Shown: positions 1 to 64,000 of the stretch, piece after piece
How positions within the stretch are numbered: position 1 is the first letter of the stretch
Layout of the letters: each line of letters begins with the position of its first letter
IMG/VR virus record: IMGVR_UViG_3300028864_000017
Origin: a virus
Taxonomy: Duplodnaviria > Caudoviricetes
Length of the DNA: 64,000 nucleotides
Direction: 5' to 3' (one strand)
Made by a program: the position numbers and the translations under genes
Notes under the pieces: generated by a model
Told to the model about the DNA's origin: nothing
Seen by the model: only the letters and a program-made list of their open reading frames with translations
Database searches by the model: none

Positions 1-1
1 T

Positions 2-307
2 CCAATTCATGATTTATTAAAAAACTTTACGATAAAAACAGATTTAAATACTGCTAGAAAAAGATCAAATTATTTAAATAGAAAGAAAAATTTTATCGAA
101 TTTATTAGAACGAATTGTCCAAATCTAAGTTATGGTTATGATGAATATGAAAGATATGAAACTTGTAAAATAAAAAAAGGATATTGTAATTCTTGTAATA
201 TATCAGAAGATTGTATTTGTCATATTAGTTCTGATGCTGTTAATAAAAATTCAGATGTAATTAAATATATTAGGGATAAAAAATTAAAAAAAATTAAAAA
301 TATTTGA
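2..307 (+). CDS. Partial Cys-rich hypothetical protein with C-terminal RxxKLxxI tag
   Basis: Open frame 2 from the window edge to TGA at 305-307, ending IRDKKLKKIKNI; not in the ORF track. Confidence 0.7.
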   Translation, partial: PIHDLLKNFTIKTDLNTARKRSNYLNRKKNFIEFIRTNCPNLSYGYDEYERYETCKIKKGYCNSCNISEDCICHISSDAVNKNSDVIKYIRDKKLKKIKNI

Positions 308-597
308 TGCCAAAAAATCTTGAATTATATCAAAAAATCTTAGATGCTTCAAATATGATTCACAATAAATCATTGAAAGGAAGCGGAAATTATATCATAT
401 TGAATTCGAAATGTTCAGAAATATTAGAAAAATACGAAGAACAACGAAAGAAAAAGGAAGATAGAAAGAAAAAATTGAAACAGATAGAAAAATTATCAAC
501 TAATACAGATGATGAAATTAATAATATCCTATATTTTAGAAAGAATGAATCAGAAAAATATAGGCAAAAAATAGAATTTAAACATAAAAAACATTAA
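304..597 (+). CDS. Hypothetical protein
   Basis: ORF overlaps the upstream stop; internal RKKKLKQI. Confidence 0.6.
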   Translation: MMPKNLELYQKILDASNMIHNKSLKGSGNYIILNSKCSEILEKYEEQRKKKEDRKKKLKQIEKLSTNTDDEINNILYFRKNESEKYRQKIEFKHKKH

Positions 598-646
598 ATT
601 AATAAAAATATAATGAACTACATATTATTGTAGTTCATTTTTTTAT

Positions 647-654
647 TATCTTTG
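647..654 (+). promoter_or_regulatory. Bacteroidota sigma70 -7 element (TATCTTTG)
   Basis: TAnnTTTG just after a terminator-like hairpin, 30 nt before ORF 684. Confidence 0.65.
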
Positions 655-683
655 TACATTAATTATAAAAAAACAAATAGGGC

Positions 684-1010
684 ATGAAATCAGAATATGG
701 ATATAGCTTAGAAAATTCTTGGATAAACGAGAATAACATTGAAAATTATAAAGCATTTAACAAATTAATGGAAACATTTGAATTTGTAGGTGTTTTTTCA
801 GATAAATTGATAATAAAAGTATTTAATCTAGCTTTTAGAATGACTGAAATTAAAAATTATTTGATAGATAATAAAATTTCTAAAATAGAAGCAGACGTCA
901 AATATAAAGAAGTTACAAATGAATTCGTAGATTTATTGAATGTTTATTGTATTTTCTCAAGTATTTTTAAAAGCAATTGTACAATGTTATTTATAAGTAT
1001 AGGATTATGA
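684..1010 (+). CDS. Hypothetical protein
   Basis: ORF follows the promoter. Confidence 0.6.
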   Translation: MKSEYGYSLENSWINENNIENYKAFNKLMETFEFVGVFSDKLIIKVFNLAFRMTEIKNYLIDNKISKIEADVKYKEVTNEFVDLLNVYCIFSSIFKSNCTMLFISIGL

Positions 1011-1210
1011 AAATATTAATGGCTATAATTTTCTTTATCGCTTTTTGCGGAACAGTATTCTTTTTTGGTAAATTAATGGTTTGGATGACATCTAAAATAA
1101 ATCCAAGTTCATTTGAAAATAAAATGACAAATTCTCAAATATTGAGTTATAATATAATTATGACAGTATCAATTTTTTTGTGGACAATTCTCTATTATTT
1201 AAGCTTATAA
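1007..1210 (+). CDS. Small 2-TM membrane protein
   Basis: Start MKILMAIIFF overlaps the upstream stop (ATGA); two hydrophobic segments. Confidence 0.65.
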   Translation: MKILMAIIFFIAFCGTVFFFGKLMVWMTSKINPSSFENKMTNSQILSYNIIMTVSIFLWTILYYLSL

Positions 1211-1222
1211 AAAATAAAAATT

Positions 1223-1660
1223 ATGAAACCAGTAAGAGTTTTTTTTAAATCAGTGAGTAAATATTTTGAAACCTGTTCATTATGGGTTATTTTTGGTGTG
1301 ACATACATATCAGCATTAGTTATTTTTCTATTGATGTTTCGTCTTTTTATTGGTAATAACGATGTTATTATTCTTAATGTTTTTATAAAACTTTCATTCT
1401 TTTTATCTTTTATATTTTCTTGCTTATCAACATTAACAGTTAGTAGTTCAAGAAAAAGTGATGTTTTTTGGAAATATCATAATGAAGTTGAAACTTTGAT
1501 AAATGATTCTGATACAGTTGATTCTTTACACGATATATTTGATAACGAAATACAAAAATTATGGAAAATGTCAATTGGTGGAATACATAATTTAGAAGCA
1601 AATAGATTGGTTTCATTAATTAATATAAAAATAAAAACAATTGAGAAAATAAAGCCATGA
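1223..1660 (+). CDS. Membrane protein
   Basis: Two hydrophobic segments followed by a helical C-terminus. Confidence 0.65.
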   Translation: MKPVRVFFKSVSKYFETCSLWVIFGVTYISALVIFLLMFRLFIGNNDVIILNVFIKLSFFLSFIFSCLSTLTVSSSRKSDVFWKYHNEVETLINDSDTVDSLHDIFDNEIQKLWKMSIGGIHNLEANRLVSLINIKIKTIEKIKP

Positions 1661-1896
1661 AAAATACAACAGTAGAGAGTTATTTATTATCTATTGAGGC
1701 ATTAGGAGAAAATATTATAAAAAAAATAAAAATTTCTGCATATACAGATGATGTAGCATGTTATAATGTAACTTATTTTGATGTTGAATTAGCAAAAAAT
1801 AGAAAAAAATTAATCACTATTAAATTATCTGAATATCATTTATTTATAAATAAATTGATTCGTAAACAAAAACTTCAAAAACTATCTGAATATTAA
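1657..1896 (+). CDS. Hypothetical protein with RxxKL tag
   Basis: Ends IRKQKLQKLSEY. Confidence 0.65.
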   Translation: MKNTTVESYLLSIEALGENIIKKIKISAYTDDVACYNVTYFDVELAKNRKKLITIKLSEYHLFINKLIRKQKLQKLSEY

Positions 1897-1916
1897 TAAT
1901 ATTTAATAAATAAAAA

Positions 1917-2786
1917 ATGGAAAAAACTTTAGATATTACTGAGAAAAAGAGTGCTGCTTTTTTGTCTGTTATTGCATCAGGAGCATTGACTATATTTAAG
2001 CTAATTGTTGGTTTATTAACAGGTAGTTTAGGAATATTGTCGGAAGCATTACACTCAACTTTGGATATGATAGCTGCTATTATAACATATTTTTCTGTTA
2101 GAATTTCAGATAAGCCTGCAGATAATGAACATAATTATGGACATGGTAAAGTAGAAAATTTGTCAGCATTTGCAGAGGCCATATTATTAGCAATTACAAG
2201 TATTTGGATAATTTATGAATCAATAACAAAGTTAATTTTAAATGATTTTAATGTTGAAGTGACTATATGGAGTTATGTGGTTATTATATCATCTATTGTA
2301 ATTGACATAAATAGATCAAGAATGCTTAAAAAAGTTGCATTAAAATATAATAGTCAAGCATTAGAAGCTGATTCTATTCATTTTAAAACCGATATATGGA
2401 GTTCATGTGTTGTTTTAGTAGGGTTGATTCTTGTTAATTTTAATATACATTGGGCAGATTCAATTGCAGCATTAGGTGTTGCCTTTATCATAATTTTAGT
2501 TTCTTATAGATTAGCTAAAAACGCAATTGATGTTCTGTTAGATAAAGCGCCAGAAGGTGTAAGAGATATTATAATAGAAATATTAAATAATCATGAAGAA
2601 GTTAAAATATACCATGATTTAAAAACCAGAAGTTCAGGAGCAGATACTTTCATTAAATTTGACTTGCATTTGAATCCAGAACTAAGTTTATTAGAAGCTC
2701 ATTCTGTTTGTGACAAAATTGAAATTGAGATTAAAGAAAAAATAAAAAGAAGTGAAATTTATATTCACATAGAACCAAACGAATAA
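1917..2786 (+). CDS. Cation diffusion facilitator (FieF/CzcD-like) transporter
   Basis: EALHSTLD, HNYGHGKVENLS, ADSIHFKTD, C-terminal IYIHIEP dimerisation domain. Confidence 0.92.
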   Translation: MEKTLDITEKKSAAFLSVIASGALTIFKLIVGLLTGSLGILSEALHSTLDMIAAIITYFSVRISDKPADNEHNYGHGKVENLSAFAEAILLAITSIWIIYESITKLILNDFNVEVTIWSYVVIISSIVIDINRSRMLKKVALKYNSQALEADSIHFKTDIWSSCVVLVGLILVNFNIHWADSIAALGVAFIIILVSYRLAKNAIDVLLDKAPEGVRDIIIEILNNHEEVKIYHDLKTRSSGADTFIKFDLHLNPELSLLEAHSVCDKIEIEIKEKIKRSEIYIHIEPNE

Positions 2787-2790
2787 ATAA

Positions 2791-2997
2791 ATGATAAAAT
2801 TTGATTTAACTGAAAAAGAAGAACAATCTGCAAATAAGTGGATTGAAAAACAAGAAAAAAAGAAAAAATCTCCTAAAACAGCAATAGGTGGTAGATTTAG
2901 TTACAAATTTACTCCAACAGGAATAGCAACAGCAGTGACTATAATTGATAATTATTTGAAAAAAGAAGAAAATATAACTGATTATGACTGTTGGTAA
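2791..2997 (+). CDS. Conserved phage hypothetical protein
   Basis: AIGGRFSYKFTPTGIAT-type small phage protein. Confidence 0.6.
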   Translation: MIKFDLTEKEEQSANKWIEKQEKKKKSPKTAIGGRFSYKFTPTGIATAVTIIDNYLKKEENITDYDCW

Positions 2998-3511
2998 AAA
3001 TAAAAAAATGACAAAGGAAGAATTCATTGAACTAAATAATAGCATAAAAAATTCAATAATTGAAAAATATGGCGATATGGCTTACTATGTGATAAATGAT
3101 ATTTTTAATGTTGGATTTATGGAAGATATCTGTATAGAACTCGGATATACAGTAACACGTTGTAATCTTGATTTTACTATTTATTCTAAACTATTTGATG
3201 AGAATGGTAAAGAGATTGGAGTCATTAGTAATCAAGGAACACCTAGTATTGAGATTTATAAAAGACTAAAAAAACATGCTATTAAAATATCAAAAAATGA
3301 AAATGTAATTTCACCTATAGAAGGAATTCATAGAATTTTAGATTGGCATACAGTTGAAGGTAAATTACACAAATTAGCAGGTGGTGAAATAATTTTACAT
3401 TTTAAGCCATTAGAAATTACTGATGAAGAAATTAAAGAATTTGATAATAGAACAAAAATGCTTGATTTATTAAAAACGATGGTGACAAAAAATGATAATG
3501 TTGTGAATTAA
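2984..3511 (+). CDS. Hypothetical protein
   Basis: 175-aa ORF within the operon. Confidence 0.6.
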   Translation: MTVGKNKKMTKEEFIELNNSIKNSIIEKYGDMAYYVINDIFNVGFMEDICIELGYTVTRCNLDFTIYSKLFDENGKEIGVISNQGTPSIEIYKRLKKHAIKISKNENVISPIEGIHRILDWHTVEGKLHKLAGGEIILHFKPLEITDEEIKEFDNRTKMLDLLKTMVTKNDNVVN

Positions 3512-3582
3512 TTTTCACAACATTTTTTTATATGAAAAACGGAAAATGTTTTTTAATATATACATAAAAATAACAAATTAAT

Positions 3583-4323
3583 ATGTTACCAAGAGATACT
3601 ACTATTAGACAATTAAAAAAGTTAAGAAAGGAAACAAAAGGAAAAGACATTGGAGATTTAACAACTAATGATAGATTGAATAAAGGTATTCCAAATTTAC
3701 AATATATAGGAAATCCTGTTGATAACCATATAAGTAGCTGGGAAGAATTTGCTGCAAAGGATAGTAAACTACAAACAATAGCATTCAAATCTAAATTAGT
3801 AAATAAATCAGTGAAAGAAAATAAATATAGTAATATGAAAGATATAAAAAATGTATTAAAATTTAAAGATTTTGATGAAAACGTTGAAAAAACAGCCCAT
3901 CATGTAACAGAAGGACCAGAAAAAGGTAATAATAAAATTGTAAACTCAGAAACACCAAATGCTGAACCAGATACTAAAAAATCAAAGTCTAATATTGATA
4001 CAATAAAGGAAGCTAATGAAATGCCAAAATATACAATGTTAGGTCAAGAAAAAGATAACAAATCAAATCCTCTTTTTGGTATTGGAGCAGTTAAAGCACA
4101 AGAAATAAAGAAAATAACTGATTTTAATGTTATTGATCCACAAACACCAAAAGAAAGACCAATATTAAATGCTGGAGTATTTATTGATAATGATATAGTT
4201 AAAGGATATGTTAATAGAATAGAAGGTAGAGATGTTTATGTTGAATCTGTTGATGAACCAATGGTAATAAAAAAGTTTAATATTAAAGATGCTGTTAAAA
4301 TAAAAAAAGATAAAAAAGAATAA
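3583..4323 (+). CDS. Hypothetical, probably late or virion protein
   Basis: AATATATACA motif upstream; terminator follows. Confidence 0.7.
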   Translation: MLPRDTTIRQLKKLRKETKGKDIGDLTTNDRLNKGIPNLQYIGNPVDNHISSWEEFAAKDSKLQTIAFKSKLVNKSVKENKYSNMKDIKNVLKFKDFDENVEKTAHHVTEGPEKGNNKIVNSETPNAEPDTKKSKSNIDTIKEANEMPKYTMLGQEKDNKSNPLFGIGAVKAQEIKKITDFNVIDPQTPKERPILNAGVFIDNDIVKGYVNRIEGRDVYVESVDEPMVIKKFNIKDAVKIKKDKKE

Positions 4324-4352
4324 AAAAAGCTACTCATTTGAGTAGCTTTTTG
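4322..4352. terminator. Bidirectional intrinsic terminator
   Basis: aaaaaaagctactc-attt-gagtagcttttt between convergent genes. Confidence 0.85.
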
Positions 4353-4353
4353 T

Positions 4354-5694
4354 TTATAATAATTCATTAGCTATATTTGCTAATTCAGATCTTTCACCTT
4401 TCTCTAATGTTACATGAGCATAAATTGCCTGATTTTTTATCTTTGCTATTAAATGTGATAATCCATTACTTTGTGCATCCAAATATGGAGTATCAATTTG
4501 ATTTATATCACCAGTAAAAATAATTTTAGTTCCTTCTCCTGCTCTTGTTATAATTGTTTTAATTTCATGTGGAGTTAAATTTTGAGCTTCATCAACAATG
4601 AAAAATACATTAGATATACTACGACCACGAATATAAGCTAATGGAGTAATAACTAATTTTTCATCTTTAACGCAATCTTGAATAAATTTATATTCTTTAT
4701 CACTATCTTTGAATTGACTTTGTATAAATTTTAGATTATCCCAAAGTGGAAGCATATATGGACTTATTTTCTCATCAACTGAGCCAGGAAGATAGCCTAA
4801 ATCCTTACCACTCAATGGTATAATTGGTCTAGCTAAAAATATTTGTTTAAAATTTCTCTTCTGACTAAGTGCTGCAGCTAATGCCAATAAAGTTTTTCCT
4901 GTTCCAGCAACTCCTTGTAACGATACTAGTTTGACATCAGGGTTTAGTAATGCATGTAATGCGAATACTTGCTCAGAATTTCTTGGTGTTATTTTATAAC
5001 AAGTTTCTTTATCAATTCTTTCAACCATTTTTTTTGATGCATTGTAATATGCTAATGCAGATGCTGCCGAAATAGTTGATTTAATAATAAGATATTTATT
5101 GTTTAGTAAATTTGTAATTCCAAGTTCTTGAGGAGTACAAACATTATCTTGATATAATTTAGTAATAATGTCATCATTATCTAATTCTATTGTTGATCTA
5201 CCTGTGAATAATTTATCAGTATCTTTAATTTTACCTGTTAAATAATCTTCTGAGTTAACATTTAAAGATTTTGCTTTTAATCTTAAATTTATATCTTTTG
5301 ATACAAGTATAATCTTTTTATCAGGATATTCCTCTACCAATGACAATGCGGTATTTAAAATTAAATGATCTGGTTTTGTTGATTTGAAAACTAAACAAGC
5401 ATCAGTTGTTCCAGTTGTTTCATTCATCACTACTTTTACTCTACCTTTTCCTTTGCCAATAGGAATCCACTCACTTAAATTACATTTTGATGCTAATTTG
5501 TCTGTTTTTCTAATAAATTCTCTTGCTTCATAATTAATTGTATCATTACCTTTTTTGAAATCATCTAATTCTTCGAATACTGTAATAGGAATTGCAACAT
5601 CATTTTCTTCAAAATTGTAAATTGCATTGTGATCGTAAAGTATTACACTTGTGTCAAGTACAAATATTTTATCACTTTTTTCTTTTTTAGCCAT
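4354..5694 (-). CDS. phoH: PIN-PhoH family ATPase (PhoH2/YlaK-like)
   Basis: N-terminal PIN FVLDTSVILYD; Walker A GVAGTGKT; YIRGRS; VDEAQNLT; FTGDINQID. Confidence 0.95.
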   Translation of the reverse strand: MAKKEKSDKIFVLDTSVILYDHNAIYNFEENDVAIPITVFEELDDFKKGNDTINYEAREFIRKTDKLASKCNLSEWIPIGKGKGRVKVVMNETTGTTDACLVFKSTKPDHLILNTALSLVEEYPDKKIILVSKDINLRLKAKSLNVNSEDYLTGKIKDTDKLFTGRSTIELDNDDIITKLYQDNVCTPQELGITNLLNNKYLIIKSTISAASALAYYNASKKMVERIDKETCYKITPRNSEQVFALHALLNPDVKLVSLQGVAGTGKTLLALAAALSQKRNFKQIFLARPIIPLSGKDLGYLPGSVDEKISPYMLPLWDNLKFIQSQFKDSDKEYKFIQDCVKDEKLVITPLAYIRGRSISNVFFIVDEAQNLTPHEIKTIITRAGEGTKIIFTGDINQIDTPYLDAQSNGLSHLIAKIKNQAIYAHVTLEKGERSELANIANELL

Positions 5695-5724
5695 TTATTT
5701 TAATTATTTTTTTGTTTGTTATTA

Positions 5725-6213
5725 TTAATTTTTATTATATATTTTATATGTATGGTCATAATCATTCTTTTCGTCTTTTGATTTAAATTCTTCTGATACA
5801 CAATACCATTTATCGTCAAGTTCTGGAAAAGTTGTATCTCCATCTATAATAGTAAGAACTACAGTCAAATATACAGTATCTGAAATATCTAAAAATTGTT
5901 TGTATATACTACCACCTCCTGTTATAAAAACTTCATCTCCATACATGTTAGCTGTTTCTAATGCATCTTCTATTGAATATACTGGAATAGTATCAGGTTC
6001 ATTAAAACTCTTGTCTAATGTCAATACTATATTTGTTCTATTTGGTAATGCTCCTTTTGGTAAAGAATAAAATGTTTTATCACCCATGATAATAGGTTTA
6101 TTAAGAGTCAATTCTTTGAATTTTTTAAGATCACTGCTTAATCTCCACAATAATTTATTATCTTTTCCTATCACCAAATTTTCTGATACTGCTACAATTA
6201 TATTTACTTTCAT
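5725..6213 (-). CDS. folA: Dihydrofolate reductase
   Basis: IVAVSENLVIGKDNKLLWRLSSDL, IIMGDKT, LPNRTNIVL, ITGGGSIY, GDTTFP. Confidence 0.95.
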   Translation of the reverse strand: MKVNIIVAVSENLVIGKDNKLLWRLSSDLKKFKELTLNKPIIMGDKTFYSLPKGALPNRTNIVLTLDKSFNEPDTIPVYSIEDALETANMYGDEVFITGGGSIYKQFLDISDTVYLTVVLTIIDGDTTFPELDDKWYCVSEEFKSKDEKNDYDHTYKIYNKN

Positions 6214-6394
6214 TCTTTATTGATTAATTTAAATTATTTATATTATTTTTCATGTAAAGTTTAATAAATAACTATTATCAAAAAAACAAAAATTCATTTT
6301 TTTTATTTAATATATATAATTGAATAAAAATAGACATATGAATTTTAATATATAATATACAAAATTAATATACAAAAAAAATAATATTGAAAAA

Positions 6395-6907
6395 ATGACA
6401 AAAAATATTTTAAGTTTAAATGATTTCAAAGGTAAGAAATCTACTACACAAGAATCTTCAGTAAATGAAATGGTAGACGCAATTGACGATTTCTATCGTG
6501 TTAGTGTCGATGTAGATCTACCAAAATCATTAGTTGGTTCATTTATTAAGAAAGTTAAAGAAAGTTCAGGAAAAGATTTAAGAGCTGAAATGGGTGAAAA
6601 AAGATTAGCTGAAAGATTAGTACAATGGGCTAATGAAAACTATTTGAATATTGAAAATCTTCCAGTTGAAATAGTAACAGGATCTGATAAAGGACCAGTT
6701 CAAGCACAGCCACAAGCACAAGGTGCTCAAGATGAATTTGGAGATGAATCACAAGTTCAACCAGCACAAGGAGCACAAGCACAAGCTCAAGTTCAGCCCG
6801 GAACAGCACAAGCTCAACCTGCAGGTAGTACTCAAGCTCAAGTTCAAGCAACTATTCAACCAAGTGCTCAATCTGCTGCTGCACAAGTTCCAGCACAAGA
6901 AATTTAA
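6395..6907 (+). CDS. Hypothetical protein with Gln/Ala-rich tail
   Basis: TATATA motif upstream; QAQ-rich C-terminus. Confidence 0.7.
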   Translation: MTKNILSLNDFKGKKSTTQESSVNEMVDAIDDFYRVSVDVDLPKSLVGSFIKKVKESSGKDLRAEMGEKRLAERLVQWANENYLNIENLPVEIVTGSDKGPVQAQPQAQGAQDEFGDESQVQPAQGAQAQAQVQPGTAQAQPAGSTQAQVQATIQPSAQSAAAQVPAQEI

Positions 6908-6919
6908 TTAGAATTTAAC

Positions 6920-6960
6920 AAAAAAAAAGATTATTACAATTAAGTAATAATCTTTTTTTT
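6920..6960. terminator. Bidirectional intrinsic terminator
   Basis: aaaaaaagattattac-aattaa-gtaataatctttttttt. Confidence 0.8.
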
Positions 6961-6977
6961 TATGTAATTTTTTTTAT

Positions 6978-7286
6978 TTAATCTAAATAATCTGGAGTTT
7001 TCAAAATAAGTCTATCAAATATATTTAAAAGTCTTTCATCTGATAAAAAAGATTCAGCTAATTCATTTTTGTCATCATTATGACTCATATATTTATATCC
7101 ATTATCAAGAATATAAATTATGATAGATTCTTGTTCCTCATCTGTTAAACTAAGAATAAAAATCTTAACTTCATCTTTCTGTTCAGATGTCATTTTCATA
7201 ATGTCAAAATTTTTGATTGAATCATAAAATTTTGAATTTTTGATTACATCAAATTCCTCAATTTGTTTAAATTTAATTTCTTCCAT
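6978..7286 (-). CDS. Hypothetical protein
   Basis: ORF. Confidence 0.6.
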   Translation of the reverse strand: MEEIKFKQIEEFDVIKNSKFYDSIKNFDIMKMTSEQKDEVKIFILSLTDEEQESIIIYILDNGYKYMSHNDDKNELAESFLSDERLLNIFDRLILKTPDYLD

Positions 7287-7303
7287 AATTTTTTTATATA
7301 TTT

Positions 7304-7543
7304 TTAAATTTTAAATATTTTAAATGTATAATCTCCATCATCTTGTACTGCAAACTCAGTTTCAACAGACCAATCATTAAATGGAAAATCAAATCCATCA
7401 TCAAAATAAACATAATTATCATCAATAGTATGAACTTTGGTGTTTTCTTTAATACTACCATCTTCATAGTGCTTATATTCAACATAAACTTCATCTCCTA
7501 CTTTAAGGAGTTTTAATTCTGATAATGTATACAATTTTTTCAT
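7304..7543 (-). CDS. Small KOW/SH3-like protein
   Basis: LKVGDEVYV; minus-strand TATCTTTG at 7563-7570. Confidence 0.6.
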   Translation of the reverse strand: MKKLYTLSELKLLKVGDEVYVEYKHYEDGSIKENTKVHTIDDNYVYFDDGFDFPFNDWSVETEFAVQDDGDYTFKIFKI

Positions 7544-7694
7544 ATTTCAATTATTTATAGTACAAAGATACAACATTATTAGTAATATACAATACAATAT
7601 AGACAAATAATATTCATTTAATTATAATTAACAATATTAGTTAAAAATTAAATGATATTTAAAATTTAATATATAATAAAAATTAATAAAAAAT

Positions 7695-8180
7695 ATGTCA
7701 ATAAAACGCTATAGTGATTTTGATACATCAAATGTACAAAATATTCCTACTGAATCTAAAATATCAATAGATAATTATTCTAAAGATGAAACTATTAAAG
7801 AAGAAGTGTTATTAACGCCTAAAGATAGCTCTGATTTGACAATTGAAATATTAGAAGAAAAAATAATTAAATTTAATAGCGGGCATATAACTGATATTCT
7901 TGAAACAATAAAAAATAAGTATTCTGATACTGATTACTTCATTAGAAAAAAAGATAATCAATTGCATATTGTTAAGTATAATGAAACATTAAAAATGAAT
8001 ATTAATGAATTTGTTAATAGCTTATTGAAATTCTACTCCACAAAACCTGAATTGAAAAAAATAACAGAAGGAATAAAAGTAAAAGGAAATGATAAATTTT
8101 CAATTGTTGAAAATATGCATCCAAAATATTCTGAAAAGTTTATCAATGATATAACATCTTTACTCTCAAAGAAAAATTAA
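7695..8180 (+). CDS. Hypothetical protein with capsid-targeting-like N-terminus
   Basis: MSIKRYSDF; TAATATAAT upstream. Confidence 0.65.
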   Translation: MSIKRYSDFDTSNVQNIPTESKISIDNYSKDETIKEEVLLTPKDSSDLTIEILEEKIIKFNSGHITDILETIKNKYSDTDYFIRKKDNQLHIVKYNETLKMNINEFVNSLLKFYSTKPELKKITEGIKVKGNDKFSIVENMHPKYSEKFINDITSLLSKKN

Positions 8181-8191
8181 ACAGTTAAATA

Positions 8192-8222
8192 GTTGTATAT
8201 TAGAAATATTTTTGTATCTTTG
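8192..8222 (+). promoter_or_regulatory. Bacteroidota sigma70 promoter
   Basis: TTG ... TATCTTTG (8215-8222) before the DHH gene. Confidence 0.7.
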
Positions 8223-8248
8223 TAATCTAATTATAAAGATATAAATTT

Positions 8249-10108
8249 ATGGCCGCACCAAAACTTCCAAAAGATATAAATTATTGGTTAAAAAAAGGCA
8301 AATCTGGAAAAGATGTATGCTTAATTACACACGATGACTTAGATGGAATAGTATCAGCAATTATAATGAAAAATTATTTAATTCATCAAGGTTTTACTAT
8401 TAAAAAGTATGGTATTATAAATTATCAAGAAGGAGTTGATGCATTTAAACTTGATAATAGTTTAATTAATATCACATTAGACTTTGCTAATGATGATGAG
8501 ACATTTGATTACTATGTTGATCATCATGGAATTTTTTCAGAGGAGGAAAAAATAAAAGCTCAAAAGAAAGGTAGTATAAAAACTAATACTGGCTCTGCTG
8601 CTGAAGGGTTAGCTATTCAATTAGGCATACCTTTTTCAAATGATACAAAAGATTGGATAGATATGATAGATTCAGCAAAGTATGATGAATATGATGTTGA
8701 TATAAAAGGAATATTAGATTTTGACTTAAATAATATTATCAATAGTCCTAATGCAAAATTAAATTTTGCAGCATCTTTCAATCAAATGCTTAAACGTTCT
8801 GATCACAAAACATTTATTGAAGTTATAAATGCTTCTAATGAGCCATCAATATATAATATATTCAGACTATTCAAAATATTCTATCCTAAAAATAATCCTA
8901 ATTTCAAAAATGGTGATGAGCCTGAATTTGTATCTGATGCATATTCTAGATTATCTCAAATGAAAACAAAAACTAGGGGAATTGGAGATAAATCACAAGG
9001 CTTCACAGAAGATGGTAAAAAAATAATATTTTCATCACAAGATGAATTTTGGAAAAAATTTGCGCAAAACATTCCATATATAAATTATGATGATGATGGT
9101 AATGCTATAAACTCAGATGAATTAAAATGGCAAGTTAAACCTGTGGTGTATCAAATAATTGGAAATTTAATGTATGTACCATCAGGAACTTGGGCTAATG
9201 CATTAAGAGCGAAATCTATTTTTTCACAAGATGTTGAATCAGGAATAATAAAAAATAATCCTAAACTAAACTTCGTTTTACTACAATATGGAAACACTCT
9301 TCAAATTGCAAATTTGACTACTAAAATGTCAGATATGTCAGAAGAAGATTTACCAAAAGACAAAAATGGATTATCAATTGACAATTTAGGATCATATATG
9401 AATGGTTTGTTAAAAAATTTCAATCAATATATGGATTATAATGATGAAAGAACTGTTGCAGGAGGACATCCTGGTATCGGATCAATATCTAATATATTCA
9501 AAAGCTGCAAAAAAGATAATTATAAAAATATAAAATTTTTAGATTTATTAAGAAATAAAATTATTAATGATATTTCAGGAGTTAAATGGGGTATTACAAT
9601 GGCTTGGAATGAATCAGACGAAAAAGGAAAAGTATTTGCTCCTGATGAAGTTAATAAGAAACTAATTGACATTGAAAATATCAGTAGTGAAAATGATATT
9701 AAAACTGAGAATGATGAACTTGAAATATTAAATTATATTGTTATTAACAATATTAAAGATAAAATATTATTTTTTAAAAATGAAACAATTAGAAAAATTT
9801 ACGATATTTGGTTGAGTACAGATTTCTATGAAGTTAAATCTAAAAAAGTAAAGCCAGATGATTTAGAAAAAATATACTTCAAAAAAAATAAAGAAATAGA
9901 AAATAGTATATTATTTAAAGAAATTTACACCAGATTTGAATTAAATGATATTTATAGTGATACTCTAATAGATGCAAGAAAGACACAAAGGAAAGAGCTT
10001 AAAAGGGTATTCAAATACATATTCAATATAATGAATAGTTTTTATATTAAGAATGACATAAAGAAAAAATATGATAATATTATAAAAACAAAAAAGACAC
10101 TTATTTAA
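8249..10108 (+). CDS. DHH-family phosphoesterase
   Basis: THDDLDG, LDF, VDHH and DHHA1-type GGHPGIG motifs. Confidence 0.8.
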   Translation: MAAPKLPKDINYWLKKGKSGKDVCLITHDDLDGIVSAIIMKNYLIHQGFTIKKYGIINYQEGVDAFKLDNSLINITLDFANDDETFDYYVDHHGIFSEEEKIKAQKKGSIKTNTGSAAEGLAIQLGIPFSNDTKDWIDMIDSAKYDEYDVDIKGILDFDLNNIINSPNAKLNFAASFNQMLKRSDHKTFIEVINASNEPSIYNIFRLFKIFYPKNNPNFKNGDEPEFVSDAYSRLSQMKTKTRGIGDKSQGFTEDGKKIIFSSQDEFWKKFAQNIPYINYDDDGNAINSDELKWQVKPVVYQIIGNLMYVPSGTWANALRAKSIFSQDVESGIIKNNPKLNFVLLQYGNTLQIANLTTKMSDMSEEDLPKDKNGLSIDNLGSYMNGLLKNFNQYMDYNDERTVAGGHPGIGSISNIFKSCKKDNYKNIKFLDLLRNKIINDISGVKWGITMAWNESDEKGKVFAPDEVNKKLIDIENISSENDIKTENDELEILNYIVINNIKDKILFFKNETIRKIYDIWLSTDFYEVKSKKVKPDDLEKIYFKKNKEIENSILFKEIYTRFELNDIYSDTLIDARKTQRKELKRVFKYIFNIMNSFYIKNDIKKKYDNIIKTKKTLI

Positions 10109-10120
10109 GTGTCTTTTTTT
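10090..10120 (+). terminator. Intrinsic terminator
   Basis: aaaaagacactt-attt-aagtgtcttttttt. Confidence 0.8.
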
Positions 10121-10160
10121 ATTATTTTTTTTATATATAATAAAAAATAAAAATAATATA

Positions 10161-10742
10161 ATGAGATATATTAAAAATTATGAGGAAAAAATTAACGAAG
10201 AATTTAAAATACCTCAATTTATTAGAAATTATAAAGAAACAGGAGATTTAATAAAAGATAAAGTATATGAAAATCTTCAAATCGCAAAAGATAAAATAAA
10301 TGATCCCGAAAATATTCGTAAATTAAATGATTTTTTAGATAATGTAGAAGAGACAACTACAAAAATTTCTAATACAATGAAAAATAATAGAAATCTAAAA
10401 ATAATAGAAAATATGTTGACTGGTAGTAAATGGATTGCTATTGTAACATCAGTTTACCAATTAATATTTAATACTACAATATCACTCACTAGTTTTAGTT
10501 TAGGTGGAATAGGGGCAATTAAAATTGCATTGTTTTTATACATATTAAAATTAATAGTTAATATATTTAGGAATTATAATAATTTTATATCCTTGACAAA
10601 AGCAGCTAAAGATTTTGTCATTAATATAACCAAAATATTTAAGACTACTAATAATTCAAACAATCCTGTCATAAATAATAATTCGTCTGATAATATTAGT
10701 GAAAGTTATATTCTATATTTGACAGAAAAAGGAATTATATAA
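10161..10742 (+). CDS. Hypothetical protein, capsid-targeting-like N-terminus, 2 TM
   Basis: MRYIKNYEEKINE; TTATATATAATA upstream. Confidence 0.7.
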   Translation: MRYIKNYEEKINEEFKIPQFIRNYKETGDLIKDKVYENLQIAKDKINDPENIRKLNDFLDNVEETTTKISNTMKNNRNLKIIENMLTGSKWIAIVTSVYQLIFNTTISLTSFSLGGIGAIKIALFLYILKLIVNIFRNYNNFISLTKAAKDFVINITKIFKTTNNSNNPVINNNSSDNISESYILYLTEKGII

Positions 10743-10756
10743 AAAAAATTGTTTTA

Positions 10757-11065
10757 ATGAATCACGTAAAATTAATTACAGAGATGTATAATAAAAATCC
10801 AGAGTATGAAACAAACTCATTTGGATGGAAAATTCCAGTAAGAAATTATATTGATGATGTATTTGATCATATATCATACATATATTGTAATGATAAACAT
10901 ATAAGTGAAAAATCATTTAATCAATTAGATGAAGCAGATTCTTATATAAAAAGTATTTTTGATAATAATTCAGAAATATTAGAAGAAATTAATAATCTTA
11001 AAGATAAAAGAATAGAGTATACAGCAGAGTTTATTTATGATAGATATTTTAAAAATGTAAATTGA
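10757..11065 (+). CDS. Hypothetical protein
   Basis: MNHVKLITEMYN. Confidence 0.65.
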   Translation: MNHVKLITEMYNKNPEYETNSFGWKIPVRNYIDDVFDHISYIYCNDKHISEKSFNQLDEADSYIKSIFDNNSEILEEINNLKDKRIEYTAEFIYDRYFKNVN

Positions 11066-11069
11066 TAAT

Positions 11070-11408
11070 ATGAAAGTAAATAAATATAAAGAATATTTAA
11101 AATTTAAAGATAAGTATGAAATTATTAGACAAGAAATTATGAATCTAATAGAAGAATATTATATTTTTAATGATAATTTCAGAATAGAACATCTTGGAGA
11201 TACAAAGCATAGCTATATGTCAATTACTAATTTAAATAAATCTGATGAAAAAGATTATGAAACTGGAGAATATTGGTATTGGGTTGAATACCACTATCCG
11301 TATGCAGATAAAAATTTTGATAAAATAAGTCAAAGTGAATTTGATGATATTATGAAATTTATAGACAATCCTGAAGTATATAAAAAAGCAAAAAAATTTA
11401 ACTTGTGA
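11070..11408 (+). CDS. Hypothetical protein with KFNL C-terminus
   Basis: MKVNKYKEY ... AKKFNL. Confidence 0.7.
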   Translation: MKVNKYKEYLKFKDKYEIIRQEIMNLIEEYYIFNDNFRIEHLGDTKHSYMSITNLNKSDEKDYETGEYWYWVEYHYPYADKNFDKISQSEFDDIMKFIDNPEVYKKAKKFNL

Positions 11409-11409
11409 T

Positions 11410-11694
11410 ATGAAAGTAAATAAATTTGAAGAAATAAACGAAAGTTCAAGAGTAAGAGGATATTATATTAATTCTGAAAATGGTGAATTAAGAACAGGAT
11501 ATACTCACAATTCTAATATTTTTTTAACTGATGAAGAATATAAAAGAATAAAAGGATTAGCAGATAGTATTAAAGCATCTTGTGAAAATTATAATGATAT
11601 GAAAGAAACTAAAATTTCAATGCTAAGAGCAGCAATACATAAAGTTAAAGATGATTCTGAATTTATGAAGACAACAAATAAATTTAATATTTAA
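11410..11694 (+). CDS. Hypothetical protein with KFNI C-terminus
   Basis: MKVNKFEEINES ... TNKFNI. Confidence 0.7.
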   Translation: MKVNKFEEINESSRVRGYYINSENGELRTGYTHNSNIFLTDEEYKRIKGLADSIKASCENYNDMKETKISMLRAAIHKVKDDSEFMKTTNKFNI

Positions 11695-11700
11695 TTACAT

Positions 11701-12462
11701 ATGAAAAATGTAATATTATTATTAACTAAATCATCATCACAGGTTATTATTAATCAATACAACAAATTAAAAACAGAATTAAATCCCGAAAAATATGACA
11801 TTTTTATTTTATATCATGATAAAATTAATAATATTCCTAATATAATAAAAAATGAAAATTATTTTTCTTTTAATAACAACATTCTACAAGAATTAAATTT
11901 TAAACCGATTGGTAAATTTTTATTACCAGGTAGTAATCACTTTCCCCTTTTTAAATTTAAAAAAATTCATTCTGAATACAAATATTATTGGATAATTGAA
12001 GATGATGTTAGATTCAATGGTAATTGGAATACATTTTTTGGTGAATTTGAAAATTTTAATTGTGATTTTTTATCATCTAATATGAGAAATTATATAGATG
12101 ATTCATCATGGTGTTATTTTAATTCATTGTCTCACCCTATTATAAAAATAAAAGATGAAAATAAAATAGCATCATTCAACCCAATATACAGAATATCAAA
12201 TAATTCAATTGATTATCTTAGTGATATGTTTTTAGATGGTTGGTCTGGACATCATGAAGTATCAATTTCAACTTTATTAAATTATGGAGGATTTCATATT
12301 GCAGATTTTGGAGGTAACGGAAAATACACTCCAGATGAATTTAAAAATAAAAATTATAATATAAATGATAGTAAAACTCACATTTATAGACAGATTTTCA
12401 CTGAAGTAGGAAATATTCCTGATGTAATTTATCATCCAGTTAAAAATTTTAAAAATAATTAA
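11701..12462 (+). CDS. Putative glycosyltransferase-like (DUF3405-like) protein
   Basis: YYWIIEDDVRFNGNW, PIYRISN, GHHEV, YHPVK. Confidence 0.5.
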   Translation: MKNVILLLTKSSSQVIINQYNKLKTELNPEKYDIFILYHDKINNIPNIIKNENYFSFNNNILQELNFKPIGKFLLPGSNHFPLFKFKKIHSEYKYYWIIEDDVRFNGNWNTFFGEFENFNCDFLSSNMRNYIDDSSWCYFNSLSHPIIKIKDENKIASFNPIYRISNNSIDYLSDMFLDGWSGHHEVSISTLLNYGGFHIADFGGNGKYTPDEFKNKNYNINDSKTHIYRQIFTEVGNIPDVIYHPVKNFKNN

Positions 12463-12465
12463 TAA

Positions 12466-13092
12466 TTATTTTCTTTTAGATGCTAATATAATATCAATTG
12501 ATTTGTTGATGTCTCTATCAGAAATTCTCATATCTTTATACTTATCATGTATTTCTACTTCAGTATCTCCTATATTAATTTCCTTCAATTCTTCTTTAAG
12601 ATCTTTGAAAAACTCTTTCATACTTTTTTGTAATTTATATAGAGTCTCAATACAATCTTTCATTTCTCTTTGAAACATTGATACTGCTTGAAATAAATCT
12701 GCATCAGAACTACCATTATCTATTTGTTTCATTAGATTAATTAATCCTCTTTTAGAACAGGATATAGAGAATTTTAAATCAGAAATTGCAAGAGCATCAT
12801 TTTTAATTATGTTATTTATATTTTTATTTAACATAATATCTTCTGATAAATATAAATTTGCTATACATTCTAATGTTTCTTTTGATTCCTCTCTGATTAC
12901 TTCCAAATCTTTTTCATAATCATGCATTTCAATTTTAAAATTCAAGTCTATGTTATTATTAACTGGAAAAAACTCAGATGGATCAAAATCCAATTCTTCT
13001 TGAGCATCTTCTATTTCAGTTTTTAACTGTTCTATATTTGATTGAAATGATTCTCTGTAGTCTTGTGCGGTTGGTGTTTCACTTTTAGCCAT
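12466..13092 (-). CDS. Hypothetical helical protein, weakly like T4 gp16 small terminase
   Basis: LINLMKQIDNGSSDADLFQAVSMFQREMKDCIETLYKLQKSMKE. Confidence 0.35.
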   Translation of the reverse strand: MAKSETPTAQDYRESFQSNIEQLKTEIEDAQEELDFDPSEFFPVNNNIDLNFKIEMHDYEKDLEVIREESKETLECIANLYLSEDIMLNKNINNIIKNDALAISDLKFSISCSKRGLINLMKQIDNGSSDADLFQAVSMFQREMKDCIETLYKLQKSMKEFFKDLKEELKEINIGDTEVEIHDKYKDMRISDRDINKSIDIILASKRK

Positions 13093-13148
13093 AAAAATAA
13101 CTTTAATTTTTTAATATATATAAATAAATATAAGTTAGAATATATAAT

Positions 13149-14093
13149 ATGATAAAAAAATATAACATGTTTCTATTAAATGAAAATATATCTATGTCAA
13201 ATGAAGATATAATTGAAATACTAAAATCATTAGAGACAGAAGACAATAAAAACTCTATTTTAATTAAAAGATTAGTTAATTATACTGATAAAAGTGGTAA
13301 GAATGTACTAATGAGCGTAGTATCATCTAATAATATTGATTTAATAGATTATATTTTGAAATTTGATGTAAATTTAAACCAAGTAGTAACAAGTACTGGA
13401 GAAAACGTATTATTTTTTTGTAAAAACATTAATGTATTTAAAAAATTATATGAATTAGGAGCCAATGCGAATCAAATTACTAAAATTGATCGTACAGTAT
13501 TAAATTCACTATCAAGAAAGAAATTATTTAATGTTGAGTTATATCAAAAAATAATTACAGATGATGTTGATATAAATAAAATTGATATGAATAATGAATC
13601 TGTTCTTACTGGATCTATATTAAATAAAAAAATATTGGAATTATTATTAAATAACAATGTGAATTTGAATGGATTGGATCAATCAAATTTTTTATATAGG
13701 TTATCTTATGAACTAAATTATTATCCTAAAAAACAAAATATAATATTAGACATATTTAAAATCCTATTTAAAAATGGAATGATAATTCAAAACGAGACAA
13801 ATTTTATAAATATATTAAGATTAGATTCAAATAATATAGATATTATATATGATTTCATTGTTCCACTAAATAAATATATAACTGATAATATGATAATATT
13901 AATTTATGATAAATTATGTCATGAATCTGGAATGGATAGAATAAAGATGGCTAATAAATTATTGAGATTAGGCTCATATCCTAAATTCTACAATAAGTTA
14001 AAAAATAGTTTTAGAGAACAATTCTATATCGAATTCGCTGATTATATAAAGGAGAATCCATTTTATGAAGATGCCGAAAAATTTAACTTGTAA
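13149..14093 (+). CDS. Ankyrin-repeat protein
   Basis: DKSGKNVLM..V, TGENVLFF, GANANQ, NNESVL repeats; N-terminal MIKKYNMFLLNE; ends AEKFNL. Confidence 0.75.
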   Translation: MIKKYNMFLLNENISMSNEDIIEILKSLETEDNKNSILIKRLVNYTDKSGKNVLMSVVSSNNIDLIDYILKFDVNLNQVVTSTGENVLFFCKNINVFKKLYELGANANQITKIDRTVLNSLSRKKLFNVELYQKIITDDVDINKIDMNNESVLTGSILNKKILELLLNNNVNLNGLDQSNFLYRLSYELNYYPKKQNIILDIFKILFKNGMIIQNETNFINILRLDSNNIDIIYDFIVPLNKYITDNMIILIYDKLCHESGMDRIKMANKLLRLGSYPKFYNKLKNSFREQFYIEFADYIKENPFYEDAEKFNL

Positions 14094-14112
14094 TATTAAT
14101 ATATACACAAAT

Positions 14113-14475
14113 ATGAAACATTTAAAAAAATTTGAGACTAATTATAACTATAGTAGCACTGAGCCATATATTATAGAATTTGAAATAGTAAATAAAATAA
14201 TTGAGTTTATTAAAACAAATAAGTTGAAATATATTGACAATATTAAAATATATGATGGTGAATATTATATAACATTAGGAAAAATTGGAAATTATGACAA
14301 TACTTTATTGAAATATAAATATCCAGGTGATGAGCCAATAGAAATTATGATAGGCATACCTAGAAATGAAGGAGTTGATATTAATAATAGTATATTAGAA
14401 CAAATAAGAAAATTAACAGAAGAAGATATTAACGTTCTACATACTAAACAAGCATCATCAAAATTTAACATATAA
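14113..14475 (+). CDS. Hypothetical protein with MKHLKKFE start and KFNI end
   Basis: ATG at 14113; ends ASSKFNI. Confidence 0.7.
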   Translation: MKHLKKFETNYNYSSTEPYIIEFEIVNKIIEFIKTNKLKYIDNIKIYDGEYYITLGKIGNYDNTLLKYKYPGDEPIEIMIGIPRNEGVDINNSILEQIRKLTEEDINVLHTKQASSKFNI

Positions 14476-14496
14476 CACAAAAATAACATAAAAATT

Positions 14497-14985
14497 ATGG
14501 AATATTACGATCAATCGTATTTAGACTTATTCAAAAAAGTTAATACCCAAAAAATTGAAACATCAAATCAATCATATGAACAATTAAGAGGAAATGATAA
14601 CTCATTTAATTCTCAAATGTTAAAAGAAACTCCTGATTATACTAATTATAACAAAAATTATAGTAATTTTAATAATCAAAATTTAAATGAAGTAAGAAGA
14701 CAAGAATACTCACAAGATTTCAATATTAATGAATTTAATATTGAAACAAGAGTAAATGGTCAGATTATAAATGAAGTTAAACAAGAGGAAAAAGGAAATA
14801 AGTTAAATGAAGTTATGCAAAAACTTCGTGACGAAAGACTAAATGAAATTAAACAATCACAAGAACTTCAAAGTTTAAATGAAAATATTGATTTTTCAAA
14901 TTCTGATTACATATCAGTAGAAATGTTTGAAAAAGCAAGATACAATTCAATGATGCAAGTCGCTAATAGAATTAATCCAAGATGA
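14497..14985 (+). CDS. Hypothetical protein
   Basis: ORF. Confidence 0.6.
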   Translation: MEYYDQSYLDLFKKVNTQKIETSNQSYEQLRGNDNSFNSQMLKETPDYTNYNKNYSNFNNQNLNEVRRQEYSQDFNINEFNIETRVNGQIINEVKQEEKGNKLNEVMQKLRDERLNEIKQSQELQSLNENIDFSNSDYISVEMFEKARYNSMMQVANRINPR

Positions 14986-14997
14986 AATATAATAAAA

Positions 14998-15219
14998 ATG
15001 AAATTGGAAATGTTTAAAGAATATTACATAGGAAGAAAAGGTTTTTATCATAATAAAAATGTAATAATTATATCTAACAGATACGATGAAATCGAGTATC
15101 AAGATTTTGGTTTTATTTTTGACAATTTTGAGATTTCTATTTTTTTTGATGATGGTTCTAAAAAAATAGTTAAATTGAAAGGCAATTTAATAAAAAGACA
15201 AATTAAACTAAAATTTTAA
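14998..15219 (+). CDS. Hypothetical protein
   Basis: MKLEMFKEY. Confidence 0.55.
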   Translation: MKLEMFKEYYIGRKGFYHNKNVIIISNRYDEIEYQDFGFIFDNFEISIFFDDGSKKIVKLKGNLIKRQIKLKF

Positions 15220-15266
15220 AAATGATTTTTATTATTTAATATATACAAAAAAACAGAAACATACAC

Positions 15267-15533
15267 ATGAATAAGATCAAAGATTTTAAACAATATAATG
15301 AAAGTTTATCTTTAACTGAAAAATTGTCAGATTTACAAATAGAATACAGAGAATATTTCAAATTTATACTTGATTGTTATGATGTAAAATCACCAGCCAA
15401 ATTATCAGATGAAAAGAAAAGTGAATTCTTTGATAACGTAAACAAGTATTGGACTAAAGGAAAAGGTGCAACTAAAGATTTAGATAAAATAAAAATAGAT
15501 ATCTGCGGTGAAGAAAAAGTAATTAAAAAATAA
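15267..15533 (+). CDS. Hypothetical protein with capsid-targeting-like N-terminus
   Basis: MNKIKDFKQYNESL; TAATATATACA upstream. Confidence 0.7.
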   Translation: MNKIKDFKQYNESLSLTEKLSDLQIEYREYFKFILDCYDVKSPAKLSDEKKSEFFDNVNKYWTKGKGATKDLDKIKIDICGEEKVIKK

Positions 15534-15567
15534 TATATATACAATATAAAAATAAAATAATAAACAC

Positions 15568-16095
15568 ATGAAAGATAGCAAATTAAATAATCTACTTAGC
15601 ATTGATAATTTCTCTGAAAAAGAAGTTTTCAAAAACGCAAAAGCAACTAAAAGAACTGAAGTAGCAAAAGACATTTTAGAAAGAAAAGAAGAATCTGGTG
15701 AAAACGTATCAGAAAAATCAAAAACCAAAGAAGAACATTCATATGGTAAATTAAACAACCTTTGTGATCTTGAAAATTTTACTGAAAAAGATTTTTTCAA
15801 AAGTTATGGTCCAACTAAACGTACTGATGTAGCAAAAGACATTCTTAAAGAATTCAAAAACATCAAAGCAGATGATGACGAAGATGATGATAAATATGAA
15901 AAGAAAGGTAAAGTCGTAAAAAAACTTAAAGATGACGATAAGAAAGATAAAGACGATAAGAAAAAACCAATGAGCAAATCTAAAAAAGAAGATGAAGATG
16001 AAGATGACAAAGATGGAAAAAAAGAATTGTCAGCAGCTCAAAAGAAATTACCTGAAAGTTTACAAAAGGTTATGCTAAAAAGAATGAACAAATAA
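15568..16095 (+). CDS. Highly charged protein with internal duplication
   Basis: Two copies of NF(S/T)EK..FK....TKRT(E/D)VAKDIL; ends LSAAQKKLPESLQK. Confidence 0.7.
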   Translation: MKDSKLNNLLSIDNFSEKEVFKNAKATKRTEVAKDILERKEESGENVSEKSKTKEEHSYGKLNNLCDLENFTEKDFFKSYGPTKRTDVAKDILKEFKNIKADDDEDDDKYEKKGKVVKKLKDDDKKDKDDKKKPMSKSKKEDEDEDDKDGKKELSAAQKKLPESLQKVMLKRMNK

Positions 16096-16099
16096 AATT

Positions 16100-16450
16100 A
16101 TGAAAAAAACTTATTTTTTTGGATGGACAAATATTAAAAAATTTATTACTGAAATAATAAAAATGTATTCGAATAAAGATTCTTATTTTTCTAAAAAGAG
16201 AGTAGAATCATCTATTGCATTTATAATTGGACAATGGGGTATGATTTATTTTTTACTTCAATCAATAAGCACATTATCAGCGGGAGATTTCGCAATCTGG
16301 GCTGGTGTAGAATTTGCAGTAGCTGGATATATTGTTCATTATATACAGCAAGAAAAAAAGGTTATAAATACTGTTGATACTACTAAAACTGATTCTAATG
16401 ATAATACAACAGCAATCAATACAGTTAAAACTGACTCTACTGAAAAATAA
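16100..16450 (+). CDS. 2-TM membrane protein (holin-like)
   Basis: SYFSKKRVESSIAFIIGQWGMIYFL ... FAVAGYIV. Confidence 0.5.
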   Translation: MKKTYFFGWTNIKKFITEIIKMYSNKDSYFSKKRVESSIAFIIGQWGMIYFLLQSISTLSAGDFAIWAGVEFAVAGYIVHYIQQEKKVINTVDTTKTDSNDNTTAINTVKTDSTEK

Positions 16451-16468
16451 TTCACAAAATTAAAACAA

Positions 16469-16500
16469 AAAAAAGCTTCATTTTTTATGAAGCTTTTTTT
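16469..16500. terminator. Bidirectional terminator
   Basis: aaaaaaagcttcat-ttttt-atgaagctttttt. Confidence 0.8.
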
Positions 16501-17252
16501 TATTTTGACATTTTTAATTCTTCATCTTTAATTCTATTCTTTGAAACATTAAAATATTTTATATCTAATTCAATTCCTATGAAATTTCTATCATATCTTA
16601 AACATGCAATTCCAGTTGTTCCACTACCCATGCAATTATCTAATACAGTATCACCTTTTTCAGTGTATGTCTTTATTAACTCACTCAGTAAATCTATGGA
16701 TTTTTCTGTTGGATGCTTTACTATACTTGGATGAGGTTTAGGAAATTTCCAAATTGATTTAGGGTATTTTAAAGTTGTTCCTGCTCTTGAATCATCAGTA
16801 CTTTTAAATTTACCATAATTTTGATTCTTAGGAATTTTATTCATATATGTTTTACCTTTAGAATGTAAAGGAACTCCAGTGTCTATCATTTGAGGAAAAT
16901 ACTTAGGTAATTTCTTATAAAATACTGCAATCTGCTCATGTGATCTAAGTGGCATACGTTTAGAATTTAAAAATCCTGTTGTCAATTCTTTGTCCCAAAT
17001 AATATCATATCTAAACATCTTTCTATTGCTATTAACCAAGTCCACATAGAACAATCCTTGAGCAAACAATACAATTGCACCATTAGACTTTATTATTCTC
17101 TTATACTGCTCCCATAAAGGTTCAAATGGTATTTTCAAATCTTTTTTATTTTGGGTAACTCCAAAAGGCAAATCGCACAAAATCAAATCAACAGATTTAT
17201 CTGGAATATCTATCATCATCTCTAAGCAATCACCATTTTTTAAATCATACAT
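16500..17252 (-). CDS. DNA methyltransferase, N4C/N6A beta class
   Basis: DLILCDLPFG (motif IV), HPTEKS, VLDNCMGSGTTG (motif I), FIGIELD. Confidence 0.92.
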   Translation of the reverse strand: MYDLKNGDCLEMMIDIPDKSVDLILCDLPFGVTQNKKDLKIPFEPLWEQYKRIIKSNGAIVLFAQGLFYVDLVNSNRKMFRYDIIWDKELTTGFLNSKRMPLRSHEQIAVFYKKLPKYFPQMIDTGVPLHSKGKTYMNKIPKNQNYGKFKSTDDSRAGTTLKYPKSIWKFPKPHPSIVKHPTEKSIDLLSELIKTYTEKGDTVLDNCMGSGTTGIACLRYDRNFIGIELDIKYFNVSKNRIKDEELKMSK

Positions 17253-17301
17253 ATTATTTTGTTATTTTATATTATTTTATTTTATATTATTTTATATGTT
17301 A

Positions 17302-17619
17302 TTATTGGTAAAAAGATTTAATTTTTTTGCAATATCCTTTATATTTTGTTGGAATATCACTATCAAAATCACAAATATTCCATTCCTGTTGATTAATCAT
17401 TGAAGATAATGTTCTTTGGGAATTTTCTCCAAACATTATCTTATGAGAAGGATGAGAATCTACCCAAGCTCCATGTAGCATACTCCAATAAACTAATGAT
17501 TCCCATTTAGTTGAAATTTCCATTGGACAAAATAATTCTACAGTATCACCAGCATATATATTTTTACCAAAATCATCTTTGTATATTAAATATTTCTTCT
17601 TATAATTTTGTATTGTCAT
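17302..17619 (-). CDS. Hypothetical protein (YopX-like)
   Basis: KDDFGKNIYAGDTVEL. Confidence 0.5.
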   Translation of the reverse strand: MTIQNYKKKYLIYKDDFGKNIYAGDTVELFCPMEISTKWESLVYWSMLHGAWVDSHPSHKIMFGENSQRTLSSMINQQEWNICDFDSDIPTKYKGYCKKIKSFYQ

Positions 17620-17818
17620 TTGATTTAGAAATTATTTCATTTAATTTATCAAGTCTTATTTTTATTTTTTCTTTTCTTATTTGTTCAATCTTATATTGTT
17701 GACTTAATATAGTCCACTCCTTTAACATGCTAGTAACTGAATTTGTCTTTATTTGATCAGGTAATTCATCTCGACTGAATTTAACATCAAATTTTGTTTC
17801 GTCTATTGTTATTTTCAT
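17600..17818 (-). CDS. Hypothetical protein with RxxKL tag
   Basis: IRKEKIKIRLDKLNEI. Confidence 0.6.
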   Translation of the reverse strand: MKITIDETKFDVKFSRDELPDQIKTNSVTSMLKEWTILSQQYKIEQIRKEKIKIRLDKLNEIISKSNDNTKL

Positions 17819-18399
17819 TTTAATTTTTTTAATTTTTTATATCTAATATATGATTTTGTTTCTTGATGTTCATAATAACTCCAAATTTCTTTCAATTGAG
17901 ATTCATCTTTAATACGACTTTCATCATCAATCTCTATAACATTAACATAAAATGTTTTTGGTGTGAAAGGAATTTTTATTGTTTGTTTGCTTGTAATACT
18001 TTCATTCTTATTATTAAGTGCTCCGCCAGTATATGATGAATTATTTTCATCAACAAAAACAATTGCATCCAAATAATATGGACTACCATCAGTTGATACT
18101 TTAAAAACAGCACTACAACGATTATTCTGAAATAACATTTCACTATCATCCATAGTCACATCAATCCATTCATCATCAGTACACATGATAGGTGCAATTG
18201 GCTTAAAATTAGCTAATTTTGTAAAATAACTAATAGCATATGACGCTGAAAACCCAGAATGTCCTTGTTTAGAAAAAACTTCTAGTAACTCTAACACATT
18301 TTCTTGTACCCATTTATCTGGATCATTTTCACATTCTTCAACAGGTTTATAACCTATTTTTAGAAATTCTCTTTTAGCGTGTTCTATTAAATTACTCAT
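17815..18399 (-). CDS. Conserved phage hypothetical protein with RxxKL tag
   Basis: FSKQGHSGFSA, FQNNRCSAVFK; ends IRYKKLKKLK. Confidence 0.7.
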   Translation of the reverse strand: MSNLIEHAKREFLKIGYKPVEECENDPDKWVQENVLELLEVFSKQGHSGFSASYAISYFTKLANFKPIAPIMCTDDEWIDVTMDDSEMLFQNNRCSAVFKVSTDGSPYYLDAIVFVDENNSSYTGGALNNKNESITSKQTIKIPFTPKTFYVNVIEIDDESRIKDESQLKEIWSYYEHQETKSYIRYKKLKKLK

Positions 18400-18709
18400 T
18401 TTTATTATCTACTATTTTTCCAAGTTTATTTCTTCTTAATATATTATTAAATACTTTGTATAATTCTGTATCAGATTCTAATTTATTTATGATTTGATTT
18501 GCTTCTAATATCAACAATTTTTCATGCTCATTTTTTTTTTCATCTTCAGTCATATTCAGAAGTCTATCAATTTCACATCTATAAACATCTAATTGATTTT
18601 TTTTTAATTCTTTAAATAATTTATTGATTTGTTCGAACTGTTTATTACTTTCATAAAATGGATTAATTGAATTGATTATAGTTTTTATTATATCTTTAAA
18701 AAGTTTCAT
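18392..18709 (-). CDS. Hypothetical protein with RxxKL tag
   Basis: Probable start MKLFKD; LRRNKLGKI. Confidence 0.6.
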   Translation of the reverse strand: MKLFKDIIKTIINSINPFYESNKQFEQINKLFKELKKNQLDVYRCEIDRLLNMTEDEKKNEHEKLLILEANQIINKLESDTELYKVFNNILRRNKLGKIVDNKNE

Positions 18710-18969
18710 TTTAATTTTTTTAATTTTTTTAATTTTTCTTTTCTTGAATTGTAATTTATATATCTGTGACATCTATTACAAGCCCAACTATCTGGCTCAT
18801 ATTGTTTATCTGGTTGATATGGTTTGTGACCATTTATTTTACAAATCAATGGCATAAATGTATCATCAAAAGTAATTCTATCAAAATTTTTAATTAATTT
18901 CCAAGTTTTATTCCAATTCTTATATTTAATATAATGAAATAAATTTTGTGTTTCTCTACCACATCCCAT
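18706..18969 (-). CDS. Small Cys/His protein with RxxKL tag
   Basis: CKINGHK ... CNRCH; ends SRKEKLKKLKKLK. Confidence 0.65.
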   Translation of the reverse strand: MGCGRETQNLFHYIKYKNWNKTWKLIKNFDRITFDDTFMPLICKINGHKPYQPDKQYEPDSWACNRCHRYINYNSRKEKLKKLKKLK

Positions 18970-19210
18970 AACTATTCAACATTTTTATTTTTAATTTTCT
19001 ATATTCTTTTATTGACATAAAATCACATTCAAGATACCAACTTTGAATAGTGGTTCCAAATTTTACAGAATATAAAATATCAGATAAATTATCTGAATAT
19101 CGATATGAATATCCATATATTTTATATGTTTTATACTCCTTGAGATTCCATCCATAAATATTTTTAGAATTATTTATGAATATAACGTTATCACCAACAT
19201 GAAACTTCAT
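18956..19210 (-). CDS. KOW/SH3-like small protein with RxxKI tag
   Basis: MKFHVGDNVIFIN ... YRKLKIKML. Confidence 0.65.
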   Translation of the reverse strand: MKFHVGDNVIFINNSKNIYGWNLKEYKTYKIYGYSYRYSDNLSDILYSVKFGTTIQSWYLECDFMSIKEYRKLKIKMLNSYGMW

Positions 19211-19220
19211 ATTTTAGATA

Positions 19221-19409
19221 TTAAAAATTAAATGATTTGTTTTGTGTTTTTGGTTTTTCTGATGTGAATAATGCATCGAATTGTCTCTTGTTAAATTCTG
19301 TGTCTCCATATTGTCCATCAACATGATATTTATTGTCTTTGGTGTGTGAATAATTGTAGGTTTTGTTATTTTCAAACTGCCCGTAATCTAGCTTACATAT
19401 AGCTCTCAT
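19221..19409 (-). CDS. Hypothetical protein
   Basis: ORF. Confidence 0.55.
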   Translation of the reverse strand: MRAICKLDYGQFENNKTYNYSHTKDNKYHVDGQYGDTEFNKRQFDALFTSEKPKTQNKSFNF

Positions 19410-19426
19410 TATTATTTATTTATTTT

Positions 19427-19717
19427 TTATAATATATTTATTACTTTACCATATACATTTTTGGTCCAGCCATTTATGTGTCCTTTATTGTTACCGATAA
19501 GAACTCCTTGTTCTAAGTTTTTTGATTTTACTAAGTGAGTATATAATTTTCCGTGATATTTACAATAAACAATATCTCCTACATTTACTGATTCCCAAGT
19601 AGCTGGTTCTAATGTTACAGGTTGTTTTGATTTTATTAATGGAAGCATTGAGTTTCCTGGCTCTTTACTAATAATTGTTTCTCCAGCTAAAAGTCTTTCA
19701 ACTTTATTATTTGTCAT
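19427..19717 (-). CDS. S24/S26 peptidase-like protein
   Basis: GNSMLPLIKS, VNVGDIVY, THLVK (Ser-Lys dyad pattern). Confidence 0.6.
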   Translation of the reverse strand: MTNNKVERLLAGETIISKEPGNSMLPLIKSKQPVTLEPATWESVNVGDIVYCKYHGKLYTHLVKSKNLEQGVLIGNNKGHINGWTKNVYGKVINIL

Positions 19718-19725
19718 ATGATTTT

Positions 19726-20013
19726 TTATTTATAATTATAATTATGATGAACTGATGCAAAAACTCTTCCACTAACTTCTATATTACTATAAATTCCTTC
19801 TGGCGTGTCACATTTTATATCATAATTTACTGTGTAACCATCATTACTCCATTCTGCAGTTATAATTGATCCACAATTATATACTCTATTCCAATCATTA
19901 AATCCTTTACCTCCGTGATCACAAGAAGAACCACAATATGGACATGTTTTATATTCTTTATTGTGATTCCAATCAAAATCACCTTTTTGTCCGTTTAAAA
20001 TGTATTTTGTCAT
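19726..20013 (-). CDS. Zn-ribbon-like hypothetical protein
   Basis: CPYCG ... YNCGS. Confidence 0.5.
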   Translation of the reverse strand: MTKYILNGQKGDFDWNHNKEYKTCPYCGSSCDHGGKGFNDWNRVYNCGSIITAEWSNDGYTVNYDIKCDTPEGIYSNIEVSGRVFASVHHNYNYK

Positions 20014-20042
20014 AAAAAGTTTGTGTTATTAAATAATTTTGT

Positions 20043-20050
20043 TATCTTTG
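20043..20050 (+). promoter_or_regulatory. Bacteroidota sigma70 -7 element
   Basis: TATCTTTGCA in the divergent intergenic region. Confidence 0.55.
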
Positions 20051-20237
20051 CAAAATCTAGTTGAGTCTAGTTCGGTTTAAAATTATATCACTTATATCAC
20101 ATAAATAAAAAAAGTTTTATATTTTTTAAAAACATTCAATTCAAAAAAGTATATATAAAAATTAAAGATAAAATAATACATAAAATGAAGAAAAAATTAG
20201 ATAAATATTAGATTATTAAAAAATAATCTAATAAAAA

Positions 20238-20462
20238 ATGAAAAGAATCAAATGTAAAAAATCAGATGTAGTAACTGACAACAGAACCTACAACATTCTA
20301 AATAATGATAATACAGATCCTTATTGGGACGAAGGATTACACTTTTATCCAGAACAATCAAGAATAACAAGAAAGTTTAAAAAGAAACAATTGCTAATGT
20401 ATCAAATAAGAATGTATAAAACTTGGAAGCACAATAGAAGTAATCAATATAAAGTAAAATAA
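20238..20462 (+). CDS. Hypothetical protein
   Basis: ORF. Confidence 0.6.
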   Translation: MKRIKCKKSDVVTDNRTYNILNNDNTDPYWDEGLHFYPEQSRITRKFKKKQLLMYQIRMYKTWKHNRSNQYKVK

Positions 20463-20464
20463 TT

Positions 20465-21118
20465 ATGTTTTTTTTTAAAAGTAAAATAAATGAATTGACA
20501 TATTTACGTCAATATACACATCATAGTGATTATGATTCATCAGAAAAAATGAAATATGAATCAATTGATAGTATTATGAAATACTTCAGAAAAATGATTG
20601 ATATTGATGAAAAATGTGGATTATCAATAGAATCAAAATTTAAAGATGTTATTTATCCTGTTTTTGATTTAGATTGTAAATCTAAATATGAATTATTTAA
20701 AACTTTACATGAAGATACTCCATATGTAATATTCATAAGTAGTTGTAACGATGACGATGATGATGAAAAAAAATATCACTATTGGGGAATTATTGGAAAT
20801 TCTAACAAAAAATTCAAAGAATTAATATCAAATCAAAATTGGAAAATCTGCAATGATAATAATTATGTAAAATTTTCAACAGAAATAAGTAAAATTCTAA
20901 TTAGAGGAATATTTGAAAATAAAAATAGAAAGCCAAAATTATTTGAAAAAAATGGTATTCTATCTGAAGATTTTGAAATGTTCATATCTAAATTAGAAAG
21001 TCATTATAATACTAATGGCTTTGAATTGTCAGTATTAAGATATAAGAATACTGAACTATTGATACAATTCAATAGAAAATTAAAATTGAAAAAGATAAAT
21101 TATAGTGAAAAAGAATAA
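20465..21118 (+). CDS. Hypothetical protein with RxxKL tag
   Basis: YPVFDLD; ends NRKLKLKKI. Confidence 0.65.
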   Translation: MFFFKSKINELTYLRQYTHHSDYDSSEKMKYESIDSIMKYFRKMIDIDEKCGLSIESKFKDVIYPVFDLDCKSKYELFKTLHEDTPYVIFISSCNDDDDDEKKYHYWGIIGNSNKKFKELISNQNWKICNDNNYVKFSTEISKILIRGIFENKNRKPKLFEKNGILSEDFEMFISKLESHYNTNGFELSVLRYKNTELLIQFNRKLKLKKINYSEKE

Positions 21119-21275
21119 AAAAAATGAAAATATTTTTAATGTAGTTAACTTAGATTTTGCAAGCTTATATCCATCCTCATTTAAAATTGATGAACGATTG
21201 ATTGCTGAGCTAAATAGAAAAAAAACAAATGAAAAAAGACGGCAAAAGCTTGAAAAAATAAATAACTTAAAATGA
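21105..21275 (+). CDS. Mini-ORF carrying PolB motif A (LDFASLYPS) and RxxKL tag
   Basis: Frame reads FNVVNLDFASLYPSSFKIDE ... RRQKLEKINNLK-TGA, overlapping the next ATG; start is either GTG 21105 or ATG 21124 with a 1-nt frameshift. Confidence 0.55.
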   Translation: MKKNKKNENIFNVVNLDFASLYPSSFKIDERLIAELNRKKTNEKRRQKLEKINNLK

Positions 21276-21781
21276 AAAAAATAGTAAATGGATGTTTAAA
21301 TTGTCCTTTTTGTCATACTGAGTATGATTATGATACAATAGGAAAACCAGACACTGATGTATGTGTATTGTCAAATTATTTAAAATTAAATAATCCTTAT
21401 ATTGATTTGAATGAAAATGAATATAAACCAAAATGGTGTCCTCTTATAAATGATGATTATACTTTTAAATTTAAAGAATTTTCTGATAAAACAAAAAATG
21501 AGATACTAACTTTAAATAAAAAAATATCTGAAAATGAATACCAATATGGACAAGATTATGAAAATGATGAATTTGATTATATTGCGAATAACATAGAAAA
21601 CAAAGAATTATATAAAAAATTAGATGAATTGATGAATAATGATGAATTATCTGATTACAATGAAGACATCAAAGAAGAATTTAATAATAGTATAGATCAA
21701 GTTAAAAATCAATTGAAAAATTTAGAAGCACTTGGTACAAAATTAAACGATGAATTGAACAATTTAGGTAATATACATTAA
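21272..21781 (+). CDS. Cys-rich N-terminal domain plus coiled coil
   Basis: CLNCPFC ... C ... WCPL. Confidence 0.65.
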   Translation: MKKIVNGCLNCPFCHTEYDYDTIGKPDTDVCVLSNYLKLNNPYIDLNENEYKPKWCPLINDDYTFKFKEFSDKTKNEILTLNKKISENEYQYGQDYENDEFDYIANNIENKELYKKLDELMNNDELSDYNEDIKEEFNNSIDQVKNQLKNLEALGTKLNDELNNLGNIH

Positions 21782-21791
21782 TCTAAATATT

Positions 21792-22127
21792 ATGAAAATA
21801 ATACCTATAAAATCAAAAAAACAAGATAATGGTTTGTGGGGTATGCCTAAAAATTGTTATTATATCGAACACTATTTTCAATTAGAAGAAAGAAATGAAT
21901 TTATTTTATCTGCATTAATAAATTGTTTGAATACTAAATTTAATGAGAGATTTGAAATGTCTCTTTTGAGTGAAAAAAAGATTTATTTTAAATTTGAAAA
22001 ACATGGAACTGTGATTCTTTCATTTAATGATTATGAAGTATTTAATGATAAGTTGTATGAATTTGATAATGTTAATGAACATAATATTTTTATGAGAAAA
22101 CAGAAATTAATAGAAATTAATGTATAA
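21792..22127 (+). CDS. Hypothetical protein with RxxKL tag
   Basis: MRKQKLIEI. Confidence 0.65.
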   Translation: MKIIPIKSKKQDNGLWGMPKNCYYIEHYFQLEERNEFILSALINCLNTKFNERFEMSLLSEKKIYFKFEKHGTVILSFNDYEVFNDKLYEFDNVNEHNIFMRKQKLIEINV

Positions 22128-22410
22128 ATACAACAGCAATTCACCAGAATATCAAAAATTACTTGAAGAATTAAAATTATATTATATAAATATACTTAAA
22201 GAATCAGAGTTCGGATATAATGTATATAGTGTATTAAGATTTATGAAAAGTGATAATAACAATTATGATTATATTGTTTCTGTTAAATTAGAAAAAAAAT
22301 ATAAATTAACAGGATATCATTATGTTATAGAACATCATTATTTATCTGAACTTCAATTAAATAATATAAGCAGAATAAATAAACTGAATAAATTATGTCA
22401 GACAACATAG
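22120..22410 (+). CDS. Hypothetical protein with RxxKL tag, paralog of 22395
   Basis: LLEELKLYY ... LSELQL ... RINKLNKL. Confidence 0.65.
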   Translation: MYKYNSNSPEYQKLLEELKLYYINILKESEFGYNVYSVLRFMKSDNNNYDYIVSVKLEKKYKLTGYHYVIEHHYLSELQLNNISRINKLNKLCQTT

Positions 22411-22676
22411 TATCTAATTTAGATACTAAATCATATCTACTGTTATTAAGAGAATTGAAAAAATATTATAACAAAAAATTCAATAATAAATATGATTTTA
22501 GTATTCGTGAAATAGTTAAAGAATTCAATTCATCACTTTATACTGTAGTTATTATATTTCATTATAATAGTAAACATGATAGTTATGAAATTAAAATTTT
22601 AACTGAACTTCAAGTGATTTCAATATTGAGAATATCTAAACTAAATAAAATAAATGAAAGACACAGAATTAACTAA
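22395..22676 (+). CDS. Hypothetical protein with RxxKL tag, paralog of 22120
   Basis: LLRELKKYY ... LTELQV ... RISKLNKI. Confidence 0.65.
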   Translation: MSDNIVSNLDTKSYLLLLRELKKYYNKKFNNKYDFSIREIVKEFNSSLYTVVIIFHYNSKHDSYEIKILTELQVISILRISKLNKINERHRIN

Positions 22677-22923
22677 CGATGATTTTAAAGTAGGACAAAT
22701 TGTCACTTGTGTAACATTTGATGATAATGATTACTGGGATCAACATTTGACAGTAGGGAAAAAATATAAAATTGAGGATATTGATTGGCATTTTGAAAAT
22801 AAAATTGTGGTAAGAAGTGATAACAAAAAATTGAGTCAATTTGTACCAATACGATTTTTTTCTGATAAAAAAATAATTAGAAAAATGAAATTAGAAAAAC
22901 TGAATAAAATATGTACAAAGTAG
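22654..22923 (+). CDS. KOW/SH3-like protein with RxxKL tag
   Basis: FKVGQIVTCV, LTVGKKYKI, RKMKLEKL. Confidence 0.7.
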   Translation: MKDTELTNDDFKVGQIVTCVTFDDNDYWDQHLTVGKKYKIEDIDWHFENKIVVRSDNKKLSQFVPIRFFSDKKIIRKMKLEKLNKICTK

Positions 22924-23243
22924 GAGATATTATGGTTTGTATTGATAATACGCCTAAATCTGATAACATTTTTTATGATTTCATTTCATATTGTTTAAAA
23001 TACAAAAAATCAAATCCTTTAGAAATAAATAAAACATATACCATTAAAAAAATTCAATCATATTGGGATGATGATGGAAATTGCTATGAATTACTTGATG
23101 ATACTAGCAGTAGATATCAAAATACTTCATATATGTTAGAAGAAGTTGAGGAAATATATGGATATACAGTTTTTGATATAAATAGATTTATTGGGTTAAA
23201 AGAATATAGAACATCAAAACTAAAAAAATTAAATGAAATATGA
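22911..23243 (+). CDS. KOW/SH3-like protein with RxxKL tag
   Basis: MYKVGDIMVCID, LEINKTYTI, RTSKLKKL. Confidence 0.7.
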   Translation: MYKVGDIMVCIDNTPKSDNIFYDFISYCLKYKKSNPLEINKTYTIKKIQSYWDDDGNCYELLDDTSSRYQNTSYMLEEVEEIYGYTVFDINRFIGLKEYRTSKLKKLNEI

Positions 23244-23484
23244 CAAAATTATAGTTGGAGATTTTTTAATTTGCATTAAAAATGATTATACAAATGATAA
23301 CCTCATAACAGTAAATAAAGAATATAAAGTATTAGAAATAGGTAGAAATTATAGTACAATAACAATAATGACAGATGTTGGTATCATATGCGATATAATA
23401 TTTTATTCATTTTTCATTAGTAAAAGAATTTTAAGAAAAAATAAATTGAATAAATTGAATAAAATATTTTGTGAATTGGATTAA
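23233..23484 (+). CDS. KOW/SH3-like protein with RxxKL tag
   Basis: VGDFLICI, ITVNKEYKV, RKNKLNKL. Confidence 0.7.
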   Translation: MKYDKIIVGDFLICIKNDYTNDNLITVNKEYKVLEIGRNYSTITIMTDVGIICDIIFYSFFISKRILRKNKLNKLNKIFCELD

Positions 23485-23550
23485 TTGTTGTACATTTGCA
23501 AAAAATATTAAAAAATAGAATTAAATTAATTAAAAAAAGTAGGTAAAATT

Positions 23551-24945
23551 ATGATTGAGTTAAAAGGTAAATATACAGACGCTAAAATATTTATAGATGA
23601 AGTTGAAGAAGGAGTCTATACACAAATATACAATGTCATTAACTCAGAAACATCTAATGGGTTGAAAGTCAGACTAATGCCAGACGTGCATGTTGGCTCA
23701 GATATTTGTATTGGGTTTTCCATGGAATTGGGTAAGTATCTCAAACCAAGCACTATAGGTGTGGATATCGGCTGCGGGATGCTAAGTGCTAGATTTTCAG
23801 GTAGAACCACATTAGATTTAGAAAAAATTGATAATCTGATACGTGAAAATGTTCCTATGGGATTTGGTATGCACGAAGATATCAAATTTAAAAATATCCC
23901 TTTTGGTGATGTTCAAGTAATTGCAGATAACTTCATTGTAAAATTTAACGAAAAATTTGGGACATCTTATGATTCTCCATCATACAATGATAAATGGCTA
24001 ACATCTAAATTGAAAGATATTGGAATTGATGAAGGTAAATTTTACAAATCTATTGGTACATTAGGAGGTGGTAACCACTTTATTGAACTTGGTAAGTCAG
24101 ATAAGACTAATGATTATTGGGTAACAGTCCACTCTGGGTCAAGAAACTTTGGACTTAAAATTGCGGAATACTGGACTAAAGTTGCAAGAGGTAAAGTATT
24201 TGTTGCAACCAAAGAATATAACATGGAATTGGATGACATTACAATGAATACTTATCCTAAATCTGATATTGATAAAAAAATAAAAGAATTAAGGACAAGA
24301 TACAGTCTTAATATTGACAAAGAATATTTAGATGGTGAGTATCTTATTGGATATCTATTTGATATGATTTTTGCTCAACAATATGCTCTATGGAGTAGAA
24401 AAACAATGTTATCATTGATAAAAAAAGCATTGAATATCAAAAAGTTTGATGAAGAAATTCATTCAATACATAACTATGTTGATTTCAAAGATTTTATCAT
24501 AAGAAAAGGTGCAATCTCATCTTATGTTGGTGAAAAAATGATTATACCATTCAATATGAGAGATGGAATACTTATATGCGAAGGTAAATCAAATGAAGAT
24601 TGGAACAACTCAGCACCACATGGGTCTGGTCGTTTGATGTCAAGATCAAAAGCAAAAGAGTCAATTGATTTAAAAGATTTTCAGAAAGTAATGAAAGGTA
24701 TATATTCAACATCTGTATGTAAAAGTACAATTGATGAATCACCATTTGCTTACAAAAACTCTGATATGATTGAAAAAGCTATCGAGCCTACTGCATTAAT
24801 TCTTGATAAAATAAAACCAATCTTAAACATAAAAGATAAATCTGAAGGTACATCTTGGAAAGATAAGAAAGAGCAAAAAAAGAAAGATAAGCAACGTAAC
24901 AACGAAAGAAATGAAGTTTCTTATCAAAAGATGAAAAAATTCTAA
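23551..24945 (+). CDS. rtcB: RtcB RNA ligase
   Basis: MPDVHVG, GVDIGCG, GTLGGGNHFIE, VHSGSRN, IHNY, SAPHGSGR, DESPFAYK. Confidence 0.95.
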   Translation: MIELKGKYTDAKIFIDEVEEGVYTQIYNVINSETSNGLKVRLMPDVHVGSDICIGFSMELGKYLKPSTIGVDIGCGMLSARFSGRTTLDLEKIDNLIRENVPMGFGMHEDIKFKNIPFGDVQVIADNFIVKFNEKFGTSYDSPSYNDKWLTSKLKDIGIDEGKFYKSIGTLGGGNHFIELGKSDKTNDYWVTVHSGSRNFGLKIAEYWTKVARGKVFVATKEYNMELDDITMNTYPKSDIDKKIKELRTRYSLNIDKEYLDGEYLIGYLFDMIFAQQYALWSRKTMLSLIKKALNIKKFDEEIHSIHNYVDFKDFIIRKGAISSYVGEKMIIPFNMRDGILICEGKSNEDWNNSAPHGSGRLMSRSKAKESIDLKDFQKVMKGIYSTSVCKSTIDESPFAYKNSDMIEKAIEPTALILDKIKPILNIKDKSEGTSWKDKKEQKKKDKQRNNERNEVSYQKMKKF

Positions 24946-24947
24946 AT

Positions 24948-24985
24948 AAAAAAGGATGAAAAAATTATTTTCATCCTTTTTTTTT
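24948..24985 (+). terminator. Intrinsic terminator
   Basis: aaaaaggatgaaaa-aatta-ttttcatccttttttttt. Confidence 0.8.
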
Positions 24986-24992
24986 GCGAAAA

Positions 24993-25024
24993 TTTGTAAG
25001 ATACAAATAATTTTATTATCTTTG
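24993..25024 (+). promoter_or_regulatory. Bacteroidota sigma70 promoter
   Basis: TTTG (24993) - 20 nt - TATCTTTG (25017). Confidence 0.8.
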
Positions 25025-25038
25025 CACAAAATATAAAA

Positions 25039-25221
25039 ATGACAGAAGAAGATAGAAAAAAATATGAAGTAACTCTTAGAGAAAATCTATTAAAGCATAT
25101 TGATGATTTAAGAGAAAAAATTTCAAGTAATGAGATTTTTCCACATGGAAGTCAAGATTTAGAATCATTAGTTGAAATTGATGATAATATTGAAGCTTGT
25201 TTAAATTGTTGGTATTATTAA
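25039..25221 (+). CDS. Hypothetical protein
   Basis: ORF follows the promoter. Confidence 0.55.
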   Translation: MTEEDRKKYEVTLRENLLKHIDDLREKISSNEIFPHGSQDLESLVEIDDNIEACLNCWYY

Positions 25222-25231
25222 TCTTAAAAAT

Positions 25232-25510
25232 ATGAAACAAGTATTAGATGAAACTAAACAGATTCATTATGTAGATGAATGTGAGATTATAGAATTTATA
25301 ACAATAAATTCTAACATGGAATGGAACGACTGTTGCGATTATATAAGAGAGCATAATATATCATCAGTAGAAGGTATATCTCATTGGATAAAATCTGAAT
25401 TAATTGAAGAAAATAGAGATGATTATGACACAGAAGCATATTATTGGGTATTAGCTTTTTTTGAAGCACATCCTTGGATAAATAAAATGATGATTGTTTT
25501 TGACAGTTAA
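25232..25510 (+). CDS. Hypothetical protein
   Basis: ORF. Confidence 0.6.
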   Translation: MKQVLDETKQIHYVDECEIIEFITINSNMEWNDCCDYIREHNISSVEGISHWIKSELIEENRDDYDTEAYYWVLAFFEAHPWINKMMIVFDS

Positions 25511-25522
25511 AAAAATATATAA

Positions 25523-25582
25523 TGTCAATTTGTCATATACTATGACTCATTGTCATTATATTTGTTTTGGCATAAGATTTGA
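25523..25582 (+). promoter_or_regulatory. Putative sigma54-type promoter with upstream TGTCA repeats
   Basis: TGGCA-N6-TTGA at 25568-25582; TGTCA at 25523, 25531, 25551; GTCAT/ATGAC inverted repeat. Confidence 0.5.
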
Positions 25583-25606
25583 ATAATAAGAAGTAATTAA
25601 ATAATA

Positions 25607-25840
25607 ATGTTTAAATTAGGAGAAATTGTAGTTTGTATTGATGATAGTGATGATACTACTACATATGAACCATATAAAAATTTAAAAAAATACTCAACAT
25701 ATGAGGTAAAGAATGACGGATATTATTTTAATACTATTAGTGTTTCATTAACTGATATAAAAGGAAGATTCAGAGTAACAAGATTCATGTCTGTTAAAGA
25801 ATATAGAAAATTAAAATTAGAAAAATTAAATAAAAAATAA
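25607..25840 (+). CDS. KOW/SH3-like protein with RxxKL tag
   Basis: MFKLGEIVVCIDD ... YRKLKLEKL. Confidence 0.7.
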   Translation: MFKLGEIVVCIDDSDDTTTYEPYKNLKKYSTYEVKNDGYYFNTISVSLTDIKGRFRVTRFMSVKEYRKLKLEKLNKK

Positions 25841-25851
25841 AAAAGTAAATT

Positions 25852-27738
25852 ATGGGAAAAATTATTGGAATTGACTTGGGTTCATATAACTCAGCAGTAT
25901 CTATTGTAGAAGGTGGACAAACAATTGTCATACCTAATTCAGAAGGATCAGTATCAACACCATCTGTTGTTGCATTTGATGTGAAAACAGGAGAAATTAA
26001 AGTTGGTGATGCAGCTAAAAGGCAAGCAGCATTAAATCCAAAAAACACAATTTTTAATATCAAAAGACTTATTGGTAGAACTTATGACGAAGTTAAACAT
26101 CTAAAACGTCCTTATGACATTGTAGATAATAATGGTAAAGCTGCTGTAAAAATTGGAGATAGAATATATTCACCAGAAGAAATATCTGCAATCATTCTTC
26201 AAAAAATGAAAAAAACAGCAGAGGATTATCTTGGAGCAAATGTAGAAAGTGCTGTAATAACAGTACCAGCGTATTTTAATTCAGATGAAAGAAGTAGCAC
26301 AAAAGTAGCAGGAGAAATTGCTGGATTAAAAGTAGAAAGAATTATATCAGAACCAACTGCTGCTTCATTAAACATAAAAAATGAAACTGATAAATTATAT
26401 TTTATAATAGATAGTGGTGGTTGTACATCAGATTTTAGTTCAATTTCAATTGAAGATGGCTTATTTGAAGTAATAGCAACAGATGGTAGTTTAGATCTTG
26501 GAGGTAATTTAATTGATGATGCACTTGTTAATTACATTTCTGATGATTTTTTAAAAGAATCAGGAGTAGATATAAGAAAAGATCCTATGGCTCTTCAACG
26601 TGTCACAGAAGCAGCAGAAAAAGCAAAAATTGAGTTATCTAATGTTACACAAACAGAAATCAATTTACCTTATATTACTGCAGTTGACGGAACGCCAAAA
26701 CATTTAGTTAAAACTATAACTCGTGCCAAATTTGAACAATTAATTCAATTTTATGTTGACGAAACAATGAAATTAATTAAATCATCAATTAAAAAAAGCA
26801 ATAAGAATATAAGTGATATTGATGAAATTGTTCTTGTAGGAGGTAGCACAAGAATACCATATTTAGTAGATAACATTGAAAAATATTTTGGTAAGAAATC
26901 TAACAAGTCTCTTAACGCTGATACTGCCATAGCATCAGGGGCTGCTATACAAGGATCCGTTCTTGCTGGAGATACAACTGACATATTATTACTTGATGTT
27001 ACAGCGTTGAGCTTCTGTATTGAAACCATGGGTGGTGTATCAACTAAAATGATAGAAGCAAATACTACAATACCGACAAGTAAGTCACAGGTATTCAGTA
27101 CGGCTTCGGATAACCAACCAAGTGTCCAGGTTAATGTTTGTACAGGAGAAAGACCTATGTATGTAAACAACAAACACTTAGGTACATTTTCACTTGATGT
27201 TCCACCTGCTCGTAGAGGTACACCACAAGTAGAAATCACATTCAGCATTGATAGCAATTCTATTCTAACAGTCAAAGCTGTTGATAAAGCAACTGGAAAA
27301 TCCAATGATATTAGAATTGAAGGTAAATCATCGTTAACAAAAGAAGAGATTGAAAGAATGAAGAATGAAGCTGAACAAAATGCTGATTCAGATAAAAAAG
27401 AAAAAGAGAAAGTTGATAAACTTAATCAAGCAGATTCTATGATTTTTCAAACAGAAAAACAAATTGAAGATTTTTCTGATAAGTTAACTGAAGAAAACAA
27501 AACTGAATTGAATTCTAAGCTTGGTAATCTTAAAGAAGCTCACAAAACTCAAAATGTTGATACTATTGATAACTGCATTAAAGAATTGAATGATTCTTGG
27601 CAAAATATTAGTTCTAAGCTTTATGAAAAATCTCAAAATGAGTCAACAAATGATTCTAATCCAACAAATGAAACTCAATCACCTAATAAAGATGATTCTG
27701 AAAATGTGACAGACGTAGATTTTGAGGAAGTAAAATAA
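25852..27738 (+). CDS. dnaK: Hsp70/DnaK chaperone, divergent
   Basis: IIGIDLG, AVITVPAYF, LVGGSTRIP, ETMGG, DNQPSV, PPARRGTPQVEITF, C-terminal DVDFEEVK. Confidence 0.95.
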   Translation: MGKIIGIDLGSYNSAVSIVEGGQTIVIPNSEGSVSTPSVVAFDVKTGEIKVGDAAKRQAALNPKNTIFNIKRLIGRTYDEVKHLKRPYDIVDNNGKAAVKIGDRIYSPEEISAIILQKMKKTAEDYLGANVESAVITVPAYFNSDERSSTKVAGEIAGLKVERIISEPTAASLNIKNETDKLYFIIDSGGCTSDFSSISIEDGLFEVIATDGSLDLGGNLIDDALVNYISDDFLKESGVDIRKDPMALQRVTEAAEKAKIELSNVTQTEINLPYITAVDGTPKHLVKTITRAKFEQLIQFYVDETMKLIKSSIKKSNKNISDIDEIVLVGGSTRIPYLVDNIEKYFGKKSNKSLNADTAIASGAAIQGSVLAGDTTDILLLDVTALSFCIETMGGVSTKMIEANTTIPTSKSQVFSTASDNQPSVQVNVCTGERPMYVNNKHLGTFSLDVPPARRGTPQVEITFSIDSNSILTVKAVDKATGKSNDIRIEGKSSLTKEEIERMKNEAEQNADSDKKEKEKVDKLNQADSMIFQTEKQIEDFSDKLTEENKTELNSKLGNLKEAHKTQNVDTIDNCIKELNDSWQNISSKLYEKSQNESTNDSNPTNETQSPNKDDSENVTDVDFEEVK

Positions 27739-27767
27739 TTTTTTTAAAATAATTTAAAATAAAAAAT

Positions 27768-27794
27768 AAAGTCAGATTAGTTCTGGCTTTTTTT
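27768..27794 (+). terminator. Intrinsic terminator
   Basis: aaagtcaga-ttagt-tctggcttttttt; TATCTTTG promoter element follows at 27798-27805. Confidence 0.7.
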
Positions 27795-27833
27795 ATATAT
27801 CTTTGTATCACGAATATTAAAAAATTATAAAAC

Positions 27834-28076
27834 ATGTTCAATATAAATAGGAAACATCTTTGTAAGAAAAACTCAAAGTATTGTATTAAAGGTAATATTT
27901 ATGATATTCATATGATATCTTTTAATTGTATTTCAATATATTTGGATAATTATCCTATTTATGAAAATTTTATATTTGAGGAAGGTTATTATACATATTT
28001 AAATTTTTATGATTATTTTTATACTGAGAAGGAAGAAAGGAAATTAAAATTAGAAAATATTAAAAATGTCAGATAA
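27834..28076 (+). CDS. Hypothetical protein with RxxKL tag, paralog of 28066
   Basis: FYTEKEERKLKLENI. Confidence 0.65.
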   Translation: MFNINRKHLCKKNSKYCIKGNIYDIHMISFNCISIYLDNYPIYENFIFEEGYYTYLNFYDYFYTEKEERKLKLENIKNVR

Positions 28077-28365
28077 TAAAAAAATAAATAAAGAAAGGAA
28101 ATATCGTTGCAAAGAATCAATATATGGTTTTATAATAAATAAATATTATGAAATTAATGAGATATACACATATATGATTGAGATGCGTATTATTGTTAAT
28201 TATCAATATAATTATTATTGTTTCTCATTAGAAGATGATTATGATTCACTTCCTAATTTTAATAGATTTTTTTATTCTGAGAAAGAAGAAAGGAAAGTAA
28301 AATTAAAACAAATAGAAGAATCACAAAAAATCACAAAAAATAATAATATTTTACTTGAAGCATAA
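28066..28365 (+). CDS. Hypothetical protein with RxxKL tag, paralog of 27834
   Basis: FYSEKEERKVKLKQI. Confidence 0.65.
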   Translation: MSDNKKINKERKYRCKESIYGFIINKYYEINEIYTYMIEMRIIVNYQYNYYCFSLEDDYDSLPNFNRFFYSEKEERKVKLKQIEESQKITKNNNILLEA

Positions 28366-28408
28366 AAAATAGTTGTATCTTTGTATCATAATTATAAAAC
28401 TAAATCAA

Positions 28409-28588
28409 ATGGAAAATCCTTATTATCAAATGATGATTAAAAATGCAAGAGCATTTGTTCGATCAAGCAAAAATCAAGAAGATGTAGAAAATAGAATTTC
28501 TATTTTTGAAATTAGTGAGGTTCTTGCTATTTGCACTGGTAAATTAAAAGAAGATATCGTTATTGAACTCGCTGGATTTGATAAATAA
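28409..28588 (+). CDS. Hypothetical protein
   Basis: Start MENPYY follows promoter TATCTTTG at 28376-28383. Confidence 0.6.
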   Translation: MENPYYQMMIKNARAFVRSSKNQEDVENRISIFEISEVLAICTGKLKEDIVIELAGFDK

Positions 28589-28603
28589 TCTAAATATATT
28601 TAT

Positions 28604-28831
28604 ATGACGAAAGATGAAATTTTACAGCAAATTAAAAATGAAGCATTAAATAATATTGCTAAAATTTATAATCCAAAATATAAGTTTGATTATTATGAAT
28701 GTGATAATATAGGAGAGTATGGAGGTGAAGATGTAAGTTGTTCTGAACAAAGAGAGAACAAAATCAGTTCTATTATTGAAAAAATGAATAAAGACATTGA
28801 AGAAACTAAGAAAAAATATAAATTTAAATAA
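28604..28831 (+). CDS. Hypothetical protein
   Basis: ORF. Confidence 0.6.
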   Translation: MTKDEILQQIKNEALNNIAKIYNPKYKFDYYECDNIGEYGGEDVSCSEQRENKISSIIEKMNKDIEETKKKYKFK

Positions 28832-28834
28832 TTT

Positions 28835-29341
28835 ATGAATATATTAGAAAATTGCAAGAAAAAAATAGAAGAATGTTTTGGTATTATTGATTGGGAGTTT
28901 GTTGTAGTTCAGCCTGACAATGATGTCGTTACACACTATAGATTCAAAAACAAAGATGGTTATAAAGCCTTTGTGACAGTAATTAATGGAACTGAAATAT
29001 GGAGTCCTTTAGTCACTGATGCGAATGATGATGAAGTATTATCAATAAAAGACAATAGGATTGAAGAAAAGTATAAGGGTAGGGACAGAAGTGAAATAAA
29101 TACTGATGAAGCTATATTTTTATGTTATGTTGAAGATGATGTCATTTGTTGTGTTATTGATTATAAAGCAGAAGATGAATCATACGATGATATTGAATGT
29201 GTTAATCATCCAGATTTTAATGAATATTGGGATTGTGTTCAAGAGAATATTTTTGAAACTGATCATTTTACTACTATTGAATCTGCTAATGATTGGTTAA
29301 TATCAATTGGTATGGAATATGATTCAAAACTAAATCATTAA
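28835..29341 (+). CDS. Hypothetical protein
   Basis: Acidic 168-aa ORF. Confidence 0.6.
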   Translation: MNILENCKKKIEECFGIIDWEFVVVQPDNDVVTHYRFKNKDGYKAFVTVINGTEIWSPLVTDANDDEVLSIKDNRIEEKYKGRDRSEINTDEAIFLCYVEDDVICCVIDYKAEDESYDDIECVNHPDFNEYWDCVQENIFETDHFTTIESANDWLISIGMEYDSKLNH

Positions 29342-29352
29342 ATACTTCAGAA

Positions 29353-29658
29353 GTGAAAAATATCATATTTATTCTATTTTTATTTATGAGTAGTTATGTT
29401 TCATCTCAGAATAGAGTGACTACATCGGTAGGAGTTACACTTATATCTATTAAAGATACAACTATTAATACAGCCATGATGCTTGAAACCAACAAGACAT
29501 ATACATTATCAAAAGGAATGTCCATTCAATACATGAACAGAACATATGAAAGACCTTTAAATATTGTTAAAATGTCAAATGGTAAAGAAAAATGGACATA
29601 TGATAAAACTGTGGTGTATATGAAAGATGGAAAGATAGATATCATCAGGAATTTATAA
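29353..29658 (+). CDS. Secreted hypothetical protein
   Basis: Signal-peptide-like MKNIIFILFLFMSSYVSSQ. Confidence 0.6.
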   Translation: MKNIIFILFLFMSSYVSSQNRVTTSVGVTLISIKDTTINTAMMLETNKTYTLSKGMSIQYMNRTYERPLNIVKMSNGKEKWTYDKTVVYMKDGKIDIIRNL

Positions 29659-29674
29659 TAAAAATTAAATAATC

Positions 29675-30049
29675 ATGAAAATAGAAGATATTAAACCACT
29701 TGGAAATTTCAAAGAAGTTTTAGAGAAATTTAGAGAAAAAGCTGACTCTATAATAACAAGATGTCACAAAGAAAAAGTTTATAACTCTGCACTTGCAATA
29801 TTAATAAAGTCAATTTGTGGAGAGTTTTGTGTTATTGATGTATTATCAGATGGAATTAGAAATAATAAAGGGTGGAACATAGAAGAAATGAAAATTGACT
29901 TGTTATATACACACTTGATTATAATGTATTTAAATGATGTCGCTCAACTTTATTTAAATGGATTTAAAATGGACTCAAGAGAAAAACAACTACAAGAAAT
30001 GGTAGATATGGATAATGATATTTTTGGTGAGTTAAAAATAGAACAATGA
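29675..30049 (+). CDS. Hypothetical protein
   Basis: ORF. Confidence 0.6.
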   Translation: MKIEDIKPLGNFKEVLEKFREKADSIITRCHKEKVYNSALAILIKSICGEFCVIDVLSDGIRNNKGWNIEEMKIDLLYTHLIIMYLNDVAQLYLNGFKMDSREKQLQEMVDMDNDIFGELKIEQ

Positions 30050-30360
30050 TAAAATCAAGATGCAAAAAATTCATACTGAGAAACTTTGATAAGTTTGAAT
30101 ATGATAGTAAGAATGAACATTTTTTTCTTCATAAGAAAAATGGTTATTATACAGATATAACTATTAATCTATCGACTTGTGGTGATGATGATAGGTTTTA
30201 CACAGTTTGTTATTGGGGTAATAGAGATTCATGGTTATGGATTTTTAGAGAAGATTTTATATTCACAGAAAACATCATCAGAAAAAGTAAGCACACAGAA
30301 ATAGACACTCAGATAATAAATATTCTTAAAGCAAAAAAATATTATTATGAAAACATTTGA
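30046..30360 (+). CDS. Hypothetical protein, paralog of 30347
   Basis: YYTDITI ... YWGNRDSW.W..REDFIF. Confidence 0.65.
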   Translation: MIKSRCKKFILRNFDKFEYDSKNEHFFLHKKNGYYTDITINLSTCGDDDRFYTVCYWGNRDSWLWIFREDFIFTENIIRKSKHTEIDTQIINILKAKKYYYENI

Positions 30361-30772
30361 AAACATTTTATTTATAATTTGGTTCACATTATTATTTACT
30401 GTAATTTCAGGATTAATATATTCTTATTCTGTTAAATTATCAGAAAAATCAGATTTTATCAATTCTAAATATAAAGATTGTATTATTGAAAATGGAGAAC
30501 ACTTAAAATCAGGTGAATATAATAACTTAAAAAACAAAGTATTTCAAATGTATTTCAAAGATAGTTATTATACTGATATGACAATTAAACTTAAATCAGA
30601 TAGCTCATATGTTGTGATATTTTGGGGTAATAGAAAATCAATAATGTGGGATATTAGGAAAGATTACTATTTCACAGTTGAGATACCATATAATAGAAGC
30701 ATAGGTAAAGATGTATCAAAAGACATAACAATACTTGAAATTTGCAAATTAACTCAATTATATGATAATTAA
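30347..30772 (+). CDS. Membrane-anchored paralog of 30046
   Basis: N-terminal TM; YYTDMTI ... FWGNRKSIMWDIRKDYYF. Confidence 0.65.
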   Translation: MKTFENILFIIWFTLLFTVISGLIYSYSVKLSEKSDFINSKYKDCIIENGEHLKSGEYNNLKNKVFQMYFKDSYYTDMTIKLKSDSSYVVIFWGNRKSIMWDIRKDYYFTVEIPYNRSIGKDVSKDITILEICKLTQLYDN

Positions 30773-30775
30773 TAT

Positions 30776-31291
30776 ATGAAATCAATTGTAAATAAAGATA
30801 ATGATTTAATTTCAAGATATTTGAAAATTAGGCAAGAACTTATTGAAGAATACAAAAAAACAACGTGTGAAGATGAAGAATTCAGAAAATATTTTTTATC
30901 TAAATTTGTTGAAAAAGACGGTAGTGTTGATTCATTGTTATTTGAATATGATAGAAGTATAATTAAATCTAAATTGACGGAGAAATCATACAATCTAATT
31001 GATGAGAATTATTTAGAATTAGTTGATAATGACTTCATTGCATATGAACACAGATATGGTCACGTATCTTTTAAAACAAAAGAAGAAAGAACTGAATGGT
31101 TAATAAAAAAATCAGATGATGATTATGATGCTTTTAAATTTTTTGATTGTATTGAATTGAAAGAAATAAAAGGCACAATTGAAAATAATTATAATGATTT
31201 TATAAATAAAATTGAAAATGGATATGTGATTTTCATAAAGTCAGATAGTTTATTTAGTGATAATTTAATATGCAATTTCATTGAAGAATAA
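30776..31291 (+). CDS. Hypothetical protein
   Basis: ORF. Confidence 0.6.
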   Translation: MKSIVNKDNDLISRYLKIRQELIEEYKKTTCEDEEFRKYFLSKFVEKDGSVDSLLFEYDRSIIKSKLTEKSYNLIDENYLELVDNDFIAYEHRYGHVSFKTKEERTEWLIKKSDDDYDAFKFFDCIELKEIKGTIENNYNDFINKIENGYVIFIKSDSLFSDNLICNFIEE

Positions 31292-31306
31292 TAACACAAT
31301 ATATTT

Positions 31307-31642
31307 ATGAAGCAATTAAGATTTACGACAACAAATCCACATGGTATGTTCTCTTCAAGTGACAGAGAATTATTAATATCTACTGATGATATTAATTTAG
31401 GAGTTCTAAGTAATTACTCAGCAAAAGGAAAAGGTGCATACATACATGGTGATGCTGAAGAATTAGCAGAATTTGATATTCCTGTTTTCTTAGATGGTGA
31501 TTATGAACAACTTGATTTACCTATTGAAGAACAAGACATATTGATGATGTTACCTTCTGGTAATTATCAATGTACTTCTGATTTATCATACAAATCAATG
31601 ATAATTGAAGATGAGTATTATCTAATTACTCTTAAAAAATAA
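31307..31642 (+). CDS. Hypothetical protein
   Basis: ORF. Confidence 0.6.
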   Translation: MKQLRFTTTNPHGMFSSSDRELLISTDDINLGVLSNYSAKGKGAYIHGDAEELAEFDIPVFLDGDYEQLDLPIEEQDILMMLPSGNYQCTSDLSYKSMIIEDEYYLITLKK

Positions 31643-31645
31643 ATA

Positions 31646-32158
31646 ATGAACAAAAAAGTATATTATAAAACAGATTGTAAAAAATTGATACAGTATAATG
31701 AAAATACTGATACTTTTTCTATAAGAAATGAAACAAAAAAAGTAGACAAAAGAATATCAATTAATGAATTTCGTCTTCTTAACACTACTATCATAAAATC
31801 TCAAGAGTTCTGTAGATTAATGAATATTCATTTCAATAGTATTAAAGATTCTTGGATGTTTGATGGTACAGAATATCAAAGTTTAGATAACTTTGAATAT
31901 AAGGATTATAATTTATCAGATAATTATAATCTTGGCAAAGAAGTACCATTTCATGAAATTCCAAGTAGGTATAATCCTGATCACAAAAGAAATATGATTC
32001 TTGTGTATCATTGGGGTAAAGTTTACTATCATGACATTTCATATAATGGAGAGAAAACAGGTAGTTTGTATGACACAAAAACATTAAATTCTGTTCAATG
32101 GTGTAAATTAAAAAATTGTGCACCAATATTCAATAAAACATCTAAAAAAATAATGTAA
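31646..32158 (+). CDS. Hypothetical protein
   Basis: ORF. Confidence 0.6.
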   Translation: MNKKVYYKTDCKKLIQYNENTDTFSIRNETKKVDKRISINEFRLLNTTIIKSQEFCRLMNIHFNSIKDSWMFDGTEYQSLDNFEYKDYNLSDNYNLGKEVPFHEIPSRYNPDHKRNMILVYHWGKVYYHDISYNGEKTGSLYDTKTLNSVQWCKLKNCAPIFNKTSKKIM

Positions 32159-32159
32159 C

Positions 32160-32492
32160 ATGAAAGTAAAATTAGAAAAATTCTACAATGAAATGAAAAA
32201 TTTTGTGAATAGTGATGATAATGAAGGATATTCAGTGTTTGACTATTTATCAGAAGTAGGCGATATGATGAATAAATACGATTTAACTACTGATGATTTA
32301 AAAGAAATTGTTAATTTATATCCTAATGATTCAGATGTCATAAGATTTGTGAAAGGTCAATTAGAATTTGAAATTGAAGAAAAAAAGGAAATAGATAATA
32401 TTAATATTTTACTAAAAAATAGTGGAGTTTTAGATATTGACAATTTTCATAAAGGTTTAAAAAAATTAGGATATAAAATAAGTTTAATCTAA
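32160..32492 (+). CDS. Hypothetical protein
   Basis: ORF. Confidence 0.6.
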   Translation: MKVKLEKFYNEMKNFVNSDDNEGYSVFDYLSEVGDMMNKYDLTTDDLKEIVNLYPNDSDVIRFVKGQLEFEIEEKKEIDNINILLKNSGVLDIDNFHKGLKKLGYKISLI

Positions 32493-32500
32493 ATAATTAA

Positions 32501-32794
32501 ATGAAGGAATTAATTGAACAATTAAAAAAAAGTTGTGATGACTTAGAATTAATTTCTGAACTTACTTTAAAATATAAGGATATTAAAGTAGTCGGAGAAA
32601 TGCTTTTCTACAAAAAATTGGAGGAAGGTATTCTTAATAAATTGATGAATGCTAACGTGCATCAATTGGAAATTATGAAGAATTCATATAAATTCAGATA
32701 TTATAAAGATGAATACACTGATAAACTCATTGACATTGCAATAATAAATGTAACAAGAAAGAATAAATTAAATAAATTAAATTTAATAAATTAA
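32501..32794 (+). CDS. Hypothetical protein with RxxKL tag
   Basis: TRKNKLNKL. Confidence 0.65.
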   Translation: MKELIEQLKKSCDDLELISELTLKYKDIKVVGEMLFYKKLEEGILNKLMNANVHQLEIMKNSYKFRYYKDEYTDKLIDIAIINVTRKNKLNKLNLIN

Positions 32795-32796
32795 TC

Positions 32797-32994
32797 ATGG
32801 AAAAACTAAATGTTCTACTTTTTTTAGAAATTATATCACTTATGATATGCATTATATGTCATTTATCATCATTTATTACTAAAATAAAATTTCATTGGAA
32901 ATTATATCCAACAACAGCAATTATTATATTAATGATTTTTCTATTTTCTATGTATATTGTTCAGCCACTCGCTCAATGGTTGAATGTTGGATAA
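32797..32994 (+). CDS. Small 2-TM membrane protein
   Basis: Two hydrophobic helices. Confidence 0.55.
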   Translation: MEKLNVLLFLEIISLMICIICHLSSFITKIKFHWKLYPTTAIIILMIFLFSMYIVQPLAQWLNVG

Positions 32995-33010
32995 AAATAA
33001 AAAAGTCATT

Positions 33011-33042
33011 AAAAAAGTCAGAATATTTATTCTGACTTTTTT
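33011..33042 (+). terminator. Intrinsic terminator
   Basis: aaaaaagtcagaat-attt-attctgactttttt. Confidence 0.8.
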
Positions 33043-33077
33043 ATTAAACTATTTCATCTTATATATATACAAATATT

Positions 33078-33389
33078 ATGTCAAATTGGAATTATAGAAT
33101 ATTAGCAAGAAGAATAGCATCAGATTCATACTCAGATGTACATTTTGGTGTTTATGAGGTGTATTATAATGATGAAACTAATATACCTGAAGCTTGTACA
33201 GAAAATCCAATAACAATATTATCATATGAAGGTGAATGTGAAGATCCAATTGAATCAATACAATGGCAATTAGATGTCATAAAAGAAGCAACTAAAAAAC
33301 CAGTATTAGATTATGATAACTTTCCAAATGAGTATGTTAAGCATCTAAGAAAAAAAAAATTGAAACAAATTGGAAGTAAACTTACGTAA
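33078..33389 (+). CDS. Conserved phage hypothetical protein with RxxKL tag
   Basis: WNYRILA ... YEVYYNDE.NIP; LRKKKLKQI. Confidence 0.65.
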   Translation: MSNWNYRILARRIASDSYSDVHFGVYEVYYNDETNIPEACTENPITILSYEGECEDPIESIQWQLDVIKEATKKPVLDYDNFPNEYVKHLRKKKLKQIGSKLT

Positions 33390-33525
33390 ACTTTTCACTT
33401 ATGATATAGTAGCAAATCCAGCATTTTATAACTGTACATTTAAAATAATATATGATAGAGAAGCTGAAATAAAAAAACTTAAAAATGATAGAATAGAAAA
33501 AATAAATAGATTAAATAATCTATAA
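33370..33525 (+). CDS. Small ORF (TTG start) with RxxKI tag
   Basis: (M)EVNLRKLFTYDIVANPAFYNCTFKII ... DRIEKINRLNNL; not in the ORF track. Confidence 0.45.
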   Translation: MEVNLRKLFTYDIVANPAFYNCTFKIIYDREAEIKKLKNDRIEKINRLNNL

Positions 33526-33526
33526 A

Positions 33527-33991
33527 TTATTTTTCAGTATTTTCATCAAACTTATTCAAATTGTACATTTTGATCATATAAATTATATGTTTGTCCCATG
33601 TTCTGGTTTCTGAATATCCTCCTCTTTTAATATTATGTACCCATATATTATAATCAGTAACATTATTTGTAATTAAAGTATTATAATACTTTCTTTTTGA
33701 AATAAATTCACAAAAATGTCTAAATGATGTTGAATCATTTTCATAACGTTTATAATGATTTCCTTGTTTTACTCCAAAGTAATTATGCTTAGTTTTACTT
33801 AATTTACTTGTTCCAGATCCACTTTCCCATAGAGAAATTGAAAGAATTACACTAACTGGAATTTTAAACTCATTGCTTAGTGACATAGATAATTTATCGA
33901 ATTTATCTATAAATTTTGTTTGGACTGTTTGTGAATTAGTATACATACTAAAAGCCAATAGCATTATTATGCCTATTAAAATTTTTCTCAT
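33527..33991 (-). CDS. GH73 glucosaminidase / peptidoglycan hydrolase with signal peptide
   Basis: Start MRKILIGIIMLLAF; IPVSVILSISLWESGSG, HNYFGVK, GGYSE. Confidence 0.85.
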   Translation of the reverse strand: MRKILIGIIMLLAFSMYTNSQTVQTKFIDKFDKLSMSLSNEFKIPVSVILSISLWESGSGTSKLSKTKHNYFGVKQGNHYKRYENDSTSFRHFCEFISKRKYYNTLITNNVTDYNIWVHNIKRGGYSETRTWDKHIIYMIKMYNLNKFDENTEK

Positions 33992-34391
33992 GTCTTTAAT
34001 TTGTTTTTGATTGATGATTTCAAAAAATAGGATGTTGTATAAATCCAAAGTAATAAAATAGTTAAATCTGCCTATAAGATATGATTCGCAGTAAGGAAAT
34101 CAGCAGATTAAAAATCATCAATTAATTATAAAATTAGGTGATTCTAATTTGATTTATAATTATTGTATATGTTATTATATAGTAATAAATAGTTACCATA
34201 AATTAACTCAGTATGTTATTGTATAGGTACAAATAAATAAATAGTTTATCTTTATTTGTAATTAACTAATAATCAGAATTTTAATATCATAGTTAAAAAT
34301 CATTAAACAATCACAATAGTCATTTATATAATGAATATAATGAATATAAAGAAGTATCTTTGCATTCATAATCATTATAAATGTAAACACA

Positions 34392-34589
34392 ATGAAATTT
34401 AAAGAATTAGACGAAATTTTACAATTAAGACTTAAAAAATCTTGTAGATTAAATGAATCTTTGAATGGCTGGCTACCTTCAAGTGAAGATTATGTTTATA
34501 TGAAAGATGATGAGGTTGTAGAAATATTCTCAAATAATTTAGAAATAGAATTTAAAGATAATAATATCACATCTGTGAATAAGTATTAA
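34392..34589 (+). CDS. Hypothetical protein
   Basis: Follows TATCTTTGCA at 34355-34364. Confidence 0.5.
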   Translation: MKFKELDEILQLRLKKSCRLNESLNGWLPSSEDYVYMKDDEVVEIFSNNLEIEFKDNNITSVNKY

Positions 34590-35190
34590 TCTTATTTTTT
34601 CTATATTTGACTTTGGATAAATATTTATCGTCGTTTGATATTATTTCATAAGGAATATTATTTTTTTTTAGTAATTCAATTTCATTTGATCTATCTCTAT
34701 TACTATAAATAATATATACTTTTTTTATATATTTTATTGAAACTTCATTTGATACTATAATTTCTTCTGATATATTAAAATCATATGCATCTTTATTTGT
34801 TTTAATATCCCAATATTCTTTTCCAAATTCTTTTAATCTAAGTTCTTGTGCAATTGATAATCCTTTAGTTTTATTTTTTGGTAATTTTAGGTAATAATCC
34901 AAATTTTCAACAATAGGAATAATCTTATATTTATCACTTAGTTTCTGAGTATCAAATTCAATAACGCAATTACCATAACCTACTGCAGTTGAAAAATTTC
35001 TAGTCACTGATATTCCAATTCCATCTTTTATTCCTAAATTTCTTCTCATATCAGAACTCCATTGGTTACCCCATTCGCTTTTTAGTAATTTTATTTTGCC
35101 GTCAAGTAAAATATTTTTTAATTCATTAACTCCCTTATAAAGATTATAATTTTTTGACTCTAATATAAATTCTTCAAATAATATTTTCAT
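34567..35190 (-). CDS. Possible ADP-ribosyltransferase-fold protein with capsid-targeting-like N-terminus
   Basis: MKILFEEFILES; NLYKG ... GISVTRN ... ISEEII. Confidence 0.45.
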   Translation of the reverse strand: MKILFEEFILESKNYNLYKGVNELKNILLDGKIKLLKSEWGNQWSSDMRRNLGIKDGIGISVTRNFSTAVGYGNCVIEFDTQKLSDKYKIIPIVENLDYYLKLPKNKTKGLSIAQELRLKEFGKEYWDIKTNKDAYDFNISEEIIVSNEVSIKYIKKVYIIYSNRDRSNEIELLKKNNIPYEIISNDDKYLSKVKYRKNKINTYSQM

Positions 35191-35233
35191 AAAGTTATAT
35201 ATTATTTTTTTATATCAAATTTAATTAGTATCT

Positions 35234-36052
35234 TTGTACATAATTAAAAACATAAACAAAATGCTAAAAGAAATTTTTAAGTTCAGTGAAGACAGTTTTA
35301 AAAATGACATAGTTTATGAAAATAAACTTATTAAGAAGTTAAAATATAGTTTTGATTATTTACTAAAGTATTTACCTATCAACACTGTTGATGATAAATT
35401 CTCTTTTGATGATATAAAAATTAGGGAGGGTAAAAATTATGATTGGTTTTTCTTAGTTAAAGATGATATTCAATTATTGGTAAGACAATATGGTGGTCAT
35501 TTCACATTTATTTGTATTAATAAAGATAAAGAGATTTCATATCATAGTAGAATGTCTGTTTTTACAATCAATGATGATCGTAAAAAAATGGATGACAAAA
35601 CAAGTGACGAGCATTGTGATAATAATTATTTAACAATGGAGGAAATTTTTCCTTCACTATTAGAAATAATTAAAAAAGATAACGTACATACAATTTGGAA
35701 TCCTCTTTCATTGGTTAGACCTGAATATACAGAAGTTAAAATAGCTCAAATAGGAGAAAATACTCACAGCTTAGATTTATTACTTTTTGCATGTGATGAA
35801 GTCTTTCGTATGAATTGCGAATTATTTTCTGAAAACGAAATGGCTAATAAAATAGCTGAATTTAATGTTGGTGATATGTTAGGTGATGCATATAAGATAA
35901 CAGAAGTAAAAAAAGATATTGATGAAGAGTATTTTTATAGTACTGGCTTATCATTCATTAATACAAATTTTCCTGGTAGTAAGGCAGAATGGTCTGATAT
36001 CTATTCATTGACAAGATATTATTTGGAGTATATTTTTCCTGAAAATAAATAA
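35234..36052 (+). CDS. Hypothetical protein
   Basis: 272-aa ORF (start may be downstream of promoter 35229-35236). Confidence 0.65.
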   Translation: MYIIKNINKMLKEIFKFSEDSFKNDIVYENKLIKKLKYSFDYLLKYLPINTVDDKFSFDDIKIREGKNYDWFFLVKDDIQLLVRQYGGHFTFICINKDKEISYHSRMSVFTINDDRKKMDDKTSDEHCDNNYLTMEEIFPSLLEIIKKDNVHTIWNPLSLVRPEYTEVKIAQIGENTHSLDLLLFACDEVFRMNCELFSENEMANKIAEFNVGDMLGDAYKITEVKKDIDEEYFYSTGLSFINTNFPGSKAEWSDIYSLTRYYLEYIFPENK

Positions 36053-36082
36053 ATTTAAAATATATAGAAATAAAATTATTAT

Positions 36083-36868
36083 ATGAAAAAAATAAAAACA
36101 TTTGACGAACATAATTCTACAGTTCAATCAAAAGTACCTTTTACTAAGCAAACAATGAAATTAGACATTGATTGGAGAGCAGCAAAGGATTTTGATTTAC
36201 ACTACTATTATAAATGGGTGTGTGATCATCGTATTAAAAATGATGAAAATGGCTGTAATTTACCAAATGGCGCTGATTCTTGGGTAGCTGACACATCTAA
36301 ATTGGACTATATGAGTAAACAGAAAAAAGATTGGTTGTATGAGTATGCATTATCAAAAGGTGGTAGCCCAAAACCAGCATTTACTATTAAAAAAGACACA
36401 AAAATTAAAGTTGTCGATGAAAAATACAATTTGATAATTGAAATTTTAGATGGTCCATATGCTGGTGAAAAATTTGAAGCAAAGTTATCTGATTTTAGAA
36501 CTTGCTTGGTTGGTGAAGCTAAAGATGAAAATTTAGTTGTTTCTAAGTATAAGATATTCTTAAACGGAGAACCATTGAAATCAAAATATTATACTAACAT
36601 GGGAAGAATCAAGCTTGCTTTACTAAATGCATTTGGGTTTCAAAATAGTAATGATAATGATAATGATAATGAAGATGGTGTGCCATATTACATTTCGGAT
36701 TCTAGTTCAACAACATTAAGTAAAAATGATTGTAAAAATGTTAAAATCATTAGATATGACAATAATTCAAAAGTTGGAATTCCTGTTGATTTTAATGTTC
36801 TGGAATTTTATGTTGAATATTTGGAAAAAAAAGAGTTAAAAAAAGACTCAAAAAAATATAATTTATAA
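36083..36868 (+). CDS. Hypothetical protein with capsid-targeting-like N-terminus and KYNL end
   Basis: MKKIKTFDEHNS ... DSKKYNL. Confidence 0.7.
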   Translation: MKKIKTFDEHNSTVQSKVPFTKQTMKLDIDWRAAKDFDLHYYYKWVCDHRIKNDENGCNLPNGADSWVADTSKLDYMSKQKKDWLYEYALSKGGSPKPAFTIKKDTKIKVVDEKYNLIIEILDGPYAGEKFEAKLSDFRTCLVGEAKDENLVVSKYKIFLNGEPLKSKYYTNMGRIKLALLNAFGFQNSNDNDNDNEDGVPYYISDSSSTTLSKNDCKNVKIIRYDNNSKVGIPVDFNVLEFYVEYLEKKELKKDSKKYNL

Positions 36869-36870
36869 AA

Positions 36871-37452
36871 ATGAAAGTAACCACAGAAGATTGTATTAAC
36901 TCAATAGTTAAATATCTAATTGAGAAAGAAAATAATTTCACAAATTCAAAAGATTGGAAAAGAATTTCAAAATCAGGAAAAGATGATAATATCATACGCA
37001 AATTTCAAAACAAAGTTTCAAATAGAGAAATATATGTAAGATCTAGTGACTCTGAAATTTTTGAAGTTAGTGATAAAGATTTTAGTATGATTACAAATTT
37101 TAAAAATTTCACAGGTGGAAATAGTGGTAAAATTAAAACAATTGATAAAATTAAAAGTCAAAAAGAATTTTCTGAATATCTATTAGATGAATATCAATCA
37201 GGTAAATGGATAACCACCAAAGTAGACAAAGAAGATAGTGATGCATATGCTAATTTGATTTATCAGGGTGTTGATGAATTTAGGTCTGATTTGGAATCTT
37301 GGGGTGGCTGGATGTGTGATGATATTGAAAAATATTTAGACGAACCAAATTTGAAGATTGAAAATCATTATCTAAAAGACTCTGATATTGTAGAAATTGA
37401 TTCAATATCTTTTGGAGATAAACTTCTGTTGTGGAGTCTACACGAAGATTAA
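36871..37452 (+). CDS. Hypothetical protein
   Basis: ORF. Confidence 0.6.
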   Translation: MKVTTEDCINSIVKYLIEKENNFTNSKDWKRISKSGKDDNIIRKFQNKVSNREIYVRSSDSEIFEVSDKDFSMITNFKNFTGGNSGKIKTIDKIKSQKEFSEYLLDEYQSGKWITTKVDKEDSDAYANLIYQGVDEFRSDLESWGGWMCDDIEKYLDEPNLKIENHYLKDSDIVEIDSISFGDKLLLWSLHED

Positions 37453-37544
37453 TTCTGATAATTAAAAAATCATAAATTTATTTATGATTTTTTGTTTATA
37501 TAATTATTATTAGTATCTTTGTATTCAATTAAAACATAAACAAT

Positions 37545-37859
37545 ATGAAACAGTTAAAAGACACAAAAAAAATTACGCTTGCAACATTAAAAGGATTTGC
37601 AAAAAGAAATAGTGAAAATCTATTCGTAAAAAATATTAGTTCATTTGATGGAATGACAGATTGTGTTGAAAGTTGTAATGATAATAGTTGGAAAGAAACT
37701 TCTATTATTGACAAAACTAATTATTACAAAACTGGTATCAACGGAGTTTATACAGTAGGTAGTAGTCGTGATTATTTCACGTTACATGAAGATTCAATTT
37801 ATGTTGGTATTGAAGTATATAACTCTTGTGGTAATGCTATTTTAGCTGTAAAAAAATAA
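37545..37859 (+). CDS. Conserved phage hypothetical protein
   Basis: SSFDGMTDCVE, GVYTVGSSRDYF, GIEVYNSCG; promoter at 37514-37521. Confidence 0.7.
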   Translation: MKQLKDTKKITLATLKGFAKRNSENLFVKNISSFDGMTDCVESCNDNSWKETSIIDKTNYYKTGINGVYTVGSSRDYFTLHEDSIYVGIEVYNSCGNAILAVKK

Positions 37860-37864
37860 ATAGT

Positions 37865-38089
37865 ATGATAATACCTGCAAATGAATTAAAGGCTGGAGAC
37901 TTAGTAAGACCTTTTATAAGTGAAAGAACAATGAAAAGAACAAAAAAAACTATTCTTATTGTTGATGGTCCATTTGAATGTAATGGAGCATTTAAAGATT
38001 ATTACATCACTTTTAAAACAGATGATCCTGATAATGATAATGAACTTTTCATTCATTCAGATGAAACAGTTGAAGTTATTGAGAAATAA
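37865..38089 (+). CDS. Small KOW/SH3-like protein
   Basis: ELKAGDLVRP. Confidence 0.55.
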   Translation: MIIPANELKAGDLVRPFISERTMKRTKKTILIVDGPFECNGAFKDYYITFKTDDPDNDNELFIHSDETVEVIEK

Positions 38090-38151
38090 AGAAAAAATAA
38101 ACTAATGATTATTTTTAAATCAATAATTATAGAAATAAAATATTAAAATAT

Positions 38152-38520
38152 ATGAACATATATAAAATAACAAAGTTTAGAGATTTAGAAACAAAATTAG
38201 AAACATTATCGACTGAATTTATTTGTTCTAATCTAAACGAAGATGAATTATTAAATATGATTCACGAAAAAACAAAGGATGGCTTATTATTAAAATATTC
38301 TAAAGATATGGAATGTTATCTTGATAAAAATGTAGAATGGTATCCTTGTATATCGGACAATAAAAAATTTATGAAACAATATGGAGATAAACAAATCATA
38401 TTTAATCATGAAAAAAAATATGGCTCACATATTATAATTTCTGAATGTTTAATTAAAAGTAATGTAACCACATTTGATTATACAGATTTAATTAAATATG
38501 GAGTTTTGAAAGAGATTTGA
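38152..38520 (+). CDS. Hypothetical protein
   Basis: ORF. Confidence 0.6.
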   Translation: MNIYKITKFRDLETKLETLSTEFICSNLNEDELLNMIHEKTKDGLLLKYSKDMECYLDKNVEWYPCISDNKKFMKQYGDKQIIFNHEKKYGSHIIISECLIKSNVTTFDYTDLIKYGVLKEI

Positions 38521-38545
38521 CAATAAAAATTAAATACTATAAATT

Positions 38546-38809
38546 ATGGAAAGTAAAATTTTAAAATTAGTTGATGAATATGAAGTTGAAATTGAACTCA
38601 AATATAAAAAAAAATCAATAGTAGCAATCATTGATAACGGAGATGAAATAAAAGTTATCAAGTTAGGATTTATCAATAATATAATTGAAGAAATTGATAA
38701 AGTCTGTAAAGTTATGCTAAAAAATAAAATAAAAAAGGATAAAGAGTTAACTGAAAGACTCAATAAAATAGATAAGACTATATTTCCAGATAATTTATTC
38801 GAAAAATAA
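38546..38809 (+). CDS. Hypothetical protein
   Basis: ORF. Confidence 0.6.
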   Translation: MESKILKLVDEYEVEIELKYKKKSIVAIIDNGDEIKVIKLGFINNIIEEIDKVCKVMLKNKIKKDKELTERLNKIDKTIFPDNLFEK

Positions 38810-38813
38810 AAAT

Positions 38814-39131
38814 ATGAAAACTAAAAATGCAATTTTATTCTCAAATGTAGACAGAGAAGATTACTGGGTATCTAATGGGCTTGTTTTTAAAGTTGAAAAC
38901 ACAGATACATATATTAATGCTTATAATGAAATAAAAGATAAATTAGAGTCTAAAGAAGTTATTGATTATATAATAGAAGAAGCTTGTTTATTGGATGATT
39001 TATTTGAAGGTGATGAAACTTATAAATTTTTGAAGACTGAATATATTCATAGTTTATATTTCACTTTTCAAAATAGTATTGGAGAACAAGTTGAGCATAA
39101 AATGTCAGCGGATTTTGTATTTTCACTTTAA
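38814..39131 (+). CDS. Hypothetical protein
   Basis: ORF. Confidence 0.6.
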   Translation: MKTKNAILFSNVDREDYWVSNGLVFKVENTDTYINAYNEIKDKLESKEVIDYIIEEACLLDDLFEGDETYKFLKTEYIHSLYFTFQNSIGEQVEHKMSADFVFSL

Positions 39132-39142
39132 AAAATAAAATT

Positions 39143-39283
39143 ATGTCATCAGAAAACAAAAAAAGGAAATTGAAAAATTCTTATTGTGTTAAAAGTTGGT
39201 TAAAAAACAAAACAATAAAAATTAAAAGATTAGGATTCTATAATGCATCAAAAAGAAAAGTTGATAAAAGAATAGAAGAATAA
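39143..39283 (+). CDS. Small basic protein (46 aa)
   Basis: MSSENKKRKLKNSYCVKSWLKNKTIKIKRLGFYNASKRKVDKRIEE fills an operon gap. Confidence 0.5.
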   Translation: MSSENKKRKLKNSYCVKSWLKNKTIKIKRLGFYNASKRKVDKRIEE

Positions 39284-39303
39284 AATAATTAAAAATTGAA
39301 AAT

Positions 39304-39558
39304 ATGAATAGATTTTTTGGTATGATGCCTTCAAGTGAGGTAAAAAAAAGTAAAAGTTTTAAAGTTGGAGCTGGTCAATTAACAGTAACAATTGATGCAG
39401 GAGAAAATGGCTGGACAATTTTATTTGCTGATAGCTCATCAGAATATAAAGATGTCGTAGATACCACTGAAAACAATTTCAATTCAGCATTAGATGTTTT
39501 GAAAACTCATTTTTGTGATATAAATGAAATAAATGAAATTGAAAAATTTGAATGCTAA
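39304..39558 (+). CDS. Conserved phage hypothetical protein
   Basis: FFGMMPSSEV, TIDAGENGWTILFAD. Confidence 0.65.
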   Translation: MNRFFGMMPSSEVKKSKSFKVGAGQLTVTIDAGENGWTILFADSSSEYKDVVDTTENNFNSALDVLKTHFCDINEINEIEKFEC

Positions 39559-39574
39559 ATAATTAGTATAAAAA

Positions 39575-39841
39575 ATGATAACAAATTTGAATATTGGAGA
39601 TAAAATTATTCTAAAAAAACCTTCAAATATATTTGAGGAATTTGGAATACCATCAGATTTGAGTGTTGATGAAACTTATACTATATCTGAGATACATAAA
39701 GGATTAATTGATAATGTCATTATACGTGTTGGAATAAAAGAAAAACCATATTCATTATATTATATTGGATTATTTGAAACATCATTGAAATTTGAAAGAA
39801 GACAAAAATTAAACAACTTGAAAAAATATGAAAAAAACTAA
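39575..39841 (+). CDS. KOW/SH3-like protein with RxxKL tag
   Basis: LNIGDKIIL, LSVDETYTI, ERRQKLNNL. Confidence 0.65.
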   Translation: MITNLNIGDKIILKKPSNIFEEFGIPSDLSVDETYTISEIHKGLIDNVIIRVGIKEKPYSLYYIGLFETSLKFERRQKLNNLKKYEKN

Positions 39842-40904
39842 TTTAAAACTGGCAAACGGAGAAAAAGCACTAATTGTTGATAACAATGAAGTGAAAATTT
39901 TAAAATCAGAAAACTACAATTTTCTATTTAATAAAAAAACAGGATTCTTTGCCAGATGGGGTAAAACAGAAGAAGATGATGGAGATTTAAATCTTGGATT
40001 ACCTGAAATTGCAGATATCGAAATTGCTGAAATTTGTGAAGGTGTTCCTGGAATAGGGCCATGTAAATTCTGCTATAAGAGTAATGGTAATCATGGACAT
40101 AATATGTCATTAGAAACATTCAAAAAAGTTTTCGATAAATTACCATCAAGTATTGGACAAATCGCATTTGGTTGTGGTACATTGAGAAGACATCCTGAAA
40201 TGTGGGAAATTTTCAAATATGCGAAAGATAATGGTGTCACACCAAATTTGACAATAAATGGTGACGTTGATGATGATGAATTTGATAAAATTTCTGAGAT
40301 GTGCGGAGCATGTGCAGTTTCTATTTATGATAAAAATCTATCATATGACGCTATTAAAAAACTTACTGATCGTGGAATGAAACAAGTGAATATTCACTAT
40401 ATGATTAGTCAAGAAACATATGAAAAGGCATTTGAAATAATGGATGATATAAAAACTGATCCAAGACTTGAAAAATTAGGAGCATTAGTATTTTTGAGTT
40501 TAAAAACAAAAGGTAGAAGCAAAGGCAAATTTCATCAATTGACTCAAGAACAATTTTCTAATCTTACTAATTATGCTCTTACTAATTCTGTTCCTATGGG
40601 ATTTGATTCTTGCTCAGCACAAAAATTCATGAAAGCAATTAAAGGACATGTAAATGAAGAAAAAATGATTCAATGTGCAGAACCTTGTGAAAGCACACTA
40701 TATAGCTTATATGTTGATGTCAATGGCAATTTCTTTCCATGTTCATTTTCACCTGATACAGAAGGTTGGGAAAAAGGATTATCTGTAATTGATTGTAATG
40801 ATTTCATTGAAGATATTTGGCAAAATGAAAAAACAAAAAAATTCCGTGATGGTGTCATAAAATGTAGGAACTGTGCTAAAAGTTGTTCAATTTATGAAAT
40901 TTAA
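39828..40904 (+). CDS. Radical SAM enzyme with SPASM/twitch C-terminal domain
   Basis: CEGVPGIGPCKFCY (CX8CX2C), TPNLTING, CAVSIY; PCESTLYSLYVDVNGNFFPCSF ... CRNCAKSC. Confidence 0.88.
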   Translation: MKKTNLKLANGEKALIVDNNEVKILKSENYNFLFNKKTGFFARWGKTEEDDGDLNLGLPEIADIEIAEICEGVPGIGPCKFCYKSNGNHGHNMSLETFKKVFDKLPSSIGQIAFGCGTLRRHPEMWEIFKYAKDNGVTPNLTINGDVDDDEFDKISEMCGACAVSIYDKNLSYDAIKKLTDRGMKQVNIHYMISQETYEKAFEIMDDIKTDPRLEKLGALVFLSLKTKGRSKGKFHQLTQEQFSNLTNYALTNSVPMGFDSCSAQKFMKAIKGHVNEEKMIQCAEPCESTLYSLYVDVNGNFFPCSFSPDTEGWEKGLSVIDCNDFIEDIWQNEKTKKFRDGVIKCRNCAKSCSIYEI

Positions 40905-40934
40905 TTTATATAATTTTTTATTAATATTCTAAAT

Positions 40935-41417
40935 TTAGAATATTAATAAAAAATATGATATTGAAACAGTTAAAAATGTAAATATTTCTATCCACCAAAC
41001 TATATTTGGCTTCATTTTTGGTATTAAATATGTTATAGCAGTCAATAACAATAAGCCTGCAGTTAAATACCATTGATTCATAATGAATGTAATAAATATT
41101 TGGGAGAAAAATATACCAACTATAGCTCCAATTGAGTGAACTGTATTTTCCATTTTTAAATCTTTAAAAGCAGGAGCAGCACCAACAAAGCATATACCTG
41201 ATCCAGCTAAAAACATCAATCCAGATAACGGAACTCCAATCATAATAGCAGGAATTGCATATCCCCACATCGCAATAGTAAAAAGAAATTGTAAATTTCT
41301 TGGAAGTTTATAATAACTCAATGAAACTGATGACAATACTCCATATGTTAAAAACATTGATAATACATATGAAATGAAAAAAGTATTCATAATTAAATAT
41401 AAAATTAAATTATTCAT
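40935..41417 (-). CDS. Multi-pass membrane protein
   Basis: About five hydrophobic segments; SVSLSYYKL, FVGAAPAFK, VHSIGA. Confidence 0.7.
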   Translation of the reverse strand: MNNLILYLIMNTFFISYVLSMFLTYGVLSSVSLSYYKLPRNLQFLFTIAMWGYAIPAIMIGVPLSGLMFLAGSGICFVGAAPAFKDLKMENTVHSIGAIVGIFFSQIFITFIMNQWYLTAGLLLLTAITYLIPKMKPNIVWWIEIFTFLTVSISYFLLIF

Positions 41418-41466
41418 AGTTTATTTTTATTGTATATATTTATTATCAAATTTAATTTTTTAAAAA

Positions 41467-41676
41467 ATGAAAATAAAAATAGAAGATTTATCTTTTAAAG
41501 AAGAATTGGAATTAATTGATTCTGCACTTTATAATGCTATTTATATTATGAGATGGACAGAAAACAAAGAAGGATTATATGCAGTACTTCAAGTAGAAGA
41601 AGCTGAGAAGATGGTGGAAGATATAGTAAGTGAATTGAATAAAATAGGGTACGAAATAAAAAAAATTGAAAAATAA
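41467..41676 (+). CDS. Hypothetical protein
   Basis: ORF. Confidence 0.55.
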   Translation: MKIKIEDLSFKEELELIDSALYNAIYIMRWTENKEGLYAVLQVEEAEKMVEDIVSELNKIGYEIKKIEK

Positions 41677-41720
41677 TTTGGTAATTACAAAAATAGTTTG
41701 TATCTTTAATAATATTATAA

Positions 41721-41975
41721 ATGACAATATTTACACTAAGTCTTAATAATTTCTTTTTCGATATTGAAGATAATATTTTTTATCATAGATATAATAGTTT
41801 TAGAGTAAAGTTTGTGGAATTTCAGACACATAACGAATTTCATTTATATTACGGAGGTTACGATAATTATCTAGGAAGCTTTACTGATGAAGAAATATTT
41901 ATTAAAAAAATGAAAGATTATAATATTAAGATATTGAGATATAAAAAATTAAAAGAATTAGAACTCACAAAATAA
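41721..41975 (+). CDS. Hypothetical protein with RxxKL tag
   Basis: LRYKKLKEL. Confidence 0.6.
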   Translation: MTIFTLSLNNFFFDIEDNIFYHRYNSFRVKFVEFQTHNEFHLYYGGYDNYLGSFTDEEIFIKKMKDYNIKILRYKKLKELELTK

Positions 41976-41982
41976 TAATCAT

Positions 41983-42285
41983 ATGCAAAAAAATATTTTA
42001 AATTTAGTAAATAGTTTTTGGAAATTTGATTCTGAACAACAACCATCATCAAGCTGGAATGATAAACAAGACTTATTAAAAGAGATTGAAAAAATTCAAT
42101 TTGAAGAACTTGCGTCTGTTCGAAATAAATTAAGTCCTATATATAATTTATTAACAATGTTAGAAAGTTCATCTGACGGAGAAAAAATAGTTATCAAAGA
42201 TTCATTATATTTATTGGTAATATCTGAGATTAAAAAATCAAAAGAAGTTGTTGAATATATCGCTAAAAAAGATTTAGAAAAATGA
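41983..42285 (+). CDS. Hypothetical protein
   Basis: ORF. Confidence 0.6.
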   Translation: MQKNILNLVNSFWKFDSEQQPSSSWNDKQDLLKEIEKIQFEELASVRNKLSPIYNLLTMLESSSDGEKIVIKDSLYLLVISEIKKSKEVVEYIAKKDLEK

Positions 42286-42734
42286 TTGATGAAAATGTTT
42301 TATTTTTAACTTTCGATGCATCAGGATTTAATGGTCCTCGTCTTAAATATTATAAAGGAGAAATTTATAAGTTTGTAAAAATAGAATATCCTGGTCTGAA
42401 ATTTAATAGCACATTTACCTGTGTTGTAAATTATAGTATTGATATTAAATTGATACGTAAATTGAAATTGATGAGTGTAGCAAATCAAATAAAACATAAT
42501 AGCAAAGAAGATTTAATATTAAGTTTTATTGAAAAATCAAAGACTCTTAATGATAAAAAAGAATTTCATTATCCTAATCCTAATTATTGGTATAACTCAG
42601 ATGTTGGAAATGATATACTATTTGAAGAAAGAGAAATGTTAAGAGTTGAAAAATTAGAAAGCAACAAAAACAAATCAAAAATGTATAGTCAAAAAATAAA
42701 ACAATACAACAATAACAGAAACTATCGTAGATAA
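42282..42734 (+). CDS. Hypothetical protein
   Basis: Internal IRKLKLMSV. Confidence 0.6.
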   Translation: MIDENVLFLTFDASGFNGPRLKYYKGEIYKFVKIEYPGLKFNSTFTCVVNYSIDIKLIRKLKLMSVANQIKHNSKEDLILSFIEKSKTLNDKKEFHYPNPNYWYNSDVGNDILFEEREMLRVEKLESNKNKSKMYSQKIKQYNNNRNYRR

Positions 42735-42737
42735 TTT

Positions 42738-43019
42738 ATGAAAGAAGATACATGGAAAGATATTTTTATTAGACAAATTGGTTCTGGTAGATTTTGGAAA
42801 AATTTACTAAATAATGATTTTGATAATAGAAAATTTTTAGATAGAAGTGATGCAGTTTATATCTGCAAAAAAGCTCAATCTGACGCTTATGATAATTTAA
42901 TTATAATCCTAAATAAAGATTATGATATTGATAAAGAGATTATAATTAATATTAAAAAAATACAATTTGAATTGTGGAATACTGATGATTCAGGATTAGG
43001 ATTAATAAAATTAAAATAG
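42738..43019 (+). CDS. Hypothetical protein
   Basis: ORF with TAG stop. Confidence 0.6.
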   Translation: MKEDTWKDIFIRQIGSGRFWKNLLNNDFDNRKFLDRSDAVYICKKAQSDAYDNLIIILNKDYDIDKEIIINIKKIQFELWNTDDSGLGLIKLK

Positions 43020-43907
43020 ATGAATAAATATTTCACATATACAATAAAAGACAAAAAAGATAAAAATTATCTTTTTATTAAATATCTTATTGTAACTAAT
43101 ATAAAATTTTCAAGTTATCATGAATGCGAATATGGTGAGTATATAACTTTCAGTGTTAATAATAACATTCCAAGAAAATTAAAATTAAAAGTTCTAAATA
43201 ACATAAAAATTAGTTATGAAGAACAACAAATTTTAGAAATTATTAGTCAGTCTACACCAGGTGTGAGAATGGATGTTATGTGTGGTTCTGATTTTAATCA
43301 CACTTCTGAAACAGCAAAAAATTTCTCAAATACAAACAACGTAATTTGCAGTTTCAATTTTAATGGTATAATTTGTTTAATTGACAAAAGTACAAATCTC
43401 AATAATTTATATAAGTATTATAATGATGCTCATTTGATGGAATGGGCTAAAATTGGTCCTATATGTGATGATGAATATGATGATAAAACTAAAATTGAGT
43501 ATGAAAAAAAATTAAAAATATCTGAGGAAAAATCTATAAAAAGAAGAATTGAAGAACACAAAAAAGATATTGAAGTTAAAAGAAAGTATAAAGAAAAAAT
43601 AAAAGGAATTGATATTGAACTATTAAATCAAAAAGATTGGGATGATTGGAAGTTAAAAAATAAAGATTCATACGGAAATTGTGTATTTGAATATGCTGAA
43701 GGATGGGCTAAATTAATGCAATCAGAAGCAAAATCAAAAAGTAAAGAAATTGATATTGAATTACTAAAAGAAATTGCAAGTAAAACATCATTTGAAATGG
43801 ATTTTTTAGGAATATCAGGATCAATGTTTTATGCAGCTCAATCAATTCTTGTACAATGTTGGAAATATGGTAGTTTACTTAAAGAATGGAGTGAAATCAA
43901 TAAATGA
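43020..43907 (+). CDS. Hypothetical protein
   Basis: C-terminal DSYGNCVFEYAEGWAKLMQ ... GISGSMFYAAQSILVQCWKYG phage domain. Confidence 0.65.
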   Translation: MNKYFTYTIKDKKDKNYLFIKYLIVTNIKFSSYHECEYGEYITFSVNNNIPRKLKLKVLNNIKISYEEQQILEIISQSTPGVRMDVMCGSDFNHTSETAKNFSNTNNVICSFNFNGIICLIDKSTNLNNLYKYYNDAHLMEWAKIGPICDDEYDDKTKIEYEKKLKISEEKSIKRRIEEHKKDIEVKRKYKEKIKGIDIELLNQKDWDDWKLKNKDSYGNCVFEYAEGWAKLMQSEAKSKSKEIDIELLKEIASKTSFEMDFLGISGSMFYAAQSILVQCWKYGSLLKEWSEINK

Positions 43908-44542
43908 AAATAATAAAAGAAACTTGTTATAAAGGAACTAGAATTTTAGTCGGAGGAGAAAAAAGAGAATTAATAAATTCAATGATTAAAATATTAATTG
44001 ATGAATATCATTTTCAGGAAATTCAAATACCAATCATTCAATTTCAAGAATTGTTTCAAAATAAGGTAGGAGAAGAAAATAACAATATGATGTACAATTT
44101 TAAAGATAGAGGAGATAGAGATTTATGCTTAGCTCCTGAATATACTGCAGTTGTTCAAAAACTATCTAAAACAACATACAAAAATGAAAAAGATGTATTA
44201 TTATTCTATGTTTGTGAATGCTTTCGTGGAGAAAAACCACAGCATGGAAGATTTCGTCAATTCACTCAATTTGGAGTTGAAATATTAAATCCTACTCATG
44301 ATTATCTATCAGAAGGAGCAAACTTACAACATTTAGCAATGAAATTATTAACAAAAAATTTCACTGATAATATTGATGATTATGTTATTAACAATGATGT
44401 AAAAAGAGGACTTGATTATTACAAAAATGGTAAGGGATTTGAAATAACTTGCGAAAAATTAGGATCATCAAAACAGATTTGTGGAGGAGGAGAATATGAT
44501 GGAGGAGTTGGATTTGCAATAGGAATTGACAGATTAATATAA
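43904..44542 (+). CDS. hisS: Histidyl-tRNA synthetase-like protein, catalytic core only (212 aa)
   Basis: YNFKDRGDRDLCLAPEYTA; motif 2 FRGEKPQHGRFRQFTQFGVE; RGLDYY; motif 3 GGGEYDGGVGFAIGIDRL, then stop. Confidence 0.88.
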   Translation: MKIIKETCYKGTRILVGGEKRELINSMIKILIDEYHFQEIQIPIIQFQELFQNKVGEENNNMMYNFKDRGDRDLCLAPEYTAVVQKLSKTTYKNEKDVLLFYVCECFRGEKPQHGRFRQFTQFGVEILNPTHDYLSEGANLQHLAMKLLTKNFTDNIDDYVINNDVKRGLDYYKNGKGFEITCEKLGSSKQICGGGEYDGGVGFAIGIDRLI

Positions 44543-44587
44543 ACTATAAATAAAATATTGAATATAAATAATTAAATTAAAAATAAT

Positions 44588-44941
44588 ATGAAAATAAGAA
44601 GTGGATTTGTGAGTAACTCAAGTAGCTCATCTTTTGTAATTTTATTACCTGAGAATTTTCTTGAAATTGTTGATTATGATAAAATTACTGATGGTGATGA
44701 AGATTTTCCATTAGACACGTTTAAAGAATTATTGAAAAAACTTATTGATGAAAATGGATTATATAATTATGATATTTATGAGTATATAATATCTAATGAC
44801 GTGGAAGATTATGATTTACCTGATAGTTTAAATGATGTTATTCGTCCATACATAATTGCAGAGGTTGAAGGTGGTCCAGATGAAGGACAAATTATTATTG
44901 CTGATACTAAAAAAATCAATGAAATTTTAAAAAAGAAATAA
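44588..44941 (+). CDS. NSSSSS-motif protein 1
   Basis: MKIRSGFVSNSSSSSF. Confidence 0.8.
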   Translation: MKIRSGFVSNSSSSSFVILLPENFLEIVDYDKITDGDEDFPLDTFKELLKKLIDENGLYNYDIYEYIISNDVEDYDLPDSLNDVIRPYIIAEVEGGPDEGQIIIADTKKINEILKKK

Positions 44942-44945
44942 AATT

Positions 44946-45386
44946 ATGAAAGTAAGAAATGGATTTGTAAGTAATAGTAGCAGTAGTTCTTTTATTGTTA
45001 CTATTAAAAATGGAGAAAAAATATCAAAAAATATTCTTATGAAGTTATTTGATTTAGACGAAAATTCTATATTATTCAACTTTGCAAATGGATTATCGGA
45101 TTGGATGATTAACAATCTTAAAGAAATGAGCATTAAAGATATATTTGAAAATTATTGTGATTCAGGTAAGAATTTATCAGATGAAGAAATGATAGATGAA
45201 ATAATTGAACAAGGATATCCTAATATATCTAGAGAAGATTTGTTAAGAATATTAAGAAAAGAATATCGTTATTATGAAGGTTCAGCATCTGATGATTCTG
45301 GAGATGGATTAGAAACTTATTTATGTGAAACAGGAATAAATGTCAACAATGATTTAATTCACATTCAAAGTGGAGGAGATTATTAA
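44946..45386 (+). CDS. NSSSSS-motif protein 2
   Basis: MKVRNGFVSNSSSSSF. Confidence 0.8.
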   Translation: MKVRNGFVSNSSSSSFIVTIKNGEKISKNILMKLFDLDENSILFNFANGLSDWMINNLKEMSIKDIFENYCDSGKNLSDEEMIDEIIEQGYPNISREDLLRILRKEYRYYEGSASDDSGDGLETYLCETGINVNNDLIHIQSGGDY

Positions 45387-45403
45387 AAAAATAAATTAAA
45401 AAT

Positions 45404-45796
45404 ATGAAAATAAGAAATGGATTTGTAAGTAATTCAAGTAGTTCATCATTTGTAGTAAGAGGAATTAAACTTACAATATATGATTTAGCAAAATGCTTGA
45501 ATATAAAAAATGAAGAATTTGAAGAAATTGAAGATGATTATGATAAATTTGAATTTTTTTCAAATAAACTTGATGATGAATTTAGAATTGAAGCAGATGG
45601 TAATTATTTTGGAGAAAAAGATTACAATACTCTTATTGTAGGTGATTCACTAGGTGGATTAGAAGATGGAGAAGTAACAGAATTTAAAGATCGTACAACA
45701 GAAGAAGATGATGCATTACGTCAAAAATTTGAAAAATATGGAATTACAGGAGTAATTAACACATATATTCAAATGGTGAGTAACGACAATTATTAA
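45404..45796 (+). CDS. NSSSSS-motif protein 3
   Basis: MKIRNGFVSNSSSSSF. Confidence 0.8.
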   Translation: MKIRNGFVSNSSSSSFVVRGIKLTIYDLAKCLNIKNEEFEEIEDDYDKFEFFSNKLDDEFRIEADGNYFGEKDYNTLIVGDSLGGLEDGEVTEFKDRTTEEDDALRQKFEKYGITGVINTYIQMVSNDNY

Positions 45797-45824
45797 ACCA
45801 GTTTAAAATAGAATTAATAATATT

Positions 45825-46271
45825 ATGACAAATAATCAAACTCATAACATATTTTACTTTCTTGGAATTATGATAAATGATAATAAAATTATAAATACAT
45901 CACCTGATTATTTAATAGAAAAAGCTAATGCATTTTTTAGTAAATTAGGAAAAGATGAATTTATATCTAATATTAAAAATATATATCGTTCTCAAAAACT
46001 AGATTACACTACTGAATTTTGGTTATCATATTGTCAAATATGGCATATTGATAAAAACAATTTTGAATTGTTAAATATTATTAATTTTATATTAAATTCA
46101 AATATTACTGATACTAAAAATGTGATTCAAAACTTTAAAAAATATATTGGAGATATTAATATCATTCCTGATTTAGATTTGAGTTTTAAATTGCATCCAA
46201 CATTATTAATACATATAAATAAAAGTATTGATTTTGATAGTAGATATTTAAAGTTATTATCACTAAAATAA
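45825..46271 (+). CDS. Hypothetical protein
   Basis: ORF. Confidence 0.6.
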   Translation: MTNNQTHNIFYFLGIMINDNKIINTSPDYLIEKANAFFSKLGKDEFISNIKNIYRSQKLDYTTEFWLSYCQIWHIDKNNFELLNIINFILNSNITDTKNVIQNFKKYIGDINIIPDLDLSFKLHPTLLIHINKSIDFDSRYLKLLSLK

Positions 46272-46291
46272 AAACAAAAGAAAATAAAAGA

Positions 46292-47329
46292 ATGACAAAT
46301 AATATAGCGTTAACGTATGATGATATTCAACTTATACCATTTTATAGTGAAGTAGAACATAGAAATAAAATTTCATTAACAACAAAACTATCTACAAATT
46401 ATGAGTTGATGATACCATTGGTAGCATCACCTATGGATACCGTTTGTGAGCATGAAATGGCGTTTAAAATGTTTCAATTAGGAGGAGTAGGATGTATTCA
46501 TAGATTCATGACTATTGAAGAACAAGTTGATGAAATCAAAAAATTAAAAAAATTAATTGATTATAGTTTATATAATCCTTTTATTAATGTACAGAATATT
46601 CCAATAATGGCATCAGTAGGCTCAAATGGAGATTTTTTAGAAAGGTCTAAATCATTAATAGAATCTGGAGTAAATGTAATTCTTATTGATGTTGCTCATG
46701 GACATCACATAAATGTCAAAAAAGCGATTAAAGAAATAAAAGGATTGAATTTAGGAGTGGATATAATTGCAGGTAATATTGCAACTGCAGAAGCCGCAAT
46801 TGATTTGCAAAATTGGGGAGCTGATGGACTAAGATGTGGTATTGGTGGCGGAAGTCTTTGTACAACTAGAATCAAGACAGGATTTGGTGTTCCAAATGTT
46901 ACAAGTTTAATAGAAATTTTAAATGTTGCAAAAGTACCAGTTATGGCTGATGGTGGAATTAGAACAAGTGGAGATATATCAAAGGCTCTTGCATTAGGTT
47001 CATCTACTATTATGTTAGGCTCACTATTAGCTGGAACAGAAGAATCACCAGGAAAGGTTATAGAGAGTCCTAATGGCTTATATAAACGATATAGAGGCTC
47101 TGCATCATTAGAAACAAAAACTGTTCATGGTCAAGCGGAAAGAAATGTGGAAGGAGAGTCAACAACAATTCCATTTAAAGGAGGAGTCAAATTTGTAATT
47201 GAAGGATTAATAAACGGTGTTCGTTCTGCATTATCTTATGGAGGTGCAAAAAATTTATCTGAATATCACCCTAAATGGTATCAAGTAACAAATGCTGGAA
47301 TTGCTGAAGCAAGACCACATTTATTATAA
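46292..47329 (+). CDS. guaB: IMP dehydrogenase / GMP reductase family protein without CBS domains
   Basis: LTYDDIQLIP, ASPMDTV, IDVAHGH, GIGGGSLCTTR, ADGGIRTSGDISKALA, YRGSAS, VEG. Confidence 0.9.
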   Translation: MTNNIALTYDDIQLIPFYSEVEHRNKISLTTKLSTNYELMIPLVASPMDTVCEHEMAFKMFQLGGVGCIHRFMTIEEQVDEIKKLKKLIDYSLYNPFINVQNIPIMASVGSNGDFLERSKSLIESGVNVILIDVAHGHHINVKKAIKEIKGLNLGVDIIAGNIATAEAAIDLQNWGADGLRCGIGGGSLCTTRIKTGFGVPNVTSLIEILNVAKVPVMADGGIRTSGDISKALALGSSTIMLGSLLAGTEESPGKVIESPNGLYKRYRGSASLETKTVHGQAERNVEGESTTIPFKGGVKFVIEGLINGVRSALSYGGAKNLSEYHPKWYQVTNAGIAEARPHLL

Positions 47330-47347
47330 AAATAAAAACATGATAAC

Positions 47348-47809
47348 ATGAAAATAAGAAATGGATTTGTTAGTAATTCATCATCAAGTAGTTTTATTGT
47401 TGGCATAGCCAAGATTAATGATTACAATGAATTTACACAATACACAAAAGATAATAATATTAAATTAGATTATGATGTTAAAGTATTAACCTTATCTAAT
47501 ATTAAAGAAAGTACTAATTATGATATACATTTTAATAACAATAAAATTTATGTAGATTCATTTCAAACAGATGCAAATTTAGATATTAAAGATTGTAAAG
47601 ATGAAGATTTATTTTTAGTTGTTAATATATGTAATAATGAAGGTGATTCAGATTTTATGACATCTGATTATGATGATATTGATTATGATATTGATATGTC
47701 ATTCTTTAATAAAAATGATAAAAACGTTTATAATGCATTTTATAGTAATAAATCGGGATTGGACTTAAATAAATCAGAAGTTTATTTTGGTGCAGGTCGA
47801 AATGGATAA
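47348..47809 (+). CDS. NSSSSS-motif protein 4
   Basis: MKIRNGFVSNSSSSSF. Confidence 0.8.
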   Translation: MKIRNGFVSNSSSSSFIVGIAKINDYNEFTQYTKDNNIKLDYDVKVLTLSNIKESTNYDIHFNNNKIYVDSFQTDANLDIKDCKDEDLFLVVNICNNEGDSDFMTSDYDDIDYDIDMSFFNKNDKNVYNAFYSNKSGLDLNKSEVYFGAGRNG

Positions 47810-47830
47810 AAAATAAAATAAAAATAAAAT

Positions 47831-48133
47831 ATGAAAATAAGAAATGGATTTGTTAGCAATTCATCATCAAGTAGTTTTGTTATAATTGGAGTCAAAAGAT
47901 TAGATTGTACAGAAGAAGAAGTTGAAAATGGATTTGAAAATGGAATAGAAGCACTTGATGTTGAAATGTCTAATTATGGATATATTGTTGGATATATAAT
48001 TTCAAATGGTGAAGAATTAAATTCTAGTATAACACCAATATCTGTTATAATGGAAAAGTCAAAAATAGTAGCAGAAACATTAAATGTTGATATTAGTGAA
48101 GTAGAATTAATAACTGGAACTAGATATTGTTAA
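47831..48133 (+). CDS. NSSSSS-motif protein 5
   Basis: MKIRNGFVSNSSSSSF. Confidence 0.8.
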   Translation: MKIRNGFVSNSSSSSFVIIGVKRLDCTEEEVENGFENGIEALDVEMSNYGYIVGYIISNGEELNSSITPISVIMEKSKIVAETLNVDISEVELITGTRYC

Positions 48134-48150
48134 TATAAATAATATAAAAT

Positions 48151-48789
48151 ATGAAAATAAGAAATGGATTTGTAAGTAACTCATCATCTAGTAGCTTTAT
48201 AATTTCTAACAACAATTTTGAAAGTTTACGTGATCTTGCTACGCATATGATTAAATCGAAATATGATGATTATATGGGTAATACTGGAAGAGATAAACAA
48301 TATGATAAATATAGAATAAAAGAGCATGATTTATACATTAATGGGCTAAAAAATATAGACAAAAATCAGGCAATAACATTTCAAAGTTGTAACTATGATA
48401 CTTATATAAAAAAAGTAGCAGATTGCTATTTAGTTTCTACTAGTAATAACGAAGATTGGGATTTATGGCAATTTAGCACTAAATTAACTGATGATGCAAA
48501 ATCAGAATTACGAATATTATTACAAAAATATAAGGAAGATGATGATGAATGGTGCAGCATAACCAGTCTACTTGATGGTGATAGTGAATTTTATTCTTTT
48601 GATAATGATTATTATTCTTTAGATTATCAATTATTAGGAAAAGAAAGTTATGAATCTTGTCCAATATGTGATAAAAAAGGAGATTTTAATTATATGTGGG
48701 AAACAAAAAAGCACGGTCTTATATGTCCAGTATGTAATACAGTATATAAAAGAAAAGATAAATTAGATGAAATAACTAAAAATTTATAA
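48151..48789 (+). CDS. NSSSSS-motif protein 6 with Zn ribbon and RxxKL tag
   Basis: MKIRNGFVSNSSSSSF; CPICD ... CPVCN; RKDKLDEI. Confidence 0.8.
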   Translation: MKIRNGFVSNSSSSSFIISNNNFESLRDLATHMIKSKYDDYMGNTGRDKQYDKYRIKEHDLYINGLKNIDKNQAITFQSCNYDTYIKKVADCYLVSTSNNEDWDLWQFSTKLTDDAKSELRILLQKYKEDDDEWCSITSLLDGDSEFYSFDNDYYSLDYQLLGKESYESCPICDKKGDFNYMWETKKHGLICPVCNTVYKRKDKLDEITKNL

Positions 48790-48861
48790 TATTTTTGATT
48801 AAAATATTATAATATCAAATATTTTTTATAATTTTGTAAATAAAAATAAAAATAAAAATAT

Positions 48862-49053
48862 ATGTTAGAATTATTAAAATATGCTACTTCAGATTTTTGG
48901 ACATTTATATTTTGTTTTTTCATAATTTCTGTAATTGGAAGTTTTATAGTGGAAATATTCAACGCAATTTTTAAAAAGTCAGAGATTAGAATAGATTTAA
49001 CAGATAAAAAAGATAAACCAGATAAAACAGATAAAACAGATAATAAAAAATAG
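48862..49053 (+). CDS. Small membrane protein
   Basis: One TM helix; DK(T/P)DK repeat tail. Confidence 0.55.
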   Translation: MLELLKYATSDFWTFIFCFFIISVIGSFIVEIFNAIFKKSEIRIDLTDKKDKPDKTDKTDNKK

Positions 49054-49054
49054 T

Positions 49055-49579
49055 ATGAAAATAAGAACTGGATTTGTAAGCAATTCATCATCAAGTAGTT
49101 TTGTAGTTATCTTCCCATTTGAACCGAAATGTATGGAAGATGTAAAAAAAATTCTTTTTAGGGAAGAACAGTTATATTATGGAGATGAAAATTATTCTGT
49201 AAATAAAGTTTCAGAAACTATCTGGAATGATATATGTGATCAAACTAAGAATGATATTGATAAGGCAAGTGAAATAATATCGAATGGATATTTGGAAATG
49301 GAAAATGATGCTCCTGATTTTGATGATTTTAAATATATTGAAGATAGAAATGAAAGATGGGAAGCATTTGCAGAAGCTAAAGATAAATATTCAAAAAAAT
49401 TACTTAAAGAATTTTTCAATGTAAGAAAATTAAAACTTCAAGTTATTGATGGTAAAGAGGTAAATGATGGAGTGATGTATTGTTTTAGTTTTTCAGATAA
49501 TGATGGAGAATATTATAGTGCACTTGAACATGATGGAATATTCAACAAATTAAAAAATATAACTGTCAATTGTCATTGA
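49055..49579 (+). CDS. NSSSSS-motif protein 7
   Basis: MKIRTGFVSNSSSSSF; ends ITVNCH. Confidence 0.8.
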   Translation: MKIRTGFVSNSSSSSFVVIFPFEPKCMEDVKKILFREEQLYYGDENYSVNKVSETIWNDICDQTKNDIDKASEIISNGYLEMENDAPDFDDFKYIEDRNERWEAFAEAKDKYSKKLLKEFFNVRKLKLQVIDGKEVNDGVMYCFSFSDNDGEYYSALEHDGIFNKLKNITVNCH

Positions 49580-49585
49580 TTAAAT

Positions 49586-49613
49586 AAAAAAGCTTCTAAA
49601 AAGAAGCTTTTTT
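49586..49613. terminator. Bidirectional terminator
   Basis: aaaaagcttct-aaaa-agaagcttttttt. Confidence 0.75.
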
Positions 49614-49855
49614 TATTTCCAATTTCTTTTTGCTCTAATAGCAAAATTAATTTCTTGTTCTTGATCAATAATACTCTTTGGAACATCTTTGCCTTCATCT
49701 TGATATTTCTTACTTCTTTTTTTAAGTGATGATAATTCACTCTCCAACTCATCAATAGTTTTACCTGCATGTTCACCAGTATGTTTAACTTTAACTTTCT
49801 CATCCCATTTTTCATTCATAGATTTATAATCTATAAAATTTTTCATCATTTTCAT
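49613..49855 (-). CDS. Small protein with capsid-targeting-like N-terminus
   Basis: MKNFIDYKSMNEKWD; EINFAIRAKRNWK. Confidence 0.7.
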   Translation of the reverse strand: MKMMKNFIDYKSMNEKWDEKVKVKHTGEHAGKTIDELESELSSLKKRSKKYQDEGKDVPKSIIDQEQEINFAIRAKRNWK

Positions 49856-50033
49856 GTTTATAATATCATTTTCAGTATATATTTATATTGTAATGTTATC
49901 AAACTATAAAATATAAATGAAAATATAAGTAAAATATTAAAAAACAATAAAATATTTGGTAAACAATTCAAACCGAAGTACATTTGTATTGAAATTAAAA
50001 CAACAATCATTTAAATCATCTAAATTAAAAATT

Positions 50034-50198
50034 ATGACTACTAATTCAAGTAAATCAGAAAAAGTTTTCTTTTTGACTAAATCAGAATACAATGGAATTA
50101 AAGAAGTTGTAAATCTAAAAAATTTCACCAGAGTTCCAGGTGCAAATAAAGAAGTTGGTGGCTTCTCATTTTATGCAAAGAAAGAAAATGTTCTATAA
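50034..50198 (+). CDS. 54-aa protein, copy 1
   Basis: MTTNSSKSEKVFFLTKSEYNGIKEVVNLKNFTRVPGANKEVGGFSFYAKKENVL. Confidence 0.7.
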   Translation: MTTNSSKSEKVFFLTKSEYNGIKEVVNLKNFTRVPGANKEVGGFSFYAKKENVL

Positions 50199-50291
50199 AA
50201 AATCATAAAATATTTTGACAATTTAAAAAAATATAGTAATTTTGTATTGAAAATAAAACAATAATCATTTAAATCATTTAAATTAAACATT

Positions 50292-50462
50292 ATGACAACT
50301 AATTCAAGTAAATCAACAAAAGTTTTCTTTTTGACTCAAAATGAGTATAATGTTATTAAAGAGGTAGTAAACCTTAAAAATTTCACCAGAGTTCCAGGAA
50401 TAAATAAAGAAGTTGGTGGCTTCTCATTTTATGCAAAGAAAGAAAAAGAACTTGCAATGTAA
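50292..50462 (+). CDS. 56-aa protein, copy 2
   Basis: MTTNSSKSTKVFFLTQNEYNVIKEVVNLKNFTRVPGINKEVGGFSFYAKKEKELAM; missed by the ORF track. Confidence 0.7.
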   Translation: MTTNSSKSTKVFFLTQNEYNVIKEVVNLKNFTRVPGINKEVGGFSFYAKKEKELAM

Positions 50463-50604
50463 TATAAAAAATAATATAGTATAAAAAATAACCTTTTTTT
50501 CTTAATTGAAAAGAAAGGTTATTTTTATAAAAATAAGATTATAAACATTTTGTAAATTGATAATTTTTTATTACTTTTATACTCCAAATTAAAAATAATT
50601 GAAT

Positions 50605-50835
50605 ATGAAATATAAAGTAGATTATTACACAAGCACTGGTACAATGTCAGACAATGATTTCATAGGTATATTTAATACTCCTAAAGAAGCCAGTGATGCA
50701 AAAACAGAGTACATAAAAGTGTATATGGGAGAATCAAAAGAAGAATATTGTGAACTAAACGAATGTGATGAAGAAGAATATTATGATGAATTAAAAAATT
50801 ATGAAAATTCAATAGTCATTGAACCAATATTATAA
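50605..50835 (+). CDS. Acidic hypothetical protein
   Basis: MKYKVDYY follows a TAnnTTTA promoter variant. Confidence 0.6.
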   Translation: MKYKVDYYTSTGTMSDNDFIGIFNTPKEASDAKTEYIKVYMGESKEEYCELNECDEEEYYDELKNYENSIVIEPIL

Positions 50836-50863
50836 TTTTTATTTATTTAAATAATAAGTTTAG

Positions 50864-51015
50864 AAACATTTGGTAGATTAAAAACTTTTTATTACTTTTG
50901 TACTATCATATTAAAAGTAGAAAAAAATGATAGTTTTTCATTAATATAAAAAAAAGATTGAAAAATGTTTGGTAGAATGAAAACTTTTTATTACTTTTGT
51001 ACTATCATATTAAAA
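50864..51015 (+). promoter_or_regulatory. Tandem duplicated Bacteroidota sigma70 promoters upstream of the tRNA locus
   Basis: Two ~50-bp copies: TTTG (50869)-20-TACTTTTG (50893) and TTTG (50968)-20-TACTTTTG (50992). Confidence 0.8.
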
Positions 51016-51113
51016 GAAAATAAAAAATAGAAAAAAATGACTTTTTTTCTATTATATATAACAAAGAATAAACTTTATAGAAAATAAAAACTAATATAAA
51101 AAAGCAAAACAAG

Positions 51114-51203
51114 ATGTATCGTAATCTATATATAAATGAGGAAATGTGTAACAACGAAATTATCAATAATATTGATGATACATCCCAATTGACTGAGAAA
51201 TAA
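51114..51203 (+). CDS. Putative attenuator leader peptide 1 (29 aa)
   Basis: MYRNLYINEEMCNNEIINNIDDTSQLTEK; last codons contain an antiterminator strand. Confidence 0.7.
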   Translation: MYRNLYINEEMCNNEIINNIDDTSQLTEK

Positions 51204-51262
51204 AATTAAGGCTTATGCCTATAATTATAAATCCAGTCAATTAAAAAATGACTGGATTTTTT
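51187..51262 (+). terminator. Attenuator 1: terminator with competing antiterminator
   Basis: Stem 51229-51239/51249-51259 plus T-run; AATTGACTG (51187-51195) complements CAGTCAATT (51234-51242). Confidence 0.8.
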
Positions 51263-51265
51263 GTT

Positions 51266-51499
51266 ATGAAAAAAGTTAAAGAAAATAAAATTGATGAATC
51301 AGCAGAAGTAGTAAATAAAATTCAAAAAAATTATGATGAACTGAAAAGGAAATCTGATAGAACTGAAAAATTTATAATGTTTGCTGATAAAATCAAAATT
51401 GATTATAGTGAAGTTCCTAAAACAGAAAAAGGAATGAATTCAAAAGCAAAAGAGATTGCTAAGAAACTTTATAAGAAAATAGATAAAGAAAAAGATTAA
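51266..51499 (+). CDS. Hypothetical basic protein downstream of attenuator 1
   Basis: Probable start MKKVKENK. Confidence 0.6.
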   Translation: MKKVKENKIDESAEVVNKIQKNYDELKRKSDRTEKFIMFADKIKIDYSEVPKTEKGMNSKAKEIAKKLYKKIDKEKD

Positions 51500-51506
51500 A
51501 ATATAT

Positions 51507-51578
51507 CGCGCGGTAGGGAAGTGATACCCCGCAAGGCTCATAACCTTGAGAACGCTGGTTTGAGTCCAGCCTGCGCAA
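51507..51578 (+). tRNA. tRNA-Met(CAT), initiator-like
   Basis: C1:A72 mismatch; caagg-CTCATAA-ccttg; T arm gctgg-TTTGAGT-ccagc. Confidence 0.8.
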
Positions 51579-51583
51579 CAATT

Positions 51584-51664
51584 AAAAAACTATATTGAAC
51601 AGCACCTCACTGGTAATGGGGACAATGCGAGTACACTAGCAGCTAAACTCAAAATAGTTTTTTT
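51584..51664 (+). ncRNA. tRNA-like structured element with Thr(GGT)-type anticodon hairpin
   Basis: Outer stem actat.ttga/tcaa.atagt, ACAGCA, cctca-CTGGTAA-tgggg; no canonical D or T arms. Confidence 0.45.
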
Positions 51665-51691
51665 AAAAATAATAAATTAAAAGTAAATATC

Positions 51692-51826
51692 ATGAATAAC
51701 ATTAATAACATATACAGCATTTATCGCAATTGTAATATTAATTACAATATGGAAGAGATATGTATTAATATGATTAATAATGATTATATTAATGATGATG
51801 AAAATAATGTAGGAAGAACTGGATAA
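51692..51826 (+). CDS. Putative attenuator leader peptide 2 (44 aa)
   Basis: MNNINNIYSIYRNCNINYNMEEICINMINNDYINDDENNVGRTG; no K, L or F. Confidence 0.75.
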   Translation: MNNINNIYSIYRNCNINYNMEEICINMINNDYINDDENNVGRTG

Positions 51827-51890
51827 GTTAAAAAATTATTATGTGAATAATAAAAAAACTCAGTTCTTAAAAATAAGAACTGAGTTTTTT
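51814..51890 (+). terminator. Attenuator 2: terminator with competing antiterminator
   Basis: Stem CTCAGTTCTT (51859-68)/AAGAACTGAG (51875-84) plus T6; AAGAACTG (51814-21) complements CAGTTCTT (51861-68). Confidence 0.82.
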
Positions 51891-51933
51891 ATTTTTAAAT
51901 GCTCTTTGAAATACTAGATAATGAATAATAAAT

Positions 51934-52016
51934 GGGAGTAATGCTCAAATTGGTCAGGCGCAAAACTGTAAATTTTGTAACCTTTTAGGTCGTCAGTTCG
52001 AATCTGGCTGCTCCCA
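51934..52016 (+). tRNA. tRNA-Tyr(GTA)
   Basis: caaaa-CTGTAAA-ttttg, long variable arm, TTCGAAT. Confidence 0.9.
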
Positions 52017-52026
52017 CAAAAAACAC

Positions 52027-52098
52027 GATGCGTTCGTATATCGGAAAGTACTCTAGGTTTTCAACCTAGCAAGATGAGTTCAACTCTCATACGCATTA
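52027..52098 (+). tRNA. tRNA-Glu(TTC)
   Basis: gatgcgt/acgcatt; ctagg-TTTTCAA-cctag; atgag-TTCAACT-ctcat. Confidence 0.85.
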
Positions 52099-52106
52099 CA
52101 AAAAAT

Positions 52107-52179
52107 GGGATATAGGTCAAATGGTTAAGATGTCACCCCGTCACGGTGCACGGAGCGAGTTCGAATCTCGTATATCCCG
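52107..52179 (+). tRNA. tRNA-Asp(GTC) with C33
   Basis: gggatat/atatccc; loop CCGTCAC; TTCGAAT. Confidence 0.85.
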
Positions 52180-52202
52180 CTTATTATCAAAAAATTAAAA
52201 AT

Positions 52203-52290
52203 GCATTGGTTGCTTTAGTCGGTCGAAAAGTCTGGTCTGTTAAACCAGTAAGAGTAATCTTCAACGTAGGTTCGAATCCTATCCAGTGCG
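52203..52290 (+). tRNA. tRNA-Asn(GTT) with long variable arm
   Basis: gcattgg/ccagtgc; ctggt-CTGTTAA-accag; aaga-GTAA-tctt extra arm. Confidence 0.85.
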
Positions 52291-52296
52291 CAAAAA

Positions 52297-52368
52297 GGGA
52301 GTGTAGCTCAAAGGTAGAGCGTTTCGCTGTTAACGAAAGTGTTGGGATGTCGCAATTCCCCACTCCCG
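52297..52368 (+). tRNA. tRNA-Asn(GTT) with atypical T loop
   Basis: gggagtg/cactccc; tttcg-CTGTTAA-cgaaa; T loop ATGTCGCAAT lacks TTC. Confidence 0.8.
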
Positions 52369-52448
52369 CGAATAAATGATTAACTTTAAACTTTAATCTT
52401 TTTTAATATTATATATTTTTATATATACAATAAAAATATAAATAAATT

Positions 52449-53273
52449 ATGGAAAGCATTAAAACTAAAATATTATCATTAAGAAAAGAAGGAAAAACAT
52501 ACAATGAAATATCAGAATTATTAAATTGTTCAAAAGGTACAATATCTTATCATTGTAAAAAATTATATAATAATATTGAATTAAATAAAAAAAACACAAA
52601 ATTATCAAATTTAAAAAAATTAAAAAATATACCAAATATAGATTTTGGTGATGAGATATCTGATGAGATTTTTAAAAAAGTTATTGAATATCGAATAAAT
52701 GGTAATACATATGAAGAAATAATAGAAAAAACTAAATTATCTTTAGATAAAATTAAAAAAATATGCAGATTAAATAATATCAATGATGGTAATTATAAAA
52801 AAAATAATTATTGTAAAATATATGAAAACGTTAATAATGATGACGTTATTGAAATGCAAAAATACTATGATGAATGTAAAAGTACAAGAAAAGTATCTAA
52901 AAAATTCAATATTGGTAGATATCAAATATCTAAAATTTTAATTATAAATAAAAAAGAAAAATTATCTAAAGAAGAGTATAAAATAAAAAGAAAAAATGAT
53001 ATTGTAAATAATGTTATTAGTTGGAGAAAAGATAAAAAAAGGAAACTTGTTGAATATAAAGGAGGAAAATGCGAAAGGTGTGGATATGATAAATGTATAG
53101 ATGTATTTGATTTTCATCATAAAGATCCTACTCAAAAAGATTTTGGAATAAGTGCAAAATCTTATTCATATGAAAGATTAAAAAAAGAAGTTGATAAATG
53201 TATGTTAGTGTGTAAAAATTGTCACACAGAAATACATTATGAAATAAAAAATAAAAATGGTTCTGGCGCATAA
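52449..53273 (+). CDS. HTH plus HNH endonuclease (homing-endonuclease-like) inside the tRNA array
   Basis: N-terminal HTH repeats; CERCGY ... FDFHHKDP ... KCMLVCKNCHTEIH. Confidence 0.88.
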   Translation: MESIKTKILSLRKEGKTYNEISELLNCSKGTISYHCKKLYNNIELNKKNTKLSNLKKLKNIPNIDFGDEISDEIFKKVIEYRINGNTYEEIIEKTKLSLDKIKKICRLNNINDGNYKKNNYCKIYENVNNDDVIEMQKYYDECKSTRKVSKKFNIGRYQISKILIINKKEKLSKEEYKIKRKNDIVNNVISWRKDKKRKLVEYKGGKCERCGYDKCIDVFDFHHKDPTQKDFGISAKSYSYERLKKEVDKCMLVCKNCHTEIHYEIKNKNGSGA

Positions 53274-53344
53274 CGGCTGGTGTACCTGACTGTCACTCAG
53301 GCTTCTCGTAAGGGATATAGGGAATTCGACTTTCCTCAGAACCG
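53259..53344 (+). tRNA. tRNA-Asp(GTC) with long variable arm
   Basis: ggttctg/cagaacc; cctga-CTGTCAC-tcagg; tctc-GTAA-ggga extra arm. Confidence 0.85.
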
Positions 53345-53354
53345 CAAAGATAAT

Positions 53355-53436
53355 GGAAATATCGCATAGTGGCAATTGCAACTGACTGTAAATCAGTTCT
53401 TTCACAAGTTCGTGGGTTCGAGTCCCTCTATTTCCA
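53355..53436 (+). tRNA. tRNA-Tyr(GTA)
   Basis: ggaaata/tatttcc; actga-CTGTAAA-tcagt; TTCGAGT. Confidence 0.9.
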
Positions 53437-53443
53437 CAAAAAT

Positions 53444-53517
53444 GACCGAGTGCCCGAATGGAATAAAGGGATAGTCTGCAAAACTATATTGTGTGGGTTC
53501 GAGTCCCACCTTGGCCT
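53444..53517 (+). tRNA. tRNA-Cys(GCA)
   Basis: atagt-CTGCAAA-actat; gtggg-TTCGAGT-cccac; U73. Confidence 0.88.
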
Positions 53518-53529
53518 CAATGAACATTA

Positions 53530-53601
53530 TGCCGAAGCTTAGTGGAAAAGAGATTTCTCTCATAAGGAAATCCAAATGAGTTCGAACCTCATATTCGGTA
53601 C
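53530..53601 (+). tRNA. tRNA-CAT (Met or Ile2)
   Basis: tttct-CTCATAA-ggaaa; atgag-TTCGAAC-ctcat; acceptor register slightly irregular. Confidence 0.75.
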
Positions 53602-53667
53602 AGAGTTTATTATTATGACTAGTATCATACTAATAGTATGTTATGATTAATAAAAATAAACTAAAAT

Positions 53668-53741
53668 AGTCTTGTATATCAGTCGGTTAGATTGTCATCC
53701 TGATAAGATGGAGGTCGTGAGTTCAAGTCTCACCAGGACTA
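53668..53741 (+). tRNA. tRNA-Ile(GAT)
   Basis: agtcttg/caggact; tcatc-CTGATAA-gatgg; TTCAAGT. Confidence 0.9.
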
Positions 53742-53752
53742 CTAAATAACAT

Positions 53753-53829
53753 TGGTGAATATACCCTCTGCCTGATAAGTAGTAGAAAGGTTAATTGGTC
53801 ACATGTGGGTTCAATTCCCACTTCACCAA
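53753..53829 (+). tRNA. Non-canonical D-arm-less tRNA-Ile(GAT)-like RNA
   Basis: tggtgaa/ttcacca; only 7 nt before the anticodon arm ctgc-CTGATAA-gtag; 21-nt insert with AAGGTTAATTGGT; gtggg-TTCAATT-cccac. Confidence 0.75.
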
Positions 53830-53842
53830 CAATAAAAAACAC

Positions 53843-53921
53843 ACTGTCGTATCCCCACTGGCTTATATCCAGTCATTAACAAGGTAATTGGTGTATGAGG
53901 GTTCAAGTCCCTTCGGCAGTA
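53843..53921 (+). tRNA. Non-canonical D-arm-less tRNA-Ile(TAT)-like RNA
   Basis: actgtcg/cggcagt; 7 nt then actgg-CTTATAT-ccagt; 23-nt insert with AAGGTAATTGGT; gaggg-TTCAAGT-ccctt. Confidence 0.75.
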
Positions 53922-53934
53922 CAATAAACAACAA

Positions 53935-54059
53935 GGTAGTGTAACTCAAAAGCACAAAGGGGATAATTATGAAACTAGAATAAATAATTTGAAACGAGCG
54001 AAGGATAGAGTGCTGGGCCGATGTCTCAGAAGTTGATGGTTCGAGTCCATCTGCTACCA
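53935..54059 (+). tRNA. tRNA-like gene (GAT) with ~55-nt D-loop insertion
   Basis: ggtagtg/tgctacc; D stem actc/gagt; ctggg-CCGATGT-ctcag; gatgg-TTCGAGT-ccatc. Confidence 0.65.
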
Positions 54060-54067
54060 CAAAAATA

Positions 54068-54151
54068 TGTGATTAATATGACACAGGTAGTCATGTCAGT
54101 ATGTAAAACTGATCTCTTCGGAGGTTGTGGGTTCGAGCCCAACTAGTACCA
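54068..54151 (+). tRNA. Degenerate tRNA-Tyr(GTA)
   Basis: atgac/gtcat D stem, tcagt-ATGTAAA-actga, ctc-TTCG-gag, TTCGAG; acceptor stem poorly paired. Confidence 0.55.
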
Positions 54152-54219
54152 CAAAAAATATTTAATACAATTTATATTATTTATATAATTATCACTATTT
54201 ATATATAAATAAAAAAAAT

Positions 54220-54759
54220 ATGAATAAATTAGTCGAGAAATTTAAATCATCACAAGAAAAATTTGCAATATTTTTATCAGATTCATTATCTAGTATGACA
54301 ATGTTTTGGATAATTACAATATTAGTTATATTTCCATTATTTTTTAGTCAGCCATCAGGTTTAGTTGCATGGATGCAATATTTAGTATCAGTTTTCTTTC
54401 AAGGAGTAGCATTACCAGTTTTAGGATATATTGCTAAGATAAGTGGAAGTAGAACTGATGCAATAATATCAAAGATTGAAGAATTATCCGAAAAAATAGA
54501 AGCTATGACAGAGCATATAAATGTTGATGTTGATGACATAAAAACTCATGTAGTTGATATTGATATTGAATTAAAAGATGTAGATACTGATGTTAGTGAC
54601 ATAAAAAGTCATGTTGATGATATAGATATTGAGTTAAAGTATGCTGACACAGACGTTAATGAAATACAAAATCATGTTGATAATATACAAGAAGATTTAA
54701 AAAATGTAGACTTTGACATAAATAACATTCAAGATAATATAGAAAAAGAAAAAAAATAA
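54220..54759 (+). CDS. DUF1003-like membrane protein with 21-aa coiled-coil repeats
   Basis: 2 TM; repeats DVDTDVSDIKSHVDDIDIELK; TATATAAATA upstream. Confidence 0.65.
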   Translation: MNKLVEKFKSSQEKFAIFLSDSLSSMTMFWIITILVIFPLFFSQPSGLVAWMQYLVSVFFQGVALPVLGYIAKISGSRTDAIISKIEELSEKIEAMTEHINVDVDDIKTHVVDIDIELKDVDTDVSDIKSHVDDIDIELKYADTDVNEIQNHVDNIQEDLKNVDFDINNIQDNIEKEKK

Positions 54760-54830
54760 TTTACATTAAAATTATCATTGTATAAAAATTTTAATATAAT
54801 TTGTACTATTTATACATAAAGACAAATGAT

Positions 54831-55211
54831 ATGGATAATTTAGTAGAAAATATTAAGTCGGAGCAAGAAAATATATCATTAAGAACTGATGATATTATTA
54901 CAAAGATAGAAGAGTTATCTAAAAAAATAGACACAATAACTGCACAAATAACAAATGAAGTTAGTGAAATAAAAAATATTATTTATGACATACAACAAAA
55001 TATAAAAAATGTTGATACTGATGTTGATAATATAGTAGGTAATGTAGGTGAAATAAAAGGAGAATTAAAGGATGTTGATTCTGATATTAGTAAAATCAAA
55101 GATGATATTAAAAATGATAATTTGGAAGATATTAAAGACAGTGAAGAATTAAAAAACGCAATAAAAAAGAAATCTGGTGGAATTACATATAATGTAGTTA
55201 TTCAACAATAA
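54831..55211 (+). CDS. Soluble paralog of the 54220 repeat domain
   Basis: RTDDIITKIEELSKKI; NVDTDVDNIVGNVGEIKGELK. Confidence 0.65.
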   Translation: MDNLVENIKSEQENISLRTDDIITKIEELSKKIDTITAQITNEVSEIKNIIYDIQQNIKNVDTDVDNIVGNVGEIKGELKDVDSDISKIKDDIKNDNLEDIKDSEELKNAIKKKSGGITYNVVIQQ

Positions 55212-55274
55212 AAAATTTTTAATATTGAATATACAAAAAAATTGTGTATCTTTGTTTTTATTTAAAAAATCAAC

Positions 55275-55760
55275 ATGAAATACGGAATTTACACATTAGT
55301 AATTGAGAATTATATCACTAAAAATTTACCTCTACTAAGTACATTTTCATTAAAAATGGAATTCGGATGGGGTAATGGTTATATATTAATACCTAATAAT
55401 CATCCATCATATGGAGTTTCATATGATGATATGAATACAATAAGTGTACATGGAGGATTAACATATGGTCAATTTTTTGATTCTAAATCATTTTTAGAAT
55501 GGATTGATAATTTAGAAATTGATGGTGATGTAACAATAGATAATTATAAAAAATTAGATAATTATTGGATGATAGGATTTGATACTAATCATTATGGAGA
55601 TAGTATTGAAAAATGTTCTAAAGAATATGTAATACATCAATCTGAATATTTAATGGAACAATGTTTAAATAATAAAATAGAAGGAGTTATGAAATACAAA
55701 TTAGCATACTCAAGAAAAGAAAAATTAAAAAACATTAATCAAGTCATTAAAAATAAATGA
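55275..55760 (+). CDS. Conserved phage hypothetical protein with RxxKL tag
   Basis: WGNGYILIPNNHP, VHGGLTY, IGFDTNHYGD; RKEKLKNI; promoter at 55247-55254. Confidence 0.7.
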   Translation: MKYGIYTLVIENYITKNLPLLSTFSLKMEFGWGNGYILIPNNHPSYGVSYDDMNTISVHGGLTYGQFFDSKSFLEWIDNLEIDGDVTIDNYKKLDNYWMIGFDTNHYGDSIEKCSKEYVIHQSEYLMEQCLNNKIEGVMKYKLAYSRKEKLKNINQVIKNK

Positions 55761-55774
55761 GTAAATACTTACAT

Positions 55775-55846
55775 GTGCTTATAGTGTAATGGATAACACG
55801 TATCACTACGGATGATGAGTTGAAGGTTCGAGTCCTTCTAGGCATA
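55775..55846 (+). tRNA. tRNA-Arg(ACG)
   Basis: gtgctta/taggcat; tatca-CTACGGA-tgatg; gaagg-TTCGAGT-ccttc. Confidence 0.9.
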
Positions 55847-55921
55847 CAAAAAAATCAATTTGGACTAATTTAATTTTATATATAAGTTAATTAATAAACT
55901 TAAAATTAAAAAATTAAATAA

Positions 55922-56218
55922 ATGAATAAAATTGAAGAAATTTTCAAATCTTGGAGAATATCATTCAACCCAAATGATGAGCAATCAGATCTTGCAAGTA
56001 AAAGAATTGAAATATGTGATGGGTGTGAGCATAAAGAGATGTTAAATATAGGAGAGATTGATATATTTGCAAGATGTAATTTATGTGGCTGTGCGTTAAA
56101 AGCAAAAATATTCACACCTAAAACATATCAAGATATCGGAGGAACATGTCCTATTCAAAAATGGACTGAAGTTGAAAAAGAGCATTTAGATTCAATTGAA
56201 AATGGAAAGAAAATTTAA
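55922..56218 (+). CDS. Cys-rich (Zn-binding) phage protein
   Basis: RIEICDGCEH ... CNLCGCALKAK ... CPIQKW. Confidence 0.7.
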   Translation: MNKIEEIFKSWRISFNPNDEQSDLASKRIEICDGCEHKEMLNIGEIDIFARCNLCGCALKAKIFTPKTYQDIGGTCPIQKWTEVEKEHLDSIENGKKI

Positions 56219-56477
56219 AATAGGTGACATTGTTATTTGTTCTGAAATTTGCAATGACATTAAAGAATATCCTTGGTATCATAAAATTCCTATGTCAATT
56301 ATTGGATTTTCAGAATATGGTAATTGTTACTATACTGATTATTGGGACTCTGATAACATAGGAATGATGACAAATAAGACAATAAATGGAGTAACTTATG
56401 AAAGTATTTCAGAAGAATGTTTAGAGTTTTCTATTAAGCACACAAGAAAAGAGAAATTAAAAAAGCTTCATATTTAA
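56196..56477 (+). CDS. KOW/SH3-like protein with RxxKL tag
   Basis: KFKIGDIVIC ... TRKEKLKKL. Confidence 0.65.
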   Translation: MKMERKFKIGDIVICSEICNDIKEYPWYHKIPMSIIGFSEYGNCYYTDYWDSDNIGMMTNKTINGVTYESISEECLEFSIKHTRKEKLKKLHI

Positions 56478-56492
56478 ATATGAAGCTTTTTT
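56458..56492. terminator. Bidirectional terminator
   Basis: aaaaagcttcatat-ttaa-atatgaagctttttt. Confidence 0.8.
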
Positions 56493-56498
56493 AATTTT

Positions 56499-57539
56499 TT
56501 AATTTTTACCATGAATAGGACAGTTATCATCAATTAAACATTTTTTTGAAGGATAAATTTCAATATTATTAATTTTTGGACATGTACATCTTGGAGTTTG
56601 CCAAAATTTATGAAATAATATATCTTCATCTTCTCCGTAAAGAGTTTGCATATTAAATTCAATATTAGTTAGTTTTTTATAATATTTTTTTATACTACCT
56701 TCACAGTTATAAATATCATCATAAATCTTCAATTTATTTAACAAACAATCTTTCAATTTTGATAAATTTTCATTAATTTGAATTCTATTCTCATCAACTC
56801 TACTTCTAAACTCTTTATATTTAACCAAATATTTATCCTCTTTTTCATATTTGTCAATCAAATCATTTAGTGTAGAACTTTTCAATTCTTTATATTCTTC
56901 AGGATTAATATCTTCGTCTTCAATACATTTTTCTAGCTCTTCAAATCTTTCTTTTTTATCAAGAGGACCACCATGAAATGTTATTTCACTAAATATTGCG
57001 TTATACAAATCAAATAATGTAAATGTTTTTTCTCCTAACTCAAATTTTGAATCTTCTTCATTTTTACCCTCTATCAATTTATTATAATCATATACAGTGA
57101 AATTTTTATTGAGTGAAATGTTTAATTTTTTTAAATTATTAAGAGATACAAAGTCTATTGAATAAAAATCAGAATTGTTATTTGATACGCCGTGAATTGT
57201 AGATGTTACATTTAATTCATTATCATACTTATTACAGCTCCAATTAACTTCTAGATAATCCATATCAAGTTTGTCAGTTGGATTATTTTCAATTTCTTGT
57301 AAAAATGGATCAATATAATATCCATCTAATGATGAATAAAAAATATCATTAAAATCATTAACATTATGTGATATAATATCAAACAATCTTTTAAATATTA
57401 AATTCTCACCTAATTCAACAGTATCTGACAAAAAAAGTAATATATCGTTTGGGTCAATAACATCAGCATTATCTATTGAATCTAGGTATAAAATTGATTC
57501 TTCGCTATAATAGATTTTATTGTTTGTTATGGTTATCAT
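56499..57539 (-). CDS. Hypothetical protein
   Basis: 346 aa; C-terminal PRCTCPKINN ... CPIHG. Confidence 0.7.
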   Translation of the reverse strand: MITITNNKIYYSEESILYLDSIDNADVIDPNDILLFLSDTVELGENLIFKRLFDIISHNVNDFNDIFYSSLDGYYIDPFLQEIENNPTDKLDMDYLEVNWSCNKYDNELNVTSTIHGVSNNNSDFYSIDFVSLNNLKKLNISLNKNFTVYDYNKLIEGKNEEDSKFELGEKTFTLFDLYNAIFSEITFHGGPLDKKERFEELEKCIEDEDINPEEYKELKSSTLNDLIDKYEKEDKYLVKYKEFRSRVDENRIQINENLSKLKDCLLNKLKIYDDIYNCEGSIKKYYKKLTNIEFNMQTLYGEDEDILFHKFWQTPRCTCPKINNIEIYPSKKCLIDDNCPIHGKN

Positions 57540-57548
57540 ATAATTAAA

Positions 57549-57875
57549 TTATTTATTAGTATCGACTAATTCAGCATCAACAATTTCTACCGATTCAGGA
57601 GAAATTATACTTTCTTCAACTACTTCTGGTATAACACTTAGATTATCAATATCAATTAATGATATATCATCTATAGTATTCAATTCATCAATATTTATAT
57701 CTGAATCAATAGCATCTTCTGTTGATGTATGTGCTTGTCCAGCCATAATCTCCTGTTGAAGTTTAATATAATTTTCCATCATTTTCTTCTTCAATATTTC
57801 TTGCTGTACTTTCTTATTTTCGTTATATTTTCTAACTTTAGAATCGTGTCCTTTTCTATTTTTTGATTTTGGCAT
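57549..57875 (-). CDS. Hypothetical protein
   Basis: Basic N-terminus MPKSKNRKGH, acidic C-terminus. Confidence 0.65.
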   Translation of the reverse strand: MPKSKNRKGHDSKVRKYNENKKVQQEILKKKMMENYIKLQQEIMAGQAHTSTEDAIDSDINIDELNTIDDISLIDIDNLSVIPEVVEESIISPESVEIVDAELVDTNK

Positions 57876-57909
57876 ATTTTTATGTTTTTATTTTATATTA
57901 ATTGATTAA

Positions 57910-58272
57910 TCAATTAAAATTCTCTATTTTATTTATTTTATCTTTTCTGAGATATAAGCTAAAATCAGTTATTTTAATTAAACTAAGTTTATCTAAATAC
58001 GATGCAAGTTCTGTATCACAGAAATAATAAGAATTATTATATTTAAATATCAAGTAGTGATCATAATTTACATAAGACATAAAATCATCAAGGTTATCTA
58101 ATTCGATAACCTTGAGATTTTTTATCTCATCAATAATATAAAGATTTTTCAATGAAGATATCTTAACATCACTTATATCAATAGCATTTTCGCTATTATT
58201 ATATATTATGTCTCTTATTTCATCAAAAATCTCCTTATTATTGCTGTGTTTCTGATACTGTTCCTGGTTCAT
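57910..58272 (-). CDS. Hypothetical protein with RxxKI tag
   Basis: LRKDKINKI. Confidence 0.65.
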   Translation of the reverse strand: MNQEQYQKHSNNKEIFDEIRDIIYNNSENAIDISDVKISSLKNLYIIDEIKNLKVIELDNLDDFMSYVNYDHYLIFKYNNSYYFCDTELASYLDKLSLIKITDFSLYLRKDKINKIENFN

Positions 58273-59023
58273 CTATTCTATCTATGTTATTATATCCGTC
58301 CATAGTATTTAATGCATCTACCCAATTGTTAAACATATTGGTGTATCTTTCTAATACTACTCCATAAGCATTAAAAAGTCTTGTCATCAAACCAACTTCA
58401 GTTAATACATTTTTAAAATAAAAGAAATGATCAGTTGATCCTTTTTCTTCATGTTTCATCAACAAGTGACTAACTAAAACTAAACTTTGTATTGAGCAAG
58501 CTGGAACGAATGATTCGATTCCTTTTGGTAAACTTTTGATATAATTTCTTGTTGGATCAATAAATTTGGTGAAAAGTTCCCAAAAATTGAAAAGTTCATT
58601 TCCATTATATGACAATTTTTTTGTTAATATATTATCCATATAATTCCACTCTTTAATAGAGAGTTCAAAATTAAAATTCAATGAACTATATTGAGTTTGA
58701 TATGTTGAGAATAGTTCTCTACCATATCCAAACAATTTATCTCTATCTTCTTTAGTCATAGATTTTACTTCTACTGAATCAGTTTGAAATCTATTTAAAA
58801 ATAAATCTAAATTGGTAAATAGGTATTCATATTTTTGAAGGGATTTACTTTCAATATATTTCTGTCCTGTTTCTGAAATAATCTTTTCAGCATCTTTAAT
58901 TTTATTATCGTTTGTACTAATTTTTTGGTTATCTCCATCTACAAATAAATTTGTATATTCTGTATTTAAATCGAATGCTTCATCACCGTTAAAATTAAAA
59001 AATTTTTTTTCTTCCATTATCAT
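58238..59023 (-). CDS. Hypothetical protein
   Basis: 261-aa ORF. Confidence 0.65.
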   Translation of the reverse strand: MIMEEKKFFNFNGDEAFDLNTEYTNLFVDGDNQKISTNDNKIKDAEKIISETGQKYIESKSLQKYEYLFTNLDLFLNRFQTDSVEVKSMTKEDRDKLFGYGRELFSTYQTQYSSLNFNFELSIKEWNYMDNILTKKLSYNGNELFNFWELFTKFIDPTRNYIKSLPKGIESFVPACSIQSLVLVSHLLMKHEEKGSTDHFFYFKNVLTEVGLMTRLFNAYGVVLERYTNMFNNWVDALNTMDGYNNIDRIDEPGTVSETQQ

Positions 59024-59047
59024 TTATTTTTGTTTTTTGTTTTTATT

Positions 59048-59485
59048 TTATCTATTTGCTTTTGTTTCTTTTTCTTTTTCAGCTTGTTGACTATTATATA
59101 AATCTCTACATTTATTTGCTCTTTCAACTGCTTCAACTCCATATCTATTAATAATACCGTATGATGTTACTAAATCTGCTTTACCTAATTTTATAGTTCC
59201 TTTATCAAGATCTGTTTCAATTAATGCCAACTCTTGATCAATTAAAATGTTTTTTATTTCATCATCAAATGCGTCATAAAAATTTTCATTAAAACTGACT
59301 AAAAGTTCAGCATTTAATAAACTTACATATCTATCATTAATTTTAACTATTTTTATTAATGTTTTTTGTTTATCATCCGCTTGAAATACAAATTTTAAAT
59401 TTATTGGGATGCACAATTTTTCTTCTAAGACTTTAAAATAGTCTATAATATAATCTGCTAATTCGTGATATTGTTCTTTTGCCAT
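59048..59485 (-). CDS. Phage putative metallopeptidase-like protein lacking HExxH
   Basis: ELLVSFNENFYDAFDDEIKNILIDQELALI ... DLVTSYGIINRYG. Confidence 0.5.
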   Translation of the reverse strand: MAKEQYHELADYIIDYFKVLEEKLCIPINLKFVFQADDKQKTLIKIVKINDRYVSLLNAELLVSFNENFYDAFDDEIKNILIDQELALIETDLDKGTIKLGKADLVTSYGIINRYGVEAVERANKCRDLYNSQQAEKEKETKANR

Positions 59486-59526
59486 GTTTTTTGTTTTTTA
59501 AATATATTGTAATTATTTAATAAAGT

Positions 59527-59952
59527 TTATAATAAAAATAATAAAGAAAACATTCCAAATAAAATTAATGAGATTATTGATACTATAATGAATCTTGCAA
59601 TAAATTTAGTATTTAGATATTTAAACTTCAATACTATTCTTATATTTAAATCATCAATTTGTTGAATATTATCTGTATCTAATTCAACATATTCTAGCAT
59701 TCCTAATTCAAATAAAAAATTATTAATTTCAATCACATGATTTCTAACCATATTATCAACATAATAGTAGCCATACTTATCAATATTTTCTTTATCATCT
59801 AAAGGTAAGTTTAATACTGTATATAATCTACCTATCCAATCATACTGAATACCGTAAGGATTAATATTTTTATTAATTCTTGATTCTTCCAAAACTTTTT
59901 TATTCTTCTTAAGAAGCTTAAAATATCTTATCAAATATAAAAATCTTTTCAT
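59527..59952 (-). CDS. Membrane-anchored hypothetical protein
   Basis: DWIGRLYTVLNLP; C-terminal TM. Confidence 0.65.
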   Translation of the reverse strand: MKRFLYLIRYFKLLKKNKKVLEESRINKNINPYGIQYDWIGRLYTVLNLPLDDKENIDKYGYYYVDNMVRNHVIEINNFLFELGMLEYVELDTDNIQQIDDLNIRIVLKFKYLNTKFIARFIIVSIISLILFGMFSLLFLL

Positions 59953-60107
59953 GTCTTATTTTTTATTTATATATTTATTGATATAGGTTCAAATGTGCCT
60001 ATATCAATAAATAATTTGATATTTATTAATATCAAATTATTTACTTCAATTACATATAGATTAAAAATAATTTAAAGTTTACTTGAAAGACGTATTATTG
60101 TAGTTAA

Positions 60108-63098
60108 TTATCTATGAAAGCTAGATGCTGGTGCTGGCTTATCTAAAGAATTTTTAATTGATTTTAATAATTTTCTAACCTCAGATATTTCAGAATAAAA
60201 TTGAGGTTCAATTTTAGTGACAACTACCATAGGTTCTTTTGCTTTTTTCTCATCTTCTATTTTATCGGATCCTGTTAAGTTATTAAATGCATTACCAATT
60301 GTTTTCATTAAATTAGGAGTAGAATCAGAGTTACCATAAATAGTTTTTATTGTATCTTGATTATCTTTTAATTTATCAAGAACTATTTGCAATTTTGCAT
60401 CATCAACAGCACTCAATAAAACAACACTAGCTGAAACTTTTGATAAATTATCAAATGTTGTAATATCTTTCAAAGAATTAGATAAATCAACAAACGAGTC
60501 TGCCAATTTATGTATTTGAACACTTTTATCTGGCATATTATCTAATAATTTAACTAATTTATCAAATCCTTGAATATAAAGTTCTGATAAAGGATTTTGT
60601 GTTGCATTTGACAATAATATTAAAGATGGAAATAGCATACCTAAATTATTTGTAAAATTCATCACATCATTTATATTTACTGCAAAATCATTTATATTTT
60701 TAGCCATTGAAACTATAAAATTATTAAAATTTGTTAAATAAGTTGCATCTGGAATATTAGTAAAATTACCGTCTGATAATATATTTGATGCTAAAACTAT
60801 TGAATTTGATGATTCTCTCACAAAATCTGTTATTGTCATTTTATTACCACCAACATTAAATAATCTAGCTATAATATCCATTATTCCTATATCATTAACT
60901 TTAGAATATGCTGTAGCCATAGATATAAGAAAGCTACCAATTCCTTCTGAATATTCTTTAGTTGGATGTCCAGCATTATTCCAATTTGTAGAATCTAATA
61001 TTGTTTTTGCTGTAACCATAGAAGAAGCAGCGTTTTTAACAAATACATTGAAACTTTCAGGATTCACACTAAATATATTAGCGCCTGCGATAGATACTAT
61101 TGCATATGTTTCAGCGAATGATTTTAATAATTCACCAACTCCATCAGCATAATCTTTAGATGGATAACTACCTGCTGTACTCCAATTAACACCAGATAAT
61201 TCTGAATTTGCAGTTTTCATTGCTCCTGCTGCTGATATTACAAAATCATTAAAACTTTGGGCTTTGGTACCAGTCAAAAATGAAAATACTTTATTAATTC
61301 CTTGCAATCCTGTAATAGCAACATAAGCAGCAGCGAATAATGTGAGTGCTGTACCAACTCCCAATGACCATTCCAATTTTGGATAACCACTATCCCATTT
61401 ACCACTTTGTAATAATAAAGATACTTCAACCATTGTATTTGCTATTTTAATTAAAGGGTTTTCTTCACCAGTAAATATTTTTGATATCGCTCCTGCAATA
61501 CTACCAGCGGATGCTATCACCATAGCAGAACTAAACGCAATTAATGATCCACCTACTCCTAATGCCCAATCCAAAGGTGGATATTTAGTATAATCACCAG
61601 TTGGTATTATATGTGAAACAAGAACCATAATTCCAGCAACAGCAAGAATAGCAGCAAGACCAATCCAGAAAAATGGATTAGTTCCAGCAAATAATCCAAC
61701 TCCAGCAGCAATAAGAGCAAATCCTCCAATTGCTAATCCAGCAGATAATGTCCACATAAAATCAGGTGCTATCATATTAGTAGGCAATGATGAAAATATA
61801 TTAGCAACGACTACAATAGCAATAGATGTTAATATACTTCCTGCTATACCAACAAGCAAATCAGAAAGAGATAATTTACCTAACAACATAACTGTAGGTG
61901 TAAAAATTAATATTGATATACCCATTGCTAATGTACTTAATACAACATTTAATGGATCAGAAAGAGATATAAATTCACTAAAAATTATACTAGATTGTGT
62001 AATAGCAATAGACATTGGCAAAATCATTAATGTTCCAGTAATAACATCTTCCAATTTCATTTTACCTAAAAAATAAATTGCGGGAGTAAAAAACAGCAAC
62101 GATAATCCAATAACAGCACTACCAATTAATAAATCTAATGGATTACTAATTGGAACAAATCCTTTAAATATTTCACTTGCTAAAACTATACCTCCTGCTA
62201 TTAATGGTATCATAAAAGGCAATGCCAACATTTCTTTATATGTCACATTTTTTAATCCTTTTAATGCTAAAGAAATTCCAATAGTTGCTACACCCAAAGC
62301 CAATCCTATCATACCTACAGATAATACTTGCATAAAAGATATATTTTCAACCCCTTTTAAAATATGAGAAGATTTTACAATGCCCCATGCTATCATTGGT
62401 AATATTAAAGGTAGCAATGGTACCATTTTTAATGATGAACTACTAATTTTAGACACTGATTTCATTATAAGATACGCAGCTAATCCCATTGCGGTACTAA
62501 TTAGAAGAATTGACATTGATTGCATTACTGAAAAGTCTGGCATTCCTTTTAATATGTAGCCAGACAATGCTAAGCCAATTGCCATCAATGGCATAATAGA
62601 TGAAATTAACAGTATATTAGTATATTTTAAATTTTTTATGTCCGCTATTTTACTATATGCCAATGACATAGCTATCATAGATACTGATAACGCGACAACT
62701 GATAGAAAATCTACTTTTCCTATTATTTTAAATGCCAATCCTAACGCTAAAACTCCTGCAGCAATTAAAACAACAACTTTTATACCATCAACAATCTTAT
62801 TTTTGTTCTTAGGATCTTCTATGCTACCAAACATTCCAGATTCTTTTTGCTTCTTTATTCCATCAATTTTCTGTAATATTTTTTCATTATCAGTTTTGAC
62901 ATTTTTAAATCCGTCTTCTGTAATTTTCTGTAAATCCTTTACTACATGACTCAAATCATTCATAGGAGTCTTTAAAAAATCATTAACGACGTCTGATTTG
63001 CCAGTTTTTTGCTGTTCTTTTAATATTTCCACAATTTTCTCTAATGCGGTAGTGAATGTATCTAATGATTCTATGTATTTTTCATCTATTTTAGACAT
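60108..63098 (-). CDS. Tape-measure-like repetitive amphipathic/membrane protein (996 aa)
   Basis: Repeated hydrophobic helical units and YP....GVG units; size and composition. Confidence 0.55.
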   Translation of the reverse strand: MSKIDEKYIESLDTFTTALEKIVEILKEQQKTGKSDVVNDFLKTPMNDLSHVVKDLQKITEDGFKNVKTDNEKILQKIDGIKKQKESGMFGSIEDPKNKNKIVDGIKVVVLIAAGVLALGLAFKIIGKVDFLSVVALSVSMIAMSLAYSKIADIKNLKYTNILLISSIMPLMAIGLALSGYILKGMPDFSVMQSMSILLISTAMGLAAYLIMKSVSKISSSSLKMVPLLPLILPMIAWGIVKSSHILKGVENISFMQVLSVGMIGLALGVATIGISLALKGLKNVTYKEMLALPFMIPLIAGGIVLASEIFKGFVPISNPLDLLIGSAVIGLSLLFFTPAIYFLGKMKLEDVITGTLMILPMSIAITQSSIIFSEFISLSDPLNVVLSTLAMGISILIFTPTVMLLGKLSLSDLLVGIAGSILTSIAIVVVANIFSSLPTNMIAPDFMWTLSAGLAIGGFALIAAGVGLFAGTNPFFWIGLAAILAVAGIMVLVSHIIPTGDYTKYPPLDWALGVGGSLIAFSSAMVIASAGSIAGAISKIFTGEENPLIKIANTMVEVSLLLQSGKWDSGYPKLEWSLGVGTALTLFAAAYVAITGLQGINKVFSFLTGTKAQSFNDFVISAAGAMKTANSELSGVNWSTAGSYPSKDYADGVGELLKSFAETYAIVSIAGANIFSVNPESFNVFVKNAASSMVTAKTILDSTNWNNAGHPTKEYSEGIGSFLISMATAYSKVNDIGIMDIIARLFNVGGNKMTITDFVRESSNSIVLASNILSDGNFTNIPDATYLTNFNNFIVSMAKNINDFAVNINDVMNFTNNLGMLFPSLILLSNATQNPLSELYIQGFDKLVKLLDNMPDKSVQIHKLADSFVDLSNSLKDITTFDNLSKVSASVVLLSAVDDAKLQIVLDKLKDNQDTIKTIYGNSDSTPNLMKTIGNAFNNLTGSDKIEDEKKAKEPMVVVTKIEPQFYSEISEVRKLLKSIKNSLDKPAPASSFHR

Positions 63099-63104
63099 TT
63101 ATAA

Positions 63105-63539
63105 TTAAAGATTATTTTGGGTTCTTACTTTTTTCATATTAGGGTTTGGAACTGAGTTAATATTAGATTTTTTAAGTGTTTGATTTAATTTATCTATTTG
63201 CTGTACTGTTTTATCAAATTCTTGTACTTGATTTTTATAATCTTGAACTTGTGTTTTTACTTCTTTTTGATTTTCTGGCTCTAGATCTTGAATATTTTGT
63301 AACAATCCTTTTTCAATAACATCTTTCTTTGCTAAAATGGTTTGTTTTTGTTGTTCAGTATCTATTAAAATATTATCCACACCATCTGTTGGTTTATTGT
63401 TATTTGTCTGATGATTATTGTTATTTTGAACTGGTTTTAATTTTGTTTTATTTGATAATGAATTTATATAACCTTGTGTAGTGTTAGGATTATTCATTCC
63501 GTTTTCTAAAAAAATTTCGTAATTATTTATATGTATCAT
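63105..63539 (-). CDS. Coiled-coil protein with capsid-targeting-like N-terminus
   Basis: Probable start MIHINNYEIFLENG. Confidence 0.65.
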   Translation of the reverse strand: MIHINNYEIFLENGMNNPNTTQGYINSLSNKTKLKPVQNNNNHQTNNNKPTDGVDNILIDTEQQKQTILAKKDVIEKGLLQNIQDLEPENQKEVKTQVQDYKNQVQEFDKTVQQIDKLNQTLKKSNINSVPNPNMKKVRTQNNL

Positions 63540-63540
63540 T

Positions 63541-63942
63541 TTAATTTTGATGTTTATTTTTAGCTCTACGTAGAGTTTCACTATTTTTAAATTCTTTACT
63601 AGACATAACATGGGGGTTATCAGAATTTGTTACTGTACTTGTTCCTGATGTACCTTTACTCACTCCTGATGTTCCTGCTTCAACTGTACTTGTACCTGAT
63701 GTACCTTTACTCACTCCTGATGTTCCTGGTGCAACTGTACTTGTCCCTGATGTTCCTGGCTCAACTGTACTTGTTCCTGATGTTCCTGGCTCAACTGTAC
63801 TTGTTCCTGATGTTCCTGTTGCAACTGTACTTGCTCCTGATGTTCCTGTACCTGGGTTTTTAACTAATGTCAGTTTTTGACTATCTGTTGTAGTTGTTGT
63901 AGTGGTATTATTTGATTTATTAGATTCATTATATATTTTCAA
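63541..63942 (-). CDS. Ser/Thr/Gly-repeat protein
   Basis: MKIYNES; eight GTSG units. Confidence 0.65.
   Translation of the reverse strand: MKIYNESNKSNNTTTTTTTDSQKLTLVKNPGTGTSGASTVATGTSGTSTVEPGTSGTSTVEPGTSGTSTVAPGTSGVSKGTSGTSTVEAGTSGVSKGTSGTSTVTNSDNPHVMSSKEFKNSETLRRAKNKHQN
63630..63853 (-). repeat. In-frame 30-bp and 21-bp tandem repeats encoding GTSGTSTVEP / GTSGVSK
   Basis: actgtacttgttcctgatgttcctggctca-type units. Confidence 0.9.
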
Positions 63943-64000
63943 TTTAGTAATATCAAATATAGGGTCATTGTTTTTATCTACTAAACTAATTGATTGATTT

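Follow-up and report, generated by a model that had tools for sequence, protein, structure and literature searches.

How the tRNA genes of a phage could be switched on, and in answer to what signal, is the question raised by a short open reading frame (ORF) and a hairpin with a U-tract that together head the tRNA locus of a giant phage. It is usual to regard phage tRNA genes as constitutive aids to codon usage or as a means of countering host defences that cleave tRNAs; to our knowledge, the control of their expression is largely unknown. In the absence of any expression data, we consider it likely that this ORF (leader 1), the hairpin and the U-tract form a ribosome-mediated (leader-peptide) transcription attenuator, and that production of these tRNAs is probably restricted to times at which ribosomes are slow in decoding the leader codons. 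An attenuator of this kind should possess a short ORF enriched in codons of the regulated genes, an intrinsic terminator between that ORF and those genes, and an antiterminator helix that takes up the 5' arm of the terminator and so cannot coexist with it.

The locus belongs to a 143,429-nt IMG/VR virus record of ~24% G+C (CheckV completeness ~20%), of which the window analysed here, a stretch of 64,000 nt, is a part, and the sequencing runs with the source phage are peat, permafrost and soil metagenomes. Matches to the pattern TTTG-N17-23-TAnnTTTG are more frequent in the window than shuffles would lead one to expect (20, compared with 8.1 +/- 2.7), and because we take the TTTG/TAnnTTTG module to be a promoter of the Bacteroidota sigma-A type, a host among the Bacteroidota is inferred, which is not in itself a result. 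The sole tRNA cluster of the contig (51507-55846, + strand), identified with ARAGORN and Rfam alignments, covers Met, Tyr, Glu, Asp, Asn, Cys, Ile and Arg. Among its members are unusual tRNA-like genes (52204-52289, 53753-53925 and 53935-54150), several of which are missed by ARAGORN: one places an Asn anticodon on a body with a long variable arm, and a D arm is apparently missing from others, which bear the Ile anticodons GAT and TAT. The features of the locus are collected in Table 1. For comparison, one related contig of 140,730 nt (G002) was found via a neighbouring protein with 67% identity, and another of 330,208 nt, rated 46% complete (G001), was found together with several shorter contigs via DNA patterns. 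The DNA pattern ACATCNCAATTGACTG was too loose as a search probe, giving 98 matches that were nearly all unrelated.

Table 1. Positions in the window of leader 1, of its predicted control elements and of the genes that follow it.
Feature	Position	Strand	Remarks
Promoter-like module, copy 1 (TTTG, 20 nt, TAnnTTTG)	50869..50905	+	Direct repeat D1
Promoter-like module, copy 2; proximal promoter of leader 1	50968..51004	+	Kept in G001 and G002
5'-UTR hairpin, 12-bp A/U stem, TGAC loop (A7-TGAC-T7)	51026..51053	+	From the MFE fold; role unknown
Bracket stem, 5' arm, over the AUG	51113..51120	+	From the centroid structure; 7/8 bp kept in G002
Leader ORF 1, 29 codons, stop TAA	51114..51203	+	Sensor, codons 2-22; tail codons encode the antiterminator strand
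Bracket stem, 3' arm, adjoining region 2	51177..51184	+	From sequence and fold
Region 2, antiterminator strand	51187..51195	+	6-14 nt upstream of the stop codon
Small GGC/GCC hairpin inside the antiterminator helix	51204..51226	+	From the fold; pair 51205:51225 compensatory in G001
Intrinsic-terminator-like hairpin and U6	51229..51262	+	Arms 51229-39/51249-59; 9-nt loop; 5' arm overlaps region 3 (51234-42)
First gated gene, 77-aa Lys/Glu-rich protein	51266..51499	+	87% identical to G002, 96% to G001
Initiator-type tRNA(CAT)	51507..51579	+	C1xA72 mismatch
Leader 2 and 17-bp terminator, next gate before the tRNA array	51692..51890	+	ORF 51692-51826, 44 residues; terminator 51853-51890
tRNA anticodons, first part			CAT (C1xA72, initiator-type); GTA, TTC, GTC; GTT x2; GTA, GCA (ARAGORN and Rfam)
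tRNA anticodons, rest			CAT (weak match), GAT; more Ile- and Tyr-anticodon tRNA-like genes; ACG (ARAGORN and Rfam)

The initial annotation, made from the sequence alone, had pointed to the residues of the leader peptide, and its counts are correct: 21 of the first 22 residues of leader 1 fall within the set N/I/Y/D/E/M/C/R, the exception being a Leu (CTA), and the Arg codon is CGT. This set is exactly the amino-acid set of the downstream tRNA array. When composition was scanned in all 80,222 stop-free windows of 22 codons, in six frames of the whole contig of 143,429 nt, at least 21 of 22 in-set residues were reached only by one window in leader 1 and by 21 in leader 2, and the composition of the leaders is therefore not explained by AT-richness. 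In the long ORFs of the phage, in-set residues amount to 44%, and Lys, Leu, Ser and Phe together to 31%; of these four, the leader 1 sensor contains only the single Leu. In-set residues number 21/28 in leader 1 (p = 7.7e-4) and 38/43 in leader 2 (p = 1.3e-9). The sensor Arg codons, CGT in leader 1 and CGC in leader 2, are both read by the tRNA-Arg(ACG) of the locus, and these two codons make up 11.7% of the Arg codons in the long ORFs of the phage. With respect to enrichment in codons of the regulated genes, leader 1 meets the criterion for an attenuator.

Just upstream of leader 1 lie the two tandem copies of a 37-nt promoter-like module, of which none would be expected in the window by chance, and which was found in relatives only upstream of tRNA-cluster leaders. 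Between the promoters and the leader, the hairpin at 51026-51053 is identical in the window, G001 and G002, the UTR 3' of it having diverged, and a hairpin with an A/U stem and a TGAC loop is also present before a leader for Lys, Phe, Trp, Ser and His in relatives (L106:1846-1875, L003:7306-7335). This hairpin could be an operator or a pause site. The inverted repeat that had been described as bracketing the leader is indeed a perfect one of 8 bp, GATGTATC (51113-20) with GATACATC (51177-84), and lies across the start codon; by our own estimate, the repeat alone is not clearly beyond chance.

The pairing on which an attenuator would depend is also exact, as first proposed: AATTGACTG (51187-95), in the distal leader, and CAGTCAATT (51234-42), in the terminator 5' arm, are reverse complements of each other and can form a duplex of 9 bp. 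The sensor codons are situated 8-70 nt upstream of region 2, whose last base is 6 nt short of the stop codon, a spacing that would suit masking of region 2 by a ribosome at the stop codon. In comparison with shuffled sequences, leader 1 has a stronger duplex between its distal part and the 5' arm of the terminator (p = 0.025), and the leader 1 RNA as a whole is also more stably folded (z = -4.1). For the terminator hairpin by itself, a free energy of -12.1 to -12.9 kcal/mol is predicted; a simple terminator scan did not list this hairpin (51229-59), which has a 9-nt loop. The presence of an intrinsic terminator between leader 1 and the regulated genes is thus met as a prediction, termination itself not having been measured, and the requirement for a mutually exclusive antiterminator helix is met by a helix that is predicted, conserved and found again in other cassettes.

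Nascent RNA that extends to 51243 is predicted to adopt the antiterminator (-19.2 kcal/mol, 51185-51244). At equilibrium, the full-length RNA favours the terminator together with the small hairpin, whichever ribosome footprint is masked, and the switch must therefore be kinetic, as in classical attenuators; a claim of a thermodynamic switch was dropped, as the equilibrium folds with masked footprints never flip to the antiterminator. There is no clear protector (1:2) hairpin over region 2: the bracket stem ends three bases before it, and a weak 5-bp extension of that stem is the sole part predicted to reach into it. For lack of a clear protector, an untranslated leader 1 may read through, and the unit would then respond to initiation too, a point of note as the first gated tRNA is of the initiator type.

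According to the attenuation mechanism that we propose, transcription would start at either of the two tandem promoter modules, and a ribosome would translate the 29-codon leader, whose codons 2-22 are almost exclusively those read by the tRNAs of the locus. If decoding were fast, the ribosome would reach the last codons or the stop codon (51201-03) and cover AATTGACTG, so that the terminator would form and transcription would end at ~51262. If the ribosome lagged on codons 2 to ~18, 51187-95 would be free to pair with 51234-42 around the small hairpin, and this antiterminator would preclude the terminator and permit read-through into the 77-aa ORF, the initiator-type tRNA, leader 2 and the tRNA array. 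The supply of tRNAs would thereby be under negative feedback. That the leader is translated, that transcription terminates at ~51262 and that the switch operates are all inferred from the anatomy of the locus and the established model of attenuators. No usable RNA run was found; one metatranscriptome (word share 0.06) contained short contigs of low depth from relatives, one of which includes the promoter sequence, and as DNA carry-over is not excluded, no conclusion can be drawn about expression or 3' ends.

The 77-aa protein encoded by the first gated gene has no family match in Pfam or PHROGs, and a metagenome search with it gave, among the matches listed, only the 330-kb relative G001. An ATG at 51248, in the 3' arm of the terminator, is in frame with the ATG of this ORF, 18 nt apart from it, and an ATG in the terminator 3' arm of G002 is likewise in frame, at a distance of 15 nt. 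The choice between terminator and antiterminator might also hide or expose a start codon.

Alignment with related phage loci, which the initial annotation had recommended as a check, revealed that the leader 1 unit is kept in two further lineages with all indels in frame, and that leader 1 and leader 2 are both present, in the same order, in G001 and G002. The leader 1 ORFs of the window and G001 differ by a single synonymous change, while the 5' UTR upstream is full of substitutions and indels. Leader 1 of G002 is four codons shorter through in-frame deletions only, with in-set residues swapped for other in-set residues; it has no Arg codon, and only 16/24 of its residues are in-set (p = 0.02). 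The region 2 strand CAATTGACTG is invariant in the three lineages. In the terminator of G002, the core is kept and the base of the stem has undergone a compensatory change from U:A to A:U; in the small hairpin of G001, the pair 51205:51225 has changed from A:U to U:A, which is again compensatory. Among contigs from soil and peat, no listed variant falls in 51187-95 or in the terminator arms, the nearest being at 51185 and 51196, and variants are also found within the small hairpin (51204-26).

If mini-ORFs of this kind sense the tRNAs behind them, other tRNA clusters are expected to be headed by leaders rich in other amino acids, and such leaders were found. In G001, a 17-codon ORF with five consecutive Gln codons precedes four tRNA-Gln genes and is followed by a chain of alternative hairpins that ends in a terminator. 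In G002 and three further contigs, a 35-codon ORF and a terminator are located before tRNAs for Lys(TTT), Phe, Trp, Ser(GCT), His and Lys(CTT); 19 of the 34 residues of this leader, of which there are three sequence variants, are K, F, W, S or H. In another relative, G003, a 30-codon ORF with nine Leu codons, four of them consecutive, and a terminator stand before three tRNA-Leu genes. In a cross-table of the five leader types, each is enriched only in the amino acids of its own cluster: the diagonal p values range from 7.7e-4 to 2e-11 (with 1.2e-4 for the K/F/W/S/H leader, 4e-5 for Gln and 3e-4 for Leu), and every off-diagonal cell, in which a leader is set against the amino acids of another cluster, is non-significant. 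A cluster of two tRNAs in G001 (320.7-321.0 kb) has no recognisable leader.

The terminators of these cassettes differ in sequence, and each cassette has a segment complementary to the 5' arm of its own terminator, located inside the distal leader in four of the types and just past the stop codon in the Gln unit. In comparison with shuffles, the complementarity has p values of 0.001 to 0.10 per cassette, and a Fisher combined p of 1.6e-6 over the five. As read from the sequences alone, this recurrent complementarity is covariation across paralogous units. The initial annotation had judged chance unlikely, and this judgement is upheld by the standing of the leaders among the 80,222 windows, by the fold z of -4.1 and by the combined complementarity p of 1.6e-6; its reading of the unit as an attenuator is strengthened by conservation, by compensatory changes and by the matched Gln, Leu and K/F/W/S/H leaders of relatives. 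The Gln cassette (L104:1860-2000 in G001) has five successive segments that pair with their neighbours and two sites with a hairpin followed by a U-run, and it looks more elaborate, with its multiple hairpins, than the attenuators of leaders 1 and 2.

The relationship between leaders 1 and 2 is less certain. They had been described as paralogous cassettes, and the likeness stands in part: the order of residues in the two peptides is more similar than their composition would explain (p = 0.006), but the likeness of the DNA is not significant. They also have a common geometry, in which the complementary strand ends 1-4 nt before the stop codon. Paralogy, resting on modest similarity of peptide order and on this shared geometry, is plausible and not proven.

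The series arrangement, too, is supported only in part. An independent promoter downstream of leader 1, which would have told against a gate at that point, was looked for, and on the + strand between 50800 and 52450, TAnnTTTG boxes occur only in the two modules upstream of leader 1. In G001, only 25 nt separate leader 2 from a second copy of the initiator tRNA that precedes it, a gap that leaves no room for a promoter. Because there is no other -7 box and because of this 25-nt gap, no promoter is evident for leader 2 itself, and transcription probably arrives there by reading through from upstream. Two attenuators in series, as envisaged from the outset, are thus plausible in the window, but the two-step gate itself is not demonstrated. 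Against a strict two-step gate are the GIY-YIG gene and -7-like box that G001 has between the 77-aa ORF and the tRNAs, the HNH endonuclease gene just before leader 2 in G002, and, in the window, a non-conserved long hairpin with U7 (51584-51664).

Other explanations of leader 1 must be weighed against attenuation by the eight codon families. The same RNA switch might be ON by default and report the general competence of translation, including initiation through the initiator tRNA, so that whatever kept a ribosome from arriving in time at the end of the leader would expose region 2 and lead to read-through, a reading that refines the attenuator interpretation and does not contradict it. It would fit the absence of a protector helix over 51187-95, the prediction that untranslated nascent RNA adopts the antiterminator once 51234-42 has been made, the initiator type of the first gated tRNA (C1xA72, with GGG/CCC in relatives) and the covering of the AUG by the bracket stem. 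We nevertheless find it improbable in this form, as region 2 is already taken up in part by the bracket stem and its 5-bp extension when region 3 has yet to be transcribed, a sensor of initiation alone would not require the strong codon bias seen in codons 2-22, and no kinetic test lies behind the reading. A wider proposal remains tentative and, taken as a whole, somewhat doubtful: that leader 1 is a default-ON attenuator which reads both initiation and the eight codon families, exerts homeostatic control over the initiator tRNA, makes a two-stage gate with leader 2, belongs to a modular system with the Gln, Leu and K/F/W/S/H units, and responds to depletion of host tRNAs. If a default-ON modular system is the true one, depletion or cleavage of host tRNAs by the host itself could switch on those of the phage, and the combination of leader 1 with leader 2 would impose a steeper, two-stage gate on the elongator array.

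Alternatively, leader 1 might be a duplicate copy of leader 2 undergoing decay; its hairpin would then be a leaky constitutive terminator or an insulator, and leader 2 the only regulator. That region 2 and both terminator arms are invariant or show compensatory changes next to a diverging UTR, and that all indels are in frame with one synonymous change in the ORF relative to G001, make such decay quite improbable, even though leader 1 is shorter and less extreme than leader 2 (21/28 compared with 38/43 in-set residues), is more eroded in G002, and is separated from leader 2 by homing-endonuclease genes in relatives. It is very improbable that the ORF arose in AT-rich DNA merely by chance, or that it encodes a micropeptide whose own function has nothing to do with the hairpin. 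At 24% G+C, 29 codons without a stop are nothing unusual (~6% per frame start, by our estimate), and there is no evidence of expression, but the composition is a genome-wide outlier, the match to a tRNA set recurs in five cassettes with different sets, and the complementarity to the terminator arm recurs with it. Leader-peptide attenuation of the tRNA locus is therefore retained as the preferred reading.

Leader-peptide attenuators are familiar from the amino-acid operons of enterobacteria (thrL, ilvL of ilvGMEDA, trpL, hisL, leuL and pheL), of which thrL and ilvL are multivalent. Leader 1 resembles the thrL/ilvL type in having a short leader, inferred to be translated, that is rich in regulatory codons, an intrinsic terminator and an alternative helix with the terminator 5' arm, in the proposed selection of the fold by the position of the ribosome, and in the representation of several amino acids in one leader, all of this being a likeness of predicted parts. 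It differs in that it would regulate tRNA genes and a small ORF instead of biosynthetic enzymes, is encoded by a phage, represents eight amino acids, would exert its feedback most directly on tRNA supply, and has region 2 within its last codons without a clear 1:2 protector. What sets leader 1 apart from the amino-acid operon attenuators is thus the tRNA genes as targets, the eight-amino-acid sensor, the phage origin and the missing protector. No match to an Rfam leader family (His_leader, Leu_leader, Thr_leader, Trp_leader or Phe leader) was found at E values up to 1 in 49000-58000.

The pheM leader attenuator of the E. coli pheST operon, which encodes phenylalanyl-tRNA synthetase, senses a single amino acid. 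Like leader 1, it applies leader-peptide attenuation to a component of the decoding apparatus and not to a biosynthetic pathway, whereas leader 1 would control tRNAs instead of a synthetase and sense the whole downstream set instead of one amino acid. T-box riboswitches bind uncharged tRNA directly, without any need for translation, and may be arranged in tandem, as in the leader of B. subtilis thrZ. They share with leader 1 transcription attenuation that depends on the status of tRNA, in modules that can be repeated in series, but leader 1 has no specifier loop and has instead a conserved ORF whose translation is inferred; in the Rfam search of 49000-58000, there was no T-box (RF00230) match at E values up to 1. 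A full-text literature search that did not cover most subscription journals found no description of leader-peptide control of tRNA genes, and a term search of the Lak megaphage paper gave none either.

If leader 1 acts as proposed, it would constitute a direct feedback loop on decoding capacity, in which the ribosome measures a shortage of tRNAs and the phage transcribes that set of tRNAs only then, and it would bring viruses, and a new class of regulated genes, within the reach of the textbook attenuation of amino-acid operons. The leader would, in addition, furnish a sequence signature of which tRNAs a phage treats as one supply unit, and a compact part, amenable to testing, from which synthetic sensors of tRNA status could be built. 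To this the leader 1 unit in particular adds the possible regulation of an initiator tRNA and the two-stage arrangement. In the homologues of the initiator-type tRNA from G001 and G002, the GGG/CCC anticodon stem is present as well.

Several other features of the region are peculiar to individual lineages. Homing-endonuclease genes occupy different positions in the tRNA locus according to lineage: an HNH endonuclease with an N-terminal HTH in the window (52449-53273), an HNH type in G002 (L003:8144-8833), and a GIY-YIG-like one in G001 (reverse complement of L108, ~500-1090 nt after the ATG of leader 1). Between the initiator-type tRNA and leader 2, the window has a G+C-richer segment in a 15-nt inverted repeat, followed by T7 (51580-51670); the element is predicted to fold into a long hairpin with U7 (51584-51664; z = -2.1), and has no counterpart in the records of four relatives. 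The second copy of the initiator tRNA in G001 occupies the place of this element. A few kb upstream of the tRNA locus are genes for a protein with a C-terminal Tad4 (Thoeris inhibitor) domain (43020-43907; Pfam E = 5.7e-20) and for a protein of the IMPDH/GMP-reductase family (46292-47329; E = 7.6e-100). Two paralogous small ORFs of ~56-80 aa (49956-50198 and 50292-50462) have a common C-terminal motif, and each is preceded by a TTTG...TAnnTTTG promoter-like match.

Follow-up and report, generated by a model that had tools for sequence, protein, structure and literature searches.

An element made up of a short open reading frame (ORF), here called A2, and the terminator that follows it is very probably (roughly 85%) a ribosome-mediated, or leader-peptide, transcription attenuator controlling entry into a phage tRNA operon. 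The operon's tRNA set would then probably be made only when its own codons are decoded slowly. The element lies in the window, by which we mean the whole 64,000-nucleotide stretch of DNA that was analysed. The window is part of a 143 kb IMG/VR virus record that is ~20% complete (CheckV) and has a G+C content of 24%. The components of the element are as follows.

51692-51826, plus strand: leader ORF A2, 44 codons with a TAA stop; codons 2-39 (51695-51808) form the sensor core
51814-51821, plus strand: A2 anti-strand (AAGAACTG), which repeats the 3' arm of the terminator
51853-51890, plus strand: terminator 2, 17 pairs with a G+C core at 51858-51885, then a T-run

The initial annotation had described a 44-codon ORF, a terminator and a tRNA array in direct succession, and all of these features were located where it had placed them. 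Its count of 39 of the 44 residues from the amino acids of the array (N14, I8, Y4, D3, E3, M3, C2 and R2), with no K, L or F, was exact; these three residues account for 9.6, 8.0 and 5.1%, respectively, of the long ORFs in the same genome. Within codons 2-39, 37 of the 38 consecutive residues belonged to the set MEDNYCIR, the sensor having one AGC (Ser) as an impurity, and the segment reached 33.5 bits for this set by a maximal-segment score computed against the genome's amino-acid background. An Arg codon, CGC, occupies 51725-51727, and its proposed decoder, tRNA-Arg(ACG), is indeed encoded in the array at 55775. The start context of A2 is A-rich and without Shine-Dalgarno sites, as it is in other genes of the phage.

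To place this composition in context, A2 was compared with every ORF of 30-80 codons that the 143-kb record contains in its six frames (n = 320). A2 ranked first for its share of MEDNYCIR residues (0.88; the next ORF had 0.73, with a mean of 0.40 and sd of 0.10) and was the sole ORF without K, L or F among the 156 ORFs of at least 40 aa.

The last codons of A2 had been proposed to be complementary to the 5' arm of the terminator, and this was confirmed: AAGAACTG (51814-51821) is complementary to CAGTTCTT (51861-51868), the core of that arm. Both of the alternative structures implied by this complementarity were obtained by folding. The A2 region folded as a whole gave the terminator (-25 kcal/mol, z -6.7), and when the terminator 3' arm was withheld the helix between 51814-51821 and 51861-51868 was the minimum-energy structure (-11.3 kcal/mol, z -4.2). 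The anti-strand ends 3 nt upstream of the stop codon, where a ribosome finishing the ORF would mask it. These folds contained no anti-antiterminator (1:2) helix for A2; the one extra structure was an A/U hairpin within the sensor (51763-51794), which leaves the anti-strand uninvolved. An untranslated leader would therefore be expected to default to readthrough, unlike that of trp.

The record contains 61 terminator-like hairpins, and the 5' arm of each was duplexed with the 12-75 nt upstream of it. The strongest anti-strand duplexes were those of the hairpin at 51229, which belongs to a second leader designated A1 (-11.7 kcal/mol), and of A2 (-10.5 kcal/mol), while the other 59 hairpins averaged about -3.6 kcal/mol with a best value of -7.7. 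With the top set share of 320 ORFs and one of the two strongest anti-strand duplexes, A2 goes beyond what chance would give.

A2 is the second of two putative attenuators in series in this operon (operon A), and not its sole gate, because leader A1, terminator 1 and the promoters all lie upstream of it. The features that precede A2 in operon A are listed here.

50869-50902, plus strand: P1, a Bacteroidota-type promoter of tRNA operon A, TTTG ... TACTTTTG
50968-51001, plus strand: promoter P2, a tandem copy of P1
51023-51060, plus strand: conserved 5'-UTR motif, an A-run/T-run palindrome (51027-51052) and then ATATATA
51114-51203, plus strand: leader ORF A1, 29 codons, sensor core YRNLYINEEMCNNEIINNIDD
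51186-51199, plus strand: anti-strand of attenuator A1, inside the last ORF codons; its duplex with the terminator 5' arm has -11.7 kcal/mol
51229-51263, plus strand: terminator 1, which pairs with the A1 anti-strand via its 5' arm
51266-51499, plus strand: gene for a 77-aa Lys/Glu-rich protein; the ORF list starts it at 51248, within terminator 1
51507-51579, plus strand: tRNA-Met(CAU), initiator-like, with a C1 x A72 mismatch in its sequence; it lies between A1 and A2
51584-51665, plus strand: 80-nt stem structure closed by A/U pairs, with a T-run at its end; absent from relatives G001 and G002

The 34-nt pattern shared by P1 and P2 had two matches in the window, with 0 expected, and the broader pattern TTTG-N17-23-TAnnTTTG was enriched there (20 matches, versus 8.1 in shuffles, sd 2.7). 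Promoters of the P1 type were also present upstream of leaders in L014, L018, L019 and L021. Since this Bacteroidota promoter pattern is enriched and the genes of the phage have A-rich, Shine-Dalgarno-free start regions, the host probably belongs to the Bacteroidota.

The initial annotation had overlooked an earlier leader-terminator pair (51114-51263), with its promoters, 580 nt upstream of A2. Leader A1 scored 17.2 bits for the set MEDNYCIR, its antiterminator fold had -24.8 kcal/mol (z -6.9), and it was kept in G001, G002, G004, L097 and L117. The gene for the 77-aa protein that follows terminator 1 has a homologue at the equivalent place in G002 and G004, and searches of Pfam, PHROG and the Atlas gave no lead on the protein. 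In the tRNA-Met between the two leaders, the C1 x A72 mismatch is of the kind typical of bacterial initiator tRNAs. The conserved 5'-UTR motif has a degenerate first copy that begins at 50914, and the motif also precedes leaders in L014, L018, L019, L020, L023 and LR756501.

The first tRNA gene (Tyr, 51934) begins 44 nt after terminator 2, and the array that follows is laid out as below.

51934-55847, plus strand: gated tRNA array, beginning with Tyr 51934, Glu 52027, Asp(GUC) 52107, Asn 52203 and Asn(GUU) 52297
Second half of the gated array, plus strand: Tyr 53355, Cys 53444, a CAU tRNA at 53531 and Ile(GAU) 53668
End of the gated array, plus strand: Ile-like(GAU) 53753, without a D-arm, and Arg(ACG) 55775

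An HNH endonuclease gene (52449-53273) and three ORFs (54220-55760) break up the array. The tRNA calls made by ARAGORN were incomplete, as several genes found with Rfam were missed, among them the second Asn(GUU) of this array. At lowered thresholds ARAGORN returned more than 100 false calls, and these calls were kept only where Rfam agreed. An RtcB tRNA ligase is encoded elsewhere in the window (23551-24945).

Relatives were found via a 996-aa protein encoded at 60108-63098, which was 86% identical in G001 (330 kb), 84% in G002 (141 kb), 52% in G003 and 39% in G004 (501 kb). Searches by megablast and blastn against GenBank phages returned tRNA and HNH matches only and no collinear relative, and a 31-nt piece of the tRNA-Tyr used as an exact pattern had no match in viral contigs. 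The A2 cassette was present at the equivalent position in at least five related huge-phage contigs, with stems that differ and anti-strands that match them. In G001 and G002 the ORF, spacer and terminator were ~95% identical to those of A2. The two indels in these copies each span 3 nt and keep the frame. The four replacements in the sensor (N>D, I>M, S>R and N>I) all remain in the set or bring a residue into it. The context upstream of A2 differs, with two tRNA-Met genes in G001 and an inserted HNH gene in G002. L097, L117 and G004 likewise have a second leader after tRNA-Met and ahead of the remaining array. In these counterparts of A2 a GCCAGTC stem accompanies the ORF tail T-T-G-stop (L097), a CCCAGTTC stem the tail R-T-G-stop (L117), and a GCCAATCC stem the tail W-I-G-stop (G004).

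Whole-record tRNA scans of the relatives showed an ordering of the tRNA genes by operon, each operon with its fixed set of amino acids, and a short ORF and a terminator stand ahead of each of these operons. Viral contigs searched with the 5'-UTR motif as bait gave 107 matches and ~25 further cassettes. For many of the 107 matches there was no tRNA nearby, which shows that the motif is not confined to tRNA operons; those loci were set aside. The operons fall into five classes, which jointly cover all 20 amino acids.

Class A: tRNA set M, E, D, N, Y, C, I and R(ACG); typical leader core YRNLYINEEMCNNEIINNIDD
Class B: tRNA set K, F, W, S and H; typical leader core SKHSSKSFKFWSHS
Class C: tRNA set Q; typical leader core IQQQQQ
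Class D: tRNA set L; typical leader core NLLLLNLLLQ
Class E: tRNA set P, A, G, V, T and R(UCU); typical leader core TATTTTAPVGGRPV

Each terminator was preceded by one or two nested candidate ORFs, among which the leader was chosen. All 28 leaders scored 12-38 bits for their own set and at most 9.4 bits for every other set, so that high scores were confined to the diagonal of the matrix. The expectation that leader composition co-varies with tRNA content was thus borne out by 28 leaders in five operon classes. Lak-B1 (MK250020), in which one candidate leader precedes a mixed array, was too ambiguous and was left out of these counts.

The match between leader and array extends to codon families. 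Class A leaders encode Arg with CGT or CGC ahead of arrays with tRNA-Arg(ACG), and class E leaders use AGA ahead of arrays with tRNA-Arg(UCU). Gln leaders contain four CAA codons and one CAG ahead of two or three tRNA-Gln(UUG) genes and one tRNA-Gln(CUG), and Leu leaders contain TTA, TTG, CTA and CTC ahead of anticodons taa, caa, tag and aag. In the most complete class B arrays, every codon of the leader core is readable by the array anticodons. Synonymous codons are varied in class B (AAA and AAG; AGT/AGC, TCC, TCA and TCG), as if to sample each isoacceptor. This match of codon families argues that the leaders sense decoding by particular tRNAs rather than amino-acid pools.

A regrouping of tRNA genes was found in LR756501, the 735-kb genome of Al-Shayeb et al. 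2020 (PMC7162821), a paper that assigns genomes of more than 634 kb to a Bacteroidetes-infecting 'Mahaphage' clade. LR756501 groups its tRNAs differently, and its leaders change accordingly. All of its Arg tRNAs lie in the P/A/G/V/T array, the leader of which has adjacent AGA and CGC codons. Its Met, Ile(UAU) and Glu tRNAs are grouped with Gln, behind a leader that reads I, M, Q and E, and its I/C/D/N/Y array follows a leader core, YNDYCIND, without Glu. Impurities in this class A leader are K, L and a CGC codon, the last present though the array has no Arg tRNA.

The pairing strands change together as well. In 25 cassettes, the terminator stems of which are highly varied, the duplexes between each anti-strand and its own terminator averaged -12.4 kcal/mol, versus -6.4 kcal/mol for mismatched pairs, and 20,000 permutations produced no sum as strong as the one observed (p < 5e-5). 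The ORFs of classes B, D and E extend 14-36 nt beyond the anti-strand. In most cassettes of these three classes, the first tRNA starts 5-25 nt past the T-run; such a gap leaves no room for a promoter, and transcription of those arrays must cross the terminator.

This last observation bears on the alternative in which A2 is an ordinary small gene and its terminator merely ends an upstream unit (the 77-aa gene, tRNA-Met and the small ORF), with the array served by its own promoter downstream, either at 51894-51922 or in a conserved TTCTTTGAAATA motif. A sigma-70-like sequence, TTTAAA-17-GATAAT, is present at 51894-51922, and the stretch past the terminator is conserved in G001, G002, L097 and G004; a motif TTCTTTGA[A/C]ATA, which contains a sigma-70-like TTGAAA/TTGACA, follows A2-type terminators and is conserved in distant phages. 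However, sites of the sigma-70 type were not enriched (54, versus 56.9 in shuffles), the host-type consensus is TTTG...TAnnTTTG, and a search of the window found no such promoter between 51001 and the tRNA array. A sigma-70-type promoter at 51894-51922 was considered unlikely because such sites occur at chance frequency, the phage promoters are of Bacteroidota type and most sister gaps are too short. An internal promoter in the 44-nt gap after terminator 2, where the conserved motif lies, is unlikely but retains some probability. This alternative also leaves unexplained both the covariation of the anti-strands and the tracking of the tRNA set by the peptide, at the codon level and in five classes, and we give it only a small probability.

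It is less probable still that the small ORFs encode trans-acting peptides, acting for instance on synthetases, tRNA-modifying enzymes or ribosomes, and that their composition reflects such a function. The ORFs are conserved as ORFs, with indels in frame, and the leaders of classes C, D and E have a common N-terminal M-[KN]-N...N-I-M flavour, both of which a functional peptide would account for. Within a class, however, the order of leader residues drifts and only their composition is kept, and the C-terminal residues (LTG, RTG, WIG and LIG) are simply dictated by the anti-strand nucleotides, and these co-vary with the terminator of each cassette. Synonymous codon choice tracks the anticodons of the array, which the function of a peptide would not need.

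A chance ORF in an A+T-rich spacer, or a decayed AAT/ATT repeat, beside an unrelated terminator might be suspected from the 24% G+C of the genome, the five in-frame occurrences of ATTAAT and the indels of relatives in AAT/ATT runs, but this reading is scarcely credible and was rejected on the set-score matrix, which is fully diagonal, the ORF test, in which A2 is the top outlier of 320, the covariation test, and the stems and anti-strands of relatives, the position of the cassette being kept even where identity in the marker protein has fallen to 39%.

The attenuator reading of A2 is strongly supported by comparison, through the match between leader and array, the codon families, the regrouping and the covariation of anti-strands (p < 5e-5); what did not stand is the view of A2 as the only gate, as it is the second of two. 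In the mechanism that we propose, transcription from the promoters at 50869 and 50968 would have to pass switch A1 (ORF 51114-51203 and terminator 51229-51263) and then switch A2 (ORF 51692-51826 and terminator 51853-51890). Because the last codons of each ORF copy the 3' arm of the terminator, they would be able to pair with the 5' arm as an antiterminator. When the sensor is decoded fast, a ribosome at the end of the ORF would mask or unwind the anti-strand, the terminator would fold and the polymerase would stop before the tRNA genes. When decoding is slow, the ribosome would stall upstream, the anti-strand would pair first and the polymerase would enter the array.

The sensor codons of A2 (Asn, Ile, Tyr, Asp, Glu, Met, Cys and Arg-CGY) are those that the array's own tRNAs would read, and a stall within the first ~33 of them would leave 51814-51821 free to capture 51861-51868. 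As the regulated product is the tRNA set, the loop would close on decoding capacity: a shortage of any tRNA of the set would turn the operon on, and sufficiency would turn it off. Translation of the ORF, stalling and regulated readthrough are what we infer from the sequence, as is slow decoding as the cause, and transcription-translation coupling in the host is assumed. A search for sequencing runs covering 50850-52400 turned up no RNA data set. Decoding might be slowed by the codon demand of the phage, by the cleavage or disappearance of host tRNAs, or through tRNA charging. An inducible response to anticodon nucleases, which would fit the RtcB tRNA ligase encoded in the window, is one possibility among several.

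Attenuators of several enterobacterial operons are multivalent, such as the leaders of ilvGMEDA (Ile/Leu/Val) and thr (Thr/Ile), and others include trpL, hisL, leuL and pheL. The phage elements resemble the ilvGMEDA and thr type in their short leader ORF with clustered regulatory codons for one or several amino acids, and in a terminator 5' arm that can pair with an upstream strand, the position of the ribosome picking the helix. They differ in what is regulated: in the enterobacterial operons these are biosynthetic enzymes, whereas the phage switch would regulate the decoders themselves, so that its loop closes on tRNA supply. The phage leaders also pool up to eight amino acids, five of them partition all 20, and their synonymous codons track the isoacceptors of the operon. 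Further differences are an anti-strand inside the ORF (past which the ORFs of classes B, D and E run on), the absence of a 1:2 helix from the folds of A2, and a phage-borne location with Bacteroidota-type promoters.

Attenuation of pheST in E. coli, through the pheM leader, controls phenylalanyl-tRNA synthetase. It is similar to the phage switches as an attenuator that acts on a component of the translation apparatus and responds to decoding of its own codons; unlike them, it is a chromosomal system that acts on a synthetase and monitors a single amino acid. T-box riboswitches make direct contact with uncharged tRNA and work without an ORF. They share with the phage elements the reading of tRNA status and a terminator/antiterminator switch ahead of translation-related genes. 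A cmscan of 50500-56500 (E <= 1) found no T-box, other riboswitch or Rfam His, Trp, Thr or Leu leader, and returned only tRNAs and sub-threshold noise. In the Salmonella mgtCBR leader, two short serial ORFs are thought to set alternative stem-loops and to control transcription into the operon (PMC3641672). There, unlike in phage operon A, both ORFs lie in one leader, respond to different signals and precede a virulence/transport operon (PMC3641672), whereas operon A would have two complete attenuators with similar sensor sets that bracket a protein gene and an initiator-like tRNA.

We found no published account, in the full-text literature, of leader-peptide control of tRNA genes, whether phage or cellular, and the initial annotation was likewise aware of no attenuators that control phage tRNA arrays. 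A term search of Al-Shayeb et al. 2020 (PMC7162821) also found no attenuators described ahead of phage tRNA genes. The type of switch is known; the target, the logic and the genome-wide partition of amino acids are new.

In the usual view, tRNA genes are controlled at their promoters by growth rate or the stringent response, and phage tRNAs are constitutive supplements to codon usage or spares against host nucleases. We tentatively suggest, as a possibility to which we give well under even odds, that the tRNA economy of huge Bacteroidota phages is autonomous and works as a closed loop. The 20 amino acids would be split among five multivalent leaders, each reporting the decoding speed of its own codons and gating the matching operon, and operon A would be gated twice around an initiator tRNA. 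In its strongest version, this economy would be an inducible counter-measure to the cleavage or depletion of host tRNAs by defence nucleases or by host shut-off by the phage.

The cassettes are compact (~200 nt), modular and portable, so they could be used as sensors of tRNA availability in synthetic biology, and the leaders may serve as natural reporters of how fast particular codons are decoded. It would become testable which factor limits translation in the course of infection and at what point the phage tRNAs are required. If the attenuator reading is true, decoding capacity in these phages would be under direct feedback control, and there would be a reason for the fixed amino-acid grouping of their tRNAs.

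Because the initiator-like tRNA-Met gene lies between A1 and A2, the predicted serial attenuators of tRNA operon A, it is predicted to be gated by A1 alone. The elongator tRNAs of the operon are predicted, from the arrangement of the sequence, to be gated by both. The features considered here, in the order in which they occur in the window, were as follows.

23551-24945, phage-encoded RtcB tRNA-splicing ligase
25852-27738, phage-encoded Hsp70/DnaK homologue
46292-47329, phage-encoded enzyme of the GMP reductase/IMPDH family
50914-50950 and 51023-51060, 5'-UTR motif, upstream of leaders
51266-51499, gene for a 77-aa Lys/Glu-rich protein, between A1 and the tRNA-Met
51507-51579, initiator-like tRNA-Met with a C1 x A72 mismatch, between A1 and A2
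51584-51665, 80-nt element with a long A/U-closed stem and a terminal T-run, between the tRNA-Met and leader A2
51891-51930, motif TTCTTTGA(A/C)ATA, directly 3' of the A2 terminator
52449-53273, gene for an HNH endonuclease carrying an HTH domain at its N terminus, located as an insertion in the tRNA array
53753-53829, tRNA-like gene with anticodon GAU (Rfam, 31 bits)

The 77-aa protein is conserved and occupies the same position in two related phage contigs, G002 and G004; family and Atlas searches with it gave no leads. The 80-nt element could act as a weak terminator or could simply be a remnant. When relatives were compared at its site, it was missing from both G001 and G002. A second tRNA-Met was found there in G001; in G002 the site is occupied by an HNH gene other than that of the window, with tRNA-Met on one side and leader A2 on the other. 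It appears that homing endonucleases shuffle these tRNA arrays. The tRNA-like gene has no normal D-arm and carries a long insertion 3' of the anticodon arm.

The motif that follows the A2 terminator is kept directly 3' of A2-type terminators in distant phages (loci L020, about 2440-2480, and L097, about 6160). Similar stretches, GTTCTTTGAAATAA / GTTCTTTAACAT, follow two of the five terminators (L146 and L147) in the 735-kb related phage LR756501. It may mark a site of processing or pausing, or form part of an internal promoter.

The 5'-UTR motif, also present at loci L028-L141, consists of AAAAATAGAAAAAAA, 8-24 nt and ATATATA, and includes an A-run/T-run palindrome. It is also found in many viral contigs with no tRNAs nearby, in some of them as two copies about 2.4 kb apart (L033, L060, L106, L126 and L140). 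It may serve as a promoter specific to the phage or form a stem-loop at the 5' end.

Leaders of the Gln operon (L015 in G001, L021 in G004) contain five consecutive Gln codons and are followed by two tandem terminator hairpins, and L042 has two complete attenuators of class B (tRNA set K, F, W, S, H) in tandem. No tRNA with a CUA anticodon was seen in the 143-kb record from which the window derives. Genes for such tRNAs, which are TAG suppressors, were found in the relatives G003 (L017), G004 (L024) and LR756501 (L151); the upstream regions of L017 and L024 contain Bacteroidota-type promoters and no leader ORF. Carriage of CUA tRNAs suggests TAG recoding in these three phages.

What the first reader, a model, noticed from the sequence alone, without database searches (positions are those of the whole stretch)
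53753..53921. Two tRNA-Ile genes with a rearranged, D-arm-less architecture
SEEN: both have a 7-bp acceptor stem, a canonical T arm and a 7-nt anticodon loop (GAT and TAT). Only 7 nt (TATACCC / TATCCCC) separate the acceptor and anticodon arms. A 21-23-nt segment carrying AAGGT(T)AATTGGT sits where the variable loop should be. The two share this layout although their stems differ in sequence. INFERENCE: the 5' TA(C/T)CC pairs with the 3' GGT(T)A, and the D-loop-like TTGG has moved 3' of the anticodon arm, rebuilding an L-shape by a different topology. Such RNAs could escape structure-specific tRNases. The UAU species could read AUA without lysidine. Standard cloverleaf scanners would probably score these poorly.
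Basis: partly seen in the sequence, partly recalled or inferred. Interest (0 to 1): 0.82.

Follow-up and report, generated by a model that had tools for sequence, protein, structure and literature searches.

The report
Phage isoleucine tRNAs with rewired D-arm
These two genes in a giant peat phage are most likely working isoleucine tRNAs whose D-arm pieces are all present but joined in a different order, a non-cloverleaf layout shared by well over a hundred phage tRNA genes that tRNA finders mostly miss and that I could not find described.

Summary
Window 53753-53829 (anticodon GAT) and 53843-53921 (TAT) each have an intact acceptor stem, T arm and anticodon arm. Only 7 nt lie between the acceptor and anticodon arms, and a 21 or 23-nt segment with a D-loop-like motif follows the anticodon arm.

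They are not broken genes. Pattern scans and a covariance model found more than 130 distinct relatives on viral contigs. These include 77 cultured Streptomyces phages, such as Mildred21.

In 109 distinct Ile sequences a 3-bp helix pairs connector nt 4-6 with the 3 nt before T-A-R-(Y)n-G-G. It is 98.9% paired, with compensatory changes at all three pairs. The strongest covarying column pair in the alignment lies in this helix. The 15:48 (Levitt) pair covaries too.

Read in tRNA numbering, the order is 8-9, 22-25, 26, anticodon arm, 44-45, spacer, 10-13, 14-21, 48, T arm.

The same layout carries Arg anticodons, and then position 20 is A, the bacterial ArgRS determinant. Ile members have U20 and A73.

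ARAGORN misses both genes. Rfam's tRNA model scores gene 1 at 31 bits and does not report gene 2.

Expression, charging and the reason for the rewiring were not tested. This scan has noted the class before on other DNA. I found no paper or Rfam family for it.

The parts
53753..53829 (+). Gene 1: rewired tRNA-Ile, anticodon GAT (53774-76), 77 nt, CCA not encoded
   Evidence: R1 88.6 bits; Rfam tRNA 31.1 bits with the D arm deleted; not called by ARAGORN
53843..53921 (+). Gene 2: rewired tRNA-Ile, anticodon TAT (53864-66), 79 nt, CCA not encoded
   Evidence: R1 74.1 bits; no Rfam tRNA hit at E<=10; not called by ARAGORN
53760..53766 (+). Gene 1 5' connector: U8 A9, then T-ACC read as D-stem 3' strand (nt 22-25), then C26
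   Evidence: Alignment columns 8-14; columns 11-13 pair with 44-46
53784..53788 (+). Gene 1 spacer AGAAA, read as N44, G45 and three A's
   Evidence: N-G-A-A-A is conserved across the 77-nt subtype; the numbering is inference
53789..53792 (+). Gene 1 GGT-T, read as D-stem 5' strand (nt 10-13); GGT pairs with ACC at 53763-65
   Evidence: Family-wide covariation: pair 12-45 is CG55 GC26 UA24 AU2 UG2; top MI pair in the alignment
53793..53804 (+). Gene 1 relocated D-loop AATTGGT (A14 A15 U16 U17 G18 G19 U20), then C-A-C-A and T48
   Evidence: The motif varies as A-R-(Y)1-4-G-G-N like real D loops; the 15:48 columns covary AU88 GC16
53850..53856 (+). Gene 2 5' connector: U8 A9, T-CCC (nt 22-25), C26
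53874..53881 (+). Gene 2 longer spacer CATTAACA (79-nt subtype)
   Evidence: Subtype shared with L001, L015, L024, L055, L167 and with Arg-UCU members
53882..53885 (+). Gene 2 AGG-T (nt 10-13); GG pairs with CC at 53853-54; A10 faces C25 as a mismatch
   Evidence: The model alignment marks the mismatch; relatives of the same subtype have three full pairs
53886..53896 (+). Gene 2 relocated D-loop AATTGGT, then G-T-A and T48
53668..53742 (+). Ordinary cloverleaf tRNA-Ile(GAT) 11 nt upstream of gene 1; context, showing that the GAU species is duplicated in two architectures
   Evidence: ARAGORN; Rfam 58 bits

Best explanation
Both genes encode elongator tRNA-Ile, one with anticodon GAU (reads AUU/AUC) and one with UAU (reads AUA). 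They belong to a phage-borne class of tRNAs with a rewired core.

All parts of a normal tRNA core are present, but the chain visits them in a different order:
1. acceptor 5' strand
2. U8, A9
3. D-stem 3' strand (nt 22-25)
4. nt 26
5. anticodon arm
6. nt 44-45 plus a short A-rich spacer
7. D-stem 5' strand (nt 10-13)
8. D-loop (A14, R15, Y16-17, G18, G19, N20 ... A21)
9. Y48
10. T arm and acceptor 3' strand

The D-stem therefore forms as a 3-bp helix (plus a U.U) that encloses the anticodon arm instead of closing a hairpin.

Inferred, not shown:
- The helix stacks on the anticodon stem as in a normal tRNA.
- G18 and G19 dock on the T loop to make the elbow.
- U8-A14 and R15-Y48 form as usual.
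- Each new junction (9 to 22, 45 to 10, 21 to 48) links nucleotides that are neighbours in the canonical L-shape.
- Host RNase P, the CCA-adding enzyme, IleRS, EF-Tu and the ribosome would then see a near-normal shape.

The tRNAs would serve a 25% GC genome in which Ile is 9.6% of codons and ATA is 43% of Ile codons. Why the rewired form is kept beside an ordinary tRNA-Ile(GAU) is not known.
For: Family:
- Two pattern scans of viral contigs, neither of which constrains the helix, returned more than 100 loci. A structural scan of all loci gave 138 distinct sequences.

Helix and tertiary pairs in 109 distinct Ile members, not selected on the helix:
- Columns 11-13 with 44-46 are 98.9% paired, with compensatory changes at all three pairs.
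- Whole-structure pairing is 91.6%, against 40-48% when partners are slid by 1-3 columns, and 0/500 shuffles reach it.
- RNAalifold predicts the helix unaided.
- In a structure-free mutual-information scan, 12-45 is the top pair of the whole alignment. Pairs 13-44, 11-46 and 15:48 rank among the top 16, alongside the classical stems.
- The Levitt columns read AU 88, GC 16, other 5.

D-loop behaviour:
- The relocated motif varies as real D loops do: TAATTGG, TAACTGG, TAGTTGG, TAGCGG, TAATGG.

Identity elements:
- Ile-anticodon members have U20 in 111/112 and A73 in 112/112.
- Arg-anticodon members of the same layout have A20 in 26/26.
- These match the bacterial determinants listed in PMC9976931, Table 1.
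- In an Arg set not selected on the helix, 23/29 have all three pairs, in at least 7 different combinations.

Demand and setting:
- ATA is 43% of Ile codons.
- The genes sit 11 and 13 nt apart inside a tRNA array.

Cultured phages:
- Gene 1 matches 77 Streptomyces phage records at about 90% identity over its core.
- Mildred21 carries four rewired tRNAs: Ile-GAU, Arg-UCG, Arg-ACG and Arg-UCU.
Against: - There is no expression, end-maturation, CCA-addition or charging data. No RNA run holding this DNA was listed.
- The three-dimensional fold is inferred from sequence patterns only.
- Gene 2 has just two Watson-Crick pairs in the helix (C25.A10 mismatch), so it may be a weaker or impaired copy, although the same sequence recurs on three other contigs (L030, L038, L059).
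- Gene 1's anticodon stem has a U.U and a G.U.
- Gene 1 has U12-A23 but lacks other E. coli IleRS determinants: C4-G69, C29-G41, G16.
- A working ordinary tRNA-Ile(GAU) next door makes gene 1 look redundant for plain decoding.
- Some family members have two U.U mismatches in the acceptor stem (L003 group).
Confidence: 0.8

Rival explanations
1. The rewiring is an adaptation for escape. The RNA decodes normally, but it is no longer a substrate for host tRNA-targeting nucleases or modifiers that read the D-arm or elbow side, or for a phage enzyme that removes host tRNA. This refines the best explanation rather than excluding it.
For: An ordinary and a rewired tRNA-Ile(GAU) sit side by side here and both occur in Mildred21, which suggests they are not equivalent. 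The class was found almost only on viral contigs or phage-like contigs in metagenome-assembled genomes. Phage tRNAs that evade tRNA-targeting defences are documented (PMC10264068, PMC11555353; listed, abstracts only read).
Against: No nuclease that targets tRNA-Ile or tRNA-Arg through the D arm was identified here. For several anticodons the rewired gene is the phage's only copy (Mildred21 Arg-UCG, ACG, UCU), which fits plain supply just as well. The documented evasion cases act through anticodon-loop changes, not core changes.
Confidence: 0.2
2. These are tRNA mimics that are not used in translation: decoys for tRNA-binding defence proteins, sponges for synthetases, or regulatory RNAs.
For: The architecture is not standard. 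The window's array holds several other odd tRNA-like genes.
Against: Anticodon loops keep U33 and a purine at 37. Anticodons are confined to Ile and Arg. Position 20 and the discriminator track the anticodon as the synthetase identity rules predict. The 12-bp acceptor/T branch is intact. A decoy would not need that coupling.
Confidence: 0.1
3. The genes are precursors that RNA processing (splicing, or circularisation and cleavage as for permuted tRNA genes) turns into an ordinary cloverleaf.
For: An earlier first-reader note on this window (unchecked) says RtcB is encoded in it. Neighbouring tRNA-like genes carry insertions.
Against: Restoring the normal order would need excision and re-insertion of a 12-nt segment. 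No bulge-helix-bulge or intron-like motif flanks it. The junctions themselves are conserved (TAT-NNN-C; NGAAA-NNN-T). The acceptor halves are already in normal order.
Confidence: 0.03
4. The genes are decaying tRNA pseudogenes.
For: Standard finders miss them. Gene 2 has a mismatch in the short helix.
Against: More than 130 distinct sequences keep all stems through compensatory changes. Conservation reaches from a 25% GC peat phage to Streptomyces phages.
Confidence: 0.02

Closest known systems
Canonical bacterial and phage tRNA-Ile (Rfam RF00005), e.g. the window's own gene at 53668-53742
   Same: 7-bp acceptor stem, 5-bp T stem with a TTCRANY loop, 7-nt anticodon loop with U33 and A37, A73, U8, A14, R15, G18G19, U20 and Y48 are all present. 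The same anticodons are used.
   Different: There is no D hairpin between nt 9 and 26. The D-stem 5' strand and the D loop are encoded after the anticodon arm, so the D-stem encloses the anticodon arm. Nucleotides 46-47 appear to be absent. The Rfam score is 31 bits or none, against 47-60 bits for the neighbouring tRNAs.
D-arm-lacking mitochondrial tRNAs (metazoan mt tRNA-Ser(AGY), nematode and mite tRNAs; PMC4013460, PMC4394434; listed, abstracts only read)
   Same: On paper both are a three-way junction with a short 5' connector and an anticodon helix extended by extra pairs.
   Different: By established knowledge, the mitochondrial forms are shortened, lack the G18G19 elbow contact and need adapted mitochondrial factors. 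Here the length is normal (77-83 nt), the full D-loop consensus and the 15:48 pair are kept, and the setting is a bacterial translation system.
Class II tRNAs with a long variable arm (bacterial Leu, Ser, Tyr)
   Same: There is a long segment between the anticodon arm and the T arm.
   Different: Class II tRNAs keep a normal D arm, and their extra segment is a self-contained hairpin. Here the segment pairs with the 5' connector and carries the D loop.
Circularly permuted and split tRNA genes (Cyanidioschyzon merolae, Nanoarchaeum; reviewed in PMC4033280; listed, abstract only read)
   Same: The gene order of tRNA segments departs from the cloverleaf.
   Different: In those cases the mature tRNA is an ordinary cloverleaf after processing, and the break lies between the gene halves. 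Here the acceptor halves are in normal order and the mature RNA itself is predicted to be rewired.
tRNA-like mimics (YrlA-type Y RNAs, plant-virus tRNA-like structures, the tmRNA tRNA-like domain)
   Same: An L-shape is built with non-standard connectivity.
   Different: Those lack a decoding anticodon arm with isotype-matched identity elements. The weak YrlA match in the array region lies at 52244-52349 and scores 23.8 bits against a cut-off of 69; it does not overlap these genes.

Membership tests
tRNA (functional elongator; RF00005 cloverleaf) | 7-bp acceptor stem plus 5-bp T stem with a T-loop consensus | tested here: met
   Family-wide covariation in both stems.
tRNA (functional elongator; RF00005 cloverleaf) | Anticodon arm with a 7-nt loop, U33 and a purine at 37 | tested here: met
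   Loops CTGATAA and CTTATAT. The stem covaries.
tRNA (functional elongator; RF00005 cloverleaf) | D arm as a hairpin between nt 9 and 26 | tested here: not met
   Only 7 nt separate the acceptor and anticodon stems. The Rfam alignment deletes the D arm.
tRNA (functional elongator; RF00005 cloverleaf) | Core tertiary set: U8-A14, R15-Y48, G18G19 facing the T loop | tested here: inconclusive
   All these residues are present and conserved, and 15:48 covaries (AU88/GC16). No structural data are available.
tRNA (functional elongator; RF00005 cloverleaf) | Processed, CCA-ended and aminoacylated | not testable with these tools
   No RNA run was listed as holding the DNA. CCA is not encoded.
tRNA-Ile identity (bacterial IleRS set, PMC9976931 Table 1) | Anticodon GAU or UAU (or k2C-AU), A37, A73, U20 | tested here: met
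   Both genes have them. In the family A73 is 112/112 and U20 is 111/112. Determinant list.
tRNA-Ile identity (bacterial IleRS set, PMC9976931 Table 1) | C4-G69, U12-A23, C29-G41, G16 | tested here: not met
   Gene 1 has U12-A23 only. Gene 2 has none of these (read). These determinants come from E. coli and may not apply to the unknown host.
Rewired-core phage tRNA class (this scan's working class) | Connector T-A-T-NNN-N; NNN pairs with the 3 nt before T-A-R-(N)1-4-G-G; a purine-rich spacer follows the anticodon arm | tested here: met
   Gene 1 has 3/3 pairs. Gene 2 has 2/3.
D-arm-lacking mitochondrial-type tRNA | Loss of the D-loop/T-loop elbow elements and a shortened molecule | tested here: not met
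   G18G19, A14, R15 and a canonical T loop are kept. Length is 77-79 nt.
Class II (long variable arm) tRNA | Normal D arm plus a self-paired variable hairpin | tested here: not met
   There is no D hairpin. The extra segment pairs with the 5' connector.

The most novel reading that the evidence does not exclude
The two genes belong to an undescribed, essentially phage-specific class of translating tRNAs (Ile, Arg and possibly others) in which the canonical L-shape is built with swapped strand order. The rewiring would be maintained because it makes the phage's supply of AUA/AUY and AGA/CGN decoders invisible to host, or phage-encoded, enzymes that attack or mark tRNAs through the D-arm side.
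Probability: 0.2. Interest if true: 0.92.

Novelty: new variant of a known kind. Interest (0 to 1): 0.8.

Why it matters
Outside mitochondria the tRNA cloverleaf is treated as nearly invariant. A large natural class with normal-length, identity-bearing tRNAs and a different chain topology would show three things.
- The L-shape tolerates re-threading in a bacterial translation system.
- Phage tRNA inventories, and codon-supply analyses built on them, are systematically incomplete or mis-typed. One member in a RefSeq phage record is labelled tRNA-Phe(gaa) although its anticodon loop reads UCG.
- A ready-made scaffold exists for asking which enzymes read tRNA connectivity rather than shape.

Members occur in cultured Streptomyces phages, so the key experiments are feasible.

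Tried and rejected
- Second helix. I tested a pseudoknot-forming helix between the 3 nt after the anticodon stem and the 3 nt after G19. It is not supported in the subtypes of gene 1 or gene 2. It is supported only in the 82-83-nt subtype (12/13 fully paired, shuffle mean 4.3).
- Single-sequence folding is uninformative: z-scores are -1.7 and -1.1.
- Expression. No RNA holder was listed for the stretch; all holders are peat metagenome DNA runs.
- Phage-encoded partners. No IleRS-type (PF00133) or CCA-enzyme (PF01743) match was found in the 143-kb record. The record is only about 20% complete, so this says nothing.
- Gene 2 has no blastn match among deposited phage genomes.
- The MAFFT alignment of the Arg members (A2) misplaces the 3' strand for 4-nt spacers, so I did not use it for pair counts. 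A script count was used instead.
- Literature. Eight full-text searches and two reviews of non-canonical tRNAs gave no description of this layout. Subscription-only papers were not searched.
- I rejected a minus-strand reading and an alternative cloverleaf for either gene. Neither ARAGORN nor the Rfam model finds a D arm.

Full report
WHAT IS THERE

The window is 24.8% GC. It is part of a 143-kb virus record rated about 20% complete, so the source is a very large phage. Its DNA is held by peat metagenome runs.

Between about 51.5 and 55.9 kb lies a plus-strand tRNA array interrupted by an HNH endonuclease ORF. The flagged stretch holds two genes, 53753-53829 and 53843-53921. They sit 11 nt after an ordinary tRNA-Ile(GAT) at 53668-53742 and 13 nt from each other.

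- 7-bp acceptor stems and canonical T arms;
- 7-nt anticodon loops, CTGATAA and CTTATAT;
- 7-nt connectors, TATACCC and TATCCCC;
- 21 and 23-nt segments carrying (G)GT-T-AATTGGT.

ARAGORN reports neither gene. The Rfam tRNA model scores gene 1 at 31.1 bits by deleting the D arm and inserting 18 nt, and does not report gene 2 even at E<=10.

IS IT A FAMILY?

- A pattern taken from the 3' part only (AATTGGT, a 4-5 nt gap, then the T arm) found 67 viral loci. Apart from a few false positives, and L012/L042/L049 (tRNA-Ile(TAT) genes that keep a normal D arm, see side observations), they had the same layout. Every true member had anticodon GAT or TAT, although the pattern does not constrain the anticodon.
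- A second pattern fixed only TAT, the Ile anticodon loop and the T loop.
- From these I took 109 distinct sequences, selected on the acceptor stem and on an A-R-N(1-4)-GG-T motif but not on any internal pairing, and aligned them (A1).
- A covariance model built from A1 (R1) finds exactly two sites in the window, at 88.6 and 74.1 bits, and nothing more in the rest of the 143-kb record.

STRUCTURE FROM COVARIATION

- In A1, connector nt 4-6 pair with the three nt just before the conserved T-A. This helix, with the U8-A14 pair, is 98.9% paired, and each of its three pairs shows compensatory changes. The middle pair reads CG 55, GC 26, UA 24, AU 2, UG 2.
- The whole proposed structure is 91.6% paired, against 40-48% when partners are slid by 1-3 columns. 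None of 500 shuffles reaches the observed values.
- RNAalifold predicts the helix without being told.
- A structure-free mutual-information scan puts the middle pair of this helix first among all column pairs. The other two pairs are in the top 16, next to the classical stem pairs.
- That scan also ranks the pair formed by the purine after the invariant A and the last nt before the T stem. It reads A-U in 88 sequences, G-C in 16 and other in 5. This is what the R15:Y48 Levitt pair of normal tRNAs does.
- The motif between them varies like real D loops: TAATTGG, TAACTGG, TAGTTGG, TAGCGG, TAATGG, TAATTCGG.

MAPPING ONTO tRNA NUMBERING (INFERENCE)

The order is:
1. nt 1-7
2. U8, A9
3. [U22 N23 N24 N25]
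4. C26
5. nt 27-43
6. N44, G45 and a spacer (AAA in the 77-nt subtype)
7. [N10 N11 N12 U13]
8. A14, R15, Y16-17, G18, G19, N20, one to three further nt, A21
9. Y48
10. T arm and acceptor 3' strand

Compared with a cloverleaf, block 10-21 and block 22-45 have changed places. From textbook tRNA structure, the new joins link residues that are neighbours in the L-shape:
- A9 lies in the groove at 12-23.
- 45 contacts 10-25.
- A21 lies in the layer next to 15:48.

So the fold could be kept. This has not been shown. On paper the RNA is a three-way junction. Its anticodon helix is extended by the 3-bp helix across a 1x5 internal loop. The D loop becomes the single-stranded connector to the T arm.

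In gene 1 the helix is A23-U12, C24-G11, C25-G10. In gene 2 it is C23-G12 and C24-G11, with C25 facing A10. The model marks this mismatch. Relatives of the same 79-nt subtype have three good pairs. Gene 2 recurs unchanged on three other contigs: L030, L038, L059.

I also tested a second helix that would form a pseudoknot, between the 3 nt after the anticodon stem and the 3 nt after G19. It is supported only in the 82-83-nt subtype, not in the subtypes of the two window genes.

ARE THEY tRNAs THAT GET CHARGED?

This was not tested directly, but there is an internal control. A third scan constrained neither the anticodon nor the nt after GG. It returned the same layout with arginine anticodons ACG, TCG, TCT and CCT, and two members with CAT.

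Across 138 distinct rewired genes:
- the nt after G19 is T in 111 of 112 Ile-type members and A in 26 of 26 Arg-type members;
- the discriminator is A in all 112 Ile-type members and varies (A, G or T) in Arg-type members.

A20 is the main bacterial ArgRS determinant. U20 and A73 are listed for bacterial IleRS (PMC9976931, Table 1 and text). In Arg members not selected on the helix, 23 of 29 have all three pairs, in at least seven combinations. So the relocated motif behaves as a D loop that synthetases read. This argues for real aminoacylation and against decoys or pseudogenes.

IleRS and ArgRS are both subclass Ia enzymes (PMC9976931). By textbook knowledge these approach tRNA with the variable-loop side facing solvent, which may explain why extra nucleotides there are tolerated. 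This last point is inference.

The demand is there. In 45 long ORFs of the window, Ile is 9.6% of codons, ATA is 43% of Ile codons, and AGA is 78% of Arg codons.

DISTRIBUTION AND ANNOTATION

- A strict Ile-type pattern over one genome for each of 185,579 prokaryote species gave five hits. All are on contigs of metagenome-assembled genomes. One has the same length as a viral contig already found (362,763 bp). The four I checked lie in multi-tRNA arrays. The class therefore looks phage-borne, but this holds only for the patterns used.
- Gene 1 matches 77 deposited Streptomyces phage genomes at about 90% identity over its core, with no annotated feature under the match.
- In Mildred21 (NC_042008.1) R1 finds four rewired genes:
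  - Ile-GAU at 73703-73779: not annotated; it lies just after the phage's tRNA nucleotidyltransferase gene.
  - Arg-UCG at 91367-91442: annotated tRNA-Phe(gaa).
  - Arg-UCU at 86379-86453: annotated tRNA-OTHER.
  - Arg-ACG at 94857-94933: not annotated.
- ARAGORN misses all four. The Rfam tRNA model gives three of them 29.5-32 bits, just over its cut-off.
- ARAGORN finds 3 of 138 family members, with wrong ends.
- The accurate statement is 'mostly missed, sometimes caught at the threshold and mis-typed', not 'never detected'.

WHAT IS KNOWN

Rfam 15 has no family for these genes. Two reviews of unusual tRNAs (PMC7609411, PMC5389517) do not mention the layout. Eight full-text searches found nothing on it.

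Notes of this same scan show that the class was flagged before on other DNA, mostly as Arg-UCU genes of coliphages and jumbo phages, with the same reading. One of those notes says a later check of the same claim elsewhere found that part of it fell, without saying which part. For that reason I limit the claims on 'phage-only', 'undetected' and 'undescribed' to what was tested here.

VERDICT

The functional ideas (nuclease escape, lysidine-free AUA reading) remain open.

Best reading, about 0.8: two working tRNA-Ile genes of a rewired-core phage tRNA class. Gene 2 is the less certain of the two because of its weakened helix. Why the rewiring is kept is unknown. I put escape from tRNA-directed enzymes at about 0.2.

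SIDE OBSERVATIONS

The array holds several other non-standard tRNA-like genes. The viral scans also turned up an abundant 89-nt tRNA-Ile(UAU) class that has both a normal D arm and a long variable region carrying the same ATAATTGG motif. It may bear on how the rewired form arose.

Noticed in passing
window 53668-53742: An ordinary cloverleaf tRNA-Ile(GAT) lies directly upstream of the rewired tRNA-Ile(GAT). The same doubling (cloverleaf plus rewired Ile-GAU) occurs in Streptomyces phage Mildred21.
   Followed up: partly
window 53531-53603: A tRNA with anticodon CAT (Met, or Ile via lysidine) is not called by ARAGORN and falls just under the Rfam cut-off (27.5 bits against 29). With the next three genes it may form a four-gene isoleucine block.
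   Followed up: no
window 53259-53346: A tRNA-like gene with acceptor, T arm, GTC (Asp) anticodon loop and a long extra arm of about 17 nt. It overlaps the last codons of the HNH ORF. No Rfam tRNA hit.
   Followed up: no
window 52107-52368: Three odd neighbours. 52107-52179 has anticodon GTC but apparently C at position 33. 52204-52289 is a tRNA-Asn(GTT) with a long variable arm. 52297-52368 is a second Asn(GTT) whose T loop is GTCGCAA. ARAGORN misses the first and third.
   Followed up: no
window 52449-53273: A 274-aa ORF inside the tRNA array. Its 3' part resembles HNH endonuclease genes of Lak, Klebsiella, Erwinia and other large phages.
   Followed up: no
window 53935-54152: Two further tRNA-like elements with T arms, and 3' ends reading ACCACA.
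   Followed up: no
window, 45 ORFs of 150 aa or more: Stop codons are TAA 39, TGA 6, TAG 0. This may just reflect 25% GC, but it could be checked for TAG reassignment.
   Followed up: no
L012:2880-2968 (-), and about 50 distinct relatives in L176-L282: An abundant 89-nt viral tRNA-Ile(TAT) class. It has a normal D arm, an anticodon stem with an A.C next to the loop, and a 22-nt variable region with invariant CAACAGATAATTGG, the same D-loop-like motif as in the rewired class. ARAGORN calls it tRNA-Ile. It is a possible evolutionary intermediate.
   Followed up: partly
L067:6622-6713; L027:7151-7244; L175:11809-11885; L148:6052-6128: Variants of the rewired layout: a 92-nt Ile-TAT with an extra hairpin after the relocated D loop, a Tyr(GTA)-like gene with the D-loop motif inside a long variable arm, and two CAT-anticodon members.
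   Followed up: partly
L005, L017, L026, L029, L032, L047, L048, L066, L080, L100, L131, L144, L168 (82-83-nt Ile-TAT subtype): In this subtype the 3 nt after the anticodon stem are complementary to the 3 nt after G19 (GGA/TCC, GCA/TGC, CCA/TGG). Twelve of 13 are fully paired, against a shuffle mean of 4.3. This helix crosses the rewired D-stem, so it would form a pseudoknot.
   Followed up: partly
NC_042008.1 91367-91442 (L299:5368-5443): A RefSeq feature labelled tRNA-Phe(gaa) is a rewired tRNA whose 7-nt loop CTTCGAA gives anticodon TCG (Arg). 86379-86453 is labelled tRNA-OTHER and reads Arg-TCT.
   Followed up: yes
L246, L268, L286 (Arg members with connector T-G-G-C and GCA before TAATTGG); L180, L230, L274 (GCC/AGC): A minority of Arg members show only 2 of 3 pairs in the standard register. 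They may use a shifted register.
   Followed up: no
alignment A1, columns 32 and 60: The first nt after the anticodon stem covaries with the nt three before Y48 (C-G 22, U-A 8, G-C 5, mostly A.A otherwise). It is a possible extra tertiary contact, so far unexplained.
   Followed up: partly

Follow-up and report, generated by a model that had tools for sequence, protein, structure and literature searches.

We know of D-loop introns in tRNA genes only from archaea and a few eukaryotes, where they come with bulge-helix-bulge (BHB) motifs. The closest published parallel to the gene described here is the tRNA introns of the Lak megaphages, which are presumably anticodon-loop introns, as the eukaryote settings of tRNAscan are taken to mean. 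These short introns were predicted with those settings and termed 'enigmatic', and insert-less alleles exist (Devoto et al. 2019, PMC6784885). Phage tRNAs are also known to carry altered anticodon loops, for which an escape from host anticodon nucleases has been proposed (van den Berg et al. 2023, PMC10264068). Our literature search turned up no account of a D-loop insertion in any phage or bacterial tRNA gene.

The element analyzed here is a 125-nt, tRNA-Ile-shaped gene (53935-54059, + strand) of a giant peat-soil phage, which is represented by an IMG/VR virus contig from peat (143 kb, ∼20% complete, 24% GC); it lies within the 64,000-nt stretch of DNA that we refer to as the window. With the Lak introns it shares a short unclassified tRNA insert, a very large AT-rich phage as its setting and a near-identical sequence wherever it is present, but it departs from the Lak type in having the insert in the D loop, and no allele free of the insert turned up. 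The archaeal and eukaryal non-canonical tRNA introns (BHB, EndA, RtcB) resemble it in having a D-loop segment of similar length and RtcB in the genome; however, the element has neither a BHB nor an EndA that we could find, belongs to a bacterial virus, and is not tracked by RtcB. The nuclease-insensitive phage tRNAs (PMC10264068) are likewise phage tRNA-type genes with an anticodon loop off consensus, but apart from that loop their shape is normal, and a D-loop insertion is absent from all of them.

The + strand between 51.5 and 55.9 kb carries ∼17 tRNA-type genes, the element among them; it lies 13 nt from the preceding tRNA gene and 9 nt from the next, in the local order canonical tRNA-Ile(GAT) (53668-53742), two D-arm-less 'rewired' Ile genes (GAT and TAT), the element and a third tRNA-Tyr. 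The 5′ strand of its acceptor stem, GGTAGTG (53935-53941), pairs at 7/7 positions with TGCTACC (54052-54058), which with the discriminator A forms the 3′ end of the gene (54052-54059), CCA not being encoded. After TA, the D-stem strand ACTC (53944-53947) pairs at 4/4 positions with GAGT (54008-54011) around a 60-nt D loop (53948-54007) made up of A14-A17, the insert and G18 G19 A U A21, the insert being ∼51 nt at D-loop position 17 (53952-54002, with edges ambiguous by 1-4 nt). A single G precedes the anticodon arm CTGGG CCGATGT CTCAG (54013-54029, anticodon GAT at 54020-54022), and AAGTT separates it from the T arm GATGG TTCGAGT CCATC (54035-54051). In a scripted check all 21 stem pairs were standard (G-U in 3/21), and the nucleotides of the L-shape are present (U8, A14, A15-U48, G18 G19, T54 T55 C56, A58, G53-C61 and A73). 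When searched alone the element matches RF00005 with 41.0 bits (E 6.4e-08, gathering score 29), aligned over the full 125 nt with only one gap, which spans 57 nt of the D loop, and its copy in the related phage genome G001 scores 39 bits; in whole-window runs both ARAGORN and Rfam missed it. These results bear out the initial annotation, which had described a tRNA-like gene with intact acceptor, D, anticodon and T stems. Compared with a canonical tRNA-Ile(GAU) (RF00005, for example that at 53668-53742), the four-arm cloverleaf, the GAU anticodon, A73, the tertiary nucleotides, the TTCGAGT T loop and the site in the array are the same, but the D loop has 60 nt, well outside the normal 7-11 nt, and C33, G37 and U38 replace U33, A37 and A38, so that both U33 and the A37 typical of tRNAs reading ANN codons are missing. 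The whole element is no more stable than its shuffles (fold z +1.1), and its 313-nt context folds at z -0.6. Of the long, structured D-loop insertion proposed at first reading, the length stands, at ∼51 rather than ∼55 extra nucleotides, whereas 'structured' found no support.

At 31% GC, the insert lies between the genome (24%) and the tRNA body (49%). Its flanks TAACTCAAA and GGATAGAGT jointly make up an ordinary D arm with the loop AAA(T)GGATA, as in many phage and bacterial tRNAs, TAACTCAAA(T)GGATAGAGT being a common canonical D arm among them; the extra bases therefore stand in for the single variable nucleotide at position 17. Within the insert AATTAT (53965-53970) is complementary to ATAATT (53984-53989), and the two could form a hairpin of six A-U pairs around a loop of 13 nt. 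The hexamers had been read as a stem of the insert's own, yet the insert alone reaches only -0.3 kcal/mol (z +0.9) and 168/200 shuffles fold just as well. Short-word BLAST against the genome and 3.3 Mb of other loci revealed no second copy of the insert, with AT-rich 9-14-mers as the only matches, so that nothing points to a repeat, to a mobile element or to a guide acting in antisense. A scan of the insert for promoters and terminators stayed at chance level, and the insert matched no Rfam family. As minor observations, GGGGATA in the insert (53959-53965) is complementary to TATCCCC in the rewired Ile(TAT) gene (53850-53856), a 7-nt match that is about what chance would give, and a mini-ORF, ATG AAA CTA GAA TAA (53969-53983), begins 6 nt behind AAGGGG. 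The mini-ORF has the look of a gene start in this phage and could be what is left of coding DNA that was inserted; its AAA codon reads AAT in G001. We rejected it as a gene because phage genes here are without SD sequences and the one variant is non-synonymous. An identity as YrlA or another Y RNA was likewise rejected, there being no Rfam match of this kind at the element.

The initial annotation had suggested that the insert could be a non-canonical intron, citing the RtcB encoded in the window, and this proposal finds no support in any known intron type. No BHB was found at the insert junctions, compared to a mean of 1.1 in 500 shuffles, and no EndA (PF01974) was found in the phage's own record (143 kb, ∼20% complete) or in G001 (330 kb, ∼46% complete). 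Group I and group II introns gave no Rfam match, 51 nt is too short for either, and there is no stable fold. Known intron types are thus excluded or unsupported for the insert. RtcB (23551-24945) lends the proposal little weight, as it is 29 kb from the element, among unknown genes and DnaK, and is also present in the relatives G002, G003 and G008, all of which are without the element. The flanking sequences would nevertheless speak for some form of excision, as taking out the 51 nt in silico (53952-54002) leaves 74 nt with a textbook D arm, the canonical D arm of many tRNAs (ACTCAAA / GGATAGAGT), that ARAGORN calls as tRNA-Ile(gat) at its default threshold. If the insert were an intervening sequence excised by a protein, and the ends sealed for example by the phage RtcB, the product would be a 74-nt tRNA-Ile(GAU) whose C33/G37 loop might resist host anticodon nucleases. 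The small unexplained introns reported in megaphage tRNAs (PMC6784885) would be in keeping with this, as would the extra anticodon-loop bases in tRNA-like genes of related phages. However, besides lacking BHB, EndA and a ribozyme fold, the insert is conserved in its interior like the exons, which a passive protein-spliced intron would not need, and no allele without it has turned up in the IMG/VR, JGI metagenome, GTDB or peat-run sequences; we regard such splicing as unlikely. Its most specific form, a true D-loop intron cut by a protein endonuclease of a yet-unknown kind and sealed by the phage RtcB, appears improbable.

Across all searches the element was found in only two lineages, whose copies are 123/125 identical. 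The IMG/VR records that have it are L003, L004 (the 330-kb G001; L186 is the same contig) and L005, all with a single sequence version. The homolog patterns covered the anticodon arm, the 5′ anchor, the 3′ part of the insert and the T arm plus acceptor, as well as the D-arm flanks with a gap of either 31-61 nt or 0-8 nt, and in IMG/VR, the JGI metagenome contigs and GTDB they returned only chance or unrelated matches beyond those three records. None of these collections, nor four peat DNA runs, contained an insert-less allele; contigs from the peat runs over 53600-54300 carried element copies identical to the window only, with no joint across the insert. The downstream 179-aa ORF led to no related loci, and a covariance model (R1) found no second member in the tRNA regions of G001, G002, G003, G004 and G008. 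Scanning for an acceptor plus T arm gave no other class-I tRNA with a D-loop insert in this genome, or in ∼1 Mb comprising nearly all of G001, G002, G003 and G008 and the tRNA region of G004, and BLAST of the 3′ exon against GenBank phages produced generic T-arm matches only. When relatives were ranked by RtcB identity, G002 (91%) proved to have Ile(GAT), canonical Ile(TAT) and Tyr at the syntenic site, and the element is absent there. The element is a rare, lineage-specific oddity. It can also be observed that the block of three odd Ile genes (53743-54068 in the window), the two rewired ones and the element, corresponds to one canonical tRNA-Ile(TAT) in this close relative (L174:4760-4845), and that unrelated sequence comes after the rewired Ile(TAT) gene in other contigs from peat.

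The window and G001 copies differ at 2/125 positions, 53974 (A/T) and 54036 (A in the window, G in G001). The former, the one known variant of the insert, falls in the loop of the weak hairpin and the latter turns a T-stem A-U pair into G-U, so pairing is kept. For the spacers of this alignment the figure is 16 of 99 aligned positions (about 16-17%), with 46 gap columns and with indels of 3 nt and 29 nt, and the flanking coding DNA is ∼84% identical. With 1/51 positions changed the insert behaves like the tRNA bodies (5/313, p 0.6) and differs from the spacers (Fisher p 0.012). Together this amounts to evidence of moderate strength that selection maintains the element in full, with its insert, as judged from small counts in one pairwise comparison within a region that is a recombination mosaic and in which the canonical tRNA-Ile next door differs at 18/75 positions. 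Random decay of the stems in homologs, which would have spoken against the tRNA-like gene described initially, is not seen in this one comparison.

If the element were instead a spare copy that is dead or decaying, its insert and its altered loop would be lesions in a redundant gene and the two lineages would be alike only through recent exchange of the block. The very narrow distribution in two lineages and the absence from the syntenic site of G002 would fit such a history, as would an insert that is unstructured and unique, the redundancy of Ile(GAU) at the locus, the mosaic nature of the region and the decay of the adjacent tRNA-Tyr in the window. This third tRNA-Tyr(GTA) (54069-54153) belongs to class II with the variable arm CTC/GAG TTCG and is recovered by ARAGORN only at a relaxed threshold; its G001 copy is intact, while the window copy has three broken pairs (through T2, through A70 and, in the T stem, through C>A), hence relaxed selection becomes visible quickly at this locus. 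The element itself, however, shows 2/125 differences where spacers of the same block show ∼17% and the 3-nt and 29-nt indels, and since its insert is as little changed (1/51) as the tRNA bodies, plain decay seems unlikely. A pseudogene is further disfavored because all 21 stem pairs are kept, with no mismatch, although 3/7 loop positions are off the Ile consensus, and the changes cluster in the anticodon loop, unlike in neutral decay. We therefore think it rather unlikely that the gene is dead or dying.

The anticodon loop is indeed atypical, as had been noted from the sequence alone: it reads CCGATGT with C33 (54019) and G37 (54023) in place of CTGATAA, and U38 (54024) deviates as well. C32 C33 G34 A35 U36 G37 U38 thus differs at three positions from the CUGAUAA of the two upstream Ile(GAT) genes, the canonical and the rewired one, both of which have normal loops. 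In a nearest-neighbor model of the isolated anticodon arm a C32-G37 pair forms with p 0.74 and would shrink the loop to 4 nt. C33 recurs in this phage group, in the tRNA-Asp of the window (52107-52180) and in tRNA-Cys and tRNA-Glu of G008 (L177), and the tRNA-Asp genes of G002 and G001 (L174:4212-4287 and L181:8120-8195) differ in nothing but C33 versus T33. Because C33 occurs here in otherwise ordinary tRNAs, it is by itself neither a mark of decay nor an argument against decoding in this phage group, as far as these sequences indicate.

The element could accordingly be a working Ile tRNA that decodes AUU and AUC with the insert attached, as a member of a set of Ile tRNAs so varied in structure that one host nuclease could not eliminate them all. 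Four Ile-type genes of differing architectures in a row, the many Ile codons used at 24% GC, the intact tertiary-pair positions and the tolerance of C33 in this phage group would all suit this role, and positions 16 and 17 are known to tolerate bulky dye labels on translating tRNAs. However, no tolerated label comes near the size of a 51-nt appendage at the elbow, and the predicted C32-G37 pair would close the loop. In addition, A37 and A38 are normally needed by bacterial IleRS and for ANN decoding, whereas the element has G37 and U38; this need was reportedly described by Nureki et al. in 1994. Efficient decoding is disfavored because of G37 and U38 while two normal GAU genes adjoin, and we consider a decoding role quite unlikely.

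We tentatively favor a maintained tRNA mimic, to which we assign a probability of roughly one in three, in which the insert is retained as a single-stranded binding surface and the RNA, an inefficient decoder, has a part in the phage's conflict with host enzymes directed at tRNA. On this model the element would be a real, selectively maintained gene derived from tRNA-Ile(GAU) in the + strand tRNA array, probably co-transcribed with the array tRNAs and trimmed at both ends like them. D-loop position 17 faces the solvent in known tRNA structures, and therefore the pairs of the L-shape (U8-A14, A15-U48 and G18/G19 with the T loop) can still form. Since nothing marks the insert as an intron of a known type, the RNA most likely retains it, which would give a 125-nt tRNA look-alike. 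This RNA would be a poor decoder, with C33 for U33, G37 where ANN-reading tRNAs have A37 and possibly a C32-G37 pair, and we infer that it may act as a mimic towards host enzymes that target tRNAs, the single-stranded insert serving as a surface for sequence-specific binding. The tRNA fold, the constraint on the sequence and the absent intron hallmarks are consistent with such a mimic, as are the redundancy with the canonical and rewired Ile(GAT) genes upstream, the 4-nt loop predicted for the isolated arm and the proposed evasion of host anticodon nucleases by phage tRNAs with altered loops (PMC10264068). Against it stand the restriction to two lineages compared as a single pair in a recombining region, which gives covariation no material to work on, and the search of the 143-kb record, which yielded neither a target or partner of the insert nor a sequence complementary to it. 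Among 24 public runs, no RNA run containing the locus was listed. Moreover, we know of no tRNA-shaped decoy in phages, and the sequence analysis spoke neither for nor against the two other ideas of the initial annotation, a tRNA decoy for anticodon nucleases and a scaffold for a small RNA.

If the RNA is made and the insert kept, D-loop position 17 of a tRNA body can accommodate a long single-stranded extension, and the element would represent a third architecture among the unusual Ile tRNA genes of this phage; acting as a mimic, the element would constitute a novel type of RNA counter-defense. If, on the other hand, the insert is spliced out, protein-based tRNA splicing would occur outside the anticodon loop in bacteria or their viruses, and a true D-loop intron would be both the first D-loop tRNA intron and the first case of protein-dependent tRNA splicing in the bacterial world.

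Other unusual genes were observed in this phage group. In the window an ORF of 274 aa of the HTH and HNH type (52449-53273) interrupts the tRNA array, and its 3′ end overlaps the start of a long-armed tRNA-Asp at ∼53258. G002 has a 197-nt tRNA-like gene (L175:1949-2145, + strand) whose acceptor stem, D arm and T arm are perfect, but in which ∼130 nt with several hairpins replace the anticodon arm; it belongs to no Rfam family and folds at z -1.5. Further tRNA-like genes are present in the relatives G001 and G003 (L183:3695-3783, L178:3568-3660 and L183:3915-4014, all on the - strand), among which are genes with 27-30 nt and a GCCAAAAAAGC core in place of the 7-nt anticodon loop and another with a 29-nt variable arm.
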